This document shows, piece by piece, positions 1-64,000 of a stretch of 64,000 nucleotides of DNA. Source of the DNA: an uncultured Candidatus Saccharibacteria bacterium. Its GTDB lineage: Bacteria; Patescibacteriota; Minisyncoccia; Phycocordibacterales; UBA12088. Numbering within the stretch: the first letter of the stretch is position 1; the number at the start of each line of letters is the position of its first letter. Location of the stretch: NCBI GenBank assembly GCA_964411375.1, contig CAYPKR010000001.1:238807-302806 (forward strand). Direction: 5' to 3'. The notes beneath the pieces are model-generated. The model made no database searches. It saw nothing but the letters and a program-made list of their open reading frames with translations, and was not told where the DNA came from. The position numbers and the translations under genes are program-made.

Positions 1-8139: not shown

Positions 8140-9783
8140 ATGTCAGTGCAGAAAAAACGCAAATATATTTTTGTTGTAGGCGGAGTAATGTCGGGAGTAG
8201 GGAAGGGTGTCGCTTCATCGTCGATCGGTACCATTTTAAAAGGGCGGGGGTTTAGACTCACCGCCTTAAAAATTGATCCCTATATCAATGTGGACGCCGG
8301 CACCATGAATCCAACCGAGCACGGCGAAGTCTTTGTCCTCAAAGACGGTCTTGAGACCGATCAGGACATGGGCAACTACGAACGATTCCTCAATCAAAGC
8401 TTCGACAGTGGAAACTACATGACCACTGGATCGGTGTATCTCTCGGTAATCCAAAAGGAGCGCAATCTCGAATACAAAGGAAAAAATGTCGAGGTGGTTC
8501 CCGATATTCCGCTCGAAGTCATTAAGCGAATTGAGAATGCCGCGGAAAAAGATTCGGCGGATGTGACTATTGTTGAAATTGGCGGCACGGTCGGTGAATA
8601 TCAAAACATTCTCTTTCTCGAGGCGGCGCGCATGATGAAATCCAAATACCCGAGTGATGTCGCCGTCGTCCTCGTCTCCTATCTGCCGGTTCCGGGATCA
8701 ATCGGTGAAATGAAAACAAAGCCCACGCAGTATGCGGCGCGCACATTAAACAGCGCTGGCGTATTTGCCGACCTCATCATTGCTCGCGCTCCAGTTGCGC
8801 TCGATGAAAAGCGAAAGGAAAAAATCGCAATCTTCTGTAACGTGAAGAAAGAACATGTCATCTCCGCTCCTGATGTTGATTCGATCTATGATGTGCCACT
8901 CAATTTTGAAAAAGACAATCTCGGTGCAATGCTTTGCCATATTCTAGATTTGCCAAATGGTAAACCAACTAATCTCAAAGAATGGGAAGGATTCGTAAAG
9001 CGTGCGAAGGGCACAAAAGGGGAAGTGAAAATTGCAATTGCAGGAAAATATTTTAAATCTGGCGAATTTGTCCTATCGGACGTGTATATTTCGGTTATTG
9101 AATCCTTGAAGTTTTCCGCATATGCAGCAGGCGTAAAGCCAGTCATTACCTATTTGAACGCAAAGGATTTTGAAAATCCAAAAGCGGATTTCTCCGTGCT
9201 CAAAAAATATGACGGTATTTTGGTTCCCGGTGGATTTGGCGAAACTGCGGTTGAAGGAAAAATAAACATAATCAGCTACGCGAGAAAGAATAAGATTCCA
9301 TATTTTGGACTCTGTTACGGCATGCAGCTCATGGTTGTCGAATATGCAAGAAATGTGCTCGGTCTCAAAGATGCAAACACGACGGAAATAAATCAGAAAG
9401 CAAAAGATCCGGTAATCGACATCATGCCAGAGCAGAAAGAAAAAATGGCGAAGAAAGAATACGGCGGCTCCATGCGGCTCGGCACTTATACCGCGAATCT
9501 TCAAAAGGGGACTATCGCCGAAAAAGCGTACAAAGCATCAAAAGTCGACGAGCGCCATCGCCATCGATTTGAAGTCAGTCCAGAATATGTCGAGCGTATC
9601 GAGAAAGGGGGATTAGTGTTTTCGGGCAAGAGTCCGAACGGAGTGCTTATGGAAATAGCCGAACTTCCTGAGAAAGAACATCCATTTTTCCTCGGGACGC
9701 AGTTTCATCCCGAATTCCTCGGTCGTCCGCTTTCACCGCACCCGCTCTTTAGTGCGTTTGTCAGAGCAGCATTGAAAAAATAA
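8140..9783 (+). CDS. pyrG: CTP synthase
   Basis: 547 aa; N-terminal synthetase domain (GGVMSGVGKG) and C-terminal GATase (GLCYGMQ, HRHRFE). Confidence 0.9.
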   Translation: MSVQKKRKYIFVVGGVMSGVGKGVASSSIGTILKGRGFRLTALKIDPYINVDAGTMNPTEHGEVFVLKDGLETDQDMGNYERFLNQSFDSGNYMTTGSVYLSVIQKERNLEYKGKNVEVVPDIPLEVIKRIENAAEKDSADVTIVEIGGTVGEYQNILFLEAARMMKSKYPSDVAVVLVSYLPVPGSIGEMKTKPTQYAARTLNSAGVFADLIIARAPVALDEKRKEKIAIFCNVKKEHVISAPDVDSIYDVPLNFEKDNLGAMLCHILDLPNGKPTNLKEWEGFVKRAKGTKGEVKIAIAGKYFKSGEFVLSDVYISVIESLKFSAYAAGVKPVITYLNAKDFENPKADFSVLKKYDGILVPGGFGETAVEGKINIISYARKNKIPYFGLCYGMQLMVVEYARNVLGLKDANTTEINQKAKDPVIDIMPEQKEKMAKKEYGGSMRLGTYTANLQKGTIAEKAYKASKVDERHRHRFEVSPEYVERIEKGGLVFSGKSPNGVLMEIAELPEKEHPFFLGTQFHPEFLGRPLSPHPLFSAFVRAALKK

Positions 9784-9794
9784 ATTAAAATATT

Positions 9795-10565
9795 ATGGGA
9801 GGTCCTGAATCAATACCTAAGAACCCTGCCGAAATAGACCAAGCCGAAACGGAATCCCTTGCGGCCGAAACCGAAGAAGTATTGGCGACAGTGCATGCAT
9901 TGTCTGAACCTGGTGCGGTATTGAACGGTGATGTACTAATGCGTCTGGAACAACTTGCGCATCAAGGAAGTCATGCGCTCGAGGTGGGTCATTATGAGCA
10001 TGGTATCGTTCCTCGTCTTGAAGATCTTGAGAATGGCTCGGCATTTATTGTTTCAAAACTTGAAGATGCGCTTCATGACGCTGATTCCCTTGAGACTGAA
10101 TCAATTCAAAAATTGATCGCTTTTTTCAAGGGACGTCCAGAACAATTACGATACGCAATTTTTTCCTATGCCGACAGCGTTGCACGTTTCTATCGAATTA
10201 GTCGAAGCCGTAGCATGATGGACAATGAAGATTTTTTAAAACAAATGAAAGTGATCGATCAAACTCGTCGAAGGAGGCACGACAGCCTGCTCGATTCTCT
10301 TGCCGGATATTCGCAACAAATCTCATCCTTGATCCAGGACGGATACTTGGAACGGGAAGATGTTGCATGGTTTGATTTTAAAATTTCTGACAGCACCGAT
10401 TCTAGCGGGGAAGAGAATGCTCCGCATAGACCAGTTCTCGCCTTTTCAAGCGGGAGTATTACGGACAGAGATAGAGTGCGCAATTGGGCAGTCGCGCTGG
10501 ATGTGGTTGAAAACATCCGCGAGCAAGAACGTCTCTTAGAAGAAAGAAAAGAAATGAACAGATAA
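9795..10565 (+). CDS. Hypothetical acidic protein
   Basis: 256 aa ORF, no recognised domain. Confidence 0.35.
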   Translation: MGGPESIPKNPAEIDQAETESLAAETEEVLATVHALSEPGAVLNGDVLMRLEQLAHQGSHALEVGHYEHGIVPRLEDLENGSAFIVSKLEDALHDADSLETESIQKLIAFFKGRPEQLRYAIFSYADSVARFYRISRSRSMMDNEDFLKQMKVIDQTRRRRHDSLLDSLAGYSQQISSLIQDGYLEREDVAWFDFKISDSTDSSGEENAPHRPVLAFSSGSITDRDRVRNWAVALDVVENIREQERLLEERKEMNR

Positions 10566-10587
10566 TAGAAAAAGGAGGCGATCGGTT

Positions 10588-10845
10588 TTATCCGTTCTGC
10601 CCCCTACCAAATGATGGAGTATTTTCTGCTGGTTGCCCCGACATTATTGCCGAAGCGATATTGAGTGCCGTGATACCGAGTTCTGCATCGGTCTGCAGAG
10701 ATTCAGTGACTGCACGAAGTTGGGCAAGTATTGCTCGCATGCTCTCCGTATCCTCCTGTCGAATTGCCTCGCGGTAATCGAGGCACAAGTCGCCAATTTG
10801 CTGGGCTACCGACTTCTTATCCGACATGTCGTATCCTCCAGACAA
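10588..10845 (-). CDS. Hypothetical small protein
   Basis: 85 aa ORF. Confidence 0.3.
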   Translation of the reverse strand: MSGGYDMSDKKSVAQQIGDLCLDYREAIRQEDTESMRAILAQLRAVTESLQTDAELGITALNIASAIMSGQPAENTPSFGRGQNG

Positions 10846-10965
10846 CTAGATATTCTATAGCATTCGTATAATTGAATGTCAATAGTATGCCCCCTTTGGA
10901 GAGTATAAATCTTACACAAGGTGTGATATGTTGAAAACGCGCGATTGGCGCGTTTTCTAATACAT

Positions 10966-11036
10966 TGCCGGATCGTCTAATGGTAGGACATGTGCCTCTG
11001 GAGCACAGTATCTAGGTTCGAGTCCTAGTCCGGCAG
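10966..11036 (+). tRNA. tRNA-Gln (anticodon CTG) with U1-A72 pair, CCA not encoded
   Basis: Acceptor TGCCGGA/TCCGGCA, anticodon loop CTCTGGA, T-loop TTCGAGT; preceded by a GC hairpin at 10932-10957. Confidence 0.75.
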
Positions 11037-11058
11037 CAGCTCGTGATAATCTAAAAAT

Positions 11059-11628
11059 ATGAAGACCGCAATTCTTGTCCACGGAATGCCTTCAAAGGAA
11101 GAGTATCTTGATTTGAATGATCCATCTGCTTCAAACGGTCAGTGGTTCCCGTGGCTCCAAAAGCAACTTTCGGTTCTAGGAATTGTTGCGCAAACGCCAG
11201 AAATGCCTGAACCTTATCGGCCAAATTATGAAAATTGGAAAAAAGTATTTGAGCAATTTATCTTAGACGAAGAAACGATACTCGTTGGGCACAGTTGTGG
11301 GGGAGGTTTTCTGGTGAGATGGCTTAGTGAAAATAAGGTAAAAGTAGGGAAGGTGATCTTAGTCGCCCCATGGATTAATCCTAAGTCTACGGAAGTTGTT
11401 CCAGGCTTCTTTGATTTTATAATCGATCCAAACTTAGTCGCTAAGACCGATGAATTACACCTCTTTATTTCCTCGGACGATGAACAAGATGAATTAGATA
11501 CCGCTAGGATGATTGAAGAAAAAGTGAGTGGCGTGGAGATGCATAGATTTACTGACAAAGGACACTTTTGTATAGGTTTTAATTTACCAGACGAGCAATT
11601 TCCTGAAGTACTTGAGATTTTAAAATAG
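11059..11628 (+). CDS. Alpha/beta-fold serine hydrolase of the YdeN/RBBP9 family
   Basis: 189 aa; nucleophile elbow VGHSCGG. Confidence 0.6.
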   Translation: MKTAILVHGMPSKEEYLDLNDPSASNGQWFPWLQKQLSVLGIVAQTPEMPEPYRPNYENWKKVFEQFILDEETILVGHSCGGGFLVRWLSENKVKVGKVILVAPWINPKSTEVVPGFFDFIIDPNLVAKTDELHLFISSDDEQDELDTARMIEEKVSGVEMHRFTDKGHFCIGFNLPDEQFPEVLEILK

Positions 11629-11701
11629 TTCCAACATCTCCCCATACGATCTTTTGTTGAAATCGGTTAATATAAACTATATACATAATTAATTACTATT
11701 T

Positions 11702-12067
11702 ATGGCGACATACGTAGACGGATTCGTTTTTTCAGTGCCAAAGAACAAGAGGAAGAAGTATAAGAAAATCGCCAAAGAAGCTTCCGAGGTGTGGAAGAAG
11801 TTTGGTGCACTCGAGTATAAAGAATGTCGCGCAACAGATGTAGAGCCAAAGTTCGTAAAATTTACCTTCCCTAAAATGGCGAAAACTAAGCAAGGCGAAG
11901 AAGTTTGGTTTTCATTCATTGTCTTTAAATCGAAAGCAGATCGGAAGAAAATTAACGCACAGGTTATGGATTATTTTGCCAAGAAATACCCGGGCAAGGG
12001 GATGGACATGCCATTTGATATGAAGCGGTTTGCATACGGCGGCTTTACTACCGAAATAGAAAGCTAA
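11702..12067 (+). CDS. DUF1428 family protein
   Basis: 121 aa; N-terminus MATYVDGFVFSVPK characteristic of DUF1428. Confidence 0.55.
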   Translation: MATYVDGFVFSVPKNKRKKYKKIAKEASEVWKKFGALEYKECRATDVEPKFVKFTFPKMAKTKQGEEVWFSFIVFKSKADRKKINAQVMDYFAKKYPGKGMDMPFDMKRFAYGGFTTEIES

Positions 12068-12157
12068 ACATCCTATGCTGCTTCGTCAAATCGCCCCAAC
12101 GGGCGATTCTTCTTTTGTTGAAACTGTATAGGACTAAATCGAGTTACCATACATACC

Positions 12158-12337
12158 ATGAAACCAATTCCACTCATCGTACTTGGCGTATTGTCTCTCA
12201 CTCTTTCGAGGTTGTCTTTTACGCTTATCAATGACCCCGAAGGTCCTAATCTTTTGATCGTCGTCGTCCTTGCGGCGATCATATACGCCGTTCTTCTTGG
12301 CGTATATTCTGTATTCTCTTCGGCGAAGGCGAGATAA
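12158..12337 (+). CDS. Possible unannotated 59-aa membrane peptide (MKPIPLIVLGVLSL...) in an otherwise empty 337-bp gap
   Basis: ATG-initiated ORF with two hydrophobic segments, below the ORF-track size cut-off; only competing ORFs are antisense with no features. Confidence 0.3.
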   Translation: MKPIPLIVLGVLSLTLSRLSFTLINDPEGPNLLIVVVLAAIIYAVLLGVYSVFSSAKAR

Positions 12338-12404
12338 GTTAGGGTAAAGATTGAGGTTTGGCCGGATTGTACTATCTGGCTGTTTCCTTTTATATAATGG
12401 GTAT

Positions 12405-12839
12405 ATGGCAGAACTAAAAACAAAACTGAATAAGGGGAGCGTTCCAAAATTTTTGAGTACGATTAAAGACGAGCAGAAGCGCAAAGATTGTACGCTTATT
12501 TGCAAAATGATGGAGAAGGGAGCGAAAGCGAAGCCAGAAATGTGGGGCACGTCGATCGTTGGTTTCGGTCGCCGAAAATACACGTACGCAAACGGCAAAG
12601 AAGGGGAGTGGATGGTGATTGGTTTTGCACCCCGCACAGGAAATATCGCGCTCTATGGTTTGAAAGTCTTTACGATGGCCGAGGGTAAGCTGAAGGAAGA
12701 TAAAAAGGAGAATGCTCCACTTCTCAAGCTCGGCAAATATAAAGAAGGGGGCGGATGTCTTTACATCAACAAACTCGCTGACGTCGACACAAAACAGCTT
12801 GAAAAAATAATCAAACTTGCGGTTAAGCGGAAGAAATAA
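12405..12839 (+). CDS. DUF1801 (YdhG-like) domain protein
   Basis: Start taken at MAELKTKLNK; conserved DUF1801 core WGTSIVGFG. Confidence 0.5.
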   Translation: MAELKTKLNKGSVPKFLSTIKDEQKRKDCTLICKMMEKGAKAKPEMWGTSIVGFGRRKYTYANGKEGEWMVIGFAPRTGNIALYGLKVFTMAEGKLKEDKKENAPLLKLGKYKEGGGCLYINKLADVDTKQLEKIIKLAVKRKK

Positions 12840-12882
12840 GCGAATCCATCTAATAAGTATTTTATTAACTTAATGCAATCGT

Positions 12883-13269
12883 ATGATCGATCACGCCTCA
12901 GTAGCAGTAACTGATCTCGAAAAATCAAAACATTTATATGTGGCAATGCTTGCCCCGCTTGGGTATGCGCTTAAGATGGACATACCTGAATATGGGGCCG
13001 CAGGATTCGGCACCGGAGATCGTTCGGATTTTTGGATCGGAAAAGTGGAAGGAATGAAAGGCGGCGTGCATGTTGCGTTTGTTGCAGATTCGAAAGAAAT
13101 GGTTGATGCATTTTATACCGCAGGATTAGCTGGAGGAGGAGTTGATAATGGCGCTCCAGGTTACCGTGAAATGTATTCTCCCAATTACTACGGCGCATTT
13201 ATTCATGATTTTGATGGGAATAATATTGAAGCAGTATTTCGAGACCCATCGAAACCGTCAAAGCAATAA
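12883..13269 (+). CDS. VOC / glyoxalase-bleomycin-resistance family protein
   Basis: 128 aa; MIDHASVAVTDLEKSKHLY N-terminus typical of the VOC fold. Confidence 0.65.
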   Translation: MIDHASVAVTDLEKSKHLYVAMLAPLGYALKMDIPEYGAAGFGTGDRSDFWIGKVEGMKGGVHVAFVADSKEMVDAFYTAGLAGGGVDNGAPGYREMYSPNYYGAFIHDFDGNNIEAVFRDPSKPSKQ

Positions 13270-13274
13270 AAGAT

Positions 13275-13874
13275 ATGAGAAAAATAATTGTCCAAGAATT
13301 TATTACTCTAGACGGCGTCATGCAGGCGCCAGGCGGACCGGATGAAGATACATCGAGTGGTTTTAAATATGGCGGTTGGACGGCACCATATTTTCACGCG
13401 GCTGATGAAGAGGCGGGGGAACTCATGGGGAAGTGGCTCAAATCCACCGATCTTCTTCTCGGGAGAAAGACATTTGATATTTTTGCTGCATATTGGCCAT
13501 CACATGCGGACATATGGCCGGGCATTATGGATGTCACTAAATACTGTGTAAGTTCCACGCTTGAGAAATCAGATTGGAAAAATTCAGTATTCCTCAAGAA
13601 TGTCGACGATATCAAAAAAATAAAAGCGGAGGGAGATGCTGATCTTCAGGTGATCGGGAGCGGCGATCTTTGCCAAACGCTATTCAGAAATGATTTGGTG
13701 GATGAGATGCGACTCATGACTTTTCCAATCACGCTCGGTCAGGGCAAGAAACTCTTTGGCGAAGGCACGATTCCTGCAGCATTCACGATAGGGGAGAGCT
13801 TGGTTACTAAAAACGGTGTGATCTTTGCGAGCTACAAACGTGCAGGAAACGTTGAAACTGGGACGGTTGGATAG
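13275..13874 (+). CDS. Dihydrofolate reductase-like (RibD C-terminal domain) family protein
   Basis: 199 aa; IIVQEFITLDGVMQAPGGPDED and LGRKTFD motifs of the YwjB/RibD-C family. Confidence 0.65.
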   Translation: MRKIIVQEFITLDGVMQAPGGPDEDTSSGFKYGGWTAPYFHAADEEAGELMGKWLKSTDLLLGRKTFDIFAAYWPSHADIWPGIMDVTKYCVSSTLEKSDWKNSVFLKNVDDIKKIKAEGDADLQVIGSGDLCQTLFRNDLVDEMRLMTFPITLGQGKKLFGEGTIPAAFTIGESLVTKNGVIFASYKRAGNVETGTVG

Positions 13875-13884
13875 TATTCAAAGC

Positions 13885-14001
13885 ATGAAAAAGAAGACTG
13901 CAAGCAAAAAAGTAACTATCTGCAGTCGTGGACATACGTTCTATAAAAGTGCGGCACAGCCGACGTGTCCTATTTGTTGGCCGGGCAGATATACGAAATA
14001 A
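13885..14001 (+). CDS. Possible 38-aa zinc-ribbon peptide (CSRGH..CPICW)
   Basis: Short ATG ORF with a C/H-x-C pair, below the ORF-track cut-off. Confidence 0.25.
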
Positions 14002-14053
14002 CGGAACCTTCTTAAAGTGGTATAGTACCCTCATTACCCATAAACTATTCTGT

Positions 14054-14392
14054 ATGAATGATGATATTTTGGTAGTAACTACCAATGACGTACCCGGATA
14101 CGAAGTGGTCAAAGTATATGGCGAAGTATTCGGAGTGTTAGTCCGAAGTCGAAATCTCGTGAGCAATATCGGCGCAGGTCTCCAATCGATTTTTGGCGGA
14201 GAAATTGATGCCTATACAAAATTAATCAGCGATAGCCGTATCCAGGCAGTCGAACGAATGAAAAAGGCGGCGCATGAAAAGGGGGCGAACGCGATCCTCA
14301 TGATGCGATTTGATACGGGAGAAATTGGACAAACCATGAATGAAGTTGCTGCATACGGCACGGCGGTCACGATTCGCCCGCTTTCAAAGTAA
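14054..14392 (+). CDS. YbjQ/UPF0145 family protein; ORF opens at 13928 but conserved start is [16 protein letters not shown]
   Basis: 112 aa core with the UPF0145 pattern [12 protein letters not shown] and [11 protein letters not shown]. Confidence 0.7.
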
Positions 14393-14512
14393 TGAAAGAT
14401 CCTAAGAAACAATTTAGAACGGATATCAAAGAGCCGCGCTGGCAGCAATTCGTGAGTCTTCTTATAGCAGCCGGTATTTTTTCACTGTGGCTGTGGCTCG
14501 CGTTTCATTGAA

Positions 14513-14989
14513 ATGCGATATGTTGCACTGATACGAGGTATTGGTCCGGGAAACCCCAATATGCGGGGCGAAAAATTGCAGTCAGCGTTTGAGGCGCTTG
14601 GTTTCAAAAATTTGCATCCAGTCATTGCGAGCGGGAATGTCGTTTTTGATTCTGCATCGAAGAGTGCGGCAGCACTTGAGAAAAAAATCGAACAGGGTTT
14701 AGAAAAGCAACTTGGGTTTAACCGTGCGGTTATCGTGCGAAGCGAAACCGAACTCAAAAAATTAGTTTCCAAAAATCCATTTAAGGGAATCAAGGACGAG
14801 AAACCTAATTATCTTATTGTTACTTTTTTCAAAAATCCTCGCAAAGAACTGTGCTCAGTAATAGATATGAATACAACGAAGGGAACCGATATGATGGTGT
14901 CGCTCGAAAAGAAACATGGGAAAGCAATCACGACCCGCACGTGGAAAACGGTGCATCGTATTCTTACTAAATTAGAAGCAACTCGTTAG
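14513..14989 (+). CDS. DUF1697 domain protein
   Basis: 158 aa; MRYVALIRGIGPGN..SGNVVF pattern typical of DUF1697. Confidence 0.6.
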   Translation: MRYVALIRGIGPGNPNMRGEKLQSAFEALGFKNLHPVIASGNVVFDSASKSAAALEKKIEQGLEKQLGFNRAVIVRSETELKKLVSKNPFKGIKDEKPNYLIVTFFKNPRKELCSVIDMNTTKGTDMMVSLEKKHGKAITTRTWKTVHRILTKLEATR

Positions 14990-14997
14990 CCATAGCT

Positions 14998-15336
14998 ATG
15001 CGTGTCTGGGATCTTCCACCAAAACAGTTGTGCCGAAAACATTTACTCGGCGAGCATCGCGAACTCCACGGTCTTTGGAATATTTTGACCAAACATACAG
15101 GTAAGGGCGGGTATTCAAATCATCCAGAAACAAAACGATGGGTAGGGAAAACCAAGGCGCTCTATTTGCGGCACGAAGCGCTGGTGAAAGAAATGCTACG
15201 GCGCGGATATCAGCACCATTCTCCGCTTGATAAACGGCTTGCGAAAGGGAGTAGTATTCAGCGACTCTATATCGATCATCCGACACGCCAGAGAGAATTG
15301 CTCCATAAAAAACCGTGCGACTGCGTTTTTAAATAA
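14998..15336 (+). CDS. Pyrimidine-dimer DNA glycosylase (T4 endonuclease V-like) family protein
   Basis: 112 aa; N-terminus MRVWDLPPKQLCRKHLLGEHRELHGLW matches the MRxWxLxP..L....L..EHxE pattern of this family. Confidence 0.5.
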   Translation: MRVWDLPPKQLCRKHLLGEHRELHGLWNILTKHTGKGGYSNHPETKRWVGKTKALYLRHEALVKEMLRRGYQHHSPLDKRLAKGSSIQRLYIDHPTRQRELLHKKPCDCVFK

Positions 15337-15354
15337 TGTATTAGGAATACCAGT

Positions 15355-15597
15355 ATGAAAGAAGGAACGTATTGCGAATCGTGCCTCATGCCGTTTAAGA
15401 AGGATACCGGAATCCAGGAGTCGGAAAAATATTGCTCGCTTTGTTTCAAGGACGGAAAACTCCAATATACAGGCAATGATTTGAAGGAATTTCAAAAGAT
15501 CATGTACCAATCAATGCGAAGTAGGGGAATGAACGGAATCAAGGCTCGGTTCTTTACCTATATGATCAAATTTGCGCCACGTTGGAAGAAAGCTTAG
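15355..15597 (+). CDS. Zinc-ribbon domain small protein
   Basis: 80 aa; CESC..(17)..CSLC pairs. Confidence 0.5.
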   Translation: MKEGTYCESCLMPFKKDTGIQESEKYCSLCFKDGKLQYTGNDLKEFQKIMYQSMRSRGMNGIKARFFTYMIKFAPRWKKA

Positions 15598-16094
15598 AAC
15601 TTTTTATCCGATCTCTTATAGAATGGCTCGCGCGGATTACTCTTCGCGCGTTCATCCATTTTTGCGGCGAGCCATTCGAAGTATTCATTTAAATATGGAT
15701 CGCGTTCGCGAATGGGAATTATAAACGGTTTGTATTTGTTCCACGTAAAGCTCACATAGGTGCCGAGCGTTTTGTCGACGAGATCAATATCAACAAGTCC
15801 CTCCGCAACCAGAATTCCAAGGGATTCCATCTGCTGAGAAAATTGGAGAAGCATGATGTTATCGAGACCTTTGAGTGTGCGTGCTTCTTCGCGTGTTTTG
15901 GGGAAGCGGGACGAGTTGACGAAATCCATGAGTTCGCAAAATTCGCGGGTTTGAAATGCGCGGAGCGTTCCGAGGGTGAGCTGTTCGCGGCGACTCCGTT
16001 CATTTGCTTTGACTTGCGCAATTCCGAATACGAGCGCTACAACAAATGAAAGTGCGAGGGAGACATTGGCAATAACAGTAATTATTTCAGTCAT
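15594..16094 (-). CDS. Hypothetical protein with N-terminal TM anchor
   Basis: 166 aa ORF. Confidence 0.4.
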   Translation of the reverse strand: MTEIITVIANVSLALSFVVALVFGIAQVKANERSRREQLTLGTLRAFQTREFCELMDFVNSSRFPKTREEARTLKGLDNIMLLQFSQQMESLGILVAEGLVDIDLVDKTLGTYVSFTWNKYKPFIIPIRERDPYLNEYFEWLAAKMDERAKSNPREPFYKRSDKKF

Positions 16095-16189
16095 GCACCT
16101 ATTTTATCATTTATCGCCCTCTGGTACCCATGCTCCAACAATAGGTATAAAATACAAATCTGATCGTTATCAGTTTAGAATCTACCAAT

Positions 16190-16519
16190 ATGAAAAAATT
16201 TCTTGTTCTCTATATGGCTTCGCCGGCGTCGATTGATGAAATGATTAAAAACACTACGCCTGAACAGCGTCAGGCAGGAATGGATGCATGGACGGAGTGG
16301 ATGAATGCGCACAAAGATGTGCTTGCTGACATGGGTACACCAGTCGGCAAGAATAAGCGTGTCACGGAAGACGGCGCATCCGATGTACGAAATGATGTGT
16401 GCGGATATTCACTTGTGAATGCAGAATCCTACGATGCCGCTGTAGCACTCTTTGACGATTCTCCGCACTTCCAGATCAAAGGTGGATACATCGAGATTTT
16501 GGAATGTTTAACAATGTAG
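16190..16519 (+). CDS. Hypothetical small protein (possibly a dimeric alpha/beta-barrel, YciI-like)
   Basis: 109 aa ORF. Confidence 0.35.
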   Translation: MKKFLVLYMASPASIDEMIKNTTPEQRQAGMDAWTEWMNAHKDVLADMGTPVGKNKRVTEDGASDVRNDVCGYSLVNAESYDAAVALFDDSPHFQIKGGYIEILECLTM

Positions 16520-16620
16520 TCTATAGGAATGTCACAAAGAATACACTCCGCCAATTTCTTGGCGGAGTGTATTCTATATAGTAAGTATCTTATTTCCTGT
16601 ATCTGGGGTACAAGTAATAC

Positions 16621-17868
16621 GTGAAAAAGACAGACACTACATATGAGGTCATCGTTATCGGCGGGGGAGCTGCCGGCATGATGGCGGCTATCCGTGCAGC
16701 CGAGCATGGGAAAAAAGTATTACTCTTGGAGAAAAATAGAATTCTCGGAAAGAAACTTTCAATTTCAGGTGGCGGACGATGTAACATTACGAATGCAGAA
16801 TCTGATGTCACCGCACTCCTTTCACATTTTGGCGAGGCGAAAGAATTTCTATTCTCGAGCTTCTCTCAATTCGGGATGAAAGACACATTCACTTTTTTTG
16901 AGTCAAGAGGAATTCCAGTTGTGGTACAGGGAAGAAAGCGAGCATTTCCAGAGAGCGAAAAAGCGACCGATGTCGTTCGCGCACTTTCCGATCGTTTGAA
17001 AGAACTTGGCGTGACGATTCTTCGTGAAGCCCCCGTACAGCGAATAATTGAAAAGGCAGGTTGGATTCAGAGTGTTGTTGTCGGAGAGAAAGAATACACC
17101 GCGCATGCATATATATGTGCGGTTGGCGGCGTCTCGCATCCGGAAACTGGATCGACGGGCGATGGATTTCAGTGGCTCAAGATTCTGGGGCACACGATTG
17201 TAGAGCCGACTCCGACTATTGTTCCGCTTCGTGTAAAAGAAGCGTGGGTCAAACAGCTCGCCGGCGTGACGGTTCCAGAAATGAAAATTACTTTTTATTC
17301 AAATGGGGGGAAAAAATTTGCACGAACAGGATCCTTGTTATTCACACACGCAGGAATTTCCGGTCCGACCATTTTGAATAGTGCAGGCGCAGTTGGTGAT
17401 TTGTTGTACGAGGGAAGTGTCGATGCTTCGATTGATCTCGCGCCGAAAGAAGATTTAGGAACTTTTGACAAGCGGATTAGCGAAGTATTCGACCAAAATA
17501 AAAACAAAGCACTTAAAAATGTACTCAAAGAAATTACTCCTCCGGGAACTGCAGAAGTATTTCTCTCGCTTCTTCGTGGCATCGATCCGGAGAAAAAAGT
17601 ACACAGCGTTCTGCGGGAAGAACGCAAAATGATTGCGAAACTTCTCAAAGCGATCCCGGTCTCGATTATCGGACTTATGGGATTTGATCAGGCGGTAGTA
17701 GCGGACGGAGGCGTGCCGCTTACCGAAGTTGATACCAAAACATTCCGCTCGAAGAAGTGTCCCAACCTCTTCATTATTGGTGACCTTTTGAATATTCGTC
17801 GTCCCTCAGGCGGCTATTCTCTCCAGTTATGTTGGACTACCGGACATGTTGCTGGTAGTAATGCATGA
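16621..17868 (+). CDS. HI0933-family NAD(P)/FAD-dependent flavoprotein (GTG start)
   Basis: 415 aa; VIVIGGGAAG dinucleotide fold and the family hallmark ISGGGRCN. Confidence 0.8.
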   Translation: MKKTDTTYEVIVIGGGAAGMMAAIRAAEHGKKVLLLEKNRILGKKLSISGGGRCNITNAESDVTALLSHFGEAKEFLFSSFSQFGMKDTFTFFESRGIPVVVQGRKRAFPESEKATDVVRALSDRLKELGVTILREAPVQRIIEKAGWIQSVVVGEKEYTAHAYICAVGGVSHPETGSTGDGFQWLKILGHTIVEPTPTIVPLRVKEAWVKQLAGVTVPEMKITFYSNGGKKFARTGSLLFTHAGISGPTILNSAGAVGDLLYEGSVDASIDLAPKEDLGTFDKRISEVFDQNKNKALKNVLKEITPPGTAEVFLSLLRGIDPEKKVHSVLREERKMIAKLLKAIPVSIIGLMGFDQAVVADGGVPLTEVDTKTFRSKKCPNLFIIGDLLNIRRPSGGYSLQLCWTTGHVAGSNA

Positions 17869-17898
17869 TTTTGGTAAATAAGGTACAAGTAGTAACAC

Positions 17899-19401
17899 GT
17901 GGCAAAAAAAGCACCGACAAAAGCAGTACAGAGTGCACCGCGCGAAGCGGTTCTTCGTTTTGAAAAAGTTTCATTTGGATTTGGACACAATCATCCAATC
18001 TTGAATGAGGTAGATTTTTCAGTGCGCTGTGGAATGAAAATGACTTTGATGGGTCAAAACGGTGCGGGAAAGAGTACCATTTTTAAAATGATAACGAATG
18101 AAATTAGCCTCGATGAGGGAAGGATACAGCGACTACCGGGACTCACCATAGCGATTTCAAAACAAGTCATACCGGAAAAACTTCGCAGTGTGACAGTGCG
18201 CGAATTTTTTCAAGCAAGTTTTGCACAAAAAATATATGATATTGATCCAAAGATTGAAGCGGTTTTAGAAATCGTGAATCTCCATGCGCCCCTTGATCGC
18301 ACTATCAAATCTTTTTCTGGTGGTCAGCAAGCGCGACTCCTTCTCGCTTCTGCGCTCATTCAAAATCCGGATATTCTACTTCTCGACGAGCCAACGAATA
18401 ATCTCGACCGTGCCGGTATTGAACACCTTACTGATTTCTTGAAGTCGTATGAAAAAACCTGTCTGGTGATTTCGCATGATGCCGATTTTCTCAATTCATT
18501 TACGGACGGCGTTCTCTATCTCGACGTGTATACTAAAAAAGTCGAGCAGTATGTCGGCAATTATTTTGACTTGCTCGAAGCTATTTCGGCGCGTATTGAG
18601 GCAGAAAATCGCAAAAATGCCCAGCTCGCCAAGAAAATTCAAGATGACAAAGATAAGATGAACTTCTTCGCGCAGAAAGGAGGCAAGATGCGACTTGTTG
18701 CAAAAAAGATGCGCGCCGAAATCGAAGAGCTTGAAGAAGAAAAGGTGGATGTTCGCCGTGAGGACAAAACTATCCGCCCGTTTCATATTCCGTGCCAAGC
18801 GGGACTCTCAGGTGAAATACTCCGCATCACTTCCTTCACGACAATCGATCCAAAAACGCATAAACCAAAAAAACATTCAGCGAATCTGTCACTAAAGAAG
18901 CGGCAACATCTATTACTTAAAGGTCCGAATGGTATTGGGAAGTCAACCCTTCTTGAAGCTCTCGCAAGCGGTAATGCAGAGGGTGCTACGATTACGAATG
19001 GCATTAAGGTCGGCTACTATCGACAAGATTTTTCGACGCTTGATTTCAATCAGACAGTGTATGAATCCTTGATGGGTGCCATGGACCGAGCGATTGAACA
19101 GAAGTTTCGATCTGTTGCTGCAGGATTTCTTTTGACAGCTGAATTTATGGAAAAGAAAATTGGTACGCTCTCAGAAGGGCAGAAAGGTTTGGTCGCATTC
19201 GCACGTTTGGTACTGCAAGAGCCGGGACTTCTCATTCTTGATGAACCAACCAATCACATCAACTTTCGTCATATACCTGAGATTGCAAAGGCACTTGATT
19301 CATATGAAGGAGCAATGATTTTGGTTTCTCACGTTCCTGAATTTGTCGCACAAATTCGGATTGATGACATCCTCGACCTCGGCAAAAAGAGCGGACACTA
19401 G
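17899..19401 (+). CDS. ABC-F family ATPase with two tandem ABC domains and no TMD; translation-factor or antibiotic-resistance type (GTG start)
   Basis: 500 aa; two Walker A (GQNGAGKST; GPNGIGKST), two signature motifs (FSGGQQ; LSEGQKG), charged inter-domain linker. Confidence 0.8.
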   Translation: MAKKAPTKAVQSAPREAVLRFEKVSFGFGHNHPILNEVDFSVRCGMKMTLMGQNGAGKSTIFKMITNEISLDEGRIQRLPGLTIAISKQVIPEKLRSVTVREFFQASFAQKIYDIDPKIEAVLEIVNLHAPLDRTIKSFSGGQQARLLLASALIQNPDILLLDEPTNNLDRAGIEHLTDFLKSYEKTCLVISHDADFLNSFTDGVLYLDVYTKKVEQYVGNYFDLLEAISARIEAENRKNAQLAKKIQDDKDKMNFFAQKGGKMRLVAKKMRAEIEELEEEKVDVRREDKTIRPFHIPCQAGLSGEILRITSFTTIDPKTHKPKKHSANLSLKKRQHLLLKGPNGIGKSTLLEALASGNAEGATITNGIKVGYYRQDFSTLDFNQTVYESLMGAMDRAIEQKFRSVAAGFLLTAEFMEKKIGTLSEGQKGLVAFARLVLQEPGLLILDEPTNHINFRHIPEIAKALDSYEGAMILVSHVPEFVAQIRIDDILDLGKKSGH

Positions 19402-19455
19402 GGTGTACGCTCAGATATTTACTTCATATACCCATCAGATAAATTTTGGTATGCT

Positions 19456-21219
19456 GTGTCTCTAATGTCGAAAAAATCGCAAAAAAGCAATGCTACAAGC
19501 GTTGCCGCAAATCCGCCGGCAAGCTTATTTGGCGTACTTGTTCCGTATCGTGGGCTTATTTTGCTACTCATTGTCTTTACGATTGTAAGCAATGCGCTGG
19601 GTCTCTGGGTTCCAAAAATCATCGCAAGTTCTATCGATTCCTATGGAAGCGCTGGATTTAATCTCACCAATCTCATTATTGAATTCAGTATCGTCGCCAT
19701 TTTCATTTTTCTCTTCACGTATCTTCAAAATATCGTGCAGGTATACGCGTCTGAAAAAGTAGCACGCGATTTGCGCCGAGAGCTTTCGGTCAAGATTTCC
19801 CTCCAGTCACATGCATATGTGGAACAAATTACGCCAGCAAAACTCCTGACCAATCTAACGTCCGATATTGATTCGATTAAAACCTTTGTATCGATGGCGA
19901 TCGCATCGATTATTTCGTCGATTTTTCTCATTATCGGTTCGGCAATCCTGCTCCTTCTCATCAACTGGAAATTAGGGCTCGCCATTTTGACCGTGATCCC
20001 GATAATTGGTGGAACATTTTATTTCGTCCTCGGTCGAGTGAGAGAACTCTTCAAAAAAGCGCAAGAAACAATTGACTGGCTGAATAAGATTATTAACGAA
20101 AGCATTCTCGGTGCTGCGCTCATTCGTCTGCTTAATTCCGAAGCGTTTGAGTATCAAAAATTTGTGAAAGCGAGTTCGCAATCTAAAGATATCGGCATGC
20201 AAATCCTATCTTTGTTTGCATCTCTCATCCCAGTTATTACGTTCTGCACCAATCTTGCTACCTTAATCATTCTCACACTTGGCGGGTCGTTTGTAATCGG
20301 CGGTTCAATGTCGCTTGGAGATTTTACGGCATTCAATAGTTATCTCGCGATTCTCATTTTTCCAGTTCTCATCATTGGTTTCATGAGTAGTGTAATCGCA
20401 CAGGCACAGGCGTCATATGGACGCATCAAAGATGTGCTCGGAGCCCCAGAAGTCGAAAAAGTTGGCGGTGTCGAAAAAACAATCAAAGGGGATATTGTTG
20501 TTTCAGATGTTTCGGTGCAATTCGGTGAAAAATATGCATTGAAAGATGTCTCACTTCGAATCGATGCAGGAAAGCGAACTGCAATCATCGGTCCAACGGC
20601 CGCTGGAAAGACACAACTTCTGTATTTGCTGACCGGACTTCTGAAGCCAACAAAGGGAGAAATCACTTATGACGGAACACTGATTCCGGATTACAACCAA
20701 GAAAATCTCCACAAACAAGTCGCGTTTGTCTTTCAAGATAGCGTCATGTTCAACCTCAGTGTTCGAGAAAATATCGCATTTAGTACATCAGTAACCGATG
20801 CGTCGCTCGAAAAAGCAATCCAAACAGCGGAACTCCATGATTTTATCGGCACTCTTCCTCAGGGACTTGATACGGTTGTGTCTGAGCGGGGATCAACACT
20901 ATCGGGCGGACAAAAACAGCGCATCATGCTTGCACGTGCCCTCGCGCTAAATCCATCAGTACTTTTGCTTGATGATTTCACTGCACGTGTCGATACTGAT
21001 ACGGAGCGAAGGATCCTCAAAAATCTTGCGACTAATTACCCACACCTAACATTGGTGTCGATTACTCAAAAGATTTCTTCGGTAGAACAGTACGATCAGA
21101 TCATTCTCTTGATGGAAGGGGAAGTGCTGGCAAGTGGAACGCACGAGACGCTTCTGAAGACGTCACCCGAATATGTCCAGATTTTTGAATCGCAGAGAAG
21201 TACAAGCGAGTACGAATAA
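19456..21219 (+). CDS. ABC exporter half-transporter (TMD+NBD), subunit 1 of a putative heterodimer
   Basis: 587 aa; 6 TM then an NBD carrying TGPTAAGKT and LSGGQKQR. Confidence 0.8.
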   Translation: MSLMSKKSQKSNATSVAANPPASLFGVLVPYRGLILLLIVFTIVSNALGLWVPKIIASSIDSYGSAGFNLTNLIIEFSIVAIFIFLFTYLQNIVQVYASEKVARDLRRELSVKISLQSHAYVEQITPAKLLTNLTSDIDSIKTFVSMAIASIISSIFLIIGSAILLLLINWKLGLAILTVIPIIGGTFYFVLGRVRELFKKAQETIDWLNKIINESILGAALIRLLNSEAFEYQKFVKASSQSKDIGMQILSLFASLIPVITFCTNLATLIILTLGGSFVIGGSMSLGDFTAFNSYLAILIFPVLIIGFMSSVIAQAQASYGRIKDVLGAPEVEKVGGVEKTIKGDIVVSDVSVQFGEKYALKDVSLRIDAGKRTAIIGPTAAGKTQLLYLLTGLLKPTKGEITYDGTLIPDYNQENLHKQVAFVFQDSVMFNLSVRENIAFSTSVTDASLEKAIQTAELHDFIGTLPQGLDTVVSERGSTLSGGQKQRIMLARALALNPSVLLLDDFTARVDTDTERRILKNLATNYPHLTLVSITQKISSVEQYDQIILLMEGEVLASGTHETLLKTSPEYVQIFESQRSTSEYE

Positions 21220-21228
21220 ATCACGCGT

Positions 21229-22995
21229 ATGAACTACAAATTAGCAACAGCAGACGACAAAAAAGAACAGGAAAAAGGCGTACTTGGTACTGCGTGGAGA
21301 CGGCTTATTCCGCTTATGCGAGGAGAAGGTCGTGCTATTTCAATTGCGATTGTTGCCATTTTGATCAATTCGATCGCAACACTGATCGCACCAACACTGA
21401 TCGCGCATGTTATCGACGTCTATATTGCGAATAAAAATTGGGACGGGGTTTCAAAATATTCGCTTATGCTCGCGGGAATATTTATCCTCGGTGCAATCGC
21501 AAATTATATCCAGATACGTTCGATGGGAGGAGTTGGTCGTCGCACGCTCTTTCGTCTCAGAAATTCAATCTTCACCAAGCTTGAAGAACTTCCGGTTGCA
21601 TTCTTCAATCAGAACAAAGCAGGAGATTTGATTTCTCGCATCAACAATGACACTGAAAAACTGAATCAATTTTTTGCACAGGCTTTGATGCAATTCATCG
21701 GATCGGGCGCGCAGATTTTGGGTGCGGGAATATTTTTGGTTATCTTAAATCCCCGACTTGGACTTGCGGCACTCGCTCCCGCACTTCTCGTCCTTATCGC
21801 TACCCAGTTCCTTTCTCCGTGGGTGAAGCGTACGAGTCTCCAGAGCCTTCGTGCGACCGGAGGCATGAGCGGCGAGATTTCAGAAAGTCTCACCAATTTC
21901 AAAGTGATCGTTGCGTTTAATCGACTCGATTATTTTAGAGAAAAATTCAAGGAAGCGAATGATACCAACTACCGCGCATCCATATCGGCGGGTATCGCAA
22001 GTAATATTTTTACACCGCTCTATACATTCGCGTCCGCTTTGGCGCAACTCATTGTACTTGTATACGGCATTTTTCTCATCCAGTCTGGGGACTTCACCAT
22101 CGGTCTCTTAATCGGCTTCCTTCTCTATGTGAATAGTTTCTACAGCCCGCTTCGTCAACTTGCGACAATCTGGTCATCGCTCCAGCTTGCGCTCGCGGGT
22201 CTTGATCGAATTTCTGAAGTGTTGGCTCTTCGCTCGAATATGACCGAAACGCCGCCCTCAACTGAAGTGGGACCAAATACTCTCCTTGCATTCAAAGGAG
22301 TTCGTTTTACGTATTCAGAAGGAAAAGAAGTACTGCATGGGGTCAATTTGGAGTTAGCGCGTGGCAAAACATACGCGCTCGTCGGTCCGACGGGCGGTGG
22401 AAAAACGACTACCGCATCACTCATGGCACGACTCTATGACCCAACCAACGGCACCGTTTTTCTGGACGGCAAAGATATTCGCGCATATTCGAATGACGAT
22501 CGCACACAGAAGATTGGTTTCATTTTGCAAGAGCCATTTCTCTTCAGTGGTACGGTTGGTGAAAATATTTTGTACGGCAACACTAAATACCAAAATGCAT
22601 CAAAAGAAGAAATTGAGGCCTTGCTCAAGAAAAATAATCTTGAAAAGCTCATGACTCGATTTCCTGAAGGAATCGAAACAAAGGTCGCTTCGAGCAATGA
22701 TGCAATTTCTCTCGGACAAAAACAGATCATTGCCTTCATGCGTGCAGTACTCCGTGAGCCAGAACTCCTCATTCTGGACGAAGCAACTGCAAACATCGAC
22801 ACGGTGACTGAACAATTGCTTCAAGAAATTCTTGATCAACTTCCCAAAGAGACTACGAGAGTGGTAATCGCGCATAGACTGAATACGATTGAAAATGCCG
22901 ATGAAATTTTCTTCGTCAATAATGGATCGATTACTCCTGCAGGAGATATGAAACATGCAGTTGAACTCCTGCTTCACGGAAAGCGAACAAGCTGA
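21229..22995 (+). CDS. ABC exporter half-transporter (TMD+NBD), subunit 2 (LmrCD/BmrCD-like pair)
   Basis: 588 aa; NBD carries GPTGGGKTT and a degenerate signature ISLGQKQ, consistent with an asymmetric heterodimer. Confidence 0.75.
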   Translation: MNYKLATADDKKEQEKGVLGTAWRRLIPLMRGEGRAISIAIVAILINSIATLIAPTLIAHVIDVYIANKNWDGVSKYSLMLAGIFILGAIANYIQIRSMGGVGRRTLFRLRNSIFTKLEELPVAFFNQNKAGDLISRINNDTEKLNQFFAQALMQFIGSGAQILGAGIFLVILNPRLGLAALAPALLVLIATQFLSPWVKRTSLQSLRATGGMSGEISESLTNFKVIVAFNRLDYFREKFKEANDTNYRASISAGIASNIFTPLYTFASALAQLIVLVYGIFLIQSGDFTIGLLIGFLLYVNSFYSPLRQLATIWSSLQLALAGLDRISEVLALRSNMTETPPSTEVGPNTLLAFKGVRFTYSEGKEVLHGVNLELARGKTYALVGPTGGGKTTTASLMARLYDPTNGTVFLDGKDIRAYSNDDRTQKIGFILQEPFLFSGTVGENILYGNTKYQNASKEEIEALLKKNNLEKLMTRFPEGIETKVASSNDAISLGQKQIIAFMRAVLREPELLILDEATANIDTVTEQLLQEILDQLPKETTRVVIAHRLNTIENADEIFFVNNGSITPAGDMKHAVELLLHGKRTS

Positions 22996-23045
22996 TAGGG
23001 TAGAGCTTGTTACATTTCTATCAGAACTAATATTTCGACTCTACA

Positions 23046-24254
23046 ATGCAGAAAAAAGTGCTTCCTATTCTTTTTGCCACGCTCCTTCTCGACATGATCG
23101 GGATTGGGATGGTATTTCCCATTATCCCGATCATTTTCACTGACCCTTCTTCGCCGTCGTTCCTTCTCCATGGATATTCACAATCGGCGCAGTTTTTGAT
23201 CGCCGGAATTATTACGGCACTCTTCGGACTCATGCAATTTATTGCCGCACCGATTCTCGGAGAAATGTCCGACGTCTACGGACGAAAAAGACTCCTGACG
23301 ATCGGCGTTGCAGTACTTGCCATTTCGCAACTTCTTTTCGGATTTGGTATTGAGATTGCTTCGATCACGCTTCTTTTCCTTAGCCGTGCTGTTGCGGGAC
23401 TTGCTGGCGCAAATTTCTCGATTGCACAAGCAAGTATTGCGGATGTTACGGAGCCAAAAGATCGTGCAAAAAACTTTGGACTCATCGGCGCCGCGTTCGG
23501 TCTCGGATTTATTCTTGGTCCCGTGCTTGGCGGATGGATTGCAACTGTATCGGGGAATGCCGCAGCGCCATTTTGGTTTGCGGGCGCGCTCGGTATCGTG
23601 AATGTCCTATTCATCTCTTTGTTTCTTCCAGAAACACATCACAATCGAAGTGTCATACAACATTTCCATTTCCTCAAAGGACTCCAGAATATCAAGGCGG
23701 CGTTTGACGATCATGATGCACGCCCGGTGTATCTCGCGAGTTTCCTCTACATGTCTGGGTTCGCGTTCTTCACTTCGTTTATCGGTGTTTTGCTTGTTTC
23801 AAAATATGGACTCTCGGGTGCCGCGGTCGGTACATTCTTCGGTATTGTCGGGGCGTGGGTAGTAGTGACACAGCTCGTAATCTTGCGTCTCGTCACCAAA
23901 AGTTATTCTGAAAAACAAGTACTTCGCGTTTCCTTGCTCGGTGTTGCGTTTGCGATTGCGCTCTATCCATTTATGCCAGCAACTGCATATATCTACGCGC
24001 TCATTCCGCTTCTTGCCATTCCTCAGGGTCTCTCAATGGCAAATATAAATGCGCTGGTGAGCAAAAGTGTGTCGAAAGAAAAACAAGGAGCCGCGCTCGG
24101 TATCAACGGTTCTCTTGTCGCACTCTCTCAAGGAATCATCCCGCTCATTGCTGGAGTCGGATCCGGTGTTATCGGCATTCAAGCGCCATTTATTGCTGGC
24201 GGCGTACTTGTCGCATTTTCGTGGGCAGTTCTCTACATCATTAGCCCGCGCTAA
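23046..24254 (+). CDS. MFS transporter, DHA1/Tet-like drug:H+ antiporter family
   Basis: 402 aa, 12 TM; motif A GEMSDVYGRKRLL. Confidence 0.75.
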   Translation: MQKKVLPILFATLLLDMIGIGMVFPIIPIIFTDPSSPSFLLHGYSQSAQFLIAGIITALFGLMQFIAAPILGEMSDVYGRKRLLTIGVAVLAISQLLFGFGIEIASITLLFLSRAVAGLAGANFSIAQASIADVTEPKDRAKNFGLIGAAFGLGFILGPVLGGWIATVSGNAAAPFWFAGALGIVNVLFISLFLPETHHNRSVIQHFHFLKGLQNIKAAFDDHDARPVYLASFLYMSGFAFFTSFIGVLLVSKYGLSGAAVGTFFGIVGAWVVVTQLVILRLVTKSYSEKQVLRVSLLGVAFAIALYPFMPATAYIYALIPLLAIPQGLSMANINALVSKSVSKEKQGAALGINGSLVALSQGIIPLIAGVGSGVIGIQAPFIAGGVLVAFSWAVLYIISPR

Positions 24255-24258
24255 GGGT

Positions 24259-24798
24259 TTAGGAGCTTTGCATCTGCTCGGTGGTTTCGTAGCGGGTGAT
24301 CAGCCATTTTCCATTTCTATTTTCGACAACGAACGAAACTGGATACGCTCCTGAAGATCCGCCATTCATTTCTTCGACGCTCGTTTTTTCGATCATGTTG
24401 CCGCGCACAATATACATCGTATCGGTACTTTTTGATGCAGAAAGTATATCAATATGATCTGGCCATGGACTTGAGGTGCGGCGACCGGGTGCGTTTGTTG
24501 GTGTCTTAGTCCACTCGGCAATCAGTTCAGGAGCTACATATTCGCTGTAGTAGGTTTGGATCGCATTCGTGATCGCCGTTGAGCTTGCTGTAAGCGGAAC
24601 CATTTTTACATTGGTACCAAATTTGGTGACGACGTCGCGTACTGCCTGCTCATTCAATATGTCGGGAGTAGTAGTTGCCGTATCCGTCACAGCGTGCTGA
24701 ATCTTTGCTCGCTGGTAATACATAAGCACTCCAACACTTGCGAAGAGTGCAACCAAAACGACAATAATAAGCACCGTCTTGTTTGAATCGTTATTCAT
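24259..24798 (-). CDS. Hypothetical membrane-anchored protein; ORF extends to 24888, likely start is MNNDSNKTV
   Basis: N-terminal TM then a soluble domain. Confidence 0.4.
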   Translation of the reverse strand: MNNDSNKTVLIIVVLVALFASVGVLMYYQRAKIQHAVTDTATTTPDILNEQAVRDVVTKFGTNVKMVPLTASSTAITNAIQTYYSEYVAPELIAEWTKTPTNAPGRRTSSPWPDHIDILSASKSTDTMYIVRGNMIEKTSVEEMNGGSSGAYPVSFVVENRNGKWLITRYETTEQMQSS

Positions 24799-24900
24799 AG
24801 TGAATAGACTATACCTATTTCGCATGAAAACAACCTGAAGTCTCGGGGCTTGCCTTACTCTCTGAAGAGAGTAGAGTGGCGCCAGCACAAGTTATGAGTA

Positions 24901-25452
24901 ATGAGGAGATCTTTGATGTTCTCGAAAGACGTATGTTTCAGGCTTTTTGTTGTACTCGGCATTGCGCTTGGAATATTTGCCACCTACGAGCGGAAAGTTG
25001 AGGATGACGACAAGATTCGATTTGGAGGAGAGGTTTCAGTTGCACAGGAAGTATCCAAGTTGGCATTTACACCTTGTGATGTCGTGTACCGAGAGAAACT
25101 TCTTCCTGCATTTAACCAAATCGACCCGAGACAATTTGGGTATGCAACCATTCCACATACTTGGAACGAGGGTCTCGCGGAAGTTACCAGAGAAAAAGGC
25201 GCTCCGATTCAAACAGCGGAATATTATCCGCAAGGTTCTGATAAATCAAACGCAGTAGCGGTGGTTGTTCGAAGAGAACGTCCTGATCAAAGTGCTGGGC
25301 GCACTGATGTACACGTGTTCGCCCTTCTTAATCCGCGGCTGTGCGGATATCTAGTTCTTCGTGATACTCGTTTCCGGGAATCTATCACTCCCGCAGTGTA
25401 TTTTGTCTACCAATACTGGTTGTATTCAGACGGTCGAACCGAAAAGATGTAG
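24901..25452 (+). CDS. Hypothetical membrane-anchored protein
   Basis: 183 aa ORF with N-terminal TM. Confidence 0.4.
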   Translation: MRRSLMFSKDVCFRLFVVLGIALGIFATYERKVEDDDKIRFGGEVSVAQEVSKLAFTPCDVVYREKLLPAFNQIDPRQFGYATIPHTWNEGLAEVTREKGAPIQTAEYYPQGSDKSNAVAVVVRRERPDQSAGRTDVHVFALLNPRLCGYLVLRDTRFRESITPAVYFVYQYWLYSDGRTEKM

Positions 25453-25633
25453 CATCAACCCCGGCCGCCTAAGCGGTCGGGGTTCCACTTTTTACAATCA
25501 TGCTATGCTTTTTATATGCAACGCGCGATTGTCTGGGCAATTATTTTCTTGTTTATCTTGATTGCGGGATGGAATACATTTCCTAAGCTTATTCCGCACG
25601 CTCCAGAAAACGCCTCGACTACTCCACGCTGAT

Positions 25634-26086
25634 TTATGCCGGCATGCACTTCAAACACTTGCAACCCATTGGTGCGATAATTTCATCAAAATATTCGGTA
25701 TCGTAATCGTAGTTAAGTTCTTCGCCTGCGCGGATATTTCGCTTCGCAATGATGAAAATACGTTCCTTCCAAATTTCCACCTCACAGTTTGGAATACAGG
25801 AGTGATTGATGTAGCGTGCACGATTGTAGCGGACGGCTCCGTCGATTGTTTTGTTTTTTGAAATTTCAAAAAAATATTTGCCGTGTCTTTGTTCAAGTCG
25901 CTCTTCAGGAACAATTGGACCGACATATTCAATGATGCAGGTTCCTTTCTTGATTGGGGAAGTGGCAAATAGCCCAAGGCCGGTACGCGATCTCTTGAGT
26001 TTTAAATCAAAAACCGAAGGAATAAATTTATCCTTTCTCGCTGCCTTTGGTTTTGTTCTTGATATAGTATTCTCTAATACATCCAT
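25634..26086 (-). CDS. SET-domain protein (putative protein-lysine N-methyltransferase)
   Basis: 150 aa; NHSCIPN and ELNYDY SET motifs; C-terminal CKCLKC post-SET-like cysteines. Confidence 0.75.
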   Translation of the reverse strand: MDVLENTISRTKPKAARKDKFIPSVFDLKLKRSRTGLGLFATSPIKKGTCIIEYVGPIVPEERLEQRHGKYFFEISKNKTIDGAVRYNRARYINHSCIPNCEVEIWKERIFIIAKRNIRAGEELNYDYDTEYFDEIIAPMGCKCLKCMPA

Positions 26087-26435
26087 GGAACGAAAATCCT
26101 ATCTTAAAAAGAAAGAAGGCGCAACTTTTAGCGAGAAAGTTTTGAAACTTGCACTTTCTATTCCAGAAGGAAGGGTCGCAACCTATGGGAATATTTCATA
26201 TGCGGCGGGCGGAGGAGCGATGGCCGCACAGAGTATTACCACCATTCTTGGCAAGGCATTCAATGCAGGGGAGAAGCGAATTCCATTTCACCGTATTGTA
26301 TACGCTGATGGAAGAGTCTGGCTGAATTCAAAGTATGATACTGAACGAAAGAAACGATACAAAAAAGAAGGAATTGAAATTGACGCGAAGGGACGGATCA
26401 AAAATTTTGAAAAAGTTCGAATTGAATTCAAATAA
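26085..26435 (+). CDS. Alkyltransferase-like (ATL) protein: MGMT/Ogt C-terminal DNA-binding domain with the active-site Cys replaced (PFHR instead of PCHR)
   Basis: 116 aa from MERKSYLKK; block TYGNISYAAGGGAMAAQSITTILGKA..IPFHRIV aligns to the Ogt C-domain. Confidence 0.65.
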   Translation: MERKSYLKKKEGATFSEKVLKLALSIPEGRVATYGNISYAAGGGAMAAQSITTILGKAFNAGEKRIPFHRIVYADGRVWLNSKYDTERKKRYKKEGIEIDAKGRIKNFEKVRIEFK

Positions 26436-26439
26436 AATA

Positions 26440-26925
26440 ATGCAGATTCCCCGAGGGCTCAAAATCGTCAAATCTTCAAAGCAAGGACTTGGGATTTTTA
26501 CTAAGAAATTGTTTCGACCGGACGAAACTATTTTTGAAGTGACCGGTCGATTTATTTCTGGAGATGCAGACGCTGATGTTGACCCCGAAACACAAGCAAA
26601 TGCATTCCGCTTCGATGAGGACGTGTATATCGATCCTGGGGAGAAGATCGGTAAGTATCTCAATCACTCATGCAATCCAAACGCGTATGTAACAAAAGTC
26701 AGGAAGAAATTATTTGTGAAAGCCGCCAGTCCGATTGTCGCCGACAAAGAAGTGGTAATTGATTATTCCACTATTCTTGCGTCTGATGATATTTGGACGC
26801 TTCGGTGTACGTGTGGAAGTAGGAAATGTCGGAAAAGTATCAAACGATTTGATACACTCCCTAAAAAATTACAAGCGTCGTACCGCGAGCGGGGAATAGT
26901 GCCGGAGTATATACTGAAGATATGA
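26440..26925 (+). CDS. Second SET-domain protein with post-SET Cys cluster
   Basis: 161 aa from MQIPRGLK; NHSCNPN, EVVIDY, CTCGSRKCRK. Confidence 0.75.
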   Translation: MQIPRGLKIVKSSKQGLGIFTKKLFRPDETIFEVTGRFISGDADADVDPETQANAFRFDEDVYIDPGEKIGKYLNHSCNPNAYVTKVRKKLFVKAASPIVADKEVVIDYSTILASDDIWTLRCTCGSRKCRKSIKRFDTLPKKLQASYRERGIVPEYILKI

Positions 26926-27305
26926 GAAAATTTCCAGAACCGTTTTCACCAACGAAGCGAATCGAAAGTTTTGCCAACGCTTTTCGCGGGATACGGTTAT
27001 TTTTTACGACCACGCATAGCGCATGGATTCAGGGAGTAATTTTCCTGACCGCAATTTTGGGCGGTTTGTACTTTTCCATTTCGAATATCGAATGGATGTT
27101 CCTTGTTCTTGCCGCAGGATTGGTGTTTGTCTCCGAGGCAATAAATACGGCAATTGAAATCGATATCAATCTTACGTCGCCCGAGTATCATCCGTACGCG
27201 CGTGACACCAAAGACGTGGCGGCAGGTGCGGTGCTTTTAAGTGCAATTGCTGCAGCGATAATCGGCGCATTTATTTTTCTGCCGCACCTCCTTCTGTTCG
27301 TATGA
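26922..27305 (+). CDS. dgkA: Diacylglycerol kinase / undecaprenol kinase (prokaryotic DAGK family)
   Basis: 127 aa; EAINTAIEIDIN..YHPYARDTKDVAAGAVLL matches the DgkA catalytic core. Confidence 0.8.
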   Translation: MRKFPEPFSPTKRIESFANAFRGIRLFFTTTHSAWIQGVIFLTAILGGLYFSISNIEWMFLVLAAGLVFVSEAINTAIEIDINLTSPEYHPYARDTKDVAAGAVLLSAIAAAIIGAFIFLPHLLLFV

Positions 27306-27868
27306 ACATCTTCTCCGTACATCGCACGCCAATTCTTATAATTCTTGGTTTGATTTTCGTTCAGGGTGGAGTACTTTTCTTTTTCGGTCAGCCTTCGATT
27401 TGCAGCTGTGGCTATGTGAAAATATGGGAAGGAGTCGTGCTTTCATCCGGAAATTCGCAACATCTCACCGACTTGTACACGTTCTCGCACATCATTCACG
27501 GCTTTCTCTTCTACATGATCTTGTGGTGGCTATTTCCTCGAATGTCATTTTGGCAGCGCTTGGCACTTGCGGCTCTGATTGAAGGAGCGTGGGAAATTGT
27601 AGAAAATACTCCATGGGTAATTGATCAGTACCGGAAGCAAGCCCTCGCACAAGGCTATGTGGGAGACAGTATTATTAATTCTATTTCTGATACTGTCGCG
27701 ATGTGTCTTGGTTTTATTGCCGCGCAAAAATTTCCAGTCTGGCTTACTGTCACCGTAGCACTGCTATTCGAAATCGGTGTTGGATATTATATCCATGACA
27801 ATCTCACGCTGAATGTTTTAAATCTTATCCATCCGTTTGATTTCATTCGTGACTGGCAGGCAAGGTGA
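27302..27868 (+). CDS. DUF2585 (UPF0314) family membrane protein
   Basis: 188 aa; GQPSICSCGYVKIW..SGNSQHLTDLYTFSHIIHGF pattern. Confidence 0.5.
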   Translation: MNIFSVHRTPILIILGLIFVQGGVLFFFGQPSICSCGYVKIWEGVVLSSGNSQHLTDLYTFSHIIHGFLFYMILWWLFPRMSFWQRLALAALIEGAWEIVENTPWVIDQYRKQALAQGYVGDSIINSISDTVAMCLGFIAAQKFPVWLTVTVALLFEIGVGYYIHDNLTLNVLNLIHPFDFIRDWQAR

Positions 27869-27876
27869 TATGTCGA

Positions 27877-28374
27877 TTATGCAGAGCTCCATATGCGGGC
27901 TTTTTTGTTCTCAGAATATTCGTAGTACGTGAGTCCGATAAGTACGAGATCAAACACCGTTAAGAAGAGCATCCAATGCGAATAGTGAATAGAGAGGCGA
28001 TACAGCTGATACGCCGTGAATGTAGTGAGTGCAAGCAGTGCAGCGTGGTATGACCATAGTTGTTTTTTCCACAGTCCAACAGCAAGAAGGAGATTGATAA
28101 GTCCGTGCGAGAGGAGATAGAGGATCGCAAATGTGCGACCAGCGGCGAGATGCTCGATGCCTCCAACCAACATGTTGGTTAAAAAGTCATTTCGGTCTTC
28201 AAAAAATTCACCTTCGGTGAGAAATGCAATCATGTGTTCAAACGCTTGTCCGCTTATAGCAAGCACCAAAAATCCGCCGAGAAGTTCAACGGCACCGTGG
28301 AGTCCCTTAAGAAGGACGCTGATCTGGAAAAACTCGTGGAGTATTTCCTTGCTTTTTCGAAGGATAAATTTCAT
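27877..28374 (-). CDS. DUF2127-like membrane protein
   Basis: 165 aa, 4 TM ORF. Confidence 0.4.
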   Translation of the reverse strand: MKFILRKSKEILHEFFQISVLLKGLHGAVELLGGFLVLAISGQAFEHMIAFLTEGEFFEDRNDFLTNMLVGGIEHLAAGRTFAILYLLSHGLINLLLAVGLWKKQLWSYHAALLALTTFTAYQLYRLSIHYSHWMLFLTVFDLVLIGLTYYEYSENKKARIWSSA

Positions 28375-28420
28375 GGCCTATTTGTCGGTATTGTAGCCTA
28401 AATACGGTCAAATCCCTGGT

Positions 28421-29206
28421 ATGATGGGATATACATGGACAGACGGGACTCAAGGCATATTGTTGCAATCGGATACACGAGCGTCGGTACGTTGCTCTAT
28501 TCCCCGTATCAAATATTTTTCTGAATTTCCTATGTCGATTGAATTTGTACACGCTGAAAATACTGAAGCCGGGATACCTGATCTACTGAATGCACTAGTT
28601 ACTGATCTTCGAGCGGGGAAGCAGACACTCTGGCTTATTTGTGGTGGCTCTAATATCGCGGTCGCCACTTCTGCGATCCGTGCATTACAAAATATTGTCA
28701 CACCAGACGAACTTGGATTTTTGACGATTATGCAAACCGACGAACGCTTTGGACCAGTCGGACATCCTGATTCGAACTGGACACAAATGCATGATCAGCA
28801 TTTTCCATTCGATTCTATCCGTGCATTTCCGATACTGATCGATACATCACTTGAAGAAACAGTGGAGCGCTATGGTGTTGTGGCTGAGGAAGAATTTGCT
28901 CGAGCAGGATCAATTATCGCGCTTTTTGGTATTGGCGCTGATTCACATATCGCAGGAATATTGCCGCATTCTTCAGCAACTACTTCCGAGGCGCCGGTCG
29001 CAGGATATGTTGGGGAGCCATACACGCGAATATCGCTCACTTTTCCAATGCTTCGACGTATTCACCAGGCATTCGTTTTTGCATTTGGGGAAGATAAAAA
29101 AAGAGCAATGCTTTCACTCCGCGATCTTCCACTTACGCCGACCGAAGCGCCTGCTCACATACTTCGAGAAATTCCAAAAGTGAAGGTGTATAGTAATTCG
29201 TACTGA
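28421..29206 (+). CDS. pgl: 6-phosphogluconolactonase (NagB/DevB sugar-isomerase family); conserved core may begin at MSIEFVH (28532)
   Basis: MQTDERFGPVGHPDSN and GIGADSHIAGI motifs. Confidence 0.65.
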   Translation: MMGYTWTDGTQGILLQSDTRASVRCSIPRIKYFSEFPMSIEFVHAENTEAGIPDLLNALVTDLRAGKQTLWLICGGSNIAVATSAIRALQNIVTPDELGFLTIMQTDERFGPVGHPDSNWTQMHDQHFPFDSIRAFPILIDTSLEETVERYGVVAEEEFARAGSIIALFGIGADSHIAGILPHSSATTSEAPVAGYVGEPYTRISLTFPMLRRIHQAFVFAFGEDKKRAMLSLRDLPLTPTEAPAHILREIPKVKVYSNSY

Positions 29207-29207
29207 T

Positions 29208-30167
29208 ATGAAACGCATCAATTTATTCTTGACTCTCATAAGCCTCGGCATCATTCTTATTCTCGGAGTATCGTATTTTGGGAAATTACCGAAGACGCCG
29301 CAGCCAAAAATATATGTAAGCCAACAATACGGATACGGATTCACTTATCCCGGAACATTTCAGGTACTTGAGTACTCTCCGGCATATGTGGCAATCGGTA
29401 CTACGACGAGAGATGCATTCAATGCAATTGCAAATATCGATGTTGTTACTGCCGAACTATCTTCGAAAGAATCGTTTGAAGATTTCGTCCACCGTTCAGC
29501 AATGAATATGTGCGCCGCAGATGGTCCACACGGTTCCATCCGATGTGTAGGAGTCGTGCGAAGTAGTGGAATTTTAACTCGAGGAGGACTTCAGGGAGAA
29601 TTGTTCTCACTAAAGCAAATCAATGAATCTCTACCGTCACATGCAACCACTACCGTGGAGCGGGGACCATTCTTTGCGTTTAACATATCGCCGAATGTTC
29701 CGGACAAAAAATTTGCCGCGCTCATTGTTCATGTTCCGATAGCAGGAGCCGATGATACATCGCATATTACCGAAATTGAACAAATCATTGATTCGCTTTC
29801 GCTTACCAAACTCGATGCATCAAATGGTAGAGGTGTCCTGAATCCACCGGGAACTACAACTCCTGTTGAGGTAACTACGACAATCGGAAAGAAAGTCAGC
29901 GCACTTGGCGTCTCAATCACACCGATCAAAGTGCTGGACGATAGCCGTTGCGCCGTTGATGTGCAGTGTGTTTGGGCAGGAACGGTACAACTTCAGATAC
30001 TTCTCGAGAGTGGACTTGGAAGTGCGACATCGACCATTTCGTTTGAGCGGGGAGTGACGACTGAAGCAGAAACCGTAACGCTCCAAAAAGTACAACCAGC
30101 AAAACATTCGACTGTGGAACTCTCTCCGTCTGATTATTCGTTTACATTTATCGTTTCAAAACGATAA
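29208..30167 (+). CDS. Hypothetical secreted/membrane-anchored protein
   Basis: 319 aa; N-terminal signal anchor. Confidence 0.4.
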   Translation: MKRINLFLTLISLGIILILGVSYFGKLPKTPQPKIYVSQQYGYGFTYPGTFQVLEYSPAYVAIGTTTRDAFNAIANIDVVTAELSSKESFEDFVHRSAMNMCAADGPHGSIRCVGVVRSSGILTRGGLQGELFSLKQINESLPSHATTTVERGPFFAFNISPNVPDKKFAALIVHVPIAGADDTSHITEIEQIIDSLSLTKLDASNGRGVLNPPGTTTPVEVTTTIGKKVSALGVSITPIKVLDDSRCAVDVQCVWAGTVQLQILLESGLGSATSTISFERGVTTEAETVTLQKVQPAKHSTVELSPSDYSFTFIVSKR

Positions 30168-30242
30168 TCGAGACGTCGTCAATTGACGCTGTTTTGATTG
30201 CATAATAATATAAGCGTATTCTTATATATTTATTTATTCGCC

Positions 30243-30539
30243 ATGCCCGATCTATGTAAAGACATCAATAAGCTCGGGAAGGGAATCGGAAACGAAACCC
30301 GTTATCGAATACTTCAGGCGCTTATCAAGGGCGAAAAAACCGTGACTGACTTGGTCACCATGACCAAACTCTCACAGCCAGCGGTTTCCCAGCATTTGAA
30401 GACTCTGAAGGAAAGCAATTTGGTTACTGACGAAAAGCGAGGTCAGGAAGTGTACTACTCCTTGAATGCGGAGCACACCCTACGGCTTCTCAGATGTTTG
30501 GTTGAAGATTTAGAAAAACATAAAAAAATCACGTCATAG
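30243..30539 (+). CDS. ArsR/SmtB family transcriptional regulator
   Basis: ~98 aa from MPDLCKD; winged-HTH ETRYRILQAL..VTDLV..LSQPAVSQHLKTL. Confidence 0.75.
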   Translation: MPDLCKDINKLGKGIGNETRYRILQALIKGEKTVTDLVTMTKLSQPAVSQHLKTLKESNLVTDEKRGQEVYYSLNAEHTLRLLRCLVEDLEKHKKITS

Positions 30540-30579
30540 CATAGATTCAGGAGTAAGTTACCAATTAGAAACAAATACG

Positions 30580-31197
30580 ATGAACTACACAACACTCGCT
30601 TCGAAGGAAGTGGTTGAGAAGGCTTCGACTTCTCTCGCGGCAAATAATTTTAAGTCGATCACGCTCGCTTCGAAAGAAGAAGCGCTCGAAAAAATCAAAG
30701 AAATGGTAGAGAAGGGTGCTTCGGTCATGAATGGCTCTTCGACCACACTCGAACAGATCGGGTACATAGAGTATCTCAAAAGCGGCGCACATGGATGGAA
30801 TAATCTCCACGAAGCAATTCTCAAAGAAAGTGATCCCGCAAAAAAATCGGAACTTCGCAAACATTCAGTCGTTTCTGATTACTATCTCGGAAGCGCGCAT
30901 GCCGTTACCGAGGAAGGGGAGCTCATGTTCGCATCGAATACTGGAAGTCAGATGCCACATCTCGCATTCACTTCCCCAAACGTCATTCTGATTGTCAGTA
31001 CGAAAAAAATTGTTCCAACACTGCAAGATGGATTTAAGCGAATTGACGAGTATGTTGTGGCGCTTGAAGACGACAGGCTCATGAAAGCATATGGCGCACA
31101 CACTATGCATTCAAAAACACTTATCCTCCACAAAGAAAATCCAATGATGAAGCGAACTGTCACCATTATCTTCGTTGAAGAAGATCTCGGCTTCTAA
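30580..31197 (+). CDS. LUD-domain (LutC/YkgG-like) protein
   Basis: 205 aa; domain order and C-terminal core consistent with the LUD domain. Confidence 0.45.
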   Translation: MNYTTLASKEVVEKASTSLAANNFKSITLASKEEALEKIKEMVEKGASVMNGSSTTLEQIGYIEYLKSGAHGWNNLHEAILKESDPAKKSELRKHSVVSDYYLGSAHAVTEEGELMFASNTGSQMPHLAFTSPNVILIVSTKKIVPTLQDGFKRIDEYVVALEDDRLMKAYGAHTMHSKTLILHKENPMMKRTVTIIFVEEDLGF

Positions 31198-31202
31198 TAA
31201 AA

Positions 31203-32450
31203 TTGGTGGTTATGCAAAACCCATTTGAAACGGCAAAACGCCAGCTACAGGACGCATCACGTATTTCAGGAATGAATACTGAACTTGTTGATCGTCTTCT
31301 TTCGGTTGATCGGTATCTCGAAGTGTCTATTCCTGTTCGAATGGATGATGGAGGTGAAAAAATATTCAGCGGCTTTCGAAGTCAACACAACAATGCGCGC
31401 GGTCCCTACAAAGGCGGCATTCGATTTCATCCGGAAGTTAATTTGGATGAAGTAAGGGCGCTTAGTTTTTGGATGACATTTAAAACGGCAGTTGTTGATG
31501 TGCCGTTTGGCGGTGGAAAAGGTGGAATCATTGTTGACCCAAAAAAATTATCTGAAACAGAACGTGAACGTCTGTCGCGCGGCTACGTGAAGAAATTATT
31601 TCCAGTTCTCGGTCCGACGGTCGATGTCCCTGCTCCAGACGTGAATACAAATGGAGTGATCATGTCGTACATGAGAGATGAATATGAAAAACTCGCTGGC
31701 GTAAAAGTCCCCGCGGCTTTCACTGGCAAGCCGATTGAAAAGGGAGGTTCTGAGGGAAGAGCGGAAGCAACGGGTGCAGGCGGCGGCGTGGTGCTTCGAA
31801 GTGCACTCGGGGCAAAATTAATTACTCTGCGTGGATCCGGAACAATTGCGATCCAAGGGTTTGGGAATGTGGCAAGTCATTTCGCAGAAGCCATCAATGG
31901 ACTCAATCTAAAAATTGTCGCGGTGTCTGACAGTAAAGGCGGCATATATGCGGAGAATGGATTTAATGTTACAGCGCTTGAAGCACACAAAGCAAAGACA
32001 GGCGCTCTCAAAGATTTTCCGGGTGCTACAAATATTACAAATGAAGAACTACTGGAACTTCCAGTTGATATTCTTGTTCCTGCCGCACTTGAAAATGTAT
32101 TGACCAAAGAAAATGCAGCAAAAATACATGCAACATTAATCATCGAGATGGCGAATGGACCGACGACGATTGAAGCCGATCAAATTTTTGCCGAAAGAAA
32201 GATTGAAGTTATTCCAGACATTCTCGCAAATAGTGGGGGAGTCCTCGTGAGTTATTTTGAGTGGTATCAAAATATGCATGGAGAAGTATGGAGTAAGGCA
32301 GATGTACTTCAGAAGCTCGAAGAAAAAATGAAAGCCGCGTTTGATGCGGTATACGAGACGAAAGAATTGCACCAGACTTCTCTTCGTCTTGCTGCATATA
32401 TTCTCGCGGCGAAGCGGATTGCTGAAGCAGAACATACTTCTGCTTCGTGA
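31203..32450 (+). CDS. gdh: Glu/Leu/Phe/Val dehydrogenase (glutamate dehydrogenase)
   Basis: 415 aa; catalytic Lys motif VPFGGGKGG and NAD(P) fold GFGNVASH. Confidence 0.85.
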   Translation: MVVMQNPFETAKRQLQDASRISGMNTELVDRLLSVDRYLEVSIPVRMDDGGEKIFSGFRSQHNNARGPYKGGIRFHPEVNLDEVRALSFWMTFKTAVVDVPFGGGKGGIIVDPKKLSETERERLSRGYVKKLFPVLGPTVDVPAPDVNTNGVIMSYMRDEYEKLAGVKVPAAFTGKPIEKGGSEGRAEATGAGGGVVLRSALGAKLITLRGSGTIAIQGFGNVASHFAEAINGLNLKIVAVSDSKGGIYAENGFNVTALEAHKAKTGALKDFPGATNITNEELLELPVDILVPAALENVLTKENAAKIHATLIIEMANGPTTIEADQIFAERKIEVIPDILANSGGVLVSYFEWYQNMHGEVWSKADVLQKLEEKMKAAFDAVYETKELHQTSLRLAAYILAAKRIAEAEHTSAS

Positions 32451-32574
32451 TCTCTTCATCTTTTCTACAGATACATTGTGCAAGTATTACGCGTACGTAC
32501 GGCGAATATTGTTCGAAGTACTAGGACGAGTGCAGTCGGCACTCCAATACGTTACTCGCACTAATGTTACATCT

Positions 32575-32727
32575 ATGCTGGTTACCATTGCAGTCATTTT
32601 GCTCATACTATGGCTCCTCGGTGTTGTTTCTTCCTACACAATCGGCGGATTTATTCACATACTCTTGGTTGTCGCGATAATCTTTTTCCTTATCCGAATC
32701 ATTCAAGGACGCAATCCGATTGAATAG
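32575..32727 (+). CDS. lmo0937-family small membrane protein (50 aa)
   Basis: MLVTIAVILLILWLLGVV..GGFIHILLVVAIIFFLIRIIQGR matches the family consensus; the longer ORF from 32341 is probably spurious. Confidence 0.55.
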   Translation: MLVTIAVILLILWLLGVVSSYTIGGFIHILLVVAIIFFLIRIIQGRNPIE

Positions 32728-32782
32728 GCTTTCCACATTTCCGCGTTAGAGTATTTTCGCCATTTCCTCTATTCTAGAGGGA

Positions 32783-33415
32783 ATGGCGAATATGTTTGAT
32801 TCGTATCGGCGCATCAGTGCGGCACTCCTCTTGATTTCAGGGAGTTGTATTATTTTTGGTTCACTGTTTCGTCCTGATCAAACTATTCCTGGCGCAATCA
32901 TAAACGATATATGTAGTTGTATTTACGGAACGCTCGGCGTAGGATTTTTGATCGCAATTTTTGGACTGATTGCACTTTATTTGGCGCTCGGCGAAGGTAT
33001 GTCGCACCTAACGCGCGCTGCAGTCCTTCTCTCCTCTGCGTTATCTGGATTTATTTCTGGCTCACTGCTCATCATCTACGGATTTATTATTCCGATTCTG
33101 TCTGAAAAAAGTGCATACTCGGCACTTCTATTACCAGCAGGACCAATAATCGGAGGAGCTCCGATGTTTCTCCTCGTATCAGCCACGGTTCTCTATGCAG
33201 CTGCGCTCGGGATAGTTGGTATCCATTTGATTCGAAAGCGAGGTTGGCGACTCCCTGGTGTATTTCTTCTTGGCGCACTACCGATGGCATTTACACCACC
33301 GTTGCCGTATTTGATTGGAATGGCTGGCGGCGTTTTTCTCGGACTTGGATATATAGGTGTTGGATATCGACTGTGGAAATTGGATGCAGAAAGCGTGTCC
33401 AGAAAAATTAACTAA
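32783..33415 (+). CDS. Hypothetical polytopic membrane protein
   Basis: 210 aa, ~6 TM. Confidence 0.4.
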   Translation: MANMFDSYRRISAALLLISGSCIIFGSLFRPDQTIPGAIINDICSCIYGTLGVGFLIAIFGLIALYLALGEGMSHLTRAAVLLSSALSGFISGSLLIIYGFIIPILSEKSAYSALLLPAGPIIGGAPMFLLVSATVLYAAALGIVGIHLIRKRGWRLPGVFLLGALPMAFTPPLPYLIGMAGGVFLGLGYIGVGYRLWKLDAESVSRKIN

Positions 33416-33900
33416 TTTTCTGACCACGTAAGTTCGAGCATGCTTCCGATCTGGAGCGAGCGCCACCGCTCCATAAGCGTCCGGTGCGCTTTGACTGCTT
33501 CGACCCCAAACTCTGGAGTAAAATATTTTGGAATAACTAACCCCATTAATGTTAGATATTCAGATATTTTTTTCACCCGCTCTGGCATATTTTCGGTACC
33601 ATTTTCGACTCCCTGGAGACTTGCAACAATGATTTCGGTCGTTTGCCCCTCAGGTTCTGGATAGAGATCGGATTCCTTCATCGCTTTCGGAGAAAGTTCT
33701 TCGAGATTTACTCCCCGAGCGATTGATCCGTAAAAAGAGTGAGAAAGTTTTGCGCTGTCTTCTACGACAAAATGCATCAAATCGTGCTTGAGAAATCCAC
33801 GCATTTCTAACTCTGCGCTTGTTGCGGCGCCGTCTGCTCTCAGGCATTCTAGACGATATCGGTCGGGATGTATTTTGATATATCGAAGTTTCACTTCCAC
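33412..33900 (-). CDS. Hypothetical protein, divergent from the ECF sigma gene
   Basis: 162 aa ORF. Confidence 0.35.
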   Translation of the reverse strand: MEVKLRYIKIHPDRYRLECLRADGAATSAELEMRGFLKHDLMHFVVEDSAKLSHSFYGSIARGVNLEELSPKAMKESDLYPEPEGQTTEIIVASLQGVENGTENMPERVKKISEYLTLMGLVIPKYFTPEFGVEAVKAHRTLMERWRSLQIGSMLELTWSEN

Positions 33901-33959
33901 AGCCTACCAAGGAGATATATGGAAGAAAAGCAGCGCTCTCTTGTAGTAGAAATAGACGC

Positions 33960-34523
33960 ATGGAGGATTCGCATACAGACGAAGAAATCGCCCGCCGCGT
34001 GCAGGCGGGAGATAGTGAAGCGTTCGGCGAGCTTGTCGAACGCTACGTGGAAAAACTGCGACGCTACGGCAGGAGATTTTTTTCTGACAGTGAAGATATT
34101 GATGATCTGATCCAAGACTCGTTTCTCAAAGCGTATGCAAATATCCAAAGCTTTGATACCTCGAGGCGCTTTTCTCCGTGGATTTATCGGATTGCGCACA
34201 ATGAAATCGTCAATCGTCTTCGCTCGCGTATAACCGACGATCTTGCGATTGATCTCGATCTCGTATTTCCACATTTACGCGCGGTAGAAGAAGCAGATAC
34301 GGAGACGACGCTTCGCGAGATGCGAGAAGTTCTTGAGGAACATTTGCCAGCAATCAATGTAAAATATCGCGAAGCGCTCATTCTCTATTTTTACGAAGAG
34401 TTGTCATATAAGGAAATCGCCGAAGTGCTTCAAATTCCGATTGCAACGGTTGGGGTACGCATCAACCGCGGGAAAGCGCTCCTTCGCAAAGAAATCGAAC
34501 AAACAAAGAAAAAACCACTATGA
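33960..34523 (+). CDS. ECF-type sigma-70 family RNA polymerase sigma factor
   Basis: 187 aa; region 2 (DLIQDSFLKAY, PWIYRIAHNEIVN) and region 4 HTH (LSYKEIAEVLQIPIATVGVRINRG). Confidence 0.8.
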   Translation: MEDSHTDEEIARRVQAGDSEAFGELVERYVEKLRRYGRRFFSDSEDIDDLIQDSFLKAYANIQSFDTSRRFSPWIYRIAHNEIVNRLRSRITDDLAIDLDLVFPHLRAVEEADTETTLREMREVLEEHLPAINVKYREALILYFYEELSYKEIAEVLQIPIATVGVRINRGKALLRKEIEQTKKKPL

Positions 34524-35281
34524 CCAAAAACGACATCAACAACTTAAAATCAAAAATCCTCGGTGCGATACACGAAGGCGATGTGGTGATGCGCCCCAAG
34601 TGGCATTTTGTACTCAAATCAATTTTGATGATCTTGGGTGTCGTACTGTTCCTGTTGGTGAGCATTTATGTCGTAAGCTTTATTATTTTTGCACTCCACG
34701 AGAGCGGCATCTGGTTTACGCCAGTCTTTGGTGGCAGAGGATGGTTCTCGTTCTTCCGTTCACTCCCATGGCTTCTGATCGTCCTCTCCTTACTTTTTAT
34801 TGTGATTCTCGAAGTTATGGTTCGCCGATTCTCATTCGGCTATCGCCAACCGCTTCTCTATAGCGCGCTTGGTATCATCTGCATCACCACGTTTGGTTCG
34901 GTAATCATTGCACAAACATCATTCCATCGATTTCTCTTCCGCGCGGCAGAGAATAATCAGCTTCCATTCGTTGGAGATTTCTATCGCGGGTTCGGTTCCC
35001 CAGATATTTCTGACGTTCATATCGGTATGCTCGACCACTTCTCTGAAGAAGGGTTTACGCTTATCGGACGACGTCATGAATCGAAAGAAGTCATATTGAA
35101 CGCAACAACCTCGTTTCCGCTCGGCACTGATTTTGCCGCGGGAGACATCATCATGGTTATTGGTGAAGACGAAGATGGAGTGATTCACGCACTTGGCGTT
35201 CGAAAACTCGATGACACATTTGATTTTCCACCACCACCAGGGAATGAACGGCATGGTTTTAGAATCCGTTTCGTTCAGTAG
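34520..35281 (+). CDS. Membrane protein co-transcribed with the ECF sigma (4-nt overlap), putative anti-sigma factor
   Basis: 253 aa, 4 TM; ATGA start/stop overlap with the sigma gene. Confidence 0.4.
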   Translation: MTKNDINNLKSKILGAIHEGDVVMRPKWHFVLKSILMILGVVLFLLVSIYVVSFIIFALHESGIWFTPVFGGRGWFSFFRSLPWLLIVLSLLFIVILEVMVRRFSFGYRQPLLYSALGIICITTFGSVIIAQTSFHRFLFRAAENNQLPFVGDFYRGFGSPDISDVHIGMLDHFSEEGFTLIGRRHESKEVILNATTSFPLGTDFAAGDIIMVIGEDEDGVIHALGVRKLDDTFDFPPPPGNERHGFRIRFVQ

Positions 35282-35362
35282 TTGAAATAAAACAGGAGCT
35301 CCGTAGTACTAAGGAAGCAAGGAAACTATTCTCGCCTATTACTCATTACTACACGTAATTGT

Positions 35363-35791
35363 ATGGATAAAAAATTGATCGGAATCGCACTTGCCGCACT
35401 CATCATTGGTGGAGCAGGGGGGTATTTTATTGGTATGCATCACGGAAGTTCTTCACGTCAATTCGGTATGGGGAACGGAGCGCGACAATTTAACACTACC
35501 TTTGGAGGGGGAGCTGGCGCGGGCGGTGCTCGTCGCAGTATGGGTGGTTTTACCGCAGGACAGATTTTGAGTATGGATAATCAGAGCATCACAATCAAAG
35601 GGATGGACGGAAGTTCAAAAATCGTTTTCTTCTCTACCTCAACGTCAGTGATGAAATCGGCAAGCGGGAGTATTGATGATCTAAAGACTGGAACAGAAGT
35701 TATGGTGAATGGGACAACAAATCCTGATGGAAGCGTGACCGCATCATCAATACAAATTCGCGGAGCCTTGCCAACTCCTCCCCAAAACTAA
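35363..35791 (+). CDS. Secreted Gly-rich hypothetical protein
   Basis: 142 aa; signal anchor. Confidence 0.4.
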   Translation: MDKKLIGIALAALIIGGAGGYFIGMHHGSSSRQFGMGNGARQFNTTFGGGAGAGGARRSMGGFTAGQILSMDNQSITIKGMDGSSKIVFFSTSTSVMKSASGSIDDLKTGTEVMVNGTTNPDGSVTASSIQIRGALPTPPQN

Positions 35792-35880
35792 TACAATGGG
35801 AATATTCAGCAGGGATTCTTCTCGTTCCACTTGAGGCTGGAAGATATCCGTTTGTTTTATCCATTTAAACTACGAACACT

Positions 35881-36390
35881 ATGAATTCAAAAGCACTTAT
35901 CGGACTATTTGCGGTCGTTGTTCTAATCGGAGCAGGTATTTGGTTTATTAATGCTGGAAATACCACACCGAAGGATAATACTGCCGCAGTAACAACGGGT
36001 GGAGATTCGATGGACGGCATGGACATGGGATCTACCACGACTGACACGAACGCTACCGATACTTCTTCAGGCGTAACAACGGATGTCGACGCAACAGCCG
36101 GAGTAACTACGGGAACCACCAAGGAATTCACCGTTACTGGTTCTAACTTTGCGTTTTCACCAACCACGCTCACCGTCAACAAGGGCGATCACGTGAAGAT
36201 CACCTTCAAGAACAGTGGCGGATTCCACGACTTTGTTCTCGATGCATTCAAGGTCAAAACTGATCGTATTAATGGCGGAGATTCAGCTGTCGTTGAATTC
36301 GATGCAACACAGTCAGGTAGTTTCGAATATTACTGCTCAGTTGGCAACCACCGTGCAATGGGCATGAAGGGAACCTTGGTTGTTAAATAG
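35881..36390 (+). CDS. Cupredoxin (type-1 blue copper, plastocyanin/azurin-like) protein with Thr-rich linker
   Basis: 169 aa; ligand pattern FHDF ... C-SVG-NH-RAMG-M (His, Cys, His, Met). Confidence 0.65.
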   Translation: MNSKALIGLFAVVVLIGAGIWFINAGNTTPKDNTAAVTTGGDSMDGMDMGSTTTDTNATDTSSGVTTDVDATAGVTTGTTKEFTVTGSNFAFSPTTLTVNKGDHVKITFKNSGGFHDFVLDAFKVKTDRINGGDSAVVEFDATQSGSFEYYCSVGNHRAMGMKGTLVVK

Positions 36391-36402
36391 TCTTGTAACA
36401 AA

Positions 36403-37683
36403 TTGTCGAACCCAAACGTCATCGAAAGTGACATGCGGGCAGCAGCGTACATGGATAGAAAGAGCAACATCACGCATCAGACGATCCGTTTAGTCGCGGT
36501 AATCGCCATTCTTTTCTCCGGAGTGTTCTTACTCCCCGGCGGCGTTAGCGCGGCAACGGCGACACAACCGCTCGAGGTTTCCGGATGGATTCCGTATTGG
36601 AGAGCTGCAACCGGAACCGCAGATTTTCTGAACCACATCGACACTTTCAAGGAGATCAATCCGTTCATCTACACAATGAAAGCAGACGGCACCATTTACG
36701 ATGCCGCAGGAGTCACTGAAGGTCCGTGGCCGGCTCTCATTGCTGCTGCAAAAGCAAAAAAAGTGCGCGTCATCCCAACTATCATGTGGGGAAATGGAGA
36801 CGCGATTCATGCGGTCCTCTCAAATACTAAATCGAGAATCGCGCTTGAAGACGCAATAACCGCACTCGTCAAACAAAATAATTTTGACGGTATCGATATC
36901 GACTTTGAAGGGAAAAAGGCAGAAACAAAAACCTATTTTGCTACGTTCCTGAAGGGATTGTATCAACGAATGGGAAATAAATGGGTGATGTGCACCATCG
37001 AGGCACGCACTCCGCTTGATTCGCGTTACACCGGTACTCCTCCAGCAGACGCGACAATGTACGCAAATGATTATGTTGCGATCAACAAATACTGCGATCG
37101 AGTGCGCATAATGGCGTACGACCAAGGAACAATCGACGTAAAATTAAACGCCGATGAGAGTGGTCCATACGTGCCCGTTGCTGATCCACGTTGGGTAGAA
37201 AAAGTAATGAATGTTGCGGCGCAAACAATTTCAAAAAAGAAATTGATGATCGGCATTCCGACCTACGGATACGAATATGAGACGGTGCCGCTTTCAGAAG
37301 GTAAGTATGTCTACAACATGATGTGGGCGTTCAATCCGAAATACGCAACCGACTTAGCCGCACAGCAGGGTATTGTACCGTCTCGCAATTCTGCCGGAGA
37401 AATGAGTTTCCTCTACGACACCAAGAGTCTCGTTCCGGGAACAGTAAATCAAAATAATATAGACACTACGACGCCAACGGTCGTCTCAACCGAAGGAAGC
37501 ACTCAGACGACCACTACCAATCCGGGCTACACCTCGTACCATATCCTTTGGTGGAGTGATGCATCAGCAATAAACGATAAAGTGCAACTTGCTAAGAAAT
37601 TGGGACTTCGCGGTGTGTCTATCTTCAAGATCGACGGAGGGGAAGATCCGAATATGTGGAATGTGTTGCCGCTTCAGCGATAA
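36403..37683 (+). CDS. Glycoside hydrolase family 18 (chitinase/YaaH-like) secreted protein
   Basis: 426 aa; catalytic DGIDIDFE motif. Confidence 0.7.
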   Translation: MSNPNVIESDMRAAAYMDRKSNITHQTIRLVAVIAILFSGVFLLPGGVSAATATQPLEVSGWIPYWRAATGTADFLNHIDTFKEINPFIYTMKADGTIYDAAGVTEGPWPALIAAAKAKKVRVIPTIMWGNGDAIHAVLSNTKSRIALEDAITALVKQNNFDGIDIDFEGKKAETKTYFATFLKGLYQRMGNKWVMCTIEARTPLDSRYTGTPPADATMYANDYVAINKYCDRVRIMAYDQGTIDVKLNADESGPYVPVADPRWVEKVMNVAAQTISKKKLMIGIPTYGYEYETVPLSEGKYVYNMMWAFNPKYATDLAAQQGIVPSRNSAGEMSFLYDTKSLVPGTVNQNNIDTTTPTVVSTEGSTQTTTTNPGYTSYHILWWSDASAINDKVQLAKKLGLRGVSIFKIDGGEDPNMWNVLPLQR

Positions 37684-37688
37684 GAAAG

Positions 37689-37916
37689 ATGGCACATCCT
37701 TTTGAGCGAATTTTTGATACGGCACTCAGGGAGAGTCGAGACGGCGACAATGAGTTGGTTACAGCAGTTCAAAATCTTGTAGAGTCAGGATATGCCGAAG
37801 GAGAAGTGATAGCCGCCCTGAAGCATTTTTCACACGGACTTCTCCAAGATTCTGACATCGATACGGCAAACGCGGCGCTCGATTCACTCGAAGGATCTTT
37901 GAAACAGGACGTATAA
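37689..37916 (+). CDS. Hypothetical small protein
   Basis: 75 aa from MAHPFERIF. Confidence 0.3.
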   Translation: MAHPFERIFDTALRESRDGDNELVTAVQNLVESGYAEGEVIAALKHFSHGLLQDSDIDTANAALDSLEGSLKQDV

Positions 37917-37924
37917 ATTTCTCT

Positions 37925-38482
37925 ATGGACACCATCAATGCTATTGATGTCAGTCTGTTTCATACGCTGAACGGTGTATTGGGAAAATCGCACATATTTG
38001 ATATTGCGGTTATTTTTGTTGCCAAGTACTTAATCGGCATAATCGCGCTCGTTGTCATACTCTCGCTCATGAGTGATTTTGTGCGAGAAGGAAGACGGCA
38101 ATTTTTGCTTAATCTAAATACGGTAATCGGCACGATTATTGCGGTAACCCTAATCACGGGATGCATCCGCGCCATTTATCATCACAGTCGGCCGCTTTTG
38201 GCTCTTGGAACTCCCCACATTCTCTTTGAGGGTTCCTACTCATTCCCGTCGATGCACACTATTCTCGTCTTCGGCACCGCGACAGCGGTCTATTTCTACA
38301 ATCGCCCGCTTGCCTACATTATCTACGCTTTAGGAATTTTAATTGGTATTGCACGGATAATCGCTGGCGTACACTACCCATTTGATATTCTCGGAGGTAT
38401 TATTTTGGGGGTAGGGGCAGGACTCATTATCGAAGTATCTCTGCGTCACATTTTTAGAGTGCGAAGACCGCGCATTCACTAA
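37925..38482 (+). CDS. PAP2-family phosphatase (undecaprenyl-diphosphatase / PgpB-like)
   Basis: 185 aa; HHSRP, PSMHT, AGVHYPFDILGG PAP2 motifs. Confidence 0.75.
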   Translation: MDTINAIDVSLFHTLNGVLGKSHIFDIAVIFVAKYLIGIIALVVILSLMSDFVREGRRQFLLNLNTVIGTIIAVTLITGCIRAIYHHSRPLLALGTPHILFEGSYSFPSMHTILVFGTATAVYFYNRPLAYIIYALGILIGIARIIAGVHYPFDILGGIILGVGAGLIIEVSLRHIFRVRRPRIH

Positions 38483-38513
38483 ATACTCACCGTTATTAGC
38501 TTACGCTGTACCT

Positions 38514-39218
38514 ATGGAACACTTTCGAACCACGAAGCGCGGTGCAACCCCACTTGGCGTCGCACTCACTATAATTATTCTTATTTTGATCGCAGGAGGT
38601 ATTTTTTACCTTTTACCTTCTACACCACCAACTTCCGTAGATACTGGAACTCCGACGACCACTAATCCAGTAGCATCGACAACGCCGCTCACGAGCTACA
38701 TGAGCGATCAATATCATTTCTCAATCGAATACCCACAAAACCTTGAAGCAACCTCCACATTCAATGGATATCAGCATGTCGCGACAAGTTGGCGACAGGG
38801 AGCGGTAGATACACCAAAATCAGGCACGCCGGTTGTTTCAATTATTGTCGACTCACTCATGAATAATCCTGGTGAAGAAGGATATTACTACGACGCAGAA
38901 CTTCGTATCGGCGTCAGTACCACTGCAAGTGCAGTAACTAATTGTCTTACAGTTGACGCAGACGAAGATTCTGCAACAACATCGATCGCCGTTGGTGGCA
39001 TCACCTTCACCCACTTTACCCGCGAGAGTGCCGGTATGAGTCAGTTTGGCAAAGTAGATAGTTATCGCACAGTACACAACAAAACTTGCGTCGCCGTCGA
39101 GGCAATCATCGCGGGCGGCGGAACGGCGCTCAATAATCCAAGCCAGTCACCAGAGCGTGCTGCTACGGACAAGCAGATGATGCAAAGCATTCTTCAGACG
39201 TTTGCGTTCACTGACTAG
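38514..39218 (+). CDS. Hypothetical secreted protein
   Basis: 234 aa; signal anchor, Thr/Pro-rich linker. Confidence 0.4.
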   Translation: MEHFRTTKRGATPLGVALTIIILILIAGGIFYLLPSTPPTSVDTGTPTTTNPVASTTPLTSYMSDQYHFSIEYPQNLEATSTFNGYQHVATSWRQGAVDTPKSGTPVVSIIVDSLMNNPGEEGYYYDAELRIGVSTTASAVTNCLTVDADEDSATTSIAVGGITFTHFTRESAGMSQFGKVDSYRTVHNKTCVAVEAIIAGGGTALNNPSQSPERAATDKQMMQSILQTFAFTD

Positions 39219-39303
39219 TTCTCCCCATCTCAGATCGCTCCAATTCGCGGTATACTTATCTCATTCCGCACGGCGGAGCATTGATAATTAATTACTGTTC
39301 ATA

Positions 39304-39636
39304 ATGAATACAACGACCAAAGTGATCGCTGTCCTCATCGTGCTTGGTGCGATTGGAGGCGGCGCGTATCTTCTTCGGAAGGATACCCCGAGTGAACCGA
39401 TAGTAGAGCAGCAAACTACGGAAACACCCGAGCAGGAACAGCCAACCGTAACAACCGCATCTTCAACACTTCCTGTTGCTAGCGGTGATATCGACTCCGA
39501 CCTTGCCGCACTTTCTGCCGAAGCCGCATTTGAAGGCACGCTTGCTGCAGATAATACTGCGGATGGCACCGCCGCAATGGACGATAGAGCCGACATTACC
39601 AGCATCAACGATTCCTATGGTGAAAATAATTTCTAG
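39304..39636 (+). CDS. Hypothetical membrane-anchored acidic protein
   Basis: 110 aa ORF. Confidence 0.35.
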   Translation: MNTTTKVIAVLIVLGAIGGGAYLLRKDTPSEPIVEQQTTETPEQEQPTVTTASSTLPVASGDIDSDLAALSAEAAFEGTLAADNTADGTAAMDDRADITSINDSYGENNF

Positions 39637-40384
39637 TCCTGCCGTGAAGAAATTCGTCAGTGCATCAATTGCAGTGGCTCTTATTGCCCCAGCACTTGCG
39701 TTTGCTCACACAGAGAATGAGGCGGCAGTGGCACAAGCACCAAAAGGATTTTGTGCGAATGTCGCTGAATTTCAAACAACCGTAAGCGGTACGCTTGCCG
39801 AACGCCTTCAAAAGATCGAAAGCAAAAAAGCAGATCGGTTGAAGCAGATTGCAGATAATCGCACAAAACGCGATAAGGAACTCACTGAAGATCGCGCCCA
39901 GTGGGATCAGAATCGCGCAGAACATTACGCAAAATTGCTTGAAAAGGCATCTACTACTGATCAGCAGACTGCAGTCGGAGCATTTAAGACAACGATTGAA
40001 AACGCCGTAACTGCACGCCGTGCCACAATTGACGCCGCAGTTAAGGCATACCGAGATGGTGTTGATCAGGCGGTTGGTGCTCGCCAAGGTAGTACTGCTA
40101 GTGCGGAAGCCGCAATAAAAACTGCATTCGATACCGCTCTCCAAACTGCAGTTACTGATTGTGCTGCTTCGAAAGATCCGAAGACTGTTCGCACCACCGC
40201 CATGGCAGCGCTTAAAAAGGCACGCACTGATTTCACCACTGCAATGAAAGCACTCGATAAGTCAGATACGACGATTCAAACGCTTGCAAAGACTCGCAGT
40301 GATGCGGTAAAGAAGGCGATTGCTGATTTTGATACAACTCGAAAGTCAGCAGCTGAAACACTTCGCGCTGCATGGAAAAAATAA
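39617..40384 (+). CDS. Hypothetical secreted alpha-helical Ala/Lys-rich protein; start taken at MVKIISSPAVKKF
   Basis: Signal peptide AFAHTENE; repetitive helical composition. Confidence 0.4.
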   Translation: MVKIISSPAVKKFVSASIAVALIAPALAFAHTENEAAVAQAPKGFCANVAEFQTTVSGTLAERLQKIESKKADRLKQIADNRTKRDKELTEDRAQWDQNRAEHYAKLLEKASTTDQQTAVGAFKTTIENAVTARRATIDAAVKAYRDGVDQAVGARQGSTASAEAAIKTAFDTALQTAVTDCAASKDPKTVRTTAMAALKKARTDFTTAMKALDKSDTTIQTLAKTRSDAVKKAIADFDTTRKSAAETLRAAWKK

Positions 40385-40515
40385 GCCAGGAACGATTAGG
40401 CTAGGGGTGAAGTCCTAAGTCAAGTAATCGAGGTCAACACACGCCGTCTCCATATGAGGCGGCGTGTGTTAGTATGTCACCCATATTGCTAACCACCCGT
40501 AATTCTTCATGAAAT

Positions 40516-41430
40516 ATGAAATATCTCGCTAGCCTTACTCTCGTACTTATTCCAACTCTTTCTTTTGCTGCAGTGCAGTCAAATATCACCACTTCTGTTG
40601 ATGGCACAACCGTCCATCTCGATACGGCAACTGGTGTGCACGATGTGCAGATCCAAAATGTACAAGTGGTAAATGGAGAAGTGCAGGTCGAGACAACCGT
40701 TGACGGTAAAACTATTAAAACTATTTCGACTCCGTCAGGAAACGGCACAAAAACCACAGTGACGGTCGACGGTGTAACGCGCGTGTTTGAAGGTGCACTG
40801 CCAACTGAATTTGCAACAATCACTGCCGATGGCTCCAACATACGCATAACAGGCGATACGGTTACTATTACGAAGGGGGAAGGAGGAGCGCAGTCATTTT
40901 CAAAAATCCAGCTCTCAAATGAAGTGTCGTCAGACGAAGGCGGTATGCGCACCATTCGCGCTTCAAAGGCACACGACAGCGCAGTATTCACTTCTCTTCT
41001 GTCGGTTGGAGCCATTTCTGCCGATCCAGTTACTGTAAAGTCAGACGAAGATTTGTCGCTCTACGCAGCAAATGTGGTCAGTCGTAACTCGGACATCGAT
41101 TCTGCAGCATTTGGCGGCGGTTCAATTGATGTATCTCTTCGCGACCACACAAAACTCTTCGGCGTGATTCCCATGAATCGCACGTACCATGTACTTGCGT
41201 CAAAACTCGATTCTGATTCAAATGTCCAAGTTCAGCTCCCATGGTGGAATATATTCGCTGCTAAACCGGCAATCGCGGAGGGAAATACCAAAGCAAAGCT
41301 ATCCGAAAATCTGAAGGCGGCAGTTACCGGAGCTTCTACAACTGCAGGAAAACAAGCACTTGCACTCGCAACGATTGCAAATACACTGCAATTAAGCGCA
41401 GAAGCGAATGCTTCCGTGGAAACACATTAA
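40516..41430 (+). CDS. Hypothetical secreted protein
   Basis: 304 aa; signal peptide LSFAAVQS. Confidence 0.4.
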   Translation: MKYLASLTLVLIPTLSFAAVQSNITTSVDGTTVHLDTATGVHDVQIQNVQVVNGEVQVETTVDGKTIKTISTPSGNGTKTTVTVDGVTRVFEGALPTEFATITADGSNIRITGDTVTITKGEGGAQSFSKIQLSNEVSSDEGGMRTIRASKAHDSAVFTSLLSVGAISADPVTVKSDEDLSLYAANVVSRNSDIDSAAFGGGSIDVSLRDHTKLFGVIPMNRTYHVLASKLDSDSNVQVQLPWWNIFAAKPAIAEGNTKAKLSENLKAAVTGASTTAGKQALALATIANTLQLSAEANASVETH

Positions 41431-41875
41431 TCACTTCATTTGTTCTATGTTCCATTCAAAATATGCGAAATGGTTTCTTCTTCTCTTGGCTGTCGTAATA
41501 ATCGGCGGTGGAGCACTGGCATTTATTCTTCGTGGTACATTGGTTGCGACGGGAGAACATGGCACGCTTCGCGGTCAGGTGACCGTTGGACCACTCTGTC
41601 CAGTTGAACATACCGGCACTACTTGTACTGATCCAGTCAGTGCAAATCGTTCGAGAGAAGTTATTGTGTATGCGGCAACAGTTTTGAAAAAAGAAGTAGC
41701 CCGAACCAATTTGTCGCCGTTCGGAGAATACACACTACAACTTCCACCTGGCGAATATACCGTCGACATGGGATACGTTGGGGTCGACTCATCAAAAGAT
41801 CTTCCGCACCAAGTAACAATCAAACCAGGCGAAACAACGGAATTCAATTTCTCAATCGATACCGGCGTCAGATAA
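41408..41875 (+). CDS. Hypothetical secreted protein
   Basis: 155 aa; TM anchor. Confidence 0.35.
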   Translation: MLPWKHINHFICSMFHSKYAKWFLLLLAVVIIGGGALAFILRGTLVATGEHGTLRGQVTVGPLCPVEHTGTTCTDPVSANRSREVIVYAATVLKKEVARTNLSPFGEYTLQLPPGEYTVDMGYVGVDSSKDLPHQVTIKPGETTEFNFSIDTGVR

Positions 41876-41881
41876 TAATCA

Positions 41882-41927
41882 AAAATAATTTCCGAATGAA
41901 CACGCATTCGGAAATTATTTTTTCTGG
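41882..41927 (+). terminator. Intrinsic terminator: hairpin aaaataatttccgaatg/cattcggaaattatttt followed by a T-tract
   Basis: 17-bp inverted repeat plus TTTTTT immediately after the 41408-41875 gene. Confidence 0.6.
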
Positions 41928-42180
41928 AAAAAGAAATCCACAGAAAAATCTTGTCCACACCCACTTGCTCTTACTTCCGCGCTATCATTACGGTAGCTCA
42001 CGAGCTTGAAGGGAGGTGGTCACTCCTAATCCAAGTTTCGAAAAACGGGCGGCGATGGCGCGCCCCGCGTGGCGAAGAAGAATATTACATCTTCGGAGAC
42101 TTGCGGAAACGTCTCTCTACAATGGCAAAGAAAAAGAAGGCAGCAAAGAAGAAGAGATAATCTCCTCTCCATAGCTTGAA

Positions 42181-42222
42181 AAAGAAAGCACCCGATATCT
42201 TGTCGGGTGATTTCTTTTCCAC
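42181..42222 (+). terminator. Hairpin gaaagcacccga/tcgggtgatttc plus TTTTCC closing the structured leader upstream of hss; possible attenuator
   Basis: Inverted repeat with trailing T-run, ~85 bp before the hss start. Confidence 0.4.
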
Positions 42223-42308
42223 TTTTCCCTGGAAAACCCTTTACTTTTCCGGCATAAAAGTTTAATAATAGCCACATTGATGAGAATATTTATTTACCGA
42301 TATTCCTA

Positions 42309-43796
42309 ATGCAAATCACGAACGCTCCCACGGCTCCGCTAGCGACGGACACACAGAAAATAGAAAAAGAGCTGTACACGAAGGCGACATTTCCTGGTCG
42401 TCTTGTGGTTCTTGGACACGGCACAATCGCACAGGCAATATTGCCAATGCTTCTCAAGCATACCGACATCACGCCAGAGCGGATGCGCATCATAACCGCT
42501 GATGAGACGGGGAGAATCTCTGCAAGCGCGTACGGCATCGAATTTGTTGTCGAGTCTCTGACTCGGGAAAACTATGCGAAGGTGCTCGAAAAAAACCTCG
42601 TTCGTGACGACTTTCTCCTCAATCTATCGGTAGATGTGGCTTCATTTGATCTTATCGAATGGTGCCAACGAAACGGCGTTTTGTATGTAGATACTTCGAC
42701 CGAGCGCTGGCCAGGCTTTTCCGTCGATCCTTCAATTCCACCGGAAGAGCGTACCAATTACGCACAACACGAAGAATTTTCGCGGATGCGTCAGAAGTTT
42801 CCTGAAGGTCCGACGGCAGTTGTTGATCATGGTGCCAATCCCGGACTTATTTCCCATTTCATCAAAGCAGCGCTTCTGGAGATTGCAAAAGACACGACGG
42901 GTGCTTCGTGGGATCAATCGAATACACCAAAGACTCGGGAAGAATGGGCGGCACTCATGCGCGATCTTCGTGTGCGCACCATTCAAGTAGCTGAACGCGA
43001 TACCCAGACTACACGAGTACTCCGAGAAAAAGATGAATTTGTTAATACATGGTCAATCGATGGATTCCTGAGCGAAGCGACGCAACCAGTGGAACTCGGG
43101 TGGGGAAGTCATGAAAAAGAATTACCGGCGGACGGACATTTTCCTTCAACAGGAAATAAAGCAGCAATTTTCCTTGATCGACCTGGTGCACTTACTCCCG
43201 TTCGCTCATGGACGCCGCGCGAAGGTTCGTATCACGGCTTCCTCATTACTCATGATGAATCTATTTCTACTGCCGATTACTACACCATTATGGAGGGAGA
43301 GCAGACGGCGTATCGTCCAACCGTAATGTATGCATACCTTCCTTGTGACGACACGGTTATTTCACTCCGTGAATTTGCCGGCAACAACTGGAAGCAGCCA
43401 CGTAAAAAGCGCGTACTCGGTGATGATATCGAACATGGTTCTGATGAGCTTGGCGCACTACTTCTTGGGCATAAAAAGCGTGCATATTGGTTTGGCTCCG
43501 ACCTTTCGATCGCGCAAGCTCGTGAACTTCTTCCACATCAAAATGCGACAAGTATGCAGGTTGCCGCTGGGGCCCTCTCTGCCTTAATTTGGACACTTGA
43601 AAATCCAAAACGCGGCATCTTGAAACCGGAGGAAATTGATTTTCGTCGCATCCTTGATATCGCAATGCCGTATCTTGGAACGGTTCATGGCAAATATACG
43701 AATTGGTCGCCACTTCGTGATCGCAAGGATCAGTTGTTTCCTGAAGACATCGCTTCAGCAGATCCGTGGCAGTTTAAAAATTTCCGCGTTACCTAA
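42309..43796 (+). CDS. hss: Homospermidine synthase
   Basis: 495 aa; extensive block-wise similarity to bacterial HSS (LYVDTSTERWPGF, FVNTWSIDGFLSEATQPVELGWGSHE, VRSWTPREGSYHGFLITHDESISTADY, PYLGTVHGKYTNWSPL, DPWQFKNFRV). Confidence 0.85.
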   Translation: MQITNAPTAPLATDTQKIEKELYTKATFPGRLVVLGHGTIAQAILPMLLKHTDITPERMRIITADETGRISASAYGIEFVVESLTRENYAKVLEKNLVRDDFLLNLSVDVASFDLIEWCQRNGVLYVDTSTERWPGFSVDPSIPPEERTNYAQHEEFSRMRQKFPEGPTAVVDHGANPGLISHFIKAALLEIAKDTTGASWDQSNTPKTREEWAALMRDLRVRTIQVAERDTQTTRVLREKDEFVNTWSIDGFLSEATQPVELGWGSHEKELPADGHFPSTGNKAAIFLDRPGALTPVRSWTPREGSYHGFLITHDESISTADYYTIMEGEQTAYRPTVMYAYLPCDDTVISLREFAGNNWKQPRKKRVLGDDIEHGSDELGALLLGHKKRAYWFGSDLSIAQARELLPHQNATSMQVAAGALSALIWTLENPKRGILKPEEIDFRRILDIAMPYLGTVHGKYTNWSPLRDRKDQLFPEDIASADPWQFKNFRVT

Positions 43797-43818
43797 AATT
43801 AGCTTTCAGAATGAATTT

Positions 43819-43852
43819 GTACCAAAAATCGCCCTAGGGCGATTTTTGGTAC
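43819..43852. terminator. Hairpin gtaccaaaaatcgccc/gggcgatttttggtac between convergent hss and the 43871 gene
   Basis: 15-bp perfect inverted repeat. Confidence 0.5.
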
Positions 43853-43870
43853 TGGAAAAAGCTGCGTAAA

Positions 43871-44098
43871 TTATTTTGCCTTACGAGAAAGGCGGACGGC
43901 AATATACGCCATAATGAGTGGGACACCAAGCAGAATGTAGCTCCACCACATTGGAACGGGGAAGCCGCCGATCACAACATCCCATTGAAACAGAATGCGG
44001 GAGAGTTGGAGGATTGCGATAAGGGAGAAGAGACCGCTAGTAATCGCGAGATAATTTTTGAGGTGCATACGAACCTTAAGGGTGAGTAATAAAGACAC
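43871..44098 (-). CDS. Hypothetical small membrane protein (possible ATG start at 44068)
   Basis: 2 TM ORF downstream of element C. Confidence 0.35.
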   Translation of the reverse strand: MSLLLTLKVRMHLKNYLAITSGLFSLIAILQLSRILFQWDVVIGGFPVPMWWSYILLGVPLIMAYIAVRLSRKAK

Positions 44099-44149
44099 CT
44101 ATAGGGTAACGTGTTGCCAAATTTGCTTCAAGGGGAGTTGTTCAGTGAG

Positions 44150-44315
44150 AGGTTTGAGGGAGTTTGGTCACAGATAATTTTGCTTCGCAACATCTCCGCG
44201 ACCCCGCCTCAAGAAAAGTCCCCCGGACTTTTCTTTCCGGCTTTCAATACCACCGGAGCTTTCTATCTCCACAAGAAAAATAAAAACGCCTTCCTAGGCG
44301 TTTTTATTTTTCTTG
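44150..44315. repeat. tRNA-3'-flank element copy C (downstream of tmRNA) with the 44-nt core cgaccccgcctcaagaaaagtcccccggacttttctttccggct
   Basis: ~86% identical to the copy A core, with compensatory changes in the hairpin; begins ttggtcacag like the other copies. Confidence 0.55.
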
Positions 44316-44705
44316 TGGAGATGGGGGGATTGAACCCCCGTCCGAAACGGGGCAGGGTTGCGTTCTACAAAGCGTATTCTACTTTATTCCTTTAGGCCGG
44401 TATGGTCGAAGTAGACCAAATGCATACCGAACCGATCTCCTTATTTAACGGGTGTGCCGGAGCATTCACACACGCGAATCCGAATTATATTACACCAGCT
44501 CTAACCTATCGGATGAAGGAAAGAGGGATGCGCTTATGCAGTTGCGTAAGCGAACGCGAAGTCGTTCATCTGGAAAGGAGATAAAACTGACTTTGCGCGT
44601 GCGAGAGTATTCTTTGCACTTATTGGTTCCAGTTTTTTAGGAAGGACTGGGCTTCCGCTTCGCTCGCAGACTCTACGGAACCGAATCGTCGAAACTGACA
44701 TCCCC
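44316..44705 (-). ncRNA. ssrA: tmRNA (SsrA), CCA not encoded; 3' end embedded in a 24-bp hairpin (44262-44322)
   Basis: 5' GGGGATGTCAGTTTCGACG..., tRNA-like acceptor with G3-U70 wobble, T-arm GGGGGTTCAATCCCCC, ~390 nt; adjacent to smpB. Confidence 0.8.
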
Positions 44706-44770
44706 CACATCCAATCTGCAGGAGCAGATTGGATGTGGCGAACCACCTCTATTCAATTGACGATGAGCAA

Positions 44771-45217
44771 CTATCTCGCTTTCATCTCGCGATCCATCTC
44801 GCGCTTCGTATCGCGCGTTTTCAGGGTTTCGCGCTTATCAAATTTCTTCTTGCCGCGGACAATCGCGACCTTGACCTTGATGTAGCGGCCTTTACTATAC
44901 ATTAAAATTGGGACTATTGTCAACCCCTTCGCACCCTCGGCGTCCGTTATTTTTTCGATGTCTTTTGCGCCAAGGAGTAGTTTTCGCGTTCGATCCATTT
45001 CGTAACTCGTTGGGGCATTTTTGGGCTGATGTGCGGGAATGGTTGCGCCAACAAGGAAGACCTCTCCGCCACGTCCAATGACCCTTGCGCTCTCGATTGA
45101 GCCCTGACCGCCCCGGACCGACTTCACTTCAAAACCAAACAGCTCAATACCCGCCTCGATTTCTTCGAGGATTTCATAGTTGAAATGTGCTTTTTTATTC
45201 GATATGAAAGTCGACAT
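44771..45217 (-). CDS. smpB: SsrA-binding protein SmpB
   Basis: 148 aa; AHFNYEILEEIEAGIEL.GFEVKSVR and C-terminal basic tail. Confidence 0.9.
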   Translation of the reverse strand: MSTFISNKKAHFNYEILEEIEAGIELFGFEVKSVRGGQGSIESARVIGRGGEVFLVGATIPAHQPKNAPTSYEMDRTRKLLLGAKDIEKITDAEGAKGLTIVPILMYSKGRYIKVKVAIVRGKKKFDKRETLKTRDTKREMDREMKAR

Positions 45218-45269
45218 ATCGGAACAATACCACAGGCTATGCTCTATAGGGGAGTGGTATACTGGCTAT

Positions 45270-46103
45270 ATGAATCCAGAAATTTTTACGAAAGATGGGG
45301 TATACGCGATGCTCGCACTTGATCATGATGCTTCCTTTAAAAAAATGATTGCCGGAGGAAATTCTGCTTATGTCCCGAAAGAAGCAATTGTCGATCTGAA
45401 GAGACAAATCATCGAACCGCTCCTTCCGCATATGAGTGGAATGCTTATAGACTCTGAATACGGACTTCCGGCGTATCGTGGCGCTATCGAAAAAACAGGT
45501 AGCGGCACGTCGTACCTTCTTCGTATTGAAAAAAGTGGTTATTCAGGAGATGAAAATAATCGCATCAATGATCGTCAATTTACCGCAAGCGAACTTGAAA
45601 ATGACGGCGCAAAAGGAGTGAAGTTACTTCTCTACATCAATCCATCAGTTCCTGCGTTTGCGCTGCAAAAGGAATTTGCGAGACAAGTGATCGAAGAATC
45701 GCATGCGGCAAACCTTCCCGTATTTGTTGAATTTGTTACGTACAATGTTCCGGGGAATAGTATGACTCGCTTCGAAATGATGGATACCGCACTTACCGGC
45801 TTCATCAGTGATGGCATTGTGCCGGATGTGTGGAAACTTGAATATCCAGAATCTCCCGAACTCTGTGAAAAAATAACTGAGCGTGTCGGAAATACGCCAT
45901 GGATTTTACTTTCTCGCGGCGTTACCTTCGATGAATTTCTTCCCCAATTATCTGCTGCTGCAAACGTGGGGTGCAAAGGATTTCTTGCTGGTCGTGCCCT
46001 GTGGCAGGAAGTAGGCACAAAGAGCGAAGCAGACAAAGAAGTATTTCTTACCAAAGAGGTGCCGGAGCGATTTGAAAAGATGATCGGCGCATTCAAAAAA
46101 TAA
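45270..46103 (+). CDS. Class I aldolase of the tagatose-1,6-bisphosphate aldolase (LacD) family; start taken at MNPEIF to avoid overlap with smpB
   Basis: Block similarity to LacD: YAMLALDHDASFKKMI, MLIDSEYGLPA, VKLLLYINPS, LPVFVEFVTYN. Confidence 0.65.
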   Translation: MNPEIFTKDGVYAMLALDHDASFKKMIAGGNSAYVPKEAIVDLKRQIIEPLLPHMSGMLIDSEYGLPAYRGAIEKTGSGTSYLLRIEKSGYSGDENNRINDRQFTASELENDGAKGVKLLLYINPSVPAFALQKEFARQVIEESHAANLPVFVEFVTYNVPGNSMTRFEMMDTALTGFISDGIVPDVWKLEYPESPELCEKITERVGNTPWILLSRGVTFDEFLPQLSAAANVGCKGFLAGRALWQEVGTKSEADKEVFLTKEVPERFEKMIGAFKK

Positions 46104-46105
46104 CC

Positions 46106-46699
46106 ATGTTTGATTTTCGCCGAGCGCTTCAGTTCACCAGTCTCCTCGAGCAATTTCAAAAGGTGGTGCGTAAAGCCTACGTTCCAGGTGAAAATCGTGG
46201 CGAGAATGATGTTGAGCATAGTTACAAACTCGCCATGATGGCGTGGTATTTGGTTGAGGCGTACAAACTGCCGCTCGATACAAACAAAATAGTAAAGTAT
46301 GCACTTGTCCACGACTTTGTGGAGGTACATGCAGGGGATACAGTCGTGTGGGACACTGAAGCGGTTAAAACAAAACACGCGCGTGAAGCCGCGGCACAAG
46401 AACAACTACGGAAAGATTGGCAGGATTTTCCTGGACTGAGTTATCATATCGACAGTTACGAAAATAAAGTTGATGATGAAGCGCGATTTGTATACGCACT
46501 CGATAAACTCTTTTTCATGTTTCCAGAATATTTGGCTGAGTGGCGGACGATCATCGAACTCAAGGTTTCGTATCTCGAAGAACTTGAGAATAAGATGGAA
46601 AAAACAAAAGTGCATCCATTCGTCCATGAATGGTGTCTCGATGTTTTTAAAGAACTCAAAAAAGAAGAGGAGAGATTGTGGAAGAAAGAGATCGCTTGA
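46106..46699 (+). CDS. HD-domain phosphohydrolase (YfbR-like 5'-deoxynucleotidase family)
   Basis: 197 aa; H..(VEHS)..HD..E..H.GD metal-binding pattern. Confidence 0.7.
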   Translation: MFDFRRALQFTSLLEQFQKVVRKAYVPGENRGENDVEHSYKLAMMAWYLVEAYKLPLDTNKIVKYALVHDFVEVHAGDTVVWDTEAVKTKHAREAAAQEQLRKDWQDFPGLSYHIDSYENKVDDEARFVYALDKLFFMFPEYLAEWRTIIELKVSYLEELENKMEKTKVHPFVHEWCLDVFKELKKEEERLWKKEIA

Positions 46700-46729
46700 A
46701 CATTTTTTCGTTGGGCGCATACTGATCCT

Positions 46730-46975
46730 ATGAAAAAGCTCAAAAAAGTATTTGTGCCGCCATGGCTTCGATGGTTTCTCTTTCCGCTCTATATCATCAT
46801 TTGGGCATTCATTACCTATATCGAATATTTTGGTCCGGAAAATAGTCGTCACGAATTGGGAACAATCGGATTCCTCTTCATCTCCGTAATTTTCGGCGGT
46901 CTCATGATCATGTTTTACCTCATGACCAGTGGCAAGTTGCCTGCCTATCTCATCGAAGAAGATGACGAGAAATAA
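46730..46975 (+). CDS. Hypothetical small membrane protein
   Basis: 81 aa, 2 TM. Confidence 0.35.
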   Translation: MKKLKKVFVPPWLRWFLFPLYIIIWAFITYIEYFGPENSRHELGTIGFLFISVIFGGLMIMFYLMTSGKLPAYLIEEDDEK

Positions 46976-46996
46976 GCCTCGCGCTACAATATCTTC

Positions 46997-48151
46997 ATGA
47001 AATACACCCTTCGCATTGTTGCATGTTTTGCACTGATGTTTGGTTTCGGTTTATCCGCAAATGCCGCCACTATCTCAGCAGGAGAGCACTATACGCTCGC
47101 AAATGATCAGCATATTACCGGTAACGTATATGCTGCCGGAAAAGATGTCTCGATTCTTGGAAGTGTGCTTGGAGACACGGTTCTCGGTGGAAATAAAATT
47201 CTGGTTAACGGTGCAGTCGTTGGCGATGTACTTGCTGGTGGAAGCACGATTGATATTCTCTCGCCAATTTCTGGAGACGCGCGAGTCGCAGGCGGCACTA
47301 TAACAATTGGTAATACCATAAACGGCGACGTCGTAATTGTTGGTGGCACGGTGCATCTTCTTGCGGGTTCGGTAGTTCGAGGAGATGTGCTTATCGCTGG
47401 AGGAAATATCGCGCTTGATGGTGCTGTTGATGGCAATGTCAAAGTAGCCGGCGGTTCGATTTCACTCGAAGGTCCAGTTAAAGGGAATGTTGATGTGAAG
47501 GCAGGGCAAAGTCTCAAATTTGGAACAACAGGAACTATCGGCGGATATTTCCATTATCGCGCTCCAGAAGAACTCACGATTCGAGACGGCGCAGTTCGTG
47601 GAGAGGTGAAATATGACGCGCCTGCAGCTCCGAAGAAAGGTGCACCTGCAATTCTTGCCGTTATCCTCGGTGCATTCTTCCTCATGATGCTGGGCGGACT
47701 GGGTCTTTCAAGTATTATCGCCGTTCTCGCATTTCCTGCATGTACACACATCATTATGGAGCGAGGAGTTACTCGCTTTGGAAGCACCTTTCTTATTGGA
47801 TTTGCAGTGTTAGTTGCAACACCAGTTCTTGCGGTCGTCGCTATGGTGACCTTGGTTGGATTACTGCCAGGATCGATACTCCTCCTTGCCTACATCGCAC
47901 TCCTTATCGTTGCAAAAATATATGCGGGTATCTTAGTTGGTGCATTCCTTTCTAACTGGTGGAAGAAAGAAATTCGAACCAACTGGAAATGGGCGCTTCT
48001 CGGTACATTTGTTCTTGCACTAATCAGCGTGGTTCCAGTTCTTGGCGGACTAGCATCCTTCCTCTTCTTCACTGCCTCTCTCGGCGCACTCTCTGTAAAA
48101 GGATATTTGTGGTGGAAAACCAGGAATAGTCATCACGAATCGTCTATATAA
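46997..48151 (+). CDS. Signal peptide plus bactofilin-like (polymer-forming beta-helix) repeat domain fused to a C-terminal polytopic membrane domain
   Basis: 384 aa; repeated G-x-V-x-GDV / GG-x-I motifs over ~150 aa, then ~5 TM segments. Confidence 0.5.
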   Translation: MKYTLRIVACFALMFGFGLSANAATISAGEHYTLANDQHITGNVYAAGKDVSILGSVLGDTVLGGNKILVNGAVVGDVLAGGSTIDILSPISGDARVAGGTITIGNTINGDVVIVGGTVHLLAGSVVRGDVLIAGGNIALDGAVDGNVKVAGGSISLEGPVKGNVDVKAGQSLKFGTTGTIGGYFHYRAPEELTIRDGAVRGEVKYDAPAAPKKGAPAILAVILGAFFLMMLGGLGLSSIIAVLAFPACTHIIMERGVTRFGSTFLIGFAVLVATPVLAVVAMVTLVGLLPGSILLLAYIALLIVAKIYAGILVGAFLSNWWKKEIRTNWKWALLGTFVLALISVVPVLGGLASFLFFTASLGALSVKGYLWWKTRNSHHESSI

Positions 48152-48165
48152 GAAATCCTAGAGGT

Positions 48166-48212
48166 CAAAAACATAATTGCCGCCAAAAAATTGGCGGCAA
48201 TTATGTTTTTGA
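48166..48212 (+). terminator. Intrinsic terminator: 19-bp stem caaaaacataattgccgcc/ggcggcaattatgtttttg
   Basis: Perfect inverted repeat just after the stop at 48151, T-rich 3' side. Confidence 0.6.
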
Positions 48213-48439
48213 TTTGTATTGTTGAAAACCCAAATTAAAACCAGCTCCACGAAAATCGTGAAGCCAGTGAATAGGGTGGTCCGAAGACCAAAAAAATGAA
48301 CAAGAGAAATAGATGAGGGAATGGTGATTCAAGGAAGCGAATCGACTTATGATTGAAAGGAATAATCCAGACAATCAGTGGGTCGAATTAGATTCCAAAG
48401 AATCAAAAAACCATCACTAATCTCAAAGAACTTCCTACA

Positions 48440-49144
48440 GTGTATTCCTGTGCTACAATCCTGTCAAGTAAATTCAATACAATTGTGGATAGTGAAAGAG
48501 CGCGCAAAATAAGGATAAAATCACTCATCAAAAAATTGAAATCGCTTTTTCAGAGTGGCGGAACAATTTTGGAGTACCAAACACCATTTGAATTATTGGT
48601 GGCAGTTGAACTTTCTGCACAGTCGACTGACAAGCTCGTCAATATCGTTACGAAGACATTATTCAAAAAATATCCAACACTTGATCATTATGTTCGTGCA
48701 AAACCACGCGAATTTGAAAAAGATATTTTCAAAACTGGCTATTATCGAAATAAAACAAAAAATATTTTAGCGGCGGCAAAAGTGGTCAAAGGTAAGTTCG
48801 GAGGAGTCCTCCCTCGAACGATTGAGGAGATGATCACGATTCCGGGTGTTGGGCGAAAAACTGCAAATGTTGTGCTTGGAAATCTCTATGGCATTGCAGA
48901 AGGAATCGCAGTCGATACTCATGTTTGGCGGTTTGCGGTTAGATTCGATTTAACCGATCACCCTAAAAATGTCCACAAAATTGAACAGGATTTGATGCGT
49001 ATTATTCCGCAAAAAGATTGGTTCCTCTTCACCCATCTTGCGATTGAATATGGCAGAAAAATAGCACCAGCACGAAAGTATGATGTTTCGAACGATCCTC
49101 TTATAAAAATATATCCGCCCGCGGGGCAGCGGTTTAAAAAATAA
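48440..49144 (+). CDS. nth: Endonuclease III-like HhH-GPD DNA glycosylase lacking the C-terminal 4Fe-4S Cys cluster
   Basis: 234 aa; HhH-GPD ITIPGVGRKTANVVL and catalytic-region D; no C-x6-C-x2-C-x5-C at the C-terminus. Confidence 0.65.
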   Translation: MYSCATILSSKFNTIVDSERARKIRIKSLIKKLKSLFQSGGTILEYQTPFELLVAVELSAQSTDKLVNIVTKTLFKKYPTLDHYVRAKPREFEKDIFKTGYYRNKTKNILAAAKVVKGKFGGVLPRTIEEMITIPGVGRKTANVVLGNLYGIAEGIAVDTHVWRFAVRFDLTDHPKNVHKIEQDLMRIIPQKDWFLFTHLAIEYGRKIAPARKYDVSNDPLIKIYPPAGQRFKK

Positions 49145-49288
49145 CTGGAGGGAGTACACTAGTGGTATGAAGCATTTCGGAAATCCGGCAAAACGAAAAG
49201 GGCTGGCAGGATATCGTACGCCGTCTCGTTTTATTCACCGAAAACCGATTGATGTTGCGCTTACGAAAGTAAAATCTCACGGAACGAT

Positions 49289-49981
49289 ATGGAGAAAAAA
49301 CGAAAAGTAGCCATCTTTGATATTGACGGAACAATTTTTCGCTCGTCGCTCATTATTGAGCTTGTTGATGTACTCGTCGAAGAAGAACTTTTCCCAGTTT
49401 CCGCACGAAATGAGTATGAGCGTGAATACCGTAAGTGGCACGAACGAAAAGGGCATTATGACGAGTATATAAACGCACTTGTCGAAACTTTCATGGAGCA
49501 TGTGAAAGGCGTTCACTTCAAAGATATGGAACGTGCCGCAAAACTCACCATCGCACGTGAAAAAGATCGCGTCTATCGCTATACGCGCGATTTGGTCAGC
49601 GAGCTCAAAGAAAAGGATTATTATCTACTCGCTATTTCTCAATCTCCCAAACTGATTGTCGAAGGATTCGCCAAACATCTTGGCTTCGACAAAGTGTACG
49701 GTCGTATTTATGAAGTCGGTCCCAATGAACGATTTACGGGAGAAATTGAAAATCTTCACTTAATTGCAAACAAAGCAAATATTGTGAAGCGTGCGGTTGA
49801 AAAGGAAAATCTAACGCTCGAAGCTTCTGTTGGTGTTGGAGACACTGACGGCGACATTCCTTTTTTGGAAATGGTAGAAAAACCAATTTGCTTTAATCCA
49901 AATGCGCTGCTCTACAAGCACGCGAAGCGAAATGGTTGGAAAGTGGTAGTTGAACGAAAAGACGTCGTGTACGAATTGTGA
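49289..49981 (+). CDS. HAD-IB family hydrolase (phosphoserine-phosphatase-like)
   Basis: 230 aa; motif I FDIDGT, motif IV GDTDGD. Confidence 0.7.
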   Translation: MEKKRKVAIFDIDGTIFRSSLIIELVDVLVEEELFPVSARNEYEREYRKWHERKGHYDEYINALVETFMEHVKGVHFKDMERAAKLTIAREKDRVYRYTRDLVSELKEKDYYLLAISQSPKLIVEGFAKHLGFDKVYGRIYEVGPNERFTGEIENLHLIANKANIVKRAVEKENLTLEASVGVGDTDGDIPFLEMVEKPICFNPNALLYKHAKRNGWKVVVERKDVVYEL

Positions 49982-49991
49982 TACCAAGACG

Positions 49992-50717
49992 ATGAAATAT
50001 TTCTTCATATGCATACTTCTATTTGTAATTCTCTACGTACTGTATGTAGCTTCAAAAATATTTTGGAGCGGTACGGGAGAGCTTATTCGTCTCGCACATC
50101 CATTTGAACGAAAAGTGGAACATGGTTCGCCGCGTATTTTGGTAATTGGAGACTCGACCGGTGTTGGAGTAGGAAGCGACGTGCCTGAACATTCGATTGC
50201 AGGGAGGCTCGGCGTGGATTTTCCAGATGCATACATTGAAAATCATGCGGTTTCTGGAGCCGTCGTGCACGACGCGCTCAGGCAGTTTGATGGTGTTTCC
50301 GAAAATTCATTCGACATCGTACTGCTTCAAATTGGTGCAAATGATGTTACACACTTTACTAATATCGATCGGCTCCGCTTTGAATTGAAAGAGCTCTACG
50401 TACAAGCGAAGAAATCGGGGAAGGCAGTTTTCCATATGTCATCGGGAAGTGTGGGTTTCGCACCAGCATTCCCACATCCTTTTGGCGCTATTTTTACGAA
50501 CCGCACGCTGTTGGTTCGAGAAATGTTTTTGGACGAATCTCTGAAAGACGGCATTCACTATATCGATCTCTATCGACCACGAGAAACAGATATTTTCCTC
50601 ACTGATCCAAAAAGGTATTTTGCAACTGACTCATTCCATCCGAGTGCGGACGGTTACGCCGTTTGGTACGTCGAGGTTCGAAAGGCGCTCCTTGCAGAGG
50701 GATTGCTCTCCAAGTAA
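49992..50717 (+). CDS. SGNH/GDSL-family hydrolase with N-terminal TM anchor; ORF opens at 49950, start taken after the HAD stop
   Basis: GDS block VIGDSTGVG, Gly block, C-terminal DSFHPSADGY (DxxH). Confidence 0.65.
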   Translation: MKYFFICILLFVILYVLYVASKIFWSGTGELIRLAHPFERKVEHGSPRILVIGDSTGVGVGSDVPEHSIAGRLGVDFPDAYIENHAVSGAVVHDALRQFDGVSENSFDIVLLQIGANDVTHFTNIDRLRFELKELYVQAKKSGKAVFHMSSGSVGFAPAFPHPFGAIFTNRTLLVREMFLDESLKDGIHYIDLYRPRETDIFLTDPKRYFATDSFHPSADGYAVWYVEVRKALLAEGLLSK

Positions 50718-50726
50718 TCTGCTGTA

Positions 50727-51533
50727 GTGAGTTTGGAAACTAAGAAGTTTAAAGTTGTGGTCAAAAAATACTATCGAGAAAATCGGCGTAGTTTTCCATG
50801 GAGAAAAACGACTAATCCATACAAAATTCTTGTCTCTGAAGTGATGCTTCAGCAAACACAGACTGACCGCGTAGTTCCCAAATTCAACGCCTTTATCAAA
50901 GCATTTCCAACTGTAGAAGCACTCGCAAACGCGCCGCTTCGAGAAGTGTTAGTTCTTTGGCAAGGACTTGGGTACAATCGCCGCGCAAAACATCTCCACG
51001 TAGCGGCGAAGCAGATTGTTGAAAAGTTTGGAGGAAAGGTTCCGAAGGAAGAATCAGGTCTCCGGACGCTTTCGGGAGTCGGTCCCTATATTGCAGGCGC
51101 AGTTCGCGCTTTCGCATTTAACAAACCAGCAGTTTTTATTGAAACAAATATTCGGACAAGTCTCACGCATTATTTTTTCCCGAATACAGAAAAAGTATCA
51201 GACGCTGAATTATTTCCACTTCTTGAAAAATTGATTGTCGGTGAGGCACCGCGCGAATGGTATTCGGCGCTCATGGATTATGGCTCCAGTCTGAAACGTT
51301 CGGGAATTCGAATAAACCATCGAAGTCATTCATATACGAAGCAATCACGTTTCGAGGGGTCGGATAGACAGATTCGTGGAAAAATATTGAAATTGCTCAA
51401 AGAAAATCCTCTTGAAGAAAAAAAGTTACTGAAGAGCGCGAGCGAAGATCTCATTCGTGCAAAAGTACAACTTACAAATCTAATTGCGGAAGGGCTTGTG
51501 TCAAAAAAGAAGGATACGATCCGACTCGGCTAA
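50727..51533 (+). CDS. MutY-like adenine DNA glycosylase N-terminal (HhH-GPD) domain protein without Fe-S cluster and without a MutT-like C-domain
   Basis: 268 aa; YRENRRSFPWRKTTNPYKILVSEVMLQQTQ, GLGYNRRAKHL, LSGVGPYIAGAV all MutY-like; no Cys cluster. Confidence 0.6.
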   Translation: MSLETKKFKVVVKKYYRENRRSFPWRKTTNPYKILVSEVMLQQTQTDRVVPKFNAFIKAFPTVEALANAPLREVLVLWQGLGYNRRAKHLHVAAKQIVEKFGGKVPKEESGLRTLSGVGPYIAGAVRAFAFNKPAVFIETNIRTSLTHYFFPNTEKVSDAELFPLLEKLIVGEAPREWYSALMDYGSSLKRSGIRINHRSHSYTKQSRFEGSDRQIRGKILKLLKENPLEEKKLLKSASEDLIRAKVQLTNLIAEGLVSKKKDTIRLG

Positions 51534-52720
51534 TTTTCTGTTTCGCTAAATGCAATTGCAGACCCGAGGTAGAGAAGTAGAGAGAGTCCGATAAAATATC
51601 CGCTGTATCCAACGGCGGGAATAAGTATCGCACCAGCAAGTGGTGCAAACATATATCCAATTGGGCGAAGCATTCTAAAGAAGCTAATAAGATCAGCGTC
51701 AGCGCCTCCGACTCGTTTAAAAAATGCACTTTCAGACACCACTTCGATCATTCCCGCACCGCTGTGGGCGATAAAGAGAACGAGACCAAAAAGGGCGATG
51801 CTACTTGTCGAGATAGCTCCAAGGACGGCAGTACCTGAAGCCAAAATCAGAAGTCCAACGCCGAAGAGAATGCGCTCTGAGGATTTTTGAGCAAGTTCCC
51901 CGATTGGAAATTCAAAAAGAACCAGTGGAACGAGCATCATCGAAAGAATGATGCCGACTTCACCCCACGAAAATCCCATCTGCAGAAGATACAGGGGAAT
52001 ATAGACAACAGTCGCTGAAAAAAAGATGCGGAGTAAGAAATGAAATAGAAAAATGCTTCGCATACGCGGCACTTCGCCGATACGGGAGAATGCACGACGG
52101 ATTGAAATTTTTGGATACACCGGATCCGTAAATCGTCGGAAGCGGAGAATGATTGTAAATACAAATGGCACAAGTGCGAGGGAGCCAAGTGCGTAGGCGC
52201 TGAAATATCCGATATTTTCGACCAAAATTCCACCAAGAATGGGACAAAAAAAGAGCGCCCCATTCGCAATGGTGAGAACTGCACCACGGACAATGCTCGT
52301 TTCTCCTTCGCCTTGCATTGAGACTTCGATGAAAATATCGAGACAATACAGAAGGAGAATGGTCACCACCCAATACCCGATGAAAAATGTGCCAGCCATA
52401 TACACATTTACCGAGGATGCGAAGGAGAGGACGGTAAAAATTTCAATTGTTGTAAGAATTACGGTGAATGAAAATACGCCGATAGCACGGAGGATTCGAG
52501 GTGCAAAGGTAAGGGCAACCATAGAAATGATCGCGCCAAGAAGATAAAAAATGCCGACTACTTCGGTAGTGGCAAACCTCGAGAGAAAGCTCGAGTTGAT
52601 ATAAATGACTGAAAAAATGTGGAGCGCCAAGAAGAATGTCGCAAAGAAAAGAGAACCAAGCGGTCCGTTCAAACGAAATCGGAGAAGATCCATATAAATA
52701 ATCGTAGCACGAACAGTCAT
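51530..52720 (-). CDS. MFS transporter
   Basis: 396 aa, ~12 TM. Confidence 0.65.
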   Translation of the reverse strand: MTVRATIIYMDLLRFRLNGPLGSLFFATFFLALHIFSVIYINSSFLSRFATTEVVGIFYLLGAIISMVALTFAPRILRAIGVFSFTVILTTIEIFTVLSFASSVNVYMAGTFFIGYWVVTILLLYCLDIFIEVSMQGEGETSIVRGAVLTIANGALFFCPILGGILVENIGYFSAYALGSLALVPFVFTIILRFRRFTDPVYPKISIRRAFSRIGEVPRMRSIFLFHFLLRIFFSATVVYIPLYLLQMGFSWGEVGIILSMMLVPLVLFEFPIGELAQKSSERILFGVGLLILASGTAVLGAISTSSIALFGLVLFIAHSGAGMIEVVSESAFFKRVGGADADLISFFRMLRPIGYMFAPLAGAILIPAVGYSGYFIGLSLLLYLGSAIAFSETEN

Positions 52721-52782
52721 TCTAAAAAGAAAACCGCCCGCAAGACTTGCGAAGCGGTTCCTTCACGAAAACTTGCGGGCGA

Positions 52783-53076
52783 TCAGACAGGGTGATGAGA
52801 TGGGGCGTCGTCGCTTCCTGGGATGAAGCCGGTACCTAATATCTCAGCACATCGTTCGGCAAAAGCCTGAGCTTCTTCGAAGTGAGGGTATCCCAGACGC
52901 ACCACAATCACGTCTTCTCTTTCCATTACTTCAAAACGAGGACCTTGCCAGTGTATACGAGCTCCTCTCAACACATGCACCGTATATCCTTGATCTCGTG
53001 AGCAGTGAAGGGTAAATCCTTCCGATGCGGAATCAATGACAATACCGGTAGGCATACTGACCTCCTTTGTTGACAC
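52783..53076 (-). CDS. Hypothetical protein
   Basis: 97 aa ORF. Confidence 0.3.
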   Translation of the reverse strand: MSTKEVSMPTGIVIDSASEGFTLHCSRDQGYTVHVLRGARIHWQGPRFEVMEREDVIVVRLGYPHFEEAQAFAERCAEILGTGFIPGSDDAPSHHPV

Positions 53077-53115
53077 TCGTTTGGTTATACCGAGATTTTA
53101 TCGCTTAATCAAGCG

Positions 53116-55149
53116 CTACACTCCAAGTACCACCGGAATCACAATTGGATGTTTATTGGTCTTTTGGAAGAGGAATGAGCCAACTGAGTCGGTCAAATTC
53201 TTCTTCACGTAGTCGAAGTTGATTGGATTCATTCCTTCAGTCACATCTTCAACCGCTTTCTTTGCGAGGAGGCGAGTCTGTTGAAGCAAATCTTGTGATT
53301 CACGAAGATAAATGAAGCCGCGGGAAATTATATCTGGCGATTTCTTGAGTTTCCCAGTCTTGAGATTCACCATTGCGATGATGACGAACATTCCGTCTTC
53401 AGCGAGTACTTGGCGATCTCGGATCACCACCTCTTGCATGTCACCGACTGAGAAACCATCCACCATGCGGATATTTGATGGCGCTTTTTCCTTAAGGACG
53501 ACAATCTTCGCTCCTTCATCCTGAATTTCAATCACACTGCCGTTATCTGGCACGATGATATTTTCTTTTGGCGTTCCCATTTGGAAGGCGAGATCTGCGT
53601 GGAGTTTGAGTCGATAATGATTGCCGTGAACGGGTACGAAAAACTTCGGCTTGATTTTTTTATGGAGCCATTCGATTTCACCGCGATTTCCGTGTCCGGT
53701 TGAGTGAATATAGACTTCGCTCGTTCGGTAGTGGACGATGCGCGCGCCTTGGCGAGCAAGATTGTCTTTGAGTTTTTCAACCGATTTTTCATTTCCTGGA
53801 ATGATTGAAGAAGAGAGAAGCACGGTGTCGCCTTCTTTTATTGCGAGCATCTTATGCTGCTTGTTTGCCATGCGCATGAGCGCCGCAAACTCTTCACCTT
53901 GAGCACCGGTTGCAAGCACCACGACTTTATCCGGCGGATAATTATCAACTTCGCTTGAGGAAATGATCGTGCCGCGCTTCGGCTTGAATATGCCGGCAAG
54001 TTCTGCAATCTCGATATTTGTTTTCATCGAACGGCCTTCGAGCGCAAGCTTCTTGTCGTATTTCTCAATAATTTTGATGATACCGATTATGCGCTCGAGT
54101 TGGGATGCAAAAGTGCCGATGATGAGGCGACCTTTGATATCGCGAATGATTTTGTCGAGATTTTCATTGACCATCCATTCCGGCGTTGAAAAACCTGGAT
54201 TTTCAATGTTGGTCGAATCACACATCATGAGAAGTACATTCTCATCTTTGAATTTTGCGTATTCTTTTTCTTCTGCTTCTGCAGGAACGCCGTCAGTGTG
54301 ATTGAGTTTATAGTCGCCTGGAGTCACGACAGCGCCGTAGGGAGTATCAACAATGACACCCATCGAATCAGGAACCGTGTGGGTAACGGAGAAGAATCGG
54401 AGTTTGAGTCCACCTAAAGTGATACGTTCATTTTTTTCGACAACGCGAAGGTCAAGCGGGGTGAGGTGAGGAAATTCTGCCTGACGCTTTTTGACCATGA
54501 TCGCGGTCAGGTTTCTTGTATAAATCGGTGGATTACCGATTAAATCCATGATGTAGGGAATACCGCCGATGTGATCGAGGTGCGCGTGCGTAATAACCAT
54601 CGCGCGAATTTTTTCCTTATTGTCCTCGAGGTACTTGGTGTTTGGCAAAATGTAATCGATGCCAGGCGTTTCGTCTTCCTTGAATTGGAAACCGCAGTCG
54701 ATAACGACAATGTCATCTTTGTACTGGACTGCCGTCATGTTGCGTCCGATTTCTTCAACGCCACCAAGTGGAATGATTCGAACTGAATCTCCGATTGGCG
54801 GAATTGGTGCACCGGTATCTTCTCGCGTATTCACATAGGTATGTGAAGTTTGCTCCATTCGATGTGGTGGGCGATGTGATCTGCCGCCACGGGGTGATCC
54901 GCCGCGATAGCCGCCAGAATTTCTTCCGTGAGAATTCCCGCGCGAATCGTTTCTCGGTCCGTTATTTCGATTGAACGGTCTCGAACTTCGTGGAGGACGA
55001 TTACTTGGTGAAGAAATGGAAGGTGTGCCGTGATCTCTTGTGGCAGGTGAAACGCCGTCGCCACTTTGTGGGCGCGGAGTGTCATTTCTGCGGAAGCTGC
55101 GGATAGAGCGACGTGGGCCGCTACCAGCTCTGTGTTGTCTTTCCATCAT
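53116..55149 (-). CDS. rnj: Ribonuclease J (MBL/beta-CASP) with ~110-aa Arg/Gly/Ser-rich N-terminal extension
   Basis: 677 aa; HAHLDH motif, beta-CASP and C-terminal domain; disordered RG-rich N-terminal tail. Confidence 0.85.
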   Translation of the reverse strand: MMERQHRAGSGPRRSIRSFRRNDTPRPQSGDGVSPATRDHGTPSISSPSNRPPRSSRPFNRNNGPRNDSRGNSHGRNSGGYRGGSPRGGRSHRPPHRMEQTSHTYVNTREDTGAPIPPIGDSVRIIPLGGVEEIGRNMTAVQYKDDIVVIDCGFQFKEDETPGIDYILPNTKYLEDNKEKIRAMVITHAHLDHIGGIPYIMDLIGNPPIYTRNLTAIMVKKRQAEFPHLTPLDLRVVEKNERITLGGLKLRFFSVTHTVPDSMGVIVDTPYGAVVTPGDYKLNHTDGVPAEAEEKEYAKFKDENVLLMMCDSTNIENPGFSTPEWMVNENLDKIIRDIKGRLIIGTFASQLERIIGIIKIIEKYDKKLALEGRSMKTNIEIAELAGIFKPKRGTIISSSEVDNYPPDKVVVLATGAQGEEFAALMRMANKQHKMLAIKEGDTVLLSSSIIPGNEKSVEKLKDNLARQGARIVHYRTSEVYIHSTGHGNRGEIEWLHKKIKPKFFVPVHGNHYRLKLHADLAFQMGTPKENIIVPDNGSVIEIQDEGAKIVVLKEKAPSNIRMVDGFSVGDMQEVVIRDRQVLAEDGMFVIIAMVNLKTGKLKKSPDIISRGFIYLRESQDLLQQTRLLAKKAVEDVTEGMNPINFDYVKKNLTDSVGSFLFQKTNKHPIVIPVVLGV

Positions 55150-55215
55150 GATATTAATTATCGTCTCTCACATTTTTTCGAGAGCCGCGTTTACATTAGT
55201 AATTGTAGATACGAT

Positions 55216-56988
55216 TTAAAACGGCAAATATTTGCGAAGGTTGATTTTTTCGAAAATCGGCCATACCCATTCCGTCTCGATATACCATTCACGAATATTG
55301 TTGAAGCGGTCACTTGGCGTCGTTACTGTTCCACCACTTCGGCCCTTCAAGGACTTTGGAATCAGATAAATATATTCCGGAGCGTATACCAGAATCGCAG
55401 GATGTTCTTCTCTGAAGAGTGCGTCGAATTGCAGATAGGAATCGGTGCGGTCACTCTCATTTTCCGCTCGTCTTGCTGCTTCAAGCAGTTTGTCTGCGGT
55501 GATGTTTGCGTAGAGCGCAATATTGAGTCCCGGATCAATGCGTTGACTTGAGTGCCAGAACGCGAAGAGATCGTATTCTCGTCCTACGACTTCGCCAAAG
55601 AAGAGCGCTTCGTAATCTCTCGGACGAATGATGTTTTGACTCAAATCGCCCGGTTCGAATACTTTGACGGTAGCATCTATTCCAAGATCTGTAAAATCTT
55701 GCACCAAATATTCTGCCGCTGTCTTAAGCTCAGGAGTATTTGGTGCGGCGACAGCAAATTTCATCTGCACCGCCTTTGCTCCCTTGCCCTTCATAAGCAT
55801 CTTCGTAGTCGTCGAATACGTCCATCCACTCTTTGCAAGAAGTGCAAGTGCTGCTTCTTTGTCACCGTGCGGGTTTTCTGGAAGGGTAATTCCCGAAAGC
55901 GTACCAGGGGGAAATGGGCTTTCAATTGGTGCGCCGTATCCATGAAGAACGGTATCGACGATTTTTTGTTTATCAGCGGCAATATCGAGTGCGGCACGAA
56001 CATTTGTGTCAGCAAATACTGGATTCTGATTTTGATTTAAGAAAAGTCCGAATACGCGCGGGAGAGGACTCCGTGTCGTGACGCCGCCGACCCTTGTGAC
56101 TGCAGGCAAATTGTCTGGAGAGAGTCCACCGATTGCGTCAGTGTCGCCAATGTCGTACGCATGAATCTGCGCAGCTTCATCTTCATAGAAATGAAATACA
56201 ATTGAACCGATATACGGCACACCACCGACTGCATTTCGGAATGGGCGAAGTGTGTATTCGGTTGGGATACCCGAACTATTTCGGACTACTCCCGCAACTT
56301 TGTATGGACCGGAGCCAACTGGCTCGACATTGAGCTCACTAAATGGAAATTCGGTAGGCGTTACTGCTTTCCATAAGTGCGATGGCAAAATTCCCATCGT
56401 GAGATTTTCGAGAAACGGCGCGTACGGTTGTTTCAAAGTAAATGTGACGCTTTGGTCGTTATCCTTGGTAACTTCAACACCATCCCAATTGGCGCGCCGC
56501 GGACTTTTAAGACTTGGATCTTCTGCAAGCGATATCGTATAAACAACGTCGTCTGCGGTTACCGGAGTGCCGTCTTGGAAAGTAGCGTCGTTTTTGATCT
56601 CTACGACATAGGTGAGTCCATCGGGTGATACCTTGTACGATTCTGCAAGATCGGGAACAAGATTGCCCGTGTCATCCACACGAAATAAACCAGAATAAAT
56701 AAGTGCAGAAAGATCGCGATCAGCATCCGAGATTGCCAGAAGTGGATTGATAAAACGAGGAGTGCCGATGATGCCTTCAGTCAGAGTACCGCCACTTGCG
56801 GGGATCTCAACCATGACGGCACGATTTGCGCGGGCAAGAAGGGTGAGTGAGCTTAGGAAAAAAACGACGAACAAGAGAGCGAATATAACGCGCTCGGCGG
56901 GAGATAGGGAAGTAAATATATTTTTGACAGGATCTTCTTTGAGGAGTCGATACTCGCTCGAAGTAGCCTTATGCCAGAGAGAATTCAT
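55216..56988 (-). CDS. ABC-transporter substrate-binding protein, family 5 (peptide/nickel type), membrane-anchored, with no adjacent permease genes
   Basis: 590 aa; N-terminal TM anchor; SBP_bac_5 architecture. Confidence 0.7.
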   Translation of the reverse strand: MNSLWHKATSSEYRLLKEDPVKNIFTSLSPAERVIFALLFVVFFLSSLTLLARANRAVMVEIPASGGTLTEGIIGTPRFINPLLAISDADRDLSALIYSGLFRVDDTGNLVPDLAESYKVSPDGLTYVVEIKNDATFQDGTPVTADDVVYTISLAEDPSLKSPRRANWDGVEVTKDNDQSVTFTLKQPYAPFLENLTMGILPSHLWKAVTPTEFPFSELNVEPVGSGPYKVAGVVRNSSGIPTEYTLRPFRNAVGGVPYIGSIVFHFYEDEAAQIHAYDIGDTDAIGGLSPDNLPAVTRVGGVTTRSPLPRVFGLFLNQNQNPVFADTNVRAALDIAADKQKIVDTVLHGYGAPIESPFPPGTLSGITLPENPHGDKEAALALLAKSGWTYSTTTKMLMKGKGAKAVQMKFAVAAPNTPELKTAAEYLVQDFTDLGIDATVKVFEPGDLSQNIIRPRDYEALFFGEVVGREYDLFAFWHSSQRIDPGLNIALYANITADKLLEAARRAENESDRTDSYLQFDALFREEHPAILVYAPEYIYLIPKSLKGRSGGTVTTPSDRFNNIREWYIETEWVWPIFEKINLRKYLPF

Positions 56989-57043
56989 GACGAACTACAT
57001 TGGTGAGGGTCAAAAAAGACGAACGCGGATTATCCGCGGAATA

Positions 57044-57276
57044 TTATCCAAGAATGAGTGCAAGGAATGCAGAGGCGACAAACAAAACCGCAAGCACTAT
57101 TGATGCCTGAAAGAGGTTTTTTTCGAGTCCGCGGCGAGTGTGAAAAGCCGCGCTGAAGTTGTCACCACCAAATGCTCCTCCGAGACTCGATCCGCGCTGC
57201 TGCAGCAGGATCGATGCGACGAGGAGAATGGAGATTACGATCTGTACGTAGGGCAGTGCGCCCTTCAGAAATTCCA
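57044..57276 (-). CDS. secG: Preprotein translocase subunit SecG (77 aa; the longer ORF to 57496 is spurious)
   Basis: MEFLKGALPYVQIVISILLVASILLQQRGSSLGGAFGG matches the SecG consensus. Confidence 0.75.
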
Positions 57277-57525
57277 TGCGTTTTTGAGTATAGCAAAGGG
57301 TCGATTTTTCGCAAGCAGTATAAAAAAGGATGACCCGCGTTTCGCGCGGGTCCATTCCACCGTCCTCACATGTAGGTTCTTGCCCAAGCGTCCATCTGAG
57401 CCTGATACAAAGCATCGAGGATTTTCCATGCCCTGTTTCGTTCTCGAAGCCAGAGGTAGACATCAACTCCGCTAAGGAGTATCGATACTCCAACAATCAG
57501 GAGAACAAACTCTCCGTCTGCCATC

Positions 57526-57900
57526 TCATTCCCTCGTCTCTGCAAGCTGACTGCAAAATCTCACAAGTGCTCGTCTGTGCTGCGGGCTGGGGATTTCCGT
57601 GAAATCAGCGAGAAGCCTCTTCAATTGTTGCTGATCTCCGGTCAGACCGCCTTTTGGCAATCCTTCGTAGAAATAACTTACCTCTACTCCAAGCGCATGT
57701 GCAATTATGAGCAAACGACCGACCGCAACTCGGTTGATACCCTTCTCATACTTGCACAGCTGTTGGTAGGAGACACCTATCAAATTTGCCAACATCTGTT
57801 GGCTAAGGCGTAGCTCTTTACGTCGCTGGCGTATGCGCACGGCGACATGCCGGTCCGCATCGTTGACCCTATGCTTAGTATCAGTAACCGTATCCGGCAT
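57526..57900 (-). CDS. XRE-family HTH transcriptional regulator, divergent from groES
   Basis: 124 aa; HTH_3 core LRLSQQMLANLIGVSYQQLCKYEKG. Confidence 0.75.
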   Translation of the reverse strand: MPDTVTDTKHRVNDADRHVAVRIRQRRKELRLSQQMLANLIGVSYQQLCKYEKGINRVAVGRLLIIAHALGVEVSYFYEGLPKGGLTGDQQQLKRLLADFTEIPSPQHRRALVRFCSQLAETRE

Positions 57901-58061
57901 CCGAACACCTCCCTCATGATGCTCTCAAAACTGAGGAGCATTACTTCCTGCACAAAACACTAAAAATACACTCGAGTCAATAGTATCGTTTACTCGGCTA
58001 CACTATAATGATGCCTTCACAATAATAATTTATTGGTAATCCCTCTTGGGGCACAAAATAT

Positions 58062-58445
58062 ATGAAAAAGAAATCAGTCAAAAAGGTCGCTAAAAAATCT
58101 GCTCCAAAAAAGAAAATAGTGGCAAAATCATCCACCGTTTCTCACCATTCGATCGGTATTCAACCACTCGGAGAAAAAGTACTCATCCGCCCATTCACCG
58201 AAGAAGAGATGGCAAAGAAATCTGCGTTCGGCATCATCATTCCTGATACTGCGGCAAAAGATAAGACCGATCGCGGAGAAGTTGTTGCAGTAGGAGAGGG
58301 ACATCGTGACGATAAGGGAGTCGTGCATCCGGTTCGCGTCAAAATCGGACAGAAAGTTCTCTTTCAGTGGGGCGACAAGATTGAATTTGAAGGCAAGGAA
58401 TATTTTTTGGTTTCAGAAAGCAATTTGATCGGCATAATCAAATAA
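58062..58445 (+). CDS. groES: Co-chaperonin GroES with ~30-aa Lys-rich N-terminal extension
   Basis: C-terminal 97 aa are canonical GroES (IQPLGEKVLIRP...); no internal Met, so the KKxK tail appears to be real. Confidence 0.85.
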   Translation: MKKKSVKKVAKKSAPKKKIVAKSSTVSHHSIGIQPLGEKVLIRPFTEEEMAKKSAFGIIIPDTAAKDKTDRGEVVAVGEGHRDDKGVVHPVRVKIGQKVLFQWGDKIEFEGKEYFLVSESNLIGIIK

Positions 58446-58451
58446 ATTTAG

Positions 58452-60128
<1,677 letters not shown>

Positions 60129-60157
60129 AAATTCCAAAAATAAAACATAAAAAGAGA

Positions 60158-60188
60158 ATCCCCGTGCGGCCTCTGGCCGCACGGGGAT
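60158..60188. terminator. GC hairpin aatccccgtgcggcc/ggccgcacggggatt between convergent groEL and the 60208 gene; U-tract on the minus side
   Basis: 15-bp perfect inverted repeat. Confidence 0.6.
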
Positions 60189-60207
60189 TTAGAACTCTGA
60201 GGCTCAG

Positions 60208-60798
60208 CTACCCGAAATTTAAGTAGACTGATACGCCGATGCTGAACGGGGTGTAATCGGTGGAATCCTTCGGCCATGGAACCGTTGGAGCAGTGTATTC
60301 CCACTTCGCTCGCTGATGTTCTGGATATCCGAAAGCGTACATGACGACGTACACATAATTCGGCCGGTAGCAGTTCGGCATGAACGTGGCGAGCATTGTG
60401 TCGTCAAACGTCGCCATCACATTCCACACCTCGCGACCTGTGTCTGCATGAAATTCCCAGTGGGGGTACGCATCCACACCGAAGCCCTGGATGTAGAGTC
60501 GAAGGCGATCACGCTCCTCGATCTCCCACTGATTCCGGGAGAAGCGGATAAAAACATCTTCCTTAAAGGCCTGCGCCATACTTGTGGGCATCCATCGTCC
60601 CACACTATGTTCCCAGTTGTCGGTCGTGAACGATGCGAGCTTTGCTTCGTTGCATCCGTTATCTGACAATGGCTTTGTCGGAGACTCATTGGTATTTGCA
60701 ACCGCTTCTACTATAAAAGGATTCGGAGTAGGTGCGTCATTATTACCTAGCGATGTACCAACAAGCAGCATGATGATACCGAAGATGGATGTACGCAT
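60208..60798 (-). CDS. Hypothetical secreted protein; first gene of a higher-GC island
   Basis: 196 aa; signal peptide. Confidence 0.4.
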   Translation of the reverse strand: MRTSIFGIIMLLVGTSLGNNDAPTPNPFIVEAVANTNESPTKPLSDNGCNEAKLASFTTDNWEHSVGRWMPTSMAQAFKEDVFIRFSRNQWEIEERDRLRLYIQGFGVDAYPHWEFHADTGREVWNVMATFDDTMLATFMPNCYRPNYVYVVMYAFGYPEHQRAKWEYTAPTVPWPKDSTDYTPFSIGVSVYLNFG

Positions 60799-60944
60799 CG
60801 AAGTTGTCCCGAGCTGTTATCCTATGCGGGTTGTACGCCTCAAATCAGGCTTTGTCAACTCATTTTTTACACCACATATTTTTAAAGCACGCAAATCTGC
60901 TTTATGGCAAAGTATCCGAAGTCTGTTCAACTATGTGAGGTCAC

Positions 60945-61529
60945 ATGCGACCAATGCTCTGTCTCCTCCCCTCGCTTCTTATCGGAAGTCAGGTGGAAGC
61001 GGCAACCTACCATCCTTTTGCCAAAGAGGGCGATGGAAAATATTCAAGCGGTATAGTCGTTTCCTCGCTTCGGGGAGACGGGGGTCAACTTCGAGTCACT
61101 TCCGACCAGTACGCGGTTGCCCTCAATCAAGCAAGTGGAGAAAATTATTCCGCGAGCGACTGGGCGCAGTTTTTCGCACAGGGTAAGGTGGTGTCATGCA
61201 CCGACAAACTTCTCTCTGGCGGGATTCAGCGTCTCGACAATGACAACAACGTCAGCGCCTGGAACCGTTCGTGTAAAGATGGCGAGCAAGTTCTCGTCGC
61301 TCTCGACAATACCGGACGCGAGGTCGGGTGGGTAAGTCTCTCTTGCCTGAACCCGATAATGCATGAAGTATCGGCTGTCCAAAAAAACTGCCGCATTCTA
61401 CCAACACCAGCCCCACCGAGCGGTGCGGCATGCGGAGTGGGAAGCGGTACGTACTATTTCGGGAACTACAGTGATGCTTGCGGAATGGCAGGCACTTCTC
61501 CAACAACTCCCGTAACGGTCTGTGACTAG
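60945..61529 (+). CDS. Hypothetical secreted Cys-rich protein
   Basis: 194 aa; signal peptide LLIGSQVEA. Confidence 0.4.
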   Translation: MRPMLCLLPSLLIGSQVEAATYHPFAKEGDGKYSSGIVVSSLRGDGGQLRVTSDQYAVALNQASGENYSASDWAQFFAQGKVVSCTDKLLSGGIQRLDNDNNVSAWNRSCKDGEQVLVALDNTGREVGWVSLSCLNPIMHEVSAVQKNCRILPTPAPPSGAACGVGSGTYYFGNYSDACGMAGTSPTTPVTVCD

Positions 61530-61544
61530 GAAGGAATCGGACTA

Positions 61545-62120
61545 ATGACAACGATGCCAAGATCTTTGATCGCGCTTTTCTTCCTCGCGCCGCTTCTTGC
61601 AAGCTGCATGGGGACGGACAGCCAAAGTATCTCACTGACACCCTCTCAGCATGTGGTCGCAGTAGTCACTACCGAACGGGGGATTACTGGCGCCGATGTC
61701 ACCGTCGTCAATCATTTTCAGTGCGGCAAGATGCCGGTGTGGAATGCTGAGCGACAAGCCTACCAGGTCACTGAAGAAGATACCTGCGTCGCTCTTGCAC
61801 CGTTTGCTGGAACAACGGCTGCGCCCTTCTCACAACTTGGCAATGCTGCGGTGACTGCCGTAGGTGAAGTGCTCGCGGCACGGCAGTTGCCTGGCGGAGG
61901 GGACACGAATGTAACGAGCGGCAGTTCCGCAGATGGCGGAGATGCCAATGCTTCGAACGAAAACAATAACTCCAATACTGCCCATGGTGGTAAGGGAGGT
62001 TCGGGCGGTTCGAGTCGTGTAGGTATTGATATCGACAATCGCGTTAGCGGGGGTGGGCGACACTGCGCCAATAAAAGATGCGGCGGAAGCCATCCTAATT
62101 GGGGGAAGCTGGGATCGTAA
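61545..62120 (+). CDS. Hypothetical lipoprotein (lipobox LLASC) with Gly/Asn/Ser-rich C-terminus
   Basis: 191 aa. Confidence 0.4.
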   Translation: MTTMPRSLIALFFLAPLLASCMGTDSQSISLTPSQHVVAVVTTERGITGADVTVVNHFQCGKMPVWNAERQAYQVTEEDTCVALAPFAGTTAAPFSQLGNAAVTAVGEVLAARQLPGGGDTNVTSGSSADGGDANASNENNNSNTAHGGKGGSGGSSRVGIDIDNRVSGGGRHCANKRCGGSHPNWGKLGS

Positions 62121-62271
62121 TAGATTTTCTTGATTGTGCTCGGAGCTGGCAACGGCTCCGAGCGTTTCTTTTTAAGATGGCAGCCATTGATTTTTTAACA
62201 AACTGTAGTATAAATCACCGAGAATCGTCTCTGCTACGCTGGCAGATATCCTTAGCAACGGAGTCTAAGCC

Positions 62272-62898
62272 ATGTTTCGCAACCTTGCTTGTCTTCTCTT
62301 CGCTTCCTGCGTGACAATCTCTGGTGCTGTCTCGGCAAGTAATTTGCCATGTGCTCAAGTCACCATTCCCGCGATGGAGCAATATCCATTTCACCCGGGT
62401 GACTGGGTTTCAAAAGTGTGTCAATTTGCTAAAGAAAACAACCTCTTGGCAAAGGGTATCGACACTATCGATCAATGCATCGATGCGACAAGATGCACGA
62501 TGTATCCCGATGCTACCCCAGCGGAATGGGAAAAATTGTCGGCAACGGTATTTCAGGATGGCCGTGAATACCCAATCGCGGTTGACCCCGATGCGGTGGA
62601 TGCATTCTTTAATGTAGCGTCTCAGCCTGATTCGCCCCCAGCAACAACTGATGCTTGGCGGAAGAATATAGAGGCGCGAATGACGCTTCTCGAAAACAAC
62701 TTCGTGGCTCTAAAGCAGTCGGCTAGAATTGACCCGAGCGTTCAAGGCAGACTTCTCGTTCTGGAGGCATTTAAAGTAGCTACCGAAAAACGTCTCGATC
62801 GGCAGGAGCTTTTCCTCTTAGTACTTCATAGTGAAGCTTGCAGGAGATCTCCCAGTTCAGAGGAATGCACTACTCCCGTCGACGCTCCGAGCAGTTAA
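62272..62898 (+). CDS. Hypothetical secreted protein (possible lipoprotein, LFASC)
   Basis: 208 aa. Confidence 0.4.
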   Translation: MFRNLACLLFASCVTISGAVSASNLPCAQVTIPAMEQYPFHPGDWVSKVCQFAKENNLLAKGIDTIDQCIDATRCTMYPDATPAEWEKLSATVFQDGREYPIAVDPDAVDAFFNVASQPDSPPATTDAWRKNIEARMTLLENNFVALKQSARIDPSVQGRLLVLEAFKVATEKRLDRQELFLLVLHSEACRRSPSSEECTTPVDAPSS

Positions 62899-63030
62899 AG
62901 TATGCTCAAGCTAGTATCATTACCCGAGGCGCGCTGCGCGCCTCGGGTATCTTTTTACAAATTTTTTGAGACTCTTCAAAAAACAAAAATCACTGGTATA
63001 ATACTGGTACTATTCTTAATATTTCATTCT

Positions 63031-63591
63031 ATGAGCCCTCTATACATAATTCTTGCCGTCGTCGTTCTCGCACTCCTTTGGGCGGTTATTGCCTACAACG
63101 GTTTCGTGCGGCTCGTAAATCGCACTAAGGAAGCGTGGGCAGACATCGATGTTCAACTCAAACGCCGGTATGATCTCATTCCTAATTTGGTAAATACGGT
63201 CAAAGGATATGCGACACATGAATCAGGTGCATTTGAAAAAGTAACTGAAGCACGTTCACGCGCAATGCAAGCATCAACGCCTGCAGAAAAAGGCGCCGCA
63301 GAAAATATGCTCTCCGGAACACTTAAATCACTCTTTGCAATTTCGGAAGCGTACCCTGATCTCAAAGCGAATCAGAATTTTCTTGCGCTTCAGAGTGAAC
63401 TCTCCGACACCGAAAATAAAATCCAGGCGGCAAGACGCTTTTATAACAGCAATGTCCGTGATCTCAACACCGCAATCGAATCATTTCCAGGAAATGTCAT
63501 TGCATCGAGTTTCCATTTTTCAAAAATGGATCTCTTCGAACTTGGCGATTCTGACGCAGCGGCAAAAAATCCAGTCGAGGTAAAATTCTAA
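63031..63591 (+). CDS. lemA: LemA family protein; ORF opens at 62902, start taken at MSPLYIIL before the TM
   Basis: N-terminal TM plus the LemA core NGFVRLVNRTKEAWADIDVQLKRRYDLIPNLV. Confidence 0.75.
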   Translation: MSPLYIILAVVVLALLWAVIAYNGFVRLVNRTKEAWADIDVQLKRRYDLIPNLVNTVKGYATHESGAFEKVTEARSRAMQASTPAEKGAAENMLSGTLKSLFAISEAYPDLKANQNFLALQSELSDTENKIQAARRFYNSNVRDLNTAIESFPGNVIASSFHFSKMDLFELGDSDAAAKNPVEVKF

Positions 63592-63626
63592 TCTCTTTGT
63601 TCGTTACTATTTCCGGATGATAATTC

Positions 63627-64000
63627 ATGGCAACACTCTACACCTACCAAGATAGGAATATTCGAAAAACGTGGACGCTTATGGCAGCGTTTCTCATTGT
63701 CGTAATTGCAATCGGTTACGCGTTTTCGTGGTACTACAACGATCAGATGATTCTCTACATCGCAATCATAATCGCAGTCGTCACGAACATCGGAAGCTAC
63801 TGGTTTTCAGACAAATTAGTTGTCGCAATGACTGGCGCGGTGCCTGCTGATCCTACTCGCTATCGCGATCTTCATAATATCGTTGAAAATCTTGCGATTA
63901 CTGCAGGACTTCCAAAACCAAAAGTCTACGTCGTTGAAGATCCCGCACCAAATGCATTTGCAACTGGACGCGACCCTGAACATGCGGTTGTGTGTGTTAC
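63627..64000 (+). CDS. htpX: HtpX-like M48 zinc metalloprotease, N-terminal part (truncated by the window end)
   Basis: Two N-terminal TM helices then DPAPNAFATG approaching the HEXXH region; classic LemA-HtpX pairing. Confidence 0.6.
   Translation, partial: MATLYTYQDRNIRKTWTLMAAFLIVVIAIGYAFSWYYNDQMILYIAIIIAVVTNIGSYWFSDKLVVAMTGAVPADPTRYRDLHNIVENLAITAGLPKPKVYVVEDPAPNAFATGRDPEHAVVCV

Follow-up and report, generated by a model that had tools for sequence, protein, structure and literature searches.

A folded, strand-specific module of about 100 nt beside tRNA and tmRNA genes of Patescibacteria as a candidate non-autonomous mobile element

A non-coding, structured module of about 100 nt, widespread in Patescibacteria and apparently undescribed, sits 3' of tRNA and tmRNA genes, and I consider that there is roughly an even chance that it is a non-autonomous mobile element recognised through the fold of a single strand. 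Its hairpins would serve as the recognition structures in single-stranded form (RNA or ssDNA), an enzyme encoded elsewhere would move or exchange the element into the T-loop/3'-end region of tRNA-like genes, and an intact 3' end would remain beside the gene while the element moves; mobility itself, the single-stranded substrate and the type of enzyme are what I infer here, from a family defined by its fold, strand, position, arrays, decay, presence or absence in relatives and core identity across isotypes. Patescibacteria have tiny genomes and had been regarded as poor in mobile DNA.

The window, by which I mean the whole stretch of 64,000 nucleotides that was analysed, has six tRNA-like genes, and four of these are occupied if the decayed relatives after tRNA-Met and tRNA-Asp are counted. 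Elements A and C each possess a core of about 100 nt, on the same strand, directly 3' of tRNA-Thr (A) and of the tmRNA (C), and covariance model R1, whose training alignment contained both copies, scores core A with its flanks (2123..2225, minus strand) at 73 bits (E = 9e-18) and core C with 9-nt flanks (44155..44256, minus strand) at 63.4 bits (E = 4e-15). Element A follows tRNA-Thr(CGU) (2257..2330, minus strand, from the tRNA gene call) and folds into hairpin II (2134-2172) and hairpin I (2175-2210) with an apical stem-loop at 2183-2201, all on the minus strand; directly distal to the core is a direct 16-nt copy of the tRNA-Thr 3' end (2116..2131, minus strand), identical at 16/16 positions to 2256-2271. 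In element C, fold and alignment place segment S'T at 44248-44254, the junction UUGAAAG at 44241-44247, hairpin I at 44206-44241 and hairpin II at 44166-44203 (minus strand), and a degenerate direct copy of the tmRNA 3' end extends from about 44146 to 44163.

The two decayed relatives share a second core type, which I call type X. Element B (4677..4899, minus strand; R1 15.9 bits), 3' of tRNA-Met (4891-4965), contains a type X core at 4742-4845 and nested 3'-end remnants of older cores at 4677-4745, together with an inverted repeat of 15 bp interrupted by a single bulge (4866-4880 / 4884-4899, read from the sequence) that takes in the tRNA-Met acceptor 3' strand. Element D (4034..4259, minus strand), 3' of tRNA-Asp (4251-4325), has its type X core at 4078-4180, an older remnant at 4034-4077 and an inverted repeat (4198-4226 / 4231-4259; 29 nt, 79%) that takes in the tRNA-Asp acceptor 3' strand. 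A further hairpin by tRNA-Met, GGAAGTCC-TCC-GGACTTCC at 4846-4864, was considered as a third homologue of the A/C hairpin and rejected, since it occupies a different position in the unit, between S'acc and S'T, and as an extra hairpin it was left out of the covariation evidence.

The preliminary description of this DNA had compared a 44-nt sequence in A and C, which is a piece of the larger element of about 100 nt, and the hairpin within it is the apex of hairpin I. The two 44-mers (A 2168-2211, C 44199-44242), each unique within the window, differ at 7/44 positions (14, 15, 23, 27, 35, 36 and 44), and the compensatory change that had been claimed is there, with positions 23 and 27 (T>C and A>G; 2190/2194 in A, 44221/44225 in C) forming the closing pair of a preserved 8-bp stem with a 3-nt loop. 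The arms of this apical stem are 2183-2190/2194-2201 in A and 44214-44221/44225-44232 in C (44214..44232, minus strand; plus strand AAAAGTCC CCC GGACTTTT). Keeping all eight pairs with at least one double change has P ~0.018 in a simple substitution simulation restricted to A versus C, so this comparison alone is only suggestive of structural selection; the family alignment makes the case solid, and selection on structure rather than on sequence, as the same description had proposed, is borne out by an apex that varies in sequence and length and always pairs (in 26 and then 36 copies from many genomes).

The folded core is a three-way junction. Its first part is a T-stem-like helix made from S' and S, which flank the core; its second, hairpin I, combines a base of three covarying bp, a conserved internal loop (in my reading, a bulged G together with tandem G·A pairs) and a freely varying apex; and its third, hairpin II, has the near-invariant base GGUCGCG/CGUGACC with a fixed G·U. 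The 5' junction is followed after 7 nt by hairpin I, and 2 nt separate the end of hairpin II from the 3' junction. The covariation looked for among copies from related genomes was found at 21 of the 32 consensus pairs across 26 copies, in which 95.8% of paired cells do pair, compared to 79.1% in shuffles (0/500 shuffles reach 95.8%), structures slid by 1-3 columns pair at only 29-46%, and copies outside the model-building set fold alike. Furthermore, G·U outnumbers A·C by 64 to 9 on the tRNA-sense strand, one G·U being present in 26/26 copies, and this asymmetry identifies the tRNA-sense strand as the folded one, either as RNA or as ssDNA.

On the 5' side of the core, S' is an inverted, fully Watson-Crick copy of the neighbouring gene's 3' end, and on the 3' side, S is a direct copy of the same 3' end starting from tRNA position 59; the core junction resembles a T-loop. 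The direct repeat measures 16-19 nt (listed at L002, L004, L009, L013, L018, L019 and L023), and the inverted copy yields perfect palindromes of 26-29 bp in the window and at L017, L020, L022, L028, L057, L087 and L098. Most copies have ...CGA at both junctions, the left one being TCGA in most copies and GA in those beside tRNA-Leu and tRNA-Ser. The whole insert is 120-220 nt long and has no ORF, and the neighbouring gene is intact.

The tmRNA of the window illustrates how such a palindrome is built. The gene (44313..44705, minus strand) was called by ARAGORN with its tag peptide and matches Rfam RF00023 at 104.2 bits (gathering score 47; model positions 1-374), a membership that covers 44313-44705 only and leaves the flanking element outside. 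Its acceptor stem is GGGGAUG/CAUCUCC, with the acceptor 3' strand at 44317-44323, and discriminator A44316 is followed by CAA; CCA is thus not encoded, as the preliminary description had recognised, and because of this, 3' trimming and CCA addition are an ordinary need of this tmRNA. The perfect stem that was described at the tmRNA 3' end does exist, although its length is 27 bp and not 24 bp: the arms lie at 44265-44291 / 44296-44322 (no strand assigned; 27 nt each, 100% complementary, 4-nt loop), take in 6/7 bases of the acceptor 3' strand, and when folded as RNA reach -51.8 kcal/mol (z = -11 versus shuffles). This stem is the tmRNA 3' end and a putative bidirectional terminator paired with the S' segment of the flanking element, namely S'acc (44265..44275, minus strand; 11 nt, fully Watson-Crick; sense CUUGUGGAGAU), which copies the acceptor 3' strand and CAAG in inverted orientation and carries A, not G, opposite U70; the S'acc module was also found in L016, L028, L057, L087, L093 and L098. 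The embedded core of a putative intrinsic terminator at ~44282..44305 (minus strand) was picked out by eye as an A-tract, a CGCCU/AGGCG stem and then the U-tract UUUUUAUUUUU, and a terminator scan did not report it because the T-run sits within the long 27-bp stem. If this terminator works, most transcripts would stop before the distal stem arm is made. Among the 24 related smpB-ssrA loci with a readable 3' flank, the inverted extension is present only where the element is (L028, L057, L087, L093, L098 and others), and about 15 have a plain terminator or no hairpin at all; the long stem is therefore not a conserved feature of tmRNA processing, and the suggestion that it locks the tmRNA 3' end before maturation gives way to a putative terminator extended by the element's inverted copy.

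Could all of this come from normal intrinsic terminators and from sequences that happen to be alike after stable-RNA genes? At its centre the 27-bp stem reads as a canonical terminator, other long perfect palindromes of the window follow protein genes (5934-5978 and 48165-48212), and A versus C taken alone gives only P ~0.02. However, the 21-mer of hairpin II occurs exactly in 25 stretches among 185,579 species genomes, 24 of them Patescibacteria contigs, where about one chance match would be expected in the whole collection by my estimate; covariance-model matches are as strong as E = 1e-32; and the covariation lies far above both controls, so that this explanation, to which I attach a negligible probability, is already refuted. 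At 22 of the 24 Patescibacteria sites, the motif is 140-330 nt from a tmRNA gene or a tRNA gene, the latter of many isotypes, and the relative orientation is constant; the remaining two are interrupted by contig ends. Every copy sits at a tRNA-derived junction, and the one core family was found at no fewer than 13 isoacceptor types in addition to tmRNA. The loci gathered with the 21-mer are biased with regard to occupancy, since they were collected with the element's own motif, and the unbiased measure comes from the smpB-anchored loci alone, in which the element is present in ~7/24 readable tmRNA 3' flanks. Rfam 15 has no family for the core, whether searched with the window at gathering scores, with eight loci at E <= 1 or with the element regions of the window at E <= 10, and these permissive runs returned only sub-threshold matches to generic hairpins or miRNAs, which led me to reject a known RNA family; a full-text search of the literature likewise found no description of the element.

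Several observations resemble the behaviour of a mobile element. Tandem arrays occur in L008, L010, L017, L018, L022 and L026, truncated remnants retain the 3' end of the core, and of two orthologous tRNA-Ser loci, L026 carries an extra gene-adjacent unit that is absent from L015. Furthermore, the core is identical at 98/98 positions at a tRNA-Gly (L013) and a tRNA-Val (L017), with flanks that match each one's own gene, and cores paired across isotypes and lineages share 90-95% identity. Gene conversion among resident copies, and not transposition, could also explain why different tRNAs carry identical cores. The orthologues L003 and L025 (between tRNA-Leu and tRNA-Val) differ mainly by G·U-mediated changes that preserve pairing, a divergence to be expected of a resident function no less than of a selfish element. 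RNA-like features are seen in the conserved G·A internal loop and in the T-loop pentanucleotide UUCGA, which has been retained; and an S' that matches each new tRNA counts against mobility, as no standard transposition or integration chemistry accounts for it. Pfam found no integrase, transposase or reverse transcriptase (Phage_integrase, RVT) either among the 30 window proteins or among the top 25 listed of the families that recur in two or more of the 128 flanking ORFs, all being housekeeping families, and a linked recombinase was thus rejected on the families listed; an excised form or an empty site (the S'T-TCGA-S_T hairpin without the core) was not found in ~0.56 Mb of loci.

A host or domesticated RNA gene also has to be weighed, that is, a tRNA-like RNA cut from the trailer that follows the tRNA or tmRNA in its transcript. 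Helices resembling the acceptor and T stems would be built from S' and S, on which RNase P, RNase Z, the CCA-adding enzyme or some other protein that binds tRNA could act, and the core would be the functional part. I hold this to be possible and, on the whole, unlikely. The sense-strand fold with its invariant G·U, the apparent tandem G·A internal loop and the UUCGA T-loop motif are what such an RNA would show, many copies have an extra hairpin where tRNA nt 8-48 would be (between the acceptor-like and T-like strands), L004 and L025 are among the loci that lack a terminator between tRNA and element and have one after the distal copy, and L003 and L025 have diverged with their structure kept. 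However, copies with a perfect distal strand often have a poorly complementary acceptor-like 5' strand (2-5 mismatches in 9) and those with a perfect inverted copy have a distal strand cut to 3-8 nt, which makes a complete minihelix exceptional; a strong terminator separates gene and element at many loci (window C, L013, L017, L020, L022); and the copies decay, stack in arrays and are absent from most relatives. The tmRNA-linked copies also carry A3-U70 where the real 5' strand would give G3·U70; they were therefore not copied from that strand and would not be expected to accept alanine.

The arrays and repeats also invite comparison with the scars of integrase-mediated integration, meaning attL/attR remnants of prophages or islands whose interior was deleted, as in tycheposon arrays and cis-mobilisable elements. 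The gene is intact with a partial direct repeat from T-loop to 3' end (16/16 for 2116-2131 versus 2256-2271), and new units adjoin the gene while older, decayed ones are distal, which are reportedly textbook signatures of tRNA-targeting integrases. I nevertheless find scars very unlikely, considering that random deletion would not yield a uniform ~100-nt module whose pairs include 21 compensatory ones and whose G·U is strand-specific, nor place one core beside tmRNA and at least 13 isoacceptor types, that no integrase or cargo lies nearby and no phage or plasmid counterpart was found, and that the newest L026 unit has an inverted copy that mismatches the tRNA, with the 3' end of the gene intact nonetheless, which argues against the element supplying that 3' end. 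A phage or plasmid origin was tried directly and rejected, exact-pattern scans of IMG/VR giving a single chance match inside an AT-rich coding region and blastn of a full unit against phages and plasmids giving no match.

Other candidates fell away on structural grounds. A group I intron interrupts its gene and has a P1-P9 catalytic core of at least ~200 nt; the ~100-nt two-hairpin core is too small for one in the T-loop, the genes are intact and Rfam gave no intron match. The tRNA introns published for Patescibacteria interrupt position 35/36 (PMC13011429). For the small self-cleaving ribozymes (hammerhead, twister, pistol, hatchet, HDV-like), Rfam gave no match at permissive E-values and none of their conserved motifs was seen, CUGAUGA being absent from the consensus. 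A tRNA-primed retroelement, by analogy to a primer-binding site with its boundary at A58, was dismissed on the finding that the copies carry the genomic CAA, CA or CC and not CCA; an inverted copy complementary to CAA means that mature tRNA was not the template, and precursor RNA could still be. A two-ended transposon with target-site duplication was rejected as conservation is lacking at the insert's 5' end (the trailer), and movement of the whole unit (trailer, S' and core) as L013 and L017 share the 98/98 core and differ in extra hairpin, S' and trailer.

One further possibility, which I find quite unlikely, is a self-retargeting RNA or DNA module, in which the flank-derived S' and S would act as guides or as a mimic of the tRNA minihelix, homing to the T-loop/3' end of tRNA-like genes with the gene being regenerated. 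The core scaffold would then read the neighbour's 3' end on both sides, S' being complementary to the tRNA strand and S identical to it, and the guide-from-flank logic would be that of omega-RNAs, aimed at the universal top half of tRNA and operating without a linked nuclease gene.

If the mobile-element reading is true, a widespread family of structure-defined elements in Patescibacteria colonises the T-loop/3' end, the only sequence feature common to all tRNAs and tmRNA, while sparing the gene. The family would offer, with its abundant covariation, a candidate for a new system that recognises RNA or single-stranded DNA, a means of tracing horizontal exchange among distant lineages of Patescibacteria, and an account of the very long palindromes at many tRNA and tmRNA 3' ends in these genomes, which bear on tRNA annotation, models of 3'-end processing and assembly. 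It also opens a concrete search for the enzyme that would recognise the fold.

Among known systems, tyrosine-integrase islands, tycheposons and CIME remnants use the same T-loop-to-3'-end site at tRNA and tmRNA genes, and such integrative elements likewise leave an intact gene and a distal partial 3'-end repeat and accrete in tandem with older remnants farther off. In contrast, the present element is 100-200 nt long without integrase or cargo, has a single core family at 13 isoacceptor types or more and an extra inverted 3'-end copy, and shows strand-specific covarying hairpins that a double-stranded att site would not need. The tRNA-like and trailer RNAs (3'ETS-leuZ, mascRNA, bacterial YrlA) share the tRNA 3'-trailer site, helices that mimic the acceptor and T-arm, and a loop starting with UUCGA, whereas here the helices are copied from the 3' end of the adjoining gene, many copies lack the acceptor helix, and the copies are multiple, arrayed and decaying. 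The omega-RNAs of TnpB and IscB also have a scaffold of ~100 nt followed by 16-19 nt of flanking target sequence, with a short fixed motif (here TTCGA) before the target in the intact gene; however, no TnpB or IscB gene is adjacent, Rfam gave no omega-RNA or HEARO match, and the guide would match the resident, essential tRNA gene itself, so I take this resemblance as a lead. PATEs of the IS200/IS605 type and REP/RAYT elements are small, non-coding and multi-copy without terminal inverted repeats of their own, as is the present element, and share with it subterminal hairpins conserved on one strand with G·T tolerated and ends set by short motifs (here ...CGA in most copies). Unlike PATEs, it lies at tRNA-derived junctions only and not at every TCGA, with GA as the left junction at tRNA-Leu and tRNA-Ser, it is flanked by inverted and direct target copies, and no Y1/HUH transposase was seen among the window proteins and the flanking-ORF families listed. 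Integron attC sites and the CTX attP(+) used by XerCD, compared by architecture alone, put structure over sequence and have one active strand, although the target here is the tRNA T-arm/3' end and not attI or dif, with no attached cassette or phage genome and no recombinase identified. CTX-type integration leaves direct, inverted and direct sites, with ~90 nt between the first two, which is the topology of S / S' / S, and it is miniature elements of the IS200/IS605 type, attC sites and the folded CTX attP that would be the closest analogies to the element described here.

The paired change between copies A and C of the element core is a first glimpse of an apparently undescribed family of elements that lie 3' of tRNA and tmRNA genes in Patescibacteria. 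Each copy shares the strand of the tRNA-like gene that it directly follows, tRNA-Thr(CGU) (2257-2330) for A and the tmRNA gene for C, and the two resemble each other over about 90 nt; the 44-mers compared (2168-2211 in A and 44199-44242 in C), each unique in the window, differ at seven positions, two of which form the closing pair of an 8-bp stem-loop with a 3-nt loop (T·A to C·G), so that the compensatory change claimed in the preliminary description is real. By itself this pair gives P ~0.018 in a simple substitution simulation, which is suggestive and short of decisive. Covariation over many copies was checked with RNAalifold and column shuffles on alignment A2, which holds 26 copies in the tRNA-sense strand, and was found: 21 of the 32 consensus pairs show compensatory double changes, 95.8% of cells are paired as against 79.1 ± 0.9% in the shuffles (0 of 500 reaching 95.8%), the covariation score is 0.433 versus 0.164, and structures shifted by 1-3 columns are 29-46% paired, all of which supports the earlier proposal of selection on structure. 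Copies outside the training set of R1, the covariance model of the core, fold unaided into the same three-way junction.

Since G·U outnumbers A·C by 64 to 9, one G·U being present in 26 of 26 copies, the folded strand is that of the tRNA gene, and read in this sense from 5' to 3' the core consists of UCGAAAG, hairpin I, GG, hairpin II and GA. The three base pairs at the foot of hairpin I covary, and the hairpin also has an internal loop (5'-G-GA / 5'-GA), which I interpret as tandem G·A with a bulged G. Its apex varies and is the hairpin first noticed in A and C; locus L026, from another member of the Patescibacteria, adds a third variant of that subtype, AAAAGCUCU-GGG-AGAGCUUUU. The base of hairpin II is near-invariant (GGUCGCG...CGUGACC). 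On the sense strand the apices of hairpin I are often GCGAAGC or CGAAG, and GCGAAGC-type sequences are unusually stable DNA mini-hairpin motifs; such apices hint at single-stranded DNA as the folded form, and the G·A loop together with the kept UUCGA hints at RNA.

When 185,579 species, each represented by a single genome, were scanned for exact matches to the element's 21-mer, 25 stretches came up, 24 of them from Patescibacteria (Parcubacteria, Moranbacteria, Paceibacterota, Nomurabacteria and Saccharibacteria), and the 25th, a Bacteroidetes contig with flanks that bear no likeness to the element, is taken as a chance match. In 22 of the 24 a tRNA gene (Arg, Leu, Gln, Ser, Gly, Val, Pro or Phe) or, in L016, a tmRNA gene precedes the 21-mer by 140-330 nt, always in the same relative orientation, and two contigs are cut by their ends. 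R1 scores 73 bits on A and 63 bits on C, both of which are in its training alignment, matches B (the related element 3' of tRNA-Met) weakly and in part, and finds more than 30 copies in the fetched loci, some of them outside the training set. A type 1 or 2 core signature stands within 400 nt of 38 of the 88 tRNA/tmRNA genes with usable flanks, a count biased by the motif-collected loci L002-L026, and several further genes in this census carry perfect direct repeats around other core types, which occupy the same junction. One of these, type X, found in B, in D (the element 3' of tRNA-Asp) and in L038, L085 and L087, has a 3' part made of GUAC(U/C)G, a hairpin with the loop UGUAA, and then ...GA.

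Within the window, A is closed on its far side by 16 nt that repeat the 3' end of tRNA-Thr exactly (2116-2131 = 2256-2271), the region after tRNA-Met (4677-4890) has the 21-mer TCGGTCAC[A/T]AGTAAATTTCCT in common with A, and the region after tRNA-Asp is laid out as at A, C and tRNA-Met. The neighbours of the elements are housekeeping genes. Next on the strand of each of the four occupied genes comes a protein gene (window 107-4965), the products being a PrkA-like kinase, a beta-lactamase-family protein and two small membrane proteins, and in L015 a perfect TTGACT-17-TATAAT promoter begins directly after the element; the elements thus separate stable-RNA genes from the promoter that comes next.

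The sense order after a gene is a trailer (a terminator hairpin or the conserved linker AUGAACGCAGUGAAUG), S'acc, complementary by Watson-Crick pairs to the 3' strand of the acceptor stem, in most cases an extra hairpin whose loop is (A/C)CUGC(U/G), S'T, which is the complement of tRNA positions 59-65, the core, and S, which directly repeats the gene sequence starting at position 59. Because the tmRNA-linked S'acc, UGGAGAUG, has A instead of G opposite U70, S' is an inverted copy of the 3' strand and not a copy of the real 5' strand. Two states recur, one with a perfect distal copy of 16-19 nt and a poor S'acc, the other with a perfect S'acc palindrome and a distal copy shortened to 3-8 nt. 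In L002, L007, L008, L014, L019, L021 and L025, which span several lineages, a conserved linker of about 16 nt, AUGAAC(G/A)(C/A)AGUGAAUG, separates the tRNA 3' end from the element in place of a terminator hairpin, and the linker also stands after the distal copy. The hairpin form RAAAG(Y)YCY-GGN-RGR(R)CUUUY is the apex of hairpin I in A, C and L026b and also the extra hairpin in B (4846-4864) and L038, and in C (44255-44264) the 5' half alone is left of that extra hairpin, AGAAAGCUCC; the hairpin modules look interchangeable.

The tmRNA gene (44705-44313, minus strand; ARAGORN, and Rfam RF00023 at 104 bits) has the acceptor stem GGGGAUG/CAUCUCC with G3·U70, and it lacks an encoded CCA, since the discriminator A44316 is followed by CAA. 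Its 3' end, from A44322, does sit in a perfect stem as first described, though the inverted-repeat search gives 27 bp and a 4-nt loop (44296-44322 / 44265-44291) rather than 24 bp and 6 nt, with a computed RNA fold of -51.8 kcal/mol (z = -11). The outermost 11 bp join the 3' end of the tmRNA (AUCUCCACAAG) to its inverted copy at 44265-44275, and the centre is, by eye, a standard bidirectional terminator (A-tract, CGCCU/AGGCG stem, U-tract), which the terminator scan did not report. If this canonical terminator inside the stem is active, transcription would probably stop, in most cases, short of the distal arm. ARAGORN predicts unusually long tag peptides ending ...SP(Y/F)...FA(F/Y)A.A here (44534-44705, 27 residues) and in related loci, and it misses the tmRNA gene in most related smpB loci.

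At many loci a long palindrome is built from the gene 3' end, the trailer and S'acc, with perfect stems of 26-29 bp in L017, L020 and L022 and similar ones at the tmRNA genes of L016, L028, L057, L087, L093 and L098. Within the window, 3' ends are locked in this way in three of six tRNA-like genes: tmRNA, tRNA-Asp (4198-4226 / 4231-4259, 29 nt, 79%, from the inverted-repeat search) and tRNA-Met (4866-4880 / 4884-4899, 15 bp with one bulge, read from the sequence). In a comparison set independent of the element, 80 loci anchored on SmpB, R1 cores occur in nine, and among the 24 readable tmRNA 3' flanks about 7 carry the element with a stem extension and about 15 nothing beyond a simple terminator or the promoter of the following gene; the stem is thus not a conserved part of tmRNA maturation, its proposed role as a processing device is unsupported as a general mechanism, and the 27-bp lock is part of the element's architecture. 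Perfect palindromes of 21 and 22 bp with 3-4-nt loops also follow protein genes, at 5934-5978 (after a release-factor gene) and 48165-48212 (after an ORF at 46997-48151), and this genome seems to favour very long, perfectly paired hairpin terminators in general. CAA (also CA, CAC or CAT) replaces CCA after the discriminators of many tRNA and tmRNA genes in L002-L026 and L028-L099, some relatives (L057, L081, L093, L098) encode CCA, and a degenerate CCA position looks recurrent in Patescibacteria. Neither RNase Z nor a CCA-adding enzyme is among the 30 largest window proteins; an RNase J gene with beta-CASP and C-terminal domains lies at 53116-55149.

Tandem arrays occur in L008, L010, L017 (3-4 units), L018, L022 and L026, and at the orthologous tRNA-Ser locus of L015 and L026 the latter has one additional unit beside the gene, whose inverted copy, CUGGGAU, does not match the tRNA, although the gene 3' end is intact. 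Remnants retain the core 3' end (4677-4745 and 4034-4077 in the window; L016, L020, L081). Many core pairs are 90-95% identical across isotypes and lineages as far apart as Saccharibacteria and Nomurabacteria, and the cores of L013 (tRNA-Gly) and L017 (tRNA-Val) are identical at 98 of 98 positions with differing S'T, S, extra hairpin and trailer: core exchange goes on independently of the flanks. In L024 (7870-8000) an insert of about 80 nt breaks a type 1 core directly behind hairpin II, as read on the displayed strand, and has its own GAAGCAGTTC-loop hairpin, which suggests nested insertion of a hairpin module. In L106 (~4960-5142, minus strand) tRNA-Ile(GAU) is followed about 90 nt on by a repeat of its 3' part, from anticodon arm to CCA, and the arrangement may reflect either partial duplication in tandem or interruption of the gene. 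The main rival explanation, in which the trailer gives rise to a functional tRNA-like RNA, is weakened to a less likely but plausible reading, since a complete acceptor-like helix is the exception, terminators are frequent between gene and element, and copies decay and are patchily present.

The module, then, is widespread, strand-specific and covarying, a three-way junction at a fixed position by tRNA-like genes with inverted and direct 3'-end copies flanking it, and it is arrayed, decaying, present or absent among relatives, and common in sequence across isotypes and lineages. No Rfam family matches the core in the window or in eight of the fetched loci, the phage and plasmid collections searched hold no counterpart, the fetched loci contain no "empty" S'T-TCGA-S_T hairpins, and no integrase, transposase or reverse transcriptase is found among 30 window proteins or in the best 25 families common to at least two of the 128 ORFs flanking elements elsewhere. 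Full-text literature searches turned up no description of the element, the only related paper among their results being on group I introns at position 35/36 (PMC13011429). I propose that the module is a non-autonomous mobile element, the folded single strand of which would be recognized by an enzyme encoded elsewhere. If the flank-derived segments act as guides the element could prove categorically new; as it stands, I rate the family among the known kinds of small structure-defined mobile elements, its closest mechanistic analogies being IS200/IS605 miniature elements, integron attC sites and the folded CTX attP, which after integration leaves a direct-inverted-direct order of sites, as in the flanks of the module described here.

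Follow-up and report, generated by a model that had tools for sequence, protein, structure and literature searches.

What the [4Fe-4S] cluster does in endonuclease III (EndoIII) and MutY has long been debated; it has been proposed to support the structure, to aid DNA binding, to act allosterically, or to serve in redox or charge-transport signalling. Other families with the HhH-GPD fold, namely AlkA, Ogg1/Ogg2, MBD4 and MagIII, are natively free of Fe-S clusters.

Natural loss of the [4Fe-4S] ligands with retention of activity is known for the MutY of Lactobacillales (L. brevis, S. pneumoniae) (PMC12631127). A further type, MutYX, was first noted in 2016 (FEBS J), and a cluster-free MutY was visualised only in 2025, when the structure and biochemistry of the MutYX of Eggerthella sp. 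were described (PDB 8UUC; Trasviña-Arenas et al., NAR 2025, PMC12631127). In MutYX the MutT/NUDIX-like domain is replaced by an X domain of about 67 aa, made of three helices and three short strands. The cluster region is turned into an extended helix H11 and a new helix Hw, with Tyr180 and Arg193/194 as anchors, while a Gln/Arg pair of the connector and the X domain reads 8-oxoG, and the FSH loop is dispensed with (PMC12631127). For EndoIII, our literature search found no counterpart to MutYX, either as a cluster-free structure or as biochemistry.

We analysed a 64-kb stretch of DNA (64,000 nt, the window) from a Patescibacteria (CPR) bacterium with a tiny genome. At 48440-51533, four genes follow one another on the plus strand: an EndoIII-like glycosylase (P1, Nth-like), a HAD-IB phosphatase (P2), a membrane-anchored SGNH hydrolase (P3) and a MutY-like glycosylase (P4). 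With a probability of roughly 0.8, we read the locus as encoding two functional base-excision-repair (BER) glycosylases free of a metal cofactor, one of the EndoIII type and one of the MutYX type, with the HAD and SGNH genes as passengers.

Layout of the locus

All four ORFs reported by the first-pass annotation were present on the plus strand at the positions it gave (Table 1), with intergenic gaps of 144, 10 and 9 nt. Its observation that both glycosylases keep the catalytic residues without the C-x6-C-x2-C-x5-C motif was confirmed as well. Moreover, neither P1 nor P4 has a single Cys in the whole protein; therefore, neither is able to bind a Cys-ligated [4Fe-4S] cluster. The iron-independent repair set that it had proposed holds as far as these two enzymes, a cluster-free pair, are concerned. 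When the 10 ORFs richest in Cys within the 64-kb window were compared with Pfam, no Fe-S protein and no assembly factor was seen; the matches were PrkA, an HI0933-like flavoprotein, two SET-domain proteins, SecG and a pyrimidine-dimer glycosylase, with four ORFs left without a match.

The strong hairpin between the DUF8173 gene and the Nth-like gene would mark a boundary, with a new transcription unit beginning ahead of the Nth-like gene. In the window, 10 terminator-like sites were found compared to 4.2 expected, and this hairpin was the sole strong one. The promoter scan of the window gave 7 sites compared to 6.0 expected, no excess over chance. The Rfam scan of the window detected only tRNAs and tmRNA, with no match in the four-gene region.

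Table 1. Positions of the features of the locus, counted from the first letter of the window.
Feature	Position	Strand	Evidence or context
Terminator-like hairpin, strong, 20-bp stem	48165..48212	+	3' of DUF8173 gene, 5' of Nth-like gene
P1, cluster-less EndoIII homologue, 219 aa from GTG 48485	48485..49144	+	TIGR01083, GsEndoIII match, AF2 model
EndoIII active-site segment of P1	48857..48916	+	Alignment to GsEndoIII and E. coli EndoIII motifs
Degenerate iron-sulfur cluster loop of P1, canonical length	49064..49114	+	Alignment to 1p59 Cys ligands
P2, HAD-IB phosphatase, 230 aa, DIDGT motif I	49289..49981	+	TIGR01490, 111 bits, above cut-off; PF12710
P3, SGNH/GDSL hydrolase, 241 aa from ATG	49992..50717	+	PF13472, E 1.6e-18; GDS and DSFHP blocks
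P4, putative MutYX-type cluster-less adenine glycosylase, 268 aa	50727..51533	+	8UUC match, AF2, Foldseek
MutYX catalytic core of P4	50838..51143	+	Alignment with 8UUC fragment and 120 homologues
Cluster-replacement helices, interdomain connector and X domain of P4	51279..51530	+	AF2 model, Foldseek, alignment

Naturally, families that are Fe-S-free by descent had to be considered for both proteins. P1 and P4 share the cluster-free HhH-GPD fold with AlkA, Ogg, MBD4 and MagIII, but nest instead in EndoIII and MutY, respectively. An AlkA/Ogg/MBD4-like placement was rejected: the top matches were EndoIII and MutY, no AlkA match was seen, the ogg profile matched P1 and P4 at E 0.003-0.008, far under the cut-off, and OGG1 structures ranked 47th or lower in the structure search with P4. 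The suggestion that the missing cluster might be explained by membership in a known Fe-S-free family applied to P4, through MutYX, and not to P1, which is a cluster-less EndoIII.

The MutY-like glycosylase

The best PDB sequence match of P4 was MutYX 8UUC (E 2.9e-56). The AF2 model (pLDDT 93.9) was superimposed by Foldseek on 8uuc_A over 267 columns with TM 0.94, rmsd 1.5 Å and 40% identity, while canonical MutY structures covered only the N-domain of P4 (TMq 0.62-0.66). Pfam returned HhH-GPD. The match to the mutY profile TIGR01084 (E 2.5e-53) ran over profile positions 6-188 of 277 with a score of 181 against the cut-off of 286.5, and neither Pfam nor NCBIfam gave a match to a NUDIX-like/MutT-like C-terminal domain. 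The first-pass annotation was thus right that the MutT-like domain is missing, but its reading of P4 as an N-domain only has to be replaced. Judging by sequence match and modelled fold, P4 is a full-length MutYX. Since MutYX is known as an Fe-S-free family, the absence of the cluster in P4 is expected. An alternative GTG start at 50757 yields a product of 258 aa, which is the database protein P0121.

In the alignment, E38 of P4 (50838-50840) corresponded to Glu33 of 8UUC, the catalytic Glu in the SEVMLQQT motif, and Y83 to the intercalating Tyr78. E139 (51141-51143) took the position of Glu134, in place of the canonical Asp. Of the anchors of helix H9, Tyr180 and Arg194 were matched by Y185 and R199, while His198 stands for Arg193. 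The pair that reads 8-oxoG, Gln201 and Arg209, was represented by Q206 (51342-51344) and R214 (51366-51368), whose equivalents were invariant in all 120 homologues of P4. In the AF2 model the C-terminal X domain has about 60 residues and is winged-helix-like, with helices at 203-216, 221-228 and 232-245 and strands at 248-251 and 254-257 (numbering of the 258-aa form).

These correspondences suggest that P4 would act as a MutYX-type adenine glycosylase, removing A opposite 8-oxoG by means of Glu38 and Glu139. Gln206 and Arg214, in the connector and the X domain, would read 8-oxoG in the absence of a MutT-like domain, and, as in the crystal structure of Eggerthella MutYX, an extended helix and an additional one would stand in for the cluster. 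The altered substrate recognition proposed earlier therefore stands with respect to mode, the Gln/Arg pair serving for the FSH loop. With respect to substrate it does not: because the Gln/Arg pair is conserved, the predicted substrate of P4 remains OG:A.

P4 differs from canonical MutY in having neither the [4Fe-4S] ligands nor the MutT-like C-terminal domain. It also differs from the cluster-less MutY of Lactobacillales, which keep the MutT-like domain and the FSH loop, where P4 has the X domain instead. Compared to Eggerthella MutYX, P4 has Y121 (in helix H8) and F137 in place of Ala116 and Tyr132, besides the His at Arg193. The combination of Glu134 with the Tyr132/Ala116 swap has been described as a feature of an actinobacterial MutYX subgroup, not of the whole family, and the MutYX of Entamoeba and Chlorobi are likewise without the swap (PMC12631127). 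With the Glu present (E139) and the Tyr/Ala swap absent, P4 pairs the "actinobacterial" Glu with the "Entamoeba/Chlorobi" placement of the Tyr, and so do 117-119 of its 120 CPR homologues. Patescibacteria, the host phylum of P4, are not among the MutYX clades given in that study (PMC12631127).

The X-domain motif without the Cys motif was observed in 66 of the 86 loci that we inspected (85 and L086, the nearest relative of our locus). The wider search found 597 related stretches; one of its patterns, VSE[VIM]MLQQ, matches canonical MutY too, so this number does not equal 597 MutYX genomes. The range of MutYX is extended by these data to Patescibacteria and archaea. In some Actinomycetota, the X domain was seen together with an intact cluster motif, a combination that is relevant to the sequence of steps by which MutYX evolved.

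The genes between the glycosylases

For P2 the match in the PDB was a weak one, to phosphoserine phosphatase 1f5s; in general, P2 and P3 had only weak PDB relatives, and those act on small molecules or carbohydrates. The N-terminal sequence of P3, MKYFFICILLFVILYVLYV, is a hydrophobic membrane anchor, and the DxxH block is present. Given the anchor, the SGNH protein is probably outward-facing and extracytoplasmic. The GC content of both genes (0.42-0.46) was like that of the neighbours, so composition does not point to a recent transfer.

We found the order Nth-x-MutYX-MFS(-)-RNase J(-)-SBP5(-) in eight distinct related loci. The inserted gene x was a HAD gene in five of them (L007, L008, L009, L020 and L086) and a gene for a small PspC-domain membrane protein in the other three (among L001-L005, which hold the closest Nth relatives). 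Only L086 had an SGNH gene between the glycosylases, and thereby the full four-gene order with both HAD and SGNH; the remaining 85 loci lacked an SGNH gene at this place. The related genomes thus did not show the four genes consistently together (HAD 5/8, PspC 3/8, SGNH 1/8).

It could be argued that all four genes make up an operon dedicated to repair, with the HAD-IB protein, and possibly the SGNH esterase too, taking part in base-excision repair; for example, this phosphatase could dephosphorylate damaged nucleotides or clean the blocked 3' ends that the EndoIII lyase leaves behind. The single strand and the short gaps fit this idea, as do the frequency of HAD between the glycosylases, the tight Nth-HAD-MutYX triplets of L008 and L009, the four-gene order of L086 and a gene for a YfbR-like 5'-deoxynucleotidase about 2 kb upstream. 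At least six species-level genomes have HAD-IB tightly placed between the two glycosylases, and it may therefore be functionally linked to them, for instance through nucleotide sanitation or end processing. On the other hand, in the closest Nth relatives it is the PspC-domain protein that takes the place of HAD, and the SGNH protein occurs in one other genome only and probably faces outward. HAD-IB (TIGR01490, SerB-like) is a subfamily distinct from the one that holds the known DNA 3'-phosphatases. The HAD and SGNH genes vary within a kept gene order, hence nothing ties either of them to repair. The unrelated downstream genes for MFS, RNase J and SBP5 keep their places equally well, so a vertically inherited gene order suffices. 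We therefore consider the operon reading unlikely. The clustering with HAD and SGNH, called unexplained in the first-pass annotation, is accounted for by an inherited gene order with variable inserts, and the phosphatase and the anchored hydrolase would be lineage-variable passengers outside the repair machinery.

The cluster-less endonuclease III

The ORF of P1 is open from a GTG at 48440, and its database homologue P0001, 100% identical to P1, begins at the GTG 48485. Pfam found HhH-GPD and HHH, with no Fe-S loop domain. Against the NCBIfam nth profile TIGR01083, P1 scored 191.6 bits (E 1e-56), below the equivalog cut-off of 211.7, so the same function as Nth is not guaranteed. The PDB sequence search (HMMER) matched P1 to G. 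stearothermophilus EndoIII (1p59/1orn) with E 5e-42 and 39% identity, and the AF2 model (pLDDT 93.8) fitted 1orn/1p59 with TM 0.88-0.89 and rmsd 2.1 Å over 212 columns.

Like EndoIII (2ABK; 1P59, 1ORN), P1 has the HhH motif, the Lys in GVGRKTAN, the Asp in VDTH and the length of the C-terminal loop. The catalytic Lys125, within GVGRKTANV (48857-48859), and the catalytic Asp144, within AVDTH (48914-48916), aligned with K120 and D138 of E. coli EndoIII. Both columns were invariant in alignment A2 of the P1 family, where the mean column identity of 61% indicates strong constraint; among the 120 nearest homologues, the K motif was present in 116 and the D motif in 120. By sequence and fold, P1 is a true EndoIII with predicted activity; it would be a bifunctional glycosylase/AP lyase using Lys125 (Schiff base) and Asp144.

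Unlike EndoIII, P1 has all four [4Fe-4S] Cys ligands replaced. In the HMMER alignment with GsEndoIII the ligand positions are occupied by A194, V201, D204 and Y210, and the loop also contains Y199; the first of the ligand positions is Cys in all five distinct EndoIII PDB chain sequences aligned (1p59, 1orn, 2abk, 9nzc and 9nzd). With every Cys ligand replaced, the full-length loop would presumably be stabilised, in place of a cluster, by hydrogen bonds and by the packing of side chains, predicted to be those of Y199, D204 and Y210. The same loop type is widespread among the relatives: C-x6-C-x2-C-x5-C was found in none of the 120 nearest homologues, and the pattern A-[TIVL]-D-[YF] in 93 of them. 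Thus, P1 is a member of a large, tightly conserved and apparently undescribed clade of cluster-free EndoIII in Patescibacteria. Our literature search for a described cluster-less EndoIII, or for a link to CPR, returned nothing relevant. Of the two glycosylases, P1 is the more novel.

Conceivably, P1 has non-Cys ligands (Asp204, Tyr199 or Tyr210) that still hold a metal or a cluster, or is a non-catalytic DNA-binding relic. The loop length is exactly kept, D204 and Y210 hardly vary throughout the clade, and sister forms of P1 have the tetrad C-x4-H-x-C-x2-H, which is coherent and resembles a metal site. However, there is no Cys or His within the loop of P1, and with Ala and Val/Thr/Ile at two of the four ligand positions no four-ligand site is left. 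The invariance of the catalytic Lys, the Asp and the HhH motif under strong constraint argues for an active enzyme, and MutYX provides a precedent for metal-free replacement (PMC12631127). Both versions thus appear improbable.

That the missing Cys are an artefact of a pseudogene, a frameshift or a mis-assembled metagenome, as the apparently uncultivated lineage of the source genome might suggest, is refuted by the conservation data, since hundreds of independent homologues of P1 and P4 from different assemblies carry the same substitutions, both ORFs are intact and full-length with identical proteins in NCBI records (P0001 and P0121), and the AF2 models are confident across the region concerned.

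Among the relatives of P1 we observed a graded decay of the ligands, from CCCC through C-H-C-H to A-Y-T-D. In a neighbour-joining tree (unbootstrapped, built with the ligand region left out), all degenerate EndoIII forms made one clade within the canonical CCCC forms; this nesting indicates that the loss of the cluster was secondary. A tentative and more far-reaching possibility, which we hold to be rather doubtful, is that P1 is an active and fully metal-free EndoIII at the end-point of a stepwise cofactor replacement within Patescibacteria. The steps would lead from the four-Cys [4Fe-4S] loop to the C-x4-H-x-C-x2-H site, possibly with Zn, and on to a loop packed by Ala/Tyr/Thr/Asp/Tyr. If P1 is indeed metal-free, then, with the neighbouring MutY cluster-less too, oxidative BER would proceed here without a redox-active glycosylase. 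If it is active as well, the organism would offer a natural test of whether lesion search requires DNA-mediated charge transport between Fe-S glycosylases.

The cluster-free EndoIII clade comprises hundreds of sequences with high conservation, includes intermediate sets of ligands and has a partner MutYX at the same locus; it thereby offers constructs for asking how EndoIII dispenses with the cluster. Together, P1 and P4 bear on whether a cell manages without any Fe-S glycosylase. When CPR genomes are annotated, genes called "endonuclease III" or "A/G-specific adenine glycosylase" should be left out of the tally of Fe-S proteins.

Layout and domain content of the glycosylase locus

In the 44-56 kb region, the ORF listing contained four consecutive plus-strand ORFs where the first-pass annotation had placed two glycosylases devoid of the Fe-S loop, with a HAD and an SGNH hydrolase between them. 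This description was confirmed: the translations of both glycosylases, P1 (Nth-like) and P4 (MutY-like), had no cysteine at all, and Pfam and NCBIfam scans found no match to the Fe-S loop or the NUDIX domain in either. P1 matched the HhH-GPD and HHH profiles of Pfam, as well as nth TIGR01083 of NCBIfam with 191.6 bits against a cut-off of 211.7, while the mutY match of P4 scored 181 bits, below the cut-off of 286.5, and covered only profile positions 6-188. P4 was convergent with a minus-strand MFS transporter gene. The nearest homologues of both glycosylases were found in Patescibacteria/CPR genomes (for instance UBA2103, Wolfebacteria, Jorgensenbacteria, Kaiserbacteria, Parcubacteria), in which contigs of ~0.5 Mb appear to be complete genomes of small size.

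Features of the window and of related loci (window positions unless a locus is named)
Feature	Position	Strand	Remarks
PrkA-type AAA serine protein kinase	107-2035	-	PF08298 + PF06798
Pyrimidine-dimer DNA glycosylase, T4 endonuclease V-like	14998-15336	+	112 aa; PF03013, E 3.9e-27
SET-domain gene	25634-26086	-	PF00856, E 2.7e-25
SET-domain gene	26335-26925	+	PF00856, E 4.8e-12
tmRNA	44313-44705	-	Rfam, 104 bits; tag peptide end ...FAFAYATA
Probable smpB	44771-45217	-	adjoins tmRNA
Strong hairpin terminator	48165-48212		between upstream DUF8173 gene and P1
P1, Nth-like glycosylase	48440-49144	+	in-frame GTG at 48485 is the start of the 100%-identical database protein P0001 (219 aa)
P2, HAD-IB phosphatase	49289-49981	+	TIGR01490, above cut-off (NCBIfam)
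P3, SGNH hydrolase	49950-50717	+	GDSL_2 (Pfam); first ATG, 49992, gives a hydrophobic N-terminus
P4, MutY-like glycosylase	50727-51533	+	HhH-GPD + mutY TIGR01084; database match P0121 starts at GTG 50757
MutYX, then EndoIII	L028: 5368-6789		EndoIII C-x6-H-x2-C-x5-L (CHC type)
MutY with Cys motif and X domain	~8001-8870 per locus; L078: 1464-2297		L075, L077, L078, L080, L082, L083, L085

P1, an EndoIII without the iron-sulfur cluster

We found that P1 is a new, uncharacterised EndoIII variant without the cofactor, which is retained in every solved EndoIII structure of our alignment. It was 39% identical to the G. stearothermophilus EndoIII (E 5e-42), and its AlphaFold2 model (pLDDT 93.8) superimposed on 1orn/1p59 with TM 0.88-0.89 and rmsd 2.1 Å over ~212 columns, the C-terminal loop included. 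The catalytic residues K125 (GVGRKTANV) and D144 (AVDTH) were both kept and were invariant across the family. In the C-terminal alignment, which had no gaps, the four Cys ligands of EndoIII corresponded to A194, V201, D204 and Y210 of P1; Cys occupied the first ligand position in all five distinct EndoIII chains that were aligned (1p59, 1orn, 2abk, 9nzc, 9nzd). Assignment of P1 to natively Fe-S-free families was rejected (ogg E 0.008, no AlkA match).

None of the 120 nearest P1 homologues (59-100% identity) carried the C-x6-C-x2-C-x5-C motif. At the four ligand positions, 93 had A-[TIVL]-D-[YF] and a Tyr at +5 of the loop, and the other 27 had C-C-H-[YFC] with His at +5. This His was present in 25/25 of the CCHY sequences and made a coherent C-x4-H-x-C-x2-H tetrad (P0027, P0039, P0049, P0066, P0085, P0109, P0115, P0244, P0250, P0259, P0267), also seen in the Nth ORFs upstream of MutYX at loci L007-L009 and L020. 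Such covariation of four positions, with Tyr at +5 in the Cys-free forms, points to an alternative metal site, perhaps for Zn, as a state between the [4Fe-4S] and the metal-free ones.

The ligand columns tabulated from a HMMER search of 1.84 billion representatives showed further forms (CCCY/H, CHC/H, SDDL), with the canonical CCCC taking over from ~50% identity downward. In a neighbour-joining tree built on 184 alignment columns N-terminal of the ligand motif, all degenerate forms made a single clade inside canonical EndoIII; the tree was unbootstrapped, therefore this placement is suggestive only. The pattern agrees with the cluster having been lost secondarily and step by step inside Patescibacteria, with P1 at the fully ligand-free end.

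The concept of a cluster-less HhH glycosylase is already established. Full-text literature searches found no description of a cluster-less EndoIII clade like that of P1; the MutYX paper goes no further than to mention that EndoIII variants without ligands had been noted in 2002 (PMC12631127).

P4, a member of the MutYX family

The top PDB sequence match of P4 was 8UUC (E 2.9e-56, compared to ~1e-39 for canonical MutY), with the alignment extending past the catalytic domain. This structure is the Eggerthella MutYX, a cluster-less adenine glycosylase in which the cluster has given way to a lengthened helix H11 plus an additional helix, Hw, a small X domain substitutes for the MutT-like domain, Gln201 and Arg209 read 8-oxoG, and Glu134 stands in place of the catalytic Asp (NAR 2025; PMC12631127). 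The AlphaFold2 model of P4, made from 45 homologues (pLDDT 93.9), fitted 8uuc_A with TM 0.94 and rmsd 1.5 Å over 267 columns, whereas canonical MutY structures matched the N-domain only (TMq 0.62-0.66).

Aligning P4 with the 8UUC fragment and 120 homologues, we obtained the equivalences E38 (Glu33), Y83 (Tyr78), E139 (Glu134), Y185 (Tyr180), R199 (Arg194), Q206 (Gln201) and R214 (Arg209). The last two were invariant in 120/120 homologues, and the E139 column had Glu in 117. Unlike the Eggerthella protein, the CPR proteins retained the helix H8 Tyr (Y121, 119/120), with Phe (F137) at the Tyr132 position; the catalytic Glu matches that of actinobacterial MutYX, and the H8 Tyr is shared with canonical MutY and with the MutYX of Entamoeba/Chlorobi. 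Judged from the alignment, Y121/F137/E139 is a predicted third active-site configuration, common to 117-119 of the 120 homologues, which mixes features of separate MutYX subgroups described in PMC12631127.

P4 is a new member of an already characterised family; its phylum is new to that family, and its active site varies in a minor way. The first-pass annotation was right that the MutT-like domain is absent, but its label of P4 as N-domain-like needs correction: a characterised alternative device for 8-oxoG recognition, the X domain with Q206/R214, is present. The missing cluster, which it had seen as unusual, is expected because MutYX is a cluster-less family; placement in a known Fe-S-free family was the outcome it had itself named against that claim.

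The proposal of an iron-independent repair set is supported by the sequences of P1 and P4, but as a trait of this lineage, not of MutYX hosts in general: Coriobacteriia with MutYX had a canonical CCCC Nth nearby (L047, L051, L063), and in some Patescibacteria MutYX was paired with a CCH-type Nth (L007-L009, L020). No Fe-S proteins were among the ten most Cys-rich ORFs of the 64-kb window. Cysteine was very scarce across the 72 window ORFs of at least 90 aa: most of the predicted proteins had 0-4 Cys and 23 had none, which may reflect a proteome poor in Cys.

The X-domain PSI-BLAST of PMC12631127 is reported to have returned cluster-less homologues only. In Acidimicrobiales, other Actinomycetota and Dormibacteraeota, we observed MutY homologues that combined an intact Fe-S Cys motif with the X-domain signature, made up of Q..F.GS.RQ.RG and a C-terminus resembling a winged helix. 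By this signature the X domain would not be limited to cluster-less MutY and, since it also occurs in Cys-motif MutY, is probably older than the cluster loss. MutYX-like genes, 37-56% identical by tblastn and 38-51% identical in the table of GTDB loci, also occurred in MAGs (L011, L013, L017, L031, L038, L066, L067, L081) with archaeal labels (Methanoregulaceae, Methanospirillum, Methanomicrobiales, Promethearchaeota, Woesearchaeota, Methanosarcinales), a range wider than the clades named in PMC12631127. Locus L028 was a further case of MutYX directly adjacent to a ligand-degenerate Nth, outside labelled Patescibacteria; its MAG label, Gammaproteobacteria, is perhaps a binning error.

Gene order and other genes of the window

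We searched the contexts of homologues, together with 80 loci that surround MutYX relatives in GTDB species, by tblastn with the window proteins. A Patescibacteria backbone, MutYX-MFS(-)-RNase J(-)-SBP5(-), was recurrent. Nth lay a short way upstream of it in 8 distinct loci, and was not found within 8 kb in L006, L012, L015 and L059. Between Nth and MutYX, the closest Nth relatives (L001, L002/L003, L004/L005) had a 68-aa PspC-domain gene, while L007, L008, L009, L020 and L086 carried a HAD-IB gene that shares 54-70% identity with P2. HAD and SGNH occurred together only in L086, the nearest relative, with an RNase J 89% identical and a SmpB-to-SecG gene order matching the window. The clustering that the first-pass annotation had left unexplained is most simply read as an ordinary association, an inherited gene order with inserts that vary over the 8 loci. 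The tight Nth-HAD-MutYX triplets would speak for a functional role of HAD-IB in repair, which we consider improbable next to inherited order. The sole PDB relatives, with weak E-values, were phosphoserine phosphatase for the HAD and sialate O-acetylesterase/lysophospholipase L1 for the SGNH protein. P3 carries a membrane anchor at its N-terminus and its GDS and DxxH blocks are intact, which makes it a probable envelope esterase.

The ORF adjoining the tmRNA is probably smpB, as judged by position, where the matching gene of L086 has PF01668 SmpB. Several ORFs called across the tmRNA itself are spurious. The pyrimidine-dimer glycosylase is a further cofactor-free glycosylase of the same small genome. 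The window also has a divergent pair of SET-domain (lysine methyltransferase-like) genes and a PrkA-type kinase gene.

What the first reader, a model, noticed from the sequence alone, without database searches (positions are those of the whole stretch)
60158..62898. Higher-GC island of four small secreted proteins/lipoproteins between groEL and lemA
Local GC is ~52% against ~40% for the window. The four ORFs (one minus, three plus) all begin with signal peptides or lipoboxes (LLASC, LFASC), are Cys- or Gly/Asn-rich, and have no recognisable domains. The island starts right after a strong bidirectional terminator. This suggests horizontally acquired surface or secreted factors (adhesins, toxins or host-interaction proteins).
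Basis: seen in the sequence. Interest (0 to 1): 0.5.

Follow-up and report, generated by a model that had tools for sequence, protein, structure and literature searches.

The report
Fast-evolving exported-protein genes beside groEL
Four real genes for exported, cysteine-rich proteins found only in one small clade of ultra-small (Parcubacteria/Paceibacteria) bacteria sit in a variable slot between groEL and lemA; this is a fairly ordinary lineage-specific gene block, and their function is unknown.

Summary
The composition anomaly is real. Region 60158-62898 has 51.8% GC against 45.9% for the window (not ~40%), and it has the highest GC and tetranucleotide deviation in the 64 kb.

All four ORFs are real genes:
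- Each has an N-terminal export signal.
- ORF3 has a lipobox that is conserved in relatives. ORF4's 'LFASC' is not a credible lipobox.
- Cysteine is enriched 5.8-fold.
- No family, structure, phage or defence library gave a hit.

The organism is a Paceibacteria (CPR) bacterium. groEL and lemA are linked in 52 of 69 related species, with a spacer of 28 bp to 7.6 kb holding unrelated content.

This block occurs only in this genome and two close lineages (GroEL 94-95% identical). There it has the same order, an orthologous terminator and an 81%-identical bidirectional promoter. So it is inherited within a genus-level clade and is not a recent foreign insertion. It carries no mobility genes, repeats or tRNA.

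Protein divergence from the relatives is uneven: ORF2 60%, ORF3 55-67%, ORF4 34% (N-terminal domain only), ORF1 about 25%. dN/dS is 0.1-0.4, against 0.01-0.03 for groEL and lemA.

ORF1-3, but not ORF4, escape the genome-wide GC3 drop seen in all 13 flanking orthologs. I read this as allele import by homologous recombination from a GC-richer relative. Nothing supports an adhesin or toxin role.

The parts
58473..60128 (+). groEL, the conserved left flank of the slot
   Evidence: 551-aa ORF. The homologs in L002/L003 are annotated Cpn60_TCP1 and are 94-95% identical. It was used to fetch 80 related loci.
60157..60189 (.). Terminator hairpin shared by the convergent genes groEL and ORF1
   Evidence: 15-bp stem with 11 G-C pairs; T-tract on the minus strand only. 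Folding energy -34 kcal/mol on either strand, z about -8. It is orthologous in L002/L003, with a compensatory T-A to C-G change in the stem.
60208..60798 (-). ORF1, an exported 196-aa protein (a gene caller started it at M10, giving 187 aa); the most divergent gene of the block
   Evidence: N-terminus MRTSIFGIIMLLVGTSLG|NN, with two Cys in the mature part. GC3 is 0.579, above all 49 background ORFs. A full HMMER search of 1.84 billion representatives found only itself. It shares its start codon, promoter and terminator with the 181-aa gene of L002/L003, but protein similarity is marginal (about 25% identity; Smith-Waterman z 2.8-4.1).
60796..60917 (.). Conserved divergent promoter region between ORF1 and ORF2
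   Evidence: 81% nucleotide identity to L003, like groEL (83%) and lemA (80%). ORF2 is about 70% identical and the ORF1 body cannot be aligned. It is 100% identical between L002 and L003. It contains TTGTCA-17-CATATT on the plus strand (60852-60880). By inspection, the overlapping reverse-complement TTGACA is followed 17 nt later by TACAAC on the minus strand.
60945..61529 (+). ORF2, an exported 194-aa cysteine-rich protein
   Evidence: Signal peptide ending VEA|AT, with GAGG 5-8 nt upstream of the ATG. All seven mature-part Cys are invariant in the L002/L003 orthologs, which are 60% identical. dN/dS is 0.17-0.43. GC3 is 0.533.
61545..62120 (+). ORF3, a predicted lipoprotein of 191 aa, probably co-transcribed with ORF2 (15-bp gap)
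   Evidence: The lipobox LLAS-C21 is conserved as LLTS-C in L002/L003. Residues 22-115 are conserved, the Gly/Asp/Asn-rich tail is variable, and the C-terminal C..R.G.S.P..NWG motif is conserved. The family has only 3 members among 5.8 billion clusters. dN/dS is 0.12-0.26. The AF2 model shows a small five-strand beta domain (residues 32-84, pLDDT 58-72) and the rest disordered.
62136..62165 (+). Intrinsic terminator after ORF3
   Evidence: 13-bp stem followed by TTCTTTTT; -23.4 kcal/mol, z = -4.4.
62272..62898 (+). ORF4, an exported 208-aa protein with its own transcription unit
   Evidence: Signal peptide ending VSA|SN, with GGAG 10 nt upstream of the ATG. The N-terminal ~113 aa are 34% identical to the 354/356-aa proteins of L002/L003. 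Those proteins continue into a long Q/A/L-rich, coiled-coil-like region and a C-terminal membrane anchor that are missing here. GC3 is normal (0.464).
62921..62949 (+). Intrinsic terminator after ORF4
   Evidence: 13-bp stem with 10 G-C pairs, followed by TCTTTTT; -26.8 kcal/mol, z = -7.5.
62975..63002 (+). lemA promoter-like site
   Evidence: TTCAAA-16-TG-TATAAT, 10 of 12 matches. DNA similarity to L002/L003 resumes at 62974.
63031..63591 (+). lemA (186 aa), the conserved right flank of the slot
   Evidence: Pfam LemA, E = 3e-61. 94% identical to L002/L003. lemA lies downstream of groEL in 52 of 69 related species.

Best explanation
The stretch is a clade-specific module of four exported proteins in a variable slot between two ancestrally linked housekeeping genes, groEL and lemA, of a Paceibacteria (CPR/Patescibacteria) bacterium.

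Shown:
- All four are real genes under purifying but relaxed selection.
- They form three transcription units. ORF1 (-) and ORF2-ORF3 (+) diverge from a promoter region as conserved as the housekeeping genes. ORF4 has its own signals.
- The module, its promoter and its terminator are shared with two related lineages, so it was present in their common ancestor.
- It is absent from all more distant relatives examined and from every other sequence collection searched.

Inferred:
- The proteins leave the cytoplasm by the Sec pathway. ORF1, ORF2 and ORF4 are cleaved by signal peptidase I.
- ORF3 is lipid-anchored at Cys21 to the outer face of the cell membrane, with a disordered Gly/Asn-rich tail.
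- The many conserved cysteines form disulfide bonds outside the cell.
- The proteins act at the cell envelope or surface. That exposure is why they diverge faster than their neighbours.
- The ORF1-ORF3 segment of this genome keeps a GC3 of 0.53-0.58, typical of its GC-richer relatives, while all flanking orthologs have dropped. The likeliest cause is that this allele entered by DNA uptake and homologous recombination anchored in the conserved flanks, after this lineage's GC had fallen.
- About half of the GC excess (GC2 of ORF2-4) simply reflects protein composition: less Ile and Lys, more Cys, Pro, Asn and Ser.

The biochemical role (binding partner, host or wall interaction) is unknown.
For: Real genes:
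- dN/dS is 0.17-0.43 for ORF2, 0.12-0.26 for ORF3 and 0.33-0.36 for ORF4, against 0.011-0.03 for groEL and lemA.
- The relatives conserve the cysteines, the lipobox and the signal peptides.

Export:
- All four N-termini look like export signals.
- Cysteine is enriched 5.8-fold.

Slot:
- lemA lies downstream of groEL in 52 of 69 species, with spacers from <200 bp (11 species) to >=3 kb (5 species) holding unrelated genes.

Shared ancestry of the block:
- L002 and L003 carry it in the same order.
- The terminator is orthologous, with a compensatory stem change.
- The promoter core is 81% identical although dS is about 1-2.

Restriction to the clade.

No mobility signatures.

Separate history of ORF1-3:
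- Their GC3 (0.53-0.58) exceeds that of all 49 background ORFs (maximum 0.518).
- All 13 flanking orthologs have lower GC3 here than in L003 (mean -0.069, sd 0.039). ORF1 is +0.09 (z 4.1), ORF3 +0.063 (z 3.4), ORF2 -0.005 (z 1.7) and ORF4 -0.065 (z 0.1).
- Other exported orphan genes in the window have high GC2 but normal GC3.

Recombination at this locus:
- Between L002 and L003, nucleotide identity is 99-100% for the 181-aa gene and promoter, 83-86% for the ORF3 and ORF4 homologs, and 93-95.5% for groEL and lemA.
- dS ranges from 0.03 to 0.50 along the same locus.

Background from the literature:
- com genes are conserved across CPR, and transformation with ~1-kb homology arms works in Saccharibacteria (PMC10633639).
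- Most detected gene transfers in Patescibacteria are between Patescibacteria (PMC12455944).
Against: - ORF2 (60%) and ORF3 (55-67%) are no more diverged than the least conserved cytoplasmic neighbours (EAL 47%, HTH 58%, HAD 65%). 'Fast-evolving' strictly applies only to ORF1 and ORF4.
- The codon-usage likelihood test for a relative-like origin has weak power (ORF1-3 at -0.006 to -0.022, against 0.017 +/- 0.017 for window genes).
- dS between this genome and the relatives is saturated for both block and flanks, so it cannot date an import.
- No donor allele was found.
- Genes in the slot of other species are not significantly enriched in N-terminal hydrophobic segments (26/51 against 320/784, p = 0.19).
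- Lipoprotein processing genes (lgt, lspA) and disulfide-forming enzymes were not seen among the window ORFs scanned against Pfam, and the rest of the genome was not available.
- The substrate-binding protein in the window uses a membrane anchor rather than a lipobox.
- The structure models were too poor to give a fold.
Confidence: 0.55

Rival explanations
1. The block was inherited purely vertically. The GC3 excess of ORF1-3 has a local cause, such as GC-biased gene conversion at a recombination hot spot or gene-specific codon selection, and not import of a foreign allele.
For: - The locus is a recombination mosaic in the relatives.
- Block GC3 is similar in both lineages (about 0.47-0.58) although their genome backgrounds differ (0.42 against 0.505).
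- The promoter and terminator are orthologous.
Against: - In L003 the block's GC3 does not exceed that genome's background (z -2.1 to +0.7), so no general GC-raising process is visible there.
- ORF4 lies in the same slot and shows no excess.
Confidence: 0.25
2. One reading: a recently acquired genomic island from an unrelated donor, encoding adhesins, toxins or host-interaction factors.
For: - Composition is atypical.
- The block is absent from 80 related species.
- The slot is variable.
Against: - The block is syntenic in two lineages separated by dS of about 1, with conserved regulatory DNA.
- There is no integrase, tRNA or direct repeat.
- No homolog was found in any other taxon, virus or defence/toxin library.
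Confidence: 0.07
3. A secreted bacteriocin or toxin with partner or immunity proteins. Small Cys- and Gly-rich exported peptides are used against competitors or hosts, and polymorphism is driven by an arms race.
For: - The products are small, exported, Cys-rich and Gly-rich.
- ORF1 is extremely divergent while its promoter is conserved.
- The relatives carry an extra 142-aa membrane protein that could act as an immunity protein.
Against: - No toxin, immunity or dedicated transporter domain was found.
- This genome has no membrane-protein partner in the block.
- The proteins are 170-190 aa when mature, larger than typical bacteriocins.
- dN/dS is below 1 throughout.
Confidence: 0.05
4. Some or all of the ORFs are chance open frames in GC-richer non-coding DNA.
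For: - Several overlapping ORFs of 100-200 aa occur on the other strand.
- ORF1 has no detectable homolog.
Against: - ORF2-4 are conserved as open frames with dN/dS well below 1 and invariant cysteines.
- ORF1 has genome-typical codon usage (z 0.18), an export signal and a terminator directly after its stop codon.
- ORF1's start codon is positionally conserved with the 181-aa gene of the relatives.
Confidence: 0.02

Closest known systems
Flank-anchored replacement islands ('minimal mobile elements' of Neisseria; the capsule and O-antigen loci work similarly). Recalled from my own knowledge, not from a paper read here.
   Same: - Conserved core genes frame a slot whose content differs between related genomes.
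- There are no mobility genes, repeats or tRNA.
- Nucleotide identity is mosaic, consistent with homologous recombination.
- The organisms belong to a group that carries DNA-uptake genes (PMC10633639).
   Different: - Here the same block persists across the only three lineages that have it.
- Exchange is inferred from GC3 and from the mosaic between relatives. It was not seen as alternative cassettes within one species.
- The alleles differ by divergence, and possibly by replacement of ORF1.
Genomic islands and within-phylum gene transfer described in Patescibacteria (PMC12455944)
   Same: - A compositionally deviant stretch in a Paceibacteria genome.
- That paper reports hundreds of islands, with most transfers occurring between Patescibacteria.
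   Different: - This block is only 2-2.7 kb, whereas that paper describes islands up to 45 kb long, 40 of them over 10 kb.
- It carries only exported orphan proteins.
- It is old enough to be shared by lineages separated by dS of about 1.
Variable surface lipoproteins of reduced-genome bacteria (Mycoplasma Vlp/Vsa, Borrelia Osp/Vls). Recalled from my own knowledge.
   Same: - A small-genome organism.
- A lipobox protein with a low-complexity tail (ORF3).
- Surface-exposed products that diverge faster than housekeeping genes.
   Different: - No tandem repeats, silent cassettes, invertible promoters or homopolymer switches were found.
- There is a single copy per genome and no paralogs in the window.
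- There is no sequence similarity to those families.
Small secreted cysteine-rich proteins (effector-like proteins of fungi and other eukaryotes)
   Same: - Signal peptide, 170-190 aa mature length and multiple conserved cysteines.
- Lineage-restricted, with no domains.
   Different: This is an analogy of form only. There is no homology, the organism is a bacterium, and no host or target is known.

Membership tests
Classic horizontally acquired genomic island | Base composition or codon usage differs from the host genome | tested here: met
   - 51.8% GC against 45.9%, the top GC and tetranucleotide deviation of the window.
- GC3 of ORF1-3 is above all 49 background ORFs.
- ORF4's excess comes from amino-acid composition only.
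Classic horizontally acquired genomic island | Mobility signatures: integrase or transposase, adjacent tRNA/tmRNA, flanking direct repeats | tested here: not met
   - No repeats of 30 nt or more touch the region.
- The nearest tRNA or tmRNA is more than 15 kb away.
- None of the four ORFs has any domain.
Classic horizontally acquired genomic island | Patchy presence among close relatives, or an identifiable donor | tested here: not met
   - The block is present and syntenic in both close lineages available.
- It is absent only from species with GroEL identity of 85% or less.
- No donor was found in protein, metagenome or viral collections.
Bacterial lipoprotein (Lgt/LspA substrate): ORF3 | Lipobox [LVI][ASTVI][GAS]C at residues ~15-35, after a charged n-region and a hydrophobic core | tested here: met
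   The N-terminus is MTTMPRSLIALFFLAPLLAS-C21. The Cys and its context are conserved as LLTS-C in L002/L003.
Bacterial lipoprotein (Lgt/LspA substrate): ORF3 | The genome encodes lgt and lspA | not testable with these tools
   Only the 64-kb window is available. The ORFs scanned against Pfam showed neither gene.
Bacterial lipoprotein: ORF4 ('LFASC') | Lipobox cysteine correctly placed and conserved | tested here: not met
   - The Cys is at residue 13, inside the hydrophobic core.
- The orthologs lack it and end in AMA|E.
- A VSA|S signal peptidase I site follows.
Sec signal peptide (signal peptidase I type): ORF1, ORF2, ORF4 | n-, h- and c-regions with small residues at -3 and -1 | tested here: inconclusive
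   By inspection the candidate sites are SLG|NN, VEA|AT and VSA|SN, and the N-terminal hydropathy is high. No trained predictor was available.
Flank-anchored replacement cassette (minimal-mobile-element type) | The same conserved flanking genes hold different content in related genomes | tested here: met
   groEL and lemA are linked in 52 of 69 species. The spacer ranges from 28 bp to 7.6 kb and its ORFs are unrelated.
Flank-anchored replacement cassette (minimal-mobile-element type) | Direct evidence of allele exchange by homologous recombination at the locus | tested here: inconclusive
   - Identity and dS are mosaic between L002 and L003.
- ORF1-3 of this genome have discordant GC3.
- No donor allele or mapped breakpoints were found for this genome.
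Polymorphic toxin, bacteriocin or anti-phage defence module | A recognisable toxin, immunity, transporter or defence domain | tested here: not met
   Pfam, NCBIfam, PHROGs and PADLOC gave no hit above noise.
Target of a diversity-generating retroelement | A template/variable repeat pair and a nearby reverse transcriptase | tested here: not met
   No repeat involves the region anywhere in the 64-kb window. The rest of the genome was not available.

The most novel reading that the evidence does not exclude
The groEL-lemA spacer may be a clade-wide cassette slot in Paceibacteria, where genes for exported or surface proteins are swapped between relatives by DNA uptake and homologous recombination. 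In this clade, ORF1 would be a hypervariable exported protein. Its promoter, start codon and terminator are kept at housekeeping-level conservation, while its coding body has diverged, or been replaced, to about 25% identity. That would make it a determinant of host, phage or competitor interaction under diversifying selection.
Probability: 0.2. Interest if true: 0.5.

Novelty: new member of a known kind. Interest (0 to 1): 0.3.

Why it matters
Paceibacteria and other CPR bacteria are thought to live attached to other microbes, but outside Saccharibacteria almost nothing is known about which surface molecules mediate this. Lineage-restricted, disulfide-rich exported proteins that diverge faster than their neighbours, under a strongly conserved promoter, are reasonable candidates for that interface. 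A conserved groEL-lemA frame also gives a simple way to catalogue such genes across metagenomes.

As it stands, this is one more block of orphan exported genes in a phylum where a large share of genes is uncharacterised (my own knowledge). The main value of this check is to replace 'recent foreign island of adhesins or toxins' with a better-supported and more modest description.

Tried and rejected
Homology searches with no useful result:
- Pfam, NCBIfam, PHROGs and PADLOC scans of all four proteins gave nothing. The best hit was ORF3 against RlpA, at 14 bits against a cut-off of 201.
- PDB sequence and profile searches matched only the Gly-linkers of scFv constructs to ORF3's tail.
- A full HMMER search of ORF1 against 1.84 billion representatives found only itself.
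- Word-indexed searches found only self for ORF2 and for the ORF4 N-domain profile. The ORF3 profile found the three known members.
- The ORF2 and ORF4 negatives are weak. That tool missed homologs (P0010-P0013) that are demonstrably in the collection.
- JGI metagenome pattern scans for ORF2 and ORF3 found nothing.
- IMG/VR scans for all four found nothing.
- Sensitive HMM searches of the six-frame translations of 80 related loci found nothing.
- There are no paralogs in the window.
- Profile-profile comparison shows no relationship among the block's own proteins.

Structure prediction:
- The AF2 model of ORF1 from a single sequence had pLDDT 30 and is unusable.
- The AF2 model of ORF3 from 3 sequences had pLDDT 41. 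Only a roughly 50-residue beta domain reached moderate confidence.
- Foldseek against the PDB gave a best E-value of 0.36, which is meaningless.

Other tests:
- The codon-usage likelihood ratio between this genome and L003 leans towards L003 for ORF1-3 but has too little power.
- Slot genes in other species are not significantly enriched in N-terminal hydrophobic segments (p = 0.19).
- Three literature searches for CPR lipoprotein machinery or Cys-rich secreted proteins returned nothing specific.

Readings rejected:
- A diversity-generating retroelement target: no repeats.
- A prophage remnant: no phage-family or viral hits.
- An RNA element in the region: no Rfam hits.


Full report
**Observation**

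The stretch 60158-62898 has 51.8% GC. Among sliding windows of the same length (mean 45.8%, sd 1.8%) only windows overlapping this stretch reach its value, and the next independent peak is 48.9%. Its tetranucleotide deviation is also the largest in the window, 0.299 against 0.191 +/- 0.025.

The four ORFs exist as described:
- ORF1, 60208-60798 (-)
- ORF2, 60945-61529 (+)
- ORF3, 61545-62120 (+)
- ORF4, 62272-62898 (+)

None has a hit in Pfam, NCBIfam, PHROGs, PADLOC or PDB sequences.

Each begins with a charged N-terminus, a hydrophobic core and a small-residue cleavage motif:
- ORF1: SLG|NN
- ORF2: VEA|AT
- ORF3: LLAS-C21
- ORF4: VSA|SN

I had no trained signal-peptide predictor, so this rests on inspection.

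ORF3's lipobox is canonical, and the relatives conserve it as LLTS-C. ORF4's 'LFASC' is not convincing. Its Cys is residue 13 inside the hydrophobic core, and the orthologs lack it.

Cysteine is 5.8-fold enriched (2.92% against 0.50%, p = 4e-11). Ile and Lys are halved. The Gly/Asn-rich character is confined to ORF3's C-terminal half.

**Transcription signals**

The hairpin at 60157-60189 is very stable (-34 kcal/mol, z about -8). It lies between the convergent genes groEL and ORF1, and its T-tract is on ORF1's strand only. Further terminators follow ORF3 (62136-62165) and ORF4 (62921-62949). A promoter-like site precedes lemA (62975-63002).

lemA therefore starts at 63031 and encodes 186 aa, as in the relatives. 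It does not start at 62902.

The block has three transcription units: ORF1 (-), ORF2-ORF3 (+, 15-bp gap) and ORF4 (+).

**Organism and wider context**

The exact ORF3 and ORF4 proteins occur on one NCBI contig of 513,972 bp. A GroEL search of one genome per species returned only Patescibacteria of the Parcubacteria/Paceibacteria type (Kaiserbacteria, Adlerbacteria and others). The best match was 85% identical.

Of the 69 loci with at least 1.5 kb downstream of groEL, 52 have lemA downstream on the same strand. The spacer lengths are:
- under 200 bp in 11 loci
- 200-450 bp in 6
- 450-1000 bp in 15
- 1-3 kb in 15
- 3 kb or more in 5

So groEL and lemA are an ancestral pair, and the spacer between them is a variable slot.

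The content of the slot is unrelated from lineage to lineage. It includes N-terminally anchored proteins of 1380-2274 aa and an RTX-like repeat protein. By a crude hydropathy test, slot genes are not significantly enriched for N-terminal hydrophobic segments (26/51 against 320/784, p = 0.19).

None of the four proteins is detectable in these 80 loci by tblastn or HMM search.

**Close relatives**

Two metagenomic contigs, L002 and L003, have GroEL 94-95% and LemA 94% identical to the window. They carry the same arrangement:
- groES-groEL
- a minus-strand 181-aa gene
- an ORF2 homolog (60% identical)
- an ORF3 homolog (55-67% identical)
- a 354/356-aa protein whose first ~113 residues match ORF4 at 34%
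- an extra 142-aa membrane protein
- lemA

The relatives' ORF4 homolog continues into a long Q/A/L-rich, coiled-coil-like region and a C-terminal membrane anchor, both missing here.

The post-groEL hairpin is orthologous and shows a compensatory T-A to C-G change.

The 120-bp core of the ORF1/ORF2 intergenic region (60796-60917) is 81% identical to L003. That is the same as groEL (83%) and lemA (80%) and well above ORF2 (about 70%). The ORF1 coding body cannot be aligned at the DNA level. Since dS between these lineages is about 1-2, that non-coding core is under strong constraint.

The core contains TTGTCA-17-CATATT on the plus strand. By inspection, the overlapping reverse-complement TTGACA is followed by TACAAC on the minus strand. 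This suggests a shared bidirectional promoter.

ORF1 and the 181-aa gene share the start-codon position, strand, size and terminator. Their protein similarity is only marginal: about 25% identity, Smith-Waterman z 2.8-4.1, with 1-16 of 1000 shuffles reaching the score and controls at z <= 1.5. I read them as hyper-divergent positional orthologs. In-place replacement cannot be excluded.

**Selection**

| Gene | dN/dS |
|---|---|
| groEL, lemA | 0.011-0.03 |
| ORF2 | 0.17-0.43 |
| ORF3 | 0.12-0.26 |
| ORF4 | 0.33-0.36 |

(All.)

These are real genes under relaxed purifying selection. dN is 10 to 30 times that of groEL.

As a caution, ORF2 and ORF3 are about as diverged as the least conserved cytoplasmic neighbours (EAL 47%, HTH 58%, HAD 65% identity). 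Only ORF1 and ORF4 are true outliers.

**Rarity**

- ORF1 has no relative among 1.84 billion representative proteins in a full HMMER search.
- The ORF3 profile finds just three proteins among 5.8 billion clusters.
- Clusters of all the block's proteins have 1-3 members.
- JGI and IMG/VR scans are negative.
- The word-indexed searches for ORF2 and ORF4 missed homologs known to be in the collection, so those two negatives are weak.

**Origin of the GC excess**

Splitting GC by codon position gives:

| | GC2 | GC3 |
|---|---|---|
| Background (49 ORFs) | 0.39 | 0.424 +/- 0.043 (maximum 0.518) |
| ORF1 | 0.43 | 0.579 |
| ORF2 | 0.50 | 0.533 |
| ORF3 | 0.55 | 0.531 |
| ORF4 | 0.46 | 0.464 |

High GC2 reflects amino-acid composition. 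Another run of exported orphan genes at 38.5-41.9 kb shares the high GC2 but has normal GC3. The GC3 excess of ORF1-3 is therefore a separate signal.

In L003 the homologous block has GC3 typical of that genome, whose background is 0.505.

In paired orthologs, all 13 flanking genes have lower GC3 here than in L003 (mean -0.069, sd 0.039). The block genes compare as follows:

| Gene | GC3 difference, window minus L003 | z |
|---|---|---|
| ORF1 | +0.09 | 4.1 |
| ORF2 | -0.005 | 1.7 |
| ORF3 | +0.063 | 3.4 |
| ORF4 | -0.065 | 0.1 |

So the ORF1-ORF3 unit, bounded by the two terminators at 60157-60189 and 62136-62165, has not shared this lineage's GC decline. ORF4 has.

The simplest reading is that this allele was imported from a GC-richer relative by homologous recombination. 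A local GC-raising process such as biased gene conversion is the main alternative. A codon-usage likelihood test leans the same way but is weak.

Recombination does act at this locus. Between L002 and L003:
- the 181-aa gene and promoter are 99-100% identical at the DNA level
- groEL and lemA are 93-95.5% identical
- the ORF3 and ORF4 homologs are 83-86% identical
- dS ranges from 0.03 to 0.50 along the locus

The literature supports the mechanism as plausible. DNA-uptake genes are conserved across CPR, and transformation with ~1-kb homology arms works in Saccharibacteria (PMC10633639). Most transfers detected in Patescibacteria are between Patescibacteria (PMC12455944).

**What is not there**

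- No integrase, transposase, tRNA or flanking repeats
- No Rfam element
- No repeats of the diversity-generating-retroelement type
- No paralogs in the window
- No relationship among the four proteins

Structure prediction failed for ORF1 (pLDDT 30). For ORF3 it gave only a small beta domain with a disordered tail (pLDDT 41), and no meaningful fold match followed.

**Verdict**

The composition anomaly and the exported, cysteine-rich, domain-less nature of the four proteins are confirmed. 'Recent horizontally acquired island of adhesins or toxins' is not.

The block is a clade-specific module in a variable groEL-lemA slot. It is inherited within a genus-level group, evolves unevenly fast, and in this genome probably had its ORF1-3 allele replaced by recombination.

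Its function is unknown. My working model, which is inferred, is a set of Sec-exported, disulfide-stabilised cell-envelope proteins: one lipid-anchored (ORF3) and three soluble or wall-associated.

This kind of finding is common in CPR genomes, so interest is modest.

Noticed in passing
window 62902-63591: The mechanically listed 229-aa lemA ORF reads through the ORF4 terminator (62921-62949) and a strong promoter-like site (62975-63002). The real lemA start is 63031, giving 186 aa, as called in the relatives.
   Followed up: yes
window 63592-63626; L003 16189-18006: In L003, a 605-aa DUF2207 gene lies between lemA and the M48 (HtpX-like) peptidase gene. It begins in the same place in L002, where the contig ends. 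In this genome it is absent: only about 35 bp separate lemA from the peptidase gene.
   Followed up: partly
window 57318-58053: The Xre-type HTH gene and intergenic DNA upstream of groES cannot be aligned with L003 at the DNA level. The HTH protein is 58% identical over 62 aa, and its GC3 of 0.52 is unusually high. groESL is therefore flanked by variable DNA on both sides.
   Followed up: partly
window 2168-2217 and 44199-44248: A 50-nt repeat (84% identical) that contains a terminator-like hairpin lies immediately 3' of tRNA-Thr(CGT) (2257-2330, -) and of the tmRNA gene (44315-44705, -).
   Followed up: no
window 38514-41875: A run of domain-less proteins with N-terminal anchors or signal peptides (234, 302 and 304 aa, plus a 155-aa CarboxypepD_reg-like protein). 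It has the second-highest tetranucleotide deviation in the window. Its GC2 is high but its GC3 is normal, so it serves as a useful contrast to the island.
   Followed up: partly
L002 2694-6577 against L003 11734-15617: The two relatives are a mosaic at the DNA level. The 181-aa gene and promoter are 99-100% identical, the ORF2 homolog 96%, and the ORF3 and ORF4 homologs 83-86%. The 142-aa gene is 97% identical, with dN/dS of about 1.2. groEL and lemA are 93-95.5% identical. This points to recent recombination within the block.
   Followed up: partly
L007 11835-12767 (-); L014 11814-18638; L016 11708-15850; L033 13211-17704; L040 11960-17890: In other Paceibacteria the groEL-lemA slot holds unrelated genes. 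L007 has an RTX-like GGxGxD-repeat protein whose GC is 0.51 against 0.43 in the flanks. L014, L016, L033 and L040 have N-terminally anchored giant proteins of 1380-2274 aa.
   Followed up: no
L004 11802-13278: The closest species-level relative (GroEL 85% identical) has an analogous layout after groEL. A minus-strand exported protein of about 180 aa begins at MRTILTITAALFG, and a plus-strand exported protein carries (GDK)n repeats. Neither shows detectable similarity to the block's proteins.
   Followed up: partly
window 26335-26925; 35881-36390; 36403-37683: This small-genome bacterium encodes a SET-domain protein (E = 5e-12), a cupredoxin-like exported protein and a GH18 glycosyl hydrolase. 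The hydrolase has the highest GC3 (0.518) of the 49 background ORFs used.
   Followed up: no
method: The word-indexed homolog search returned only self for ORF2 and ORF4. Their 60% and 34% identical homologs (P0010-P0013) are nevertheless representatives in the same collection. Negative results from that tool should be treated as weak.
   Followed up: yes
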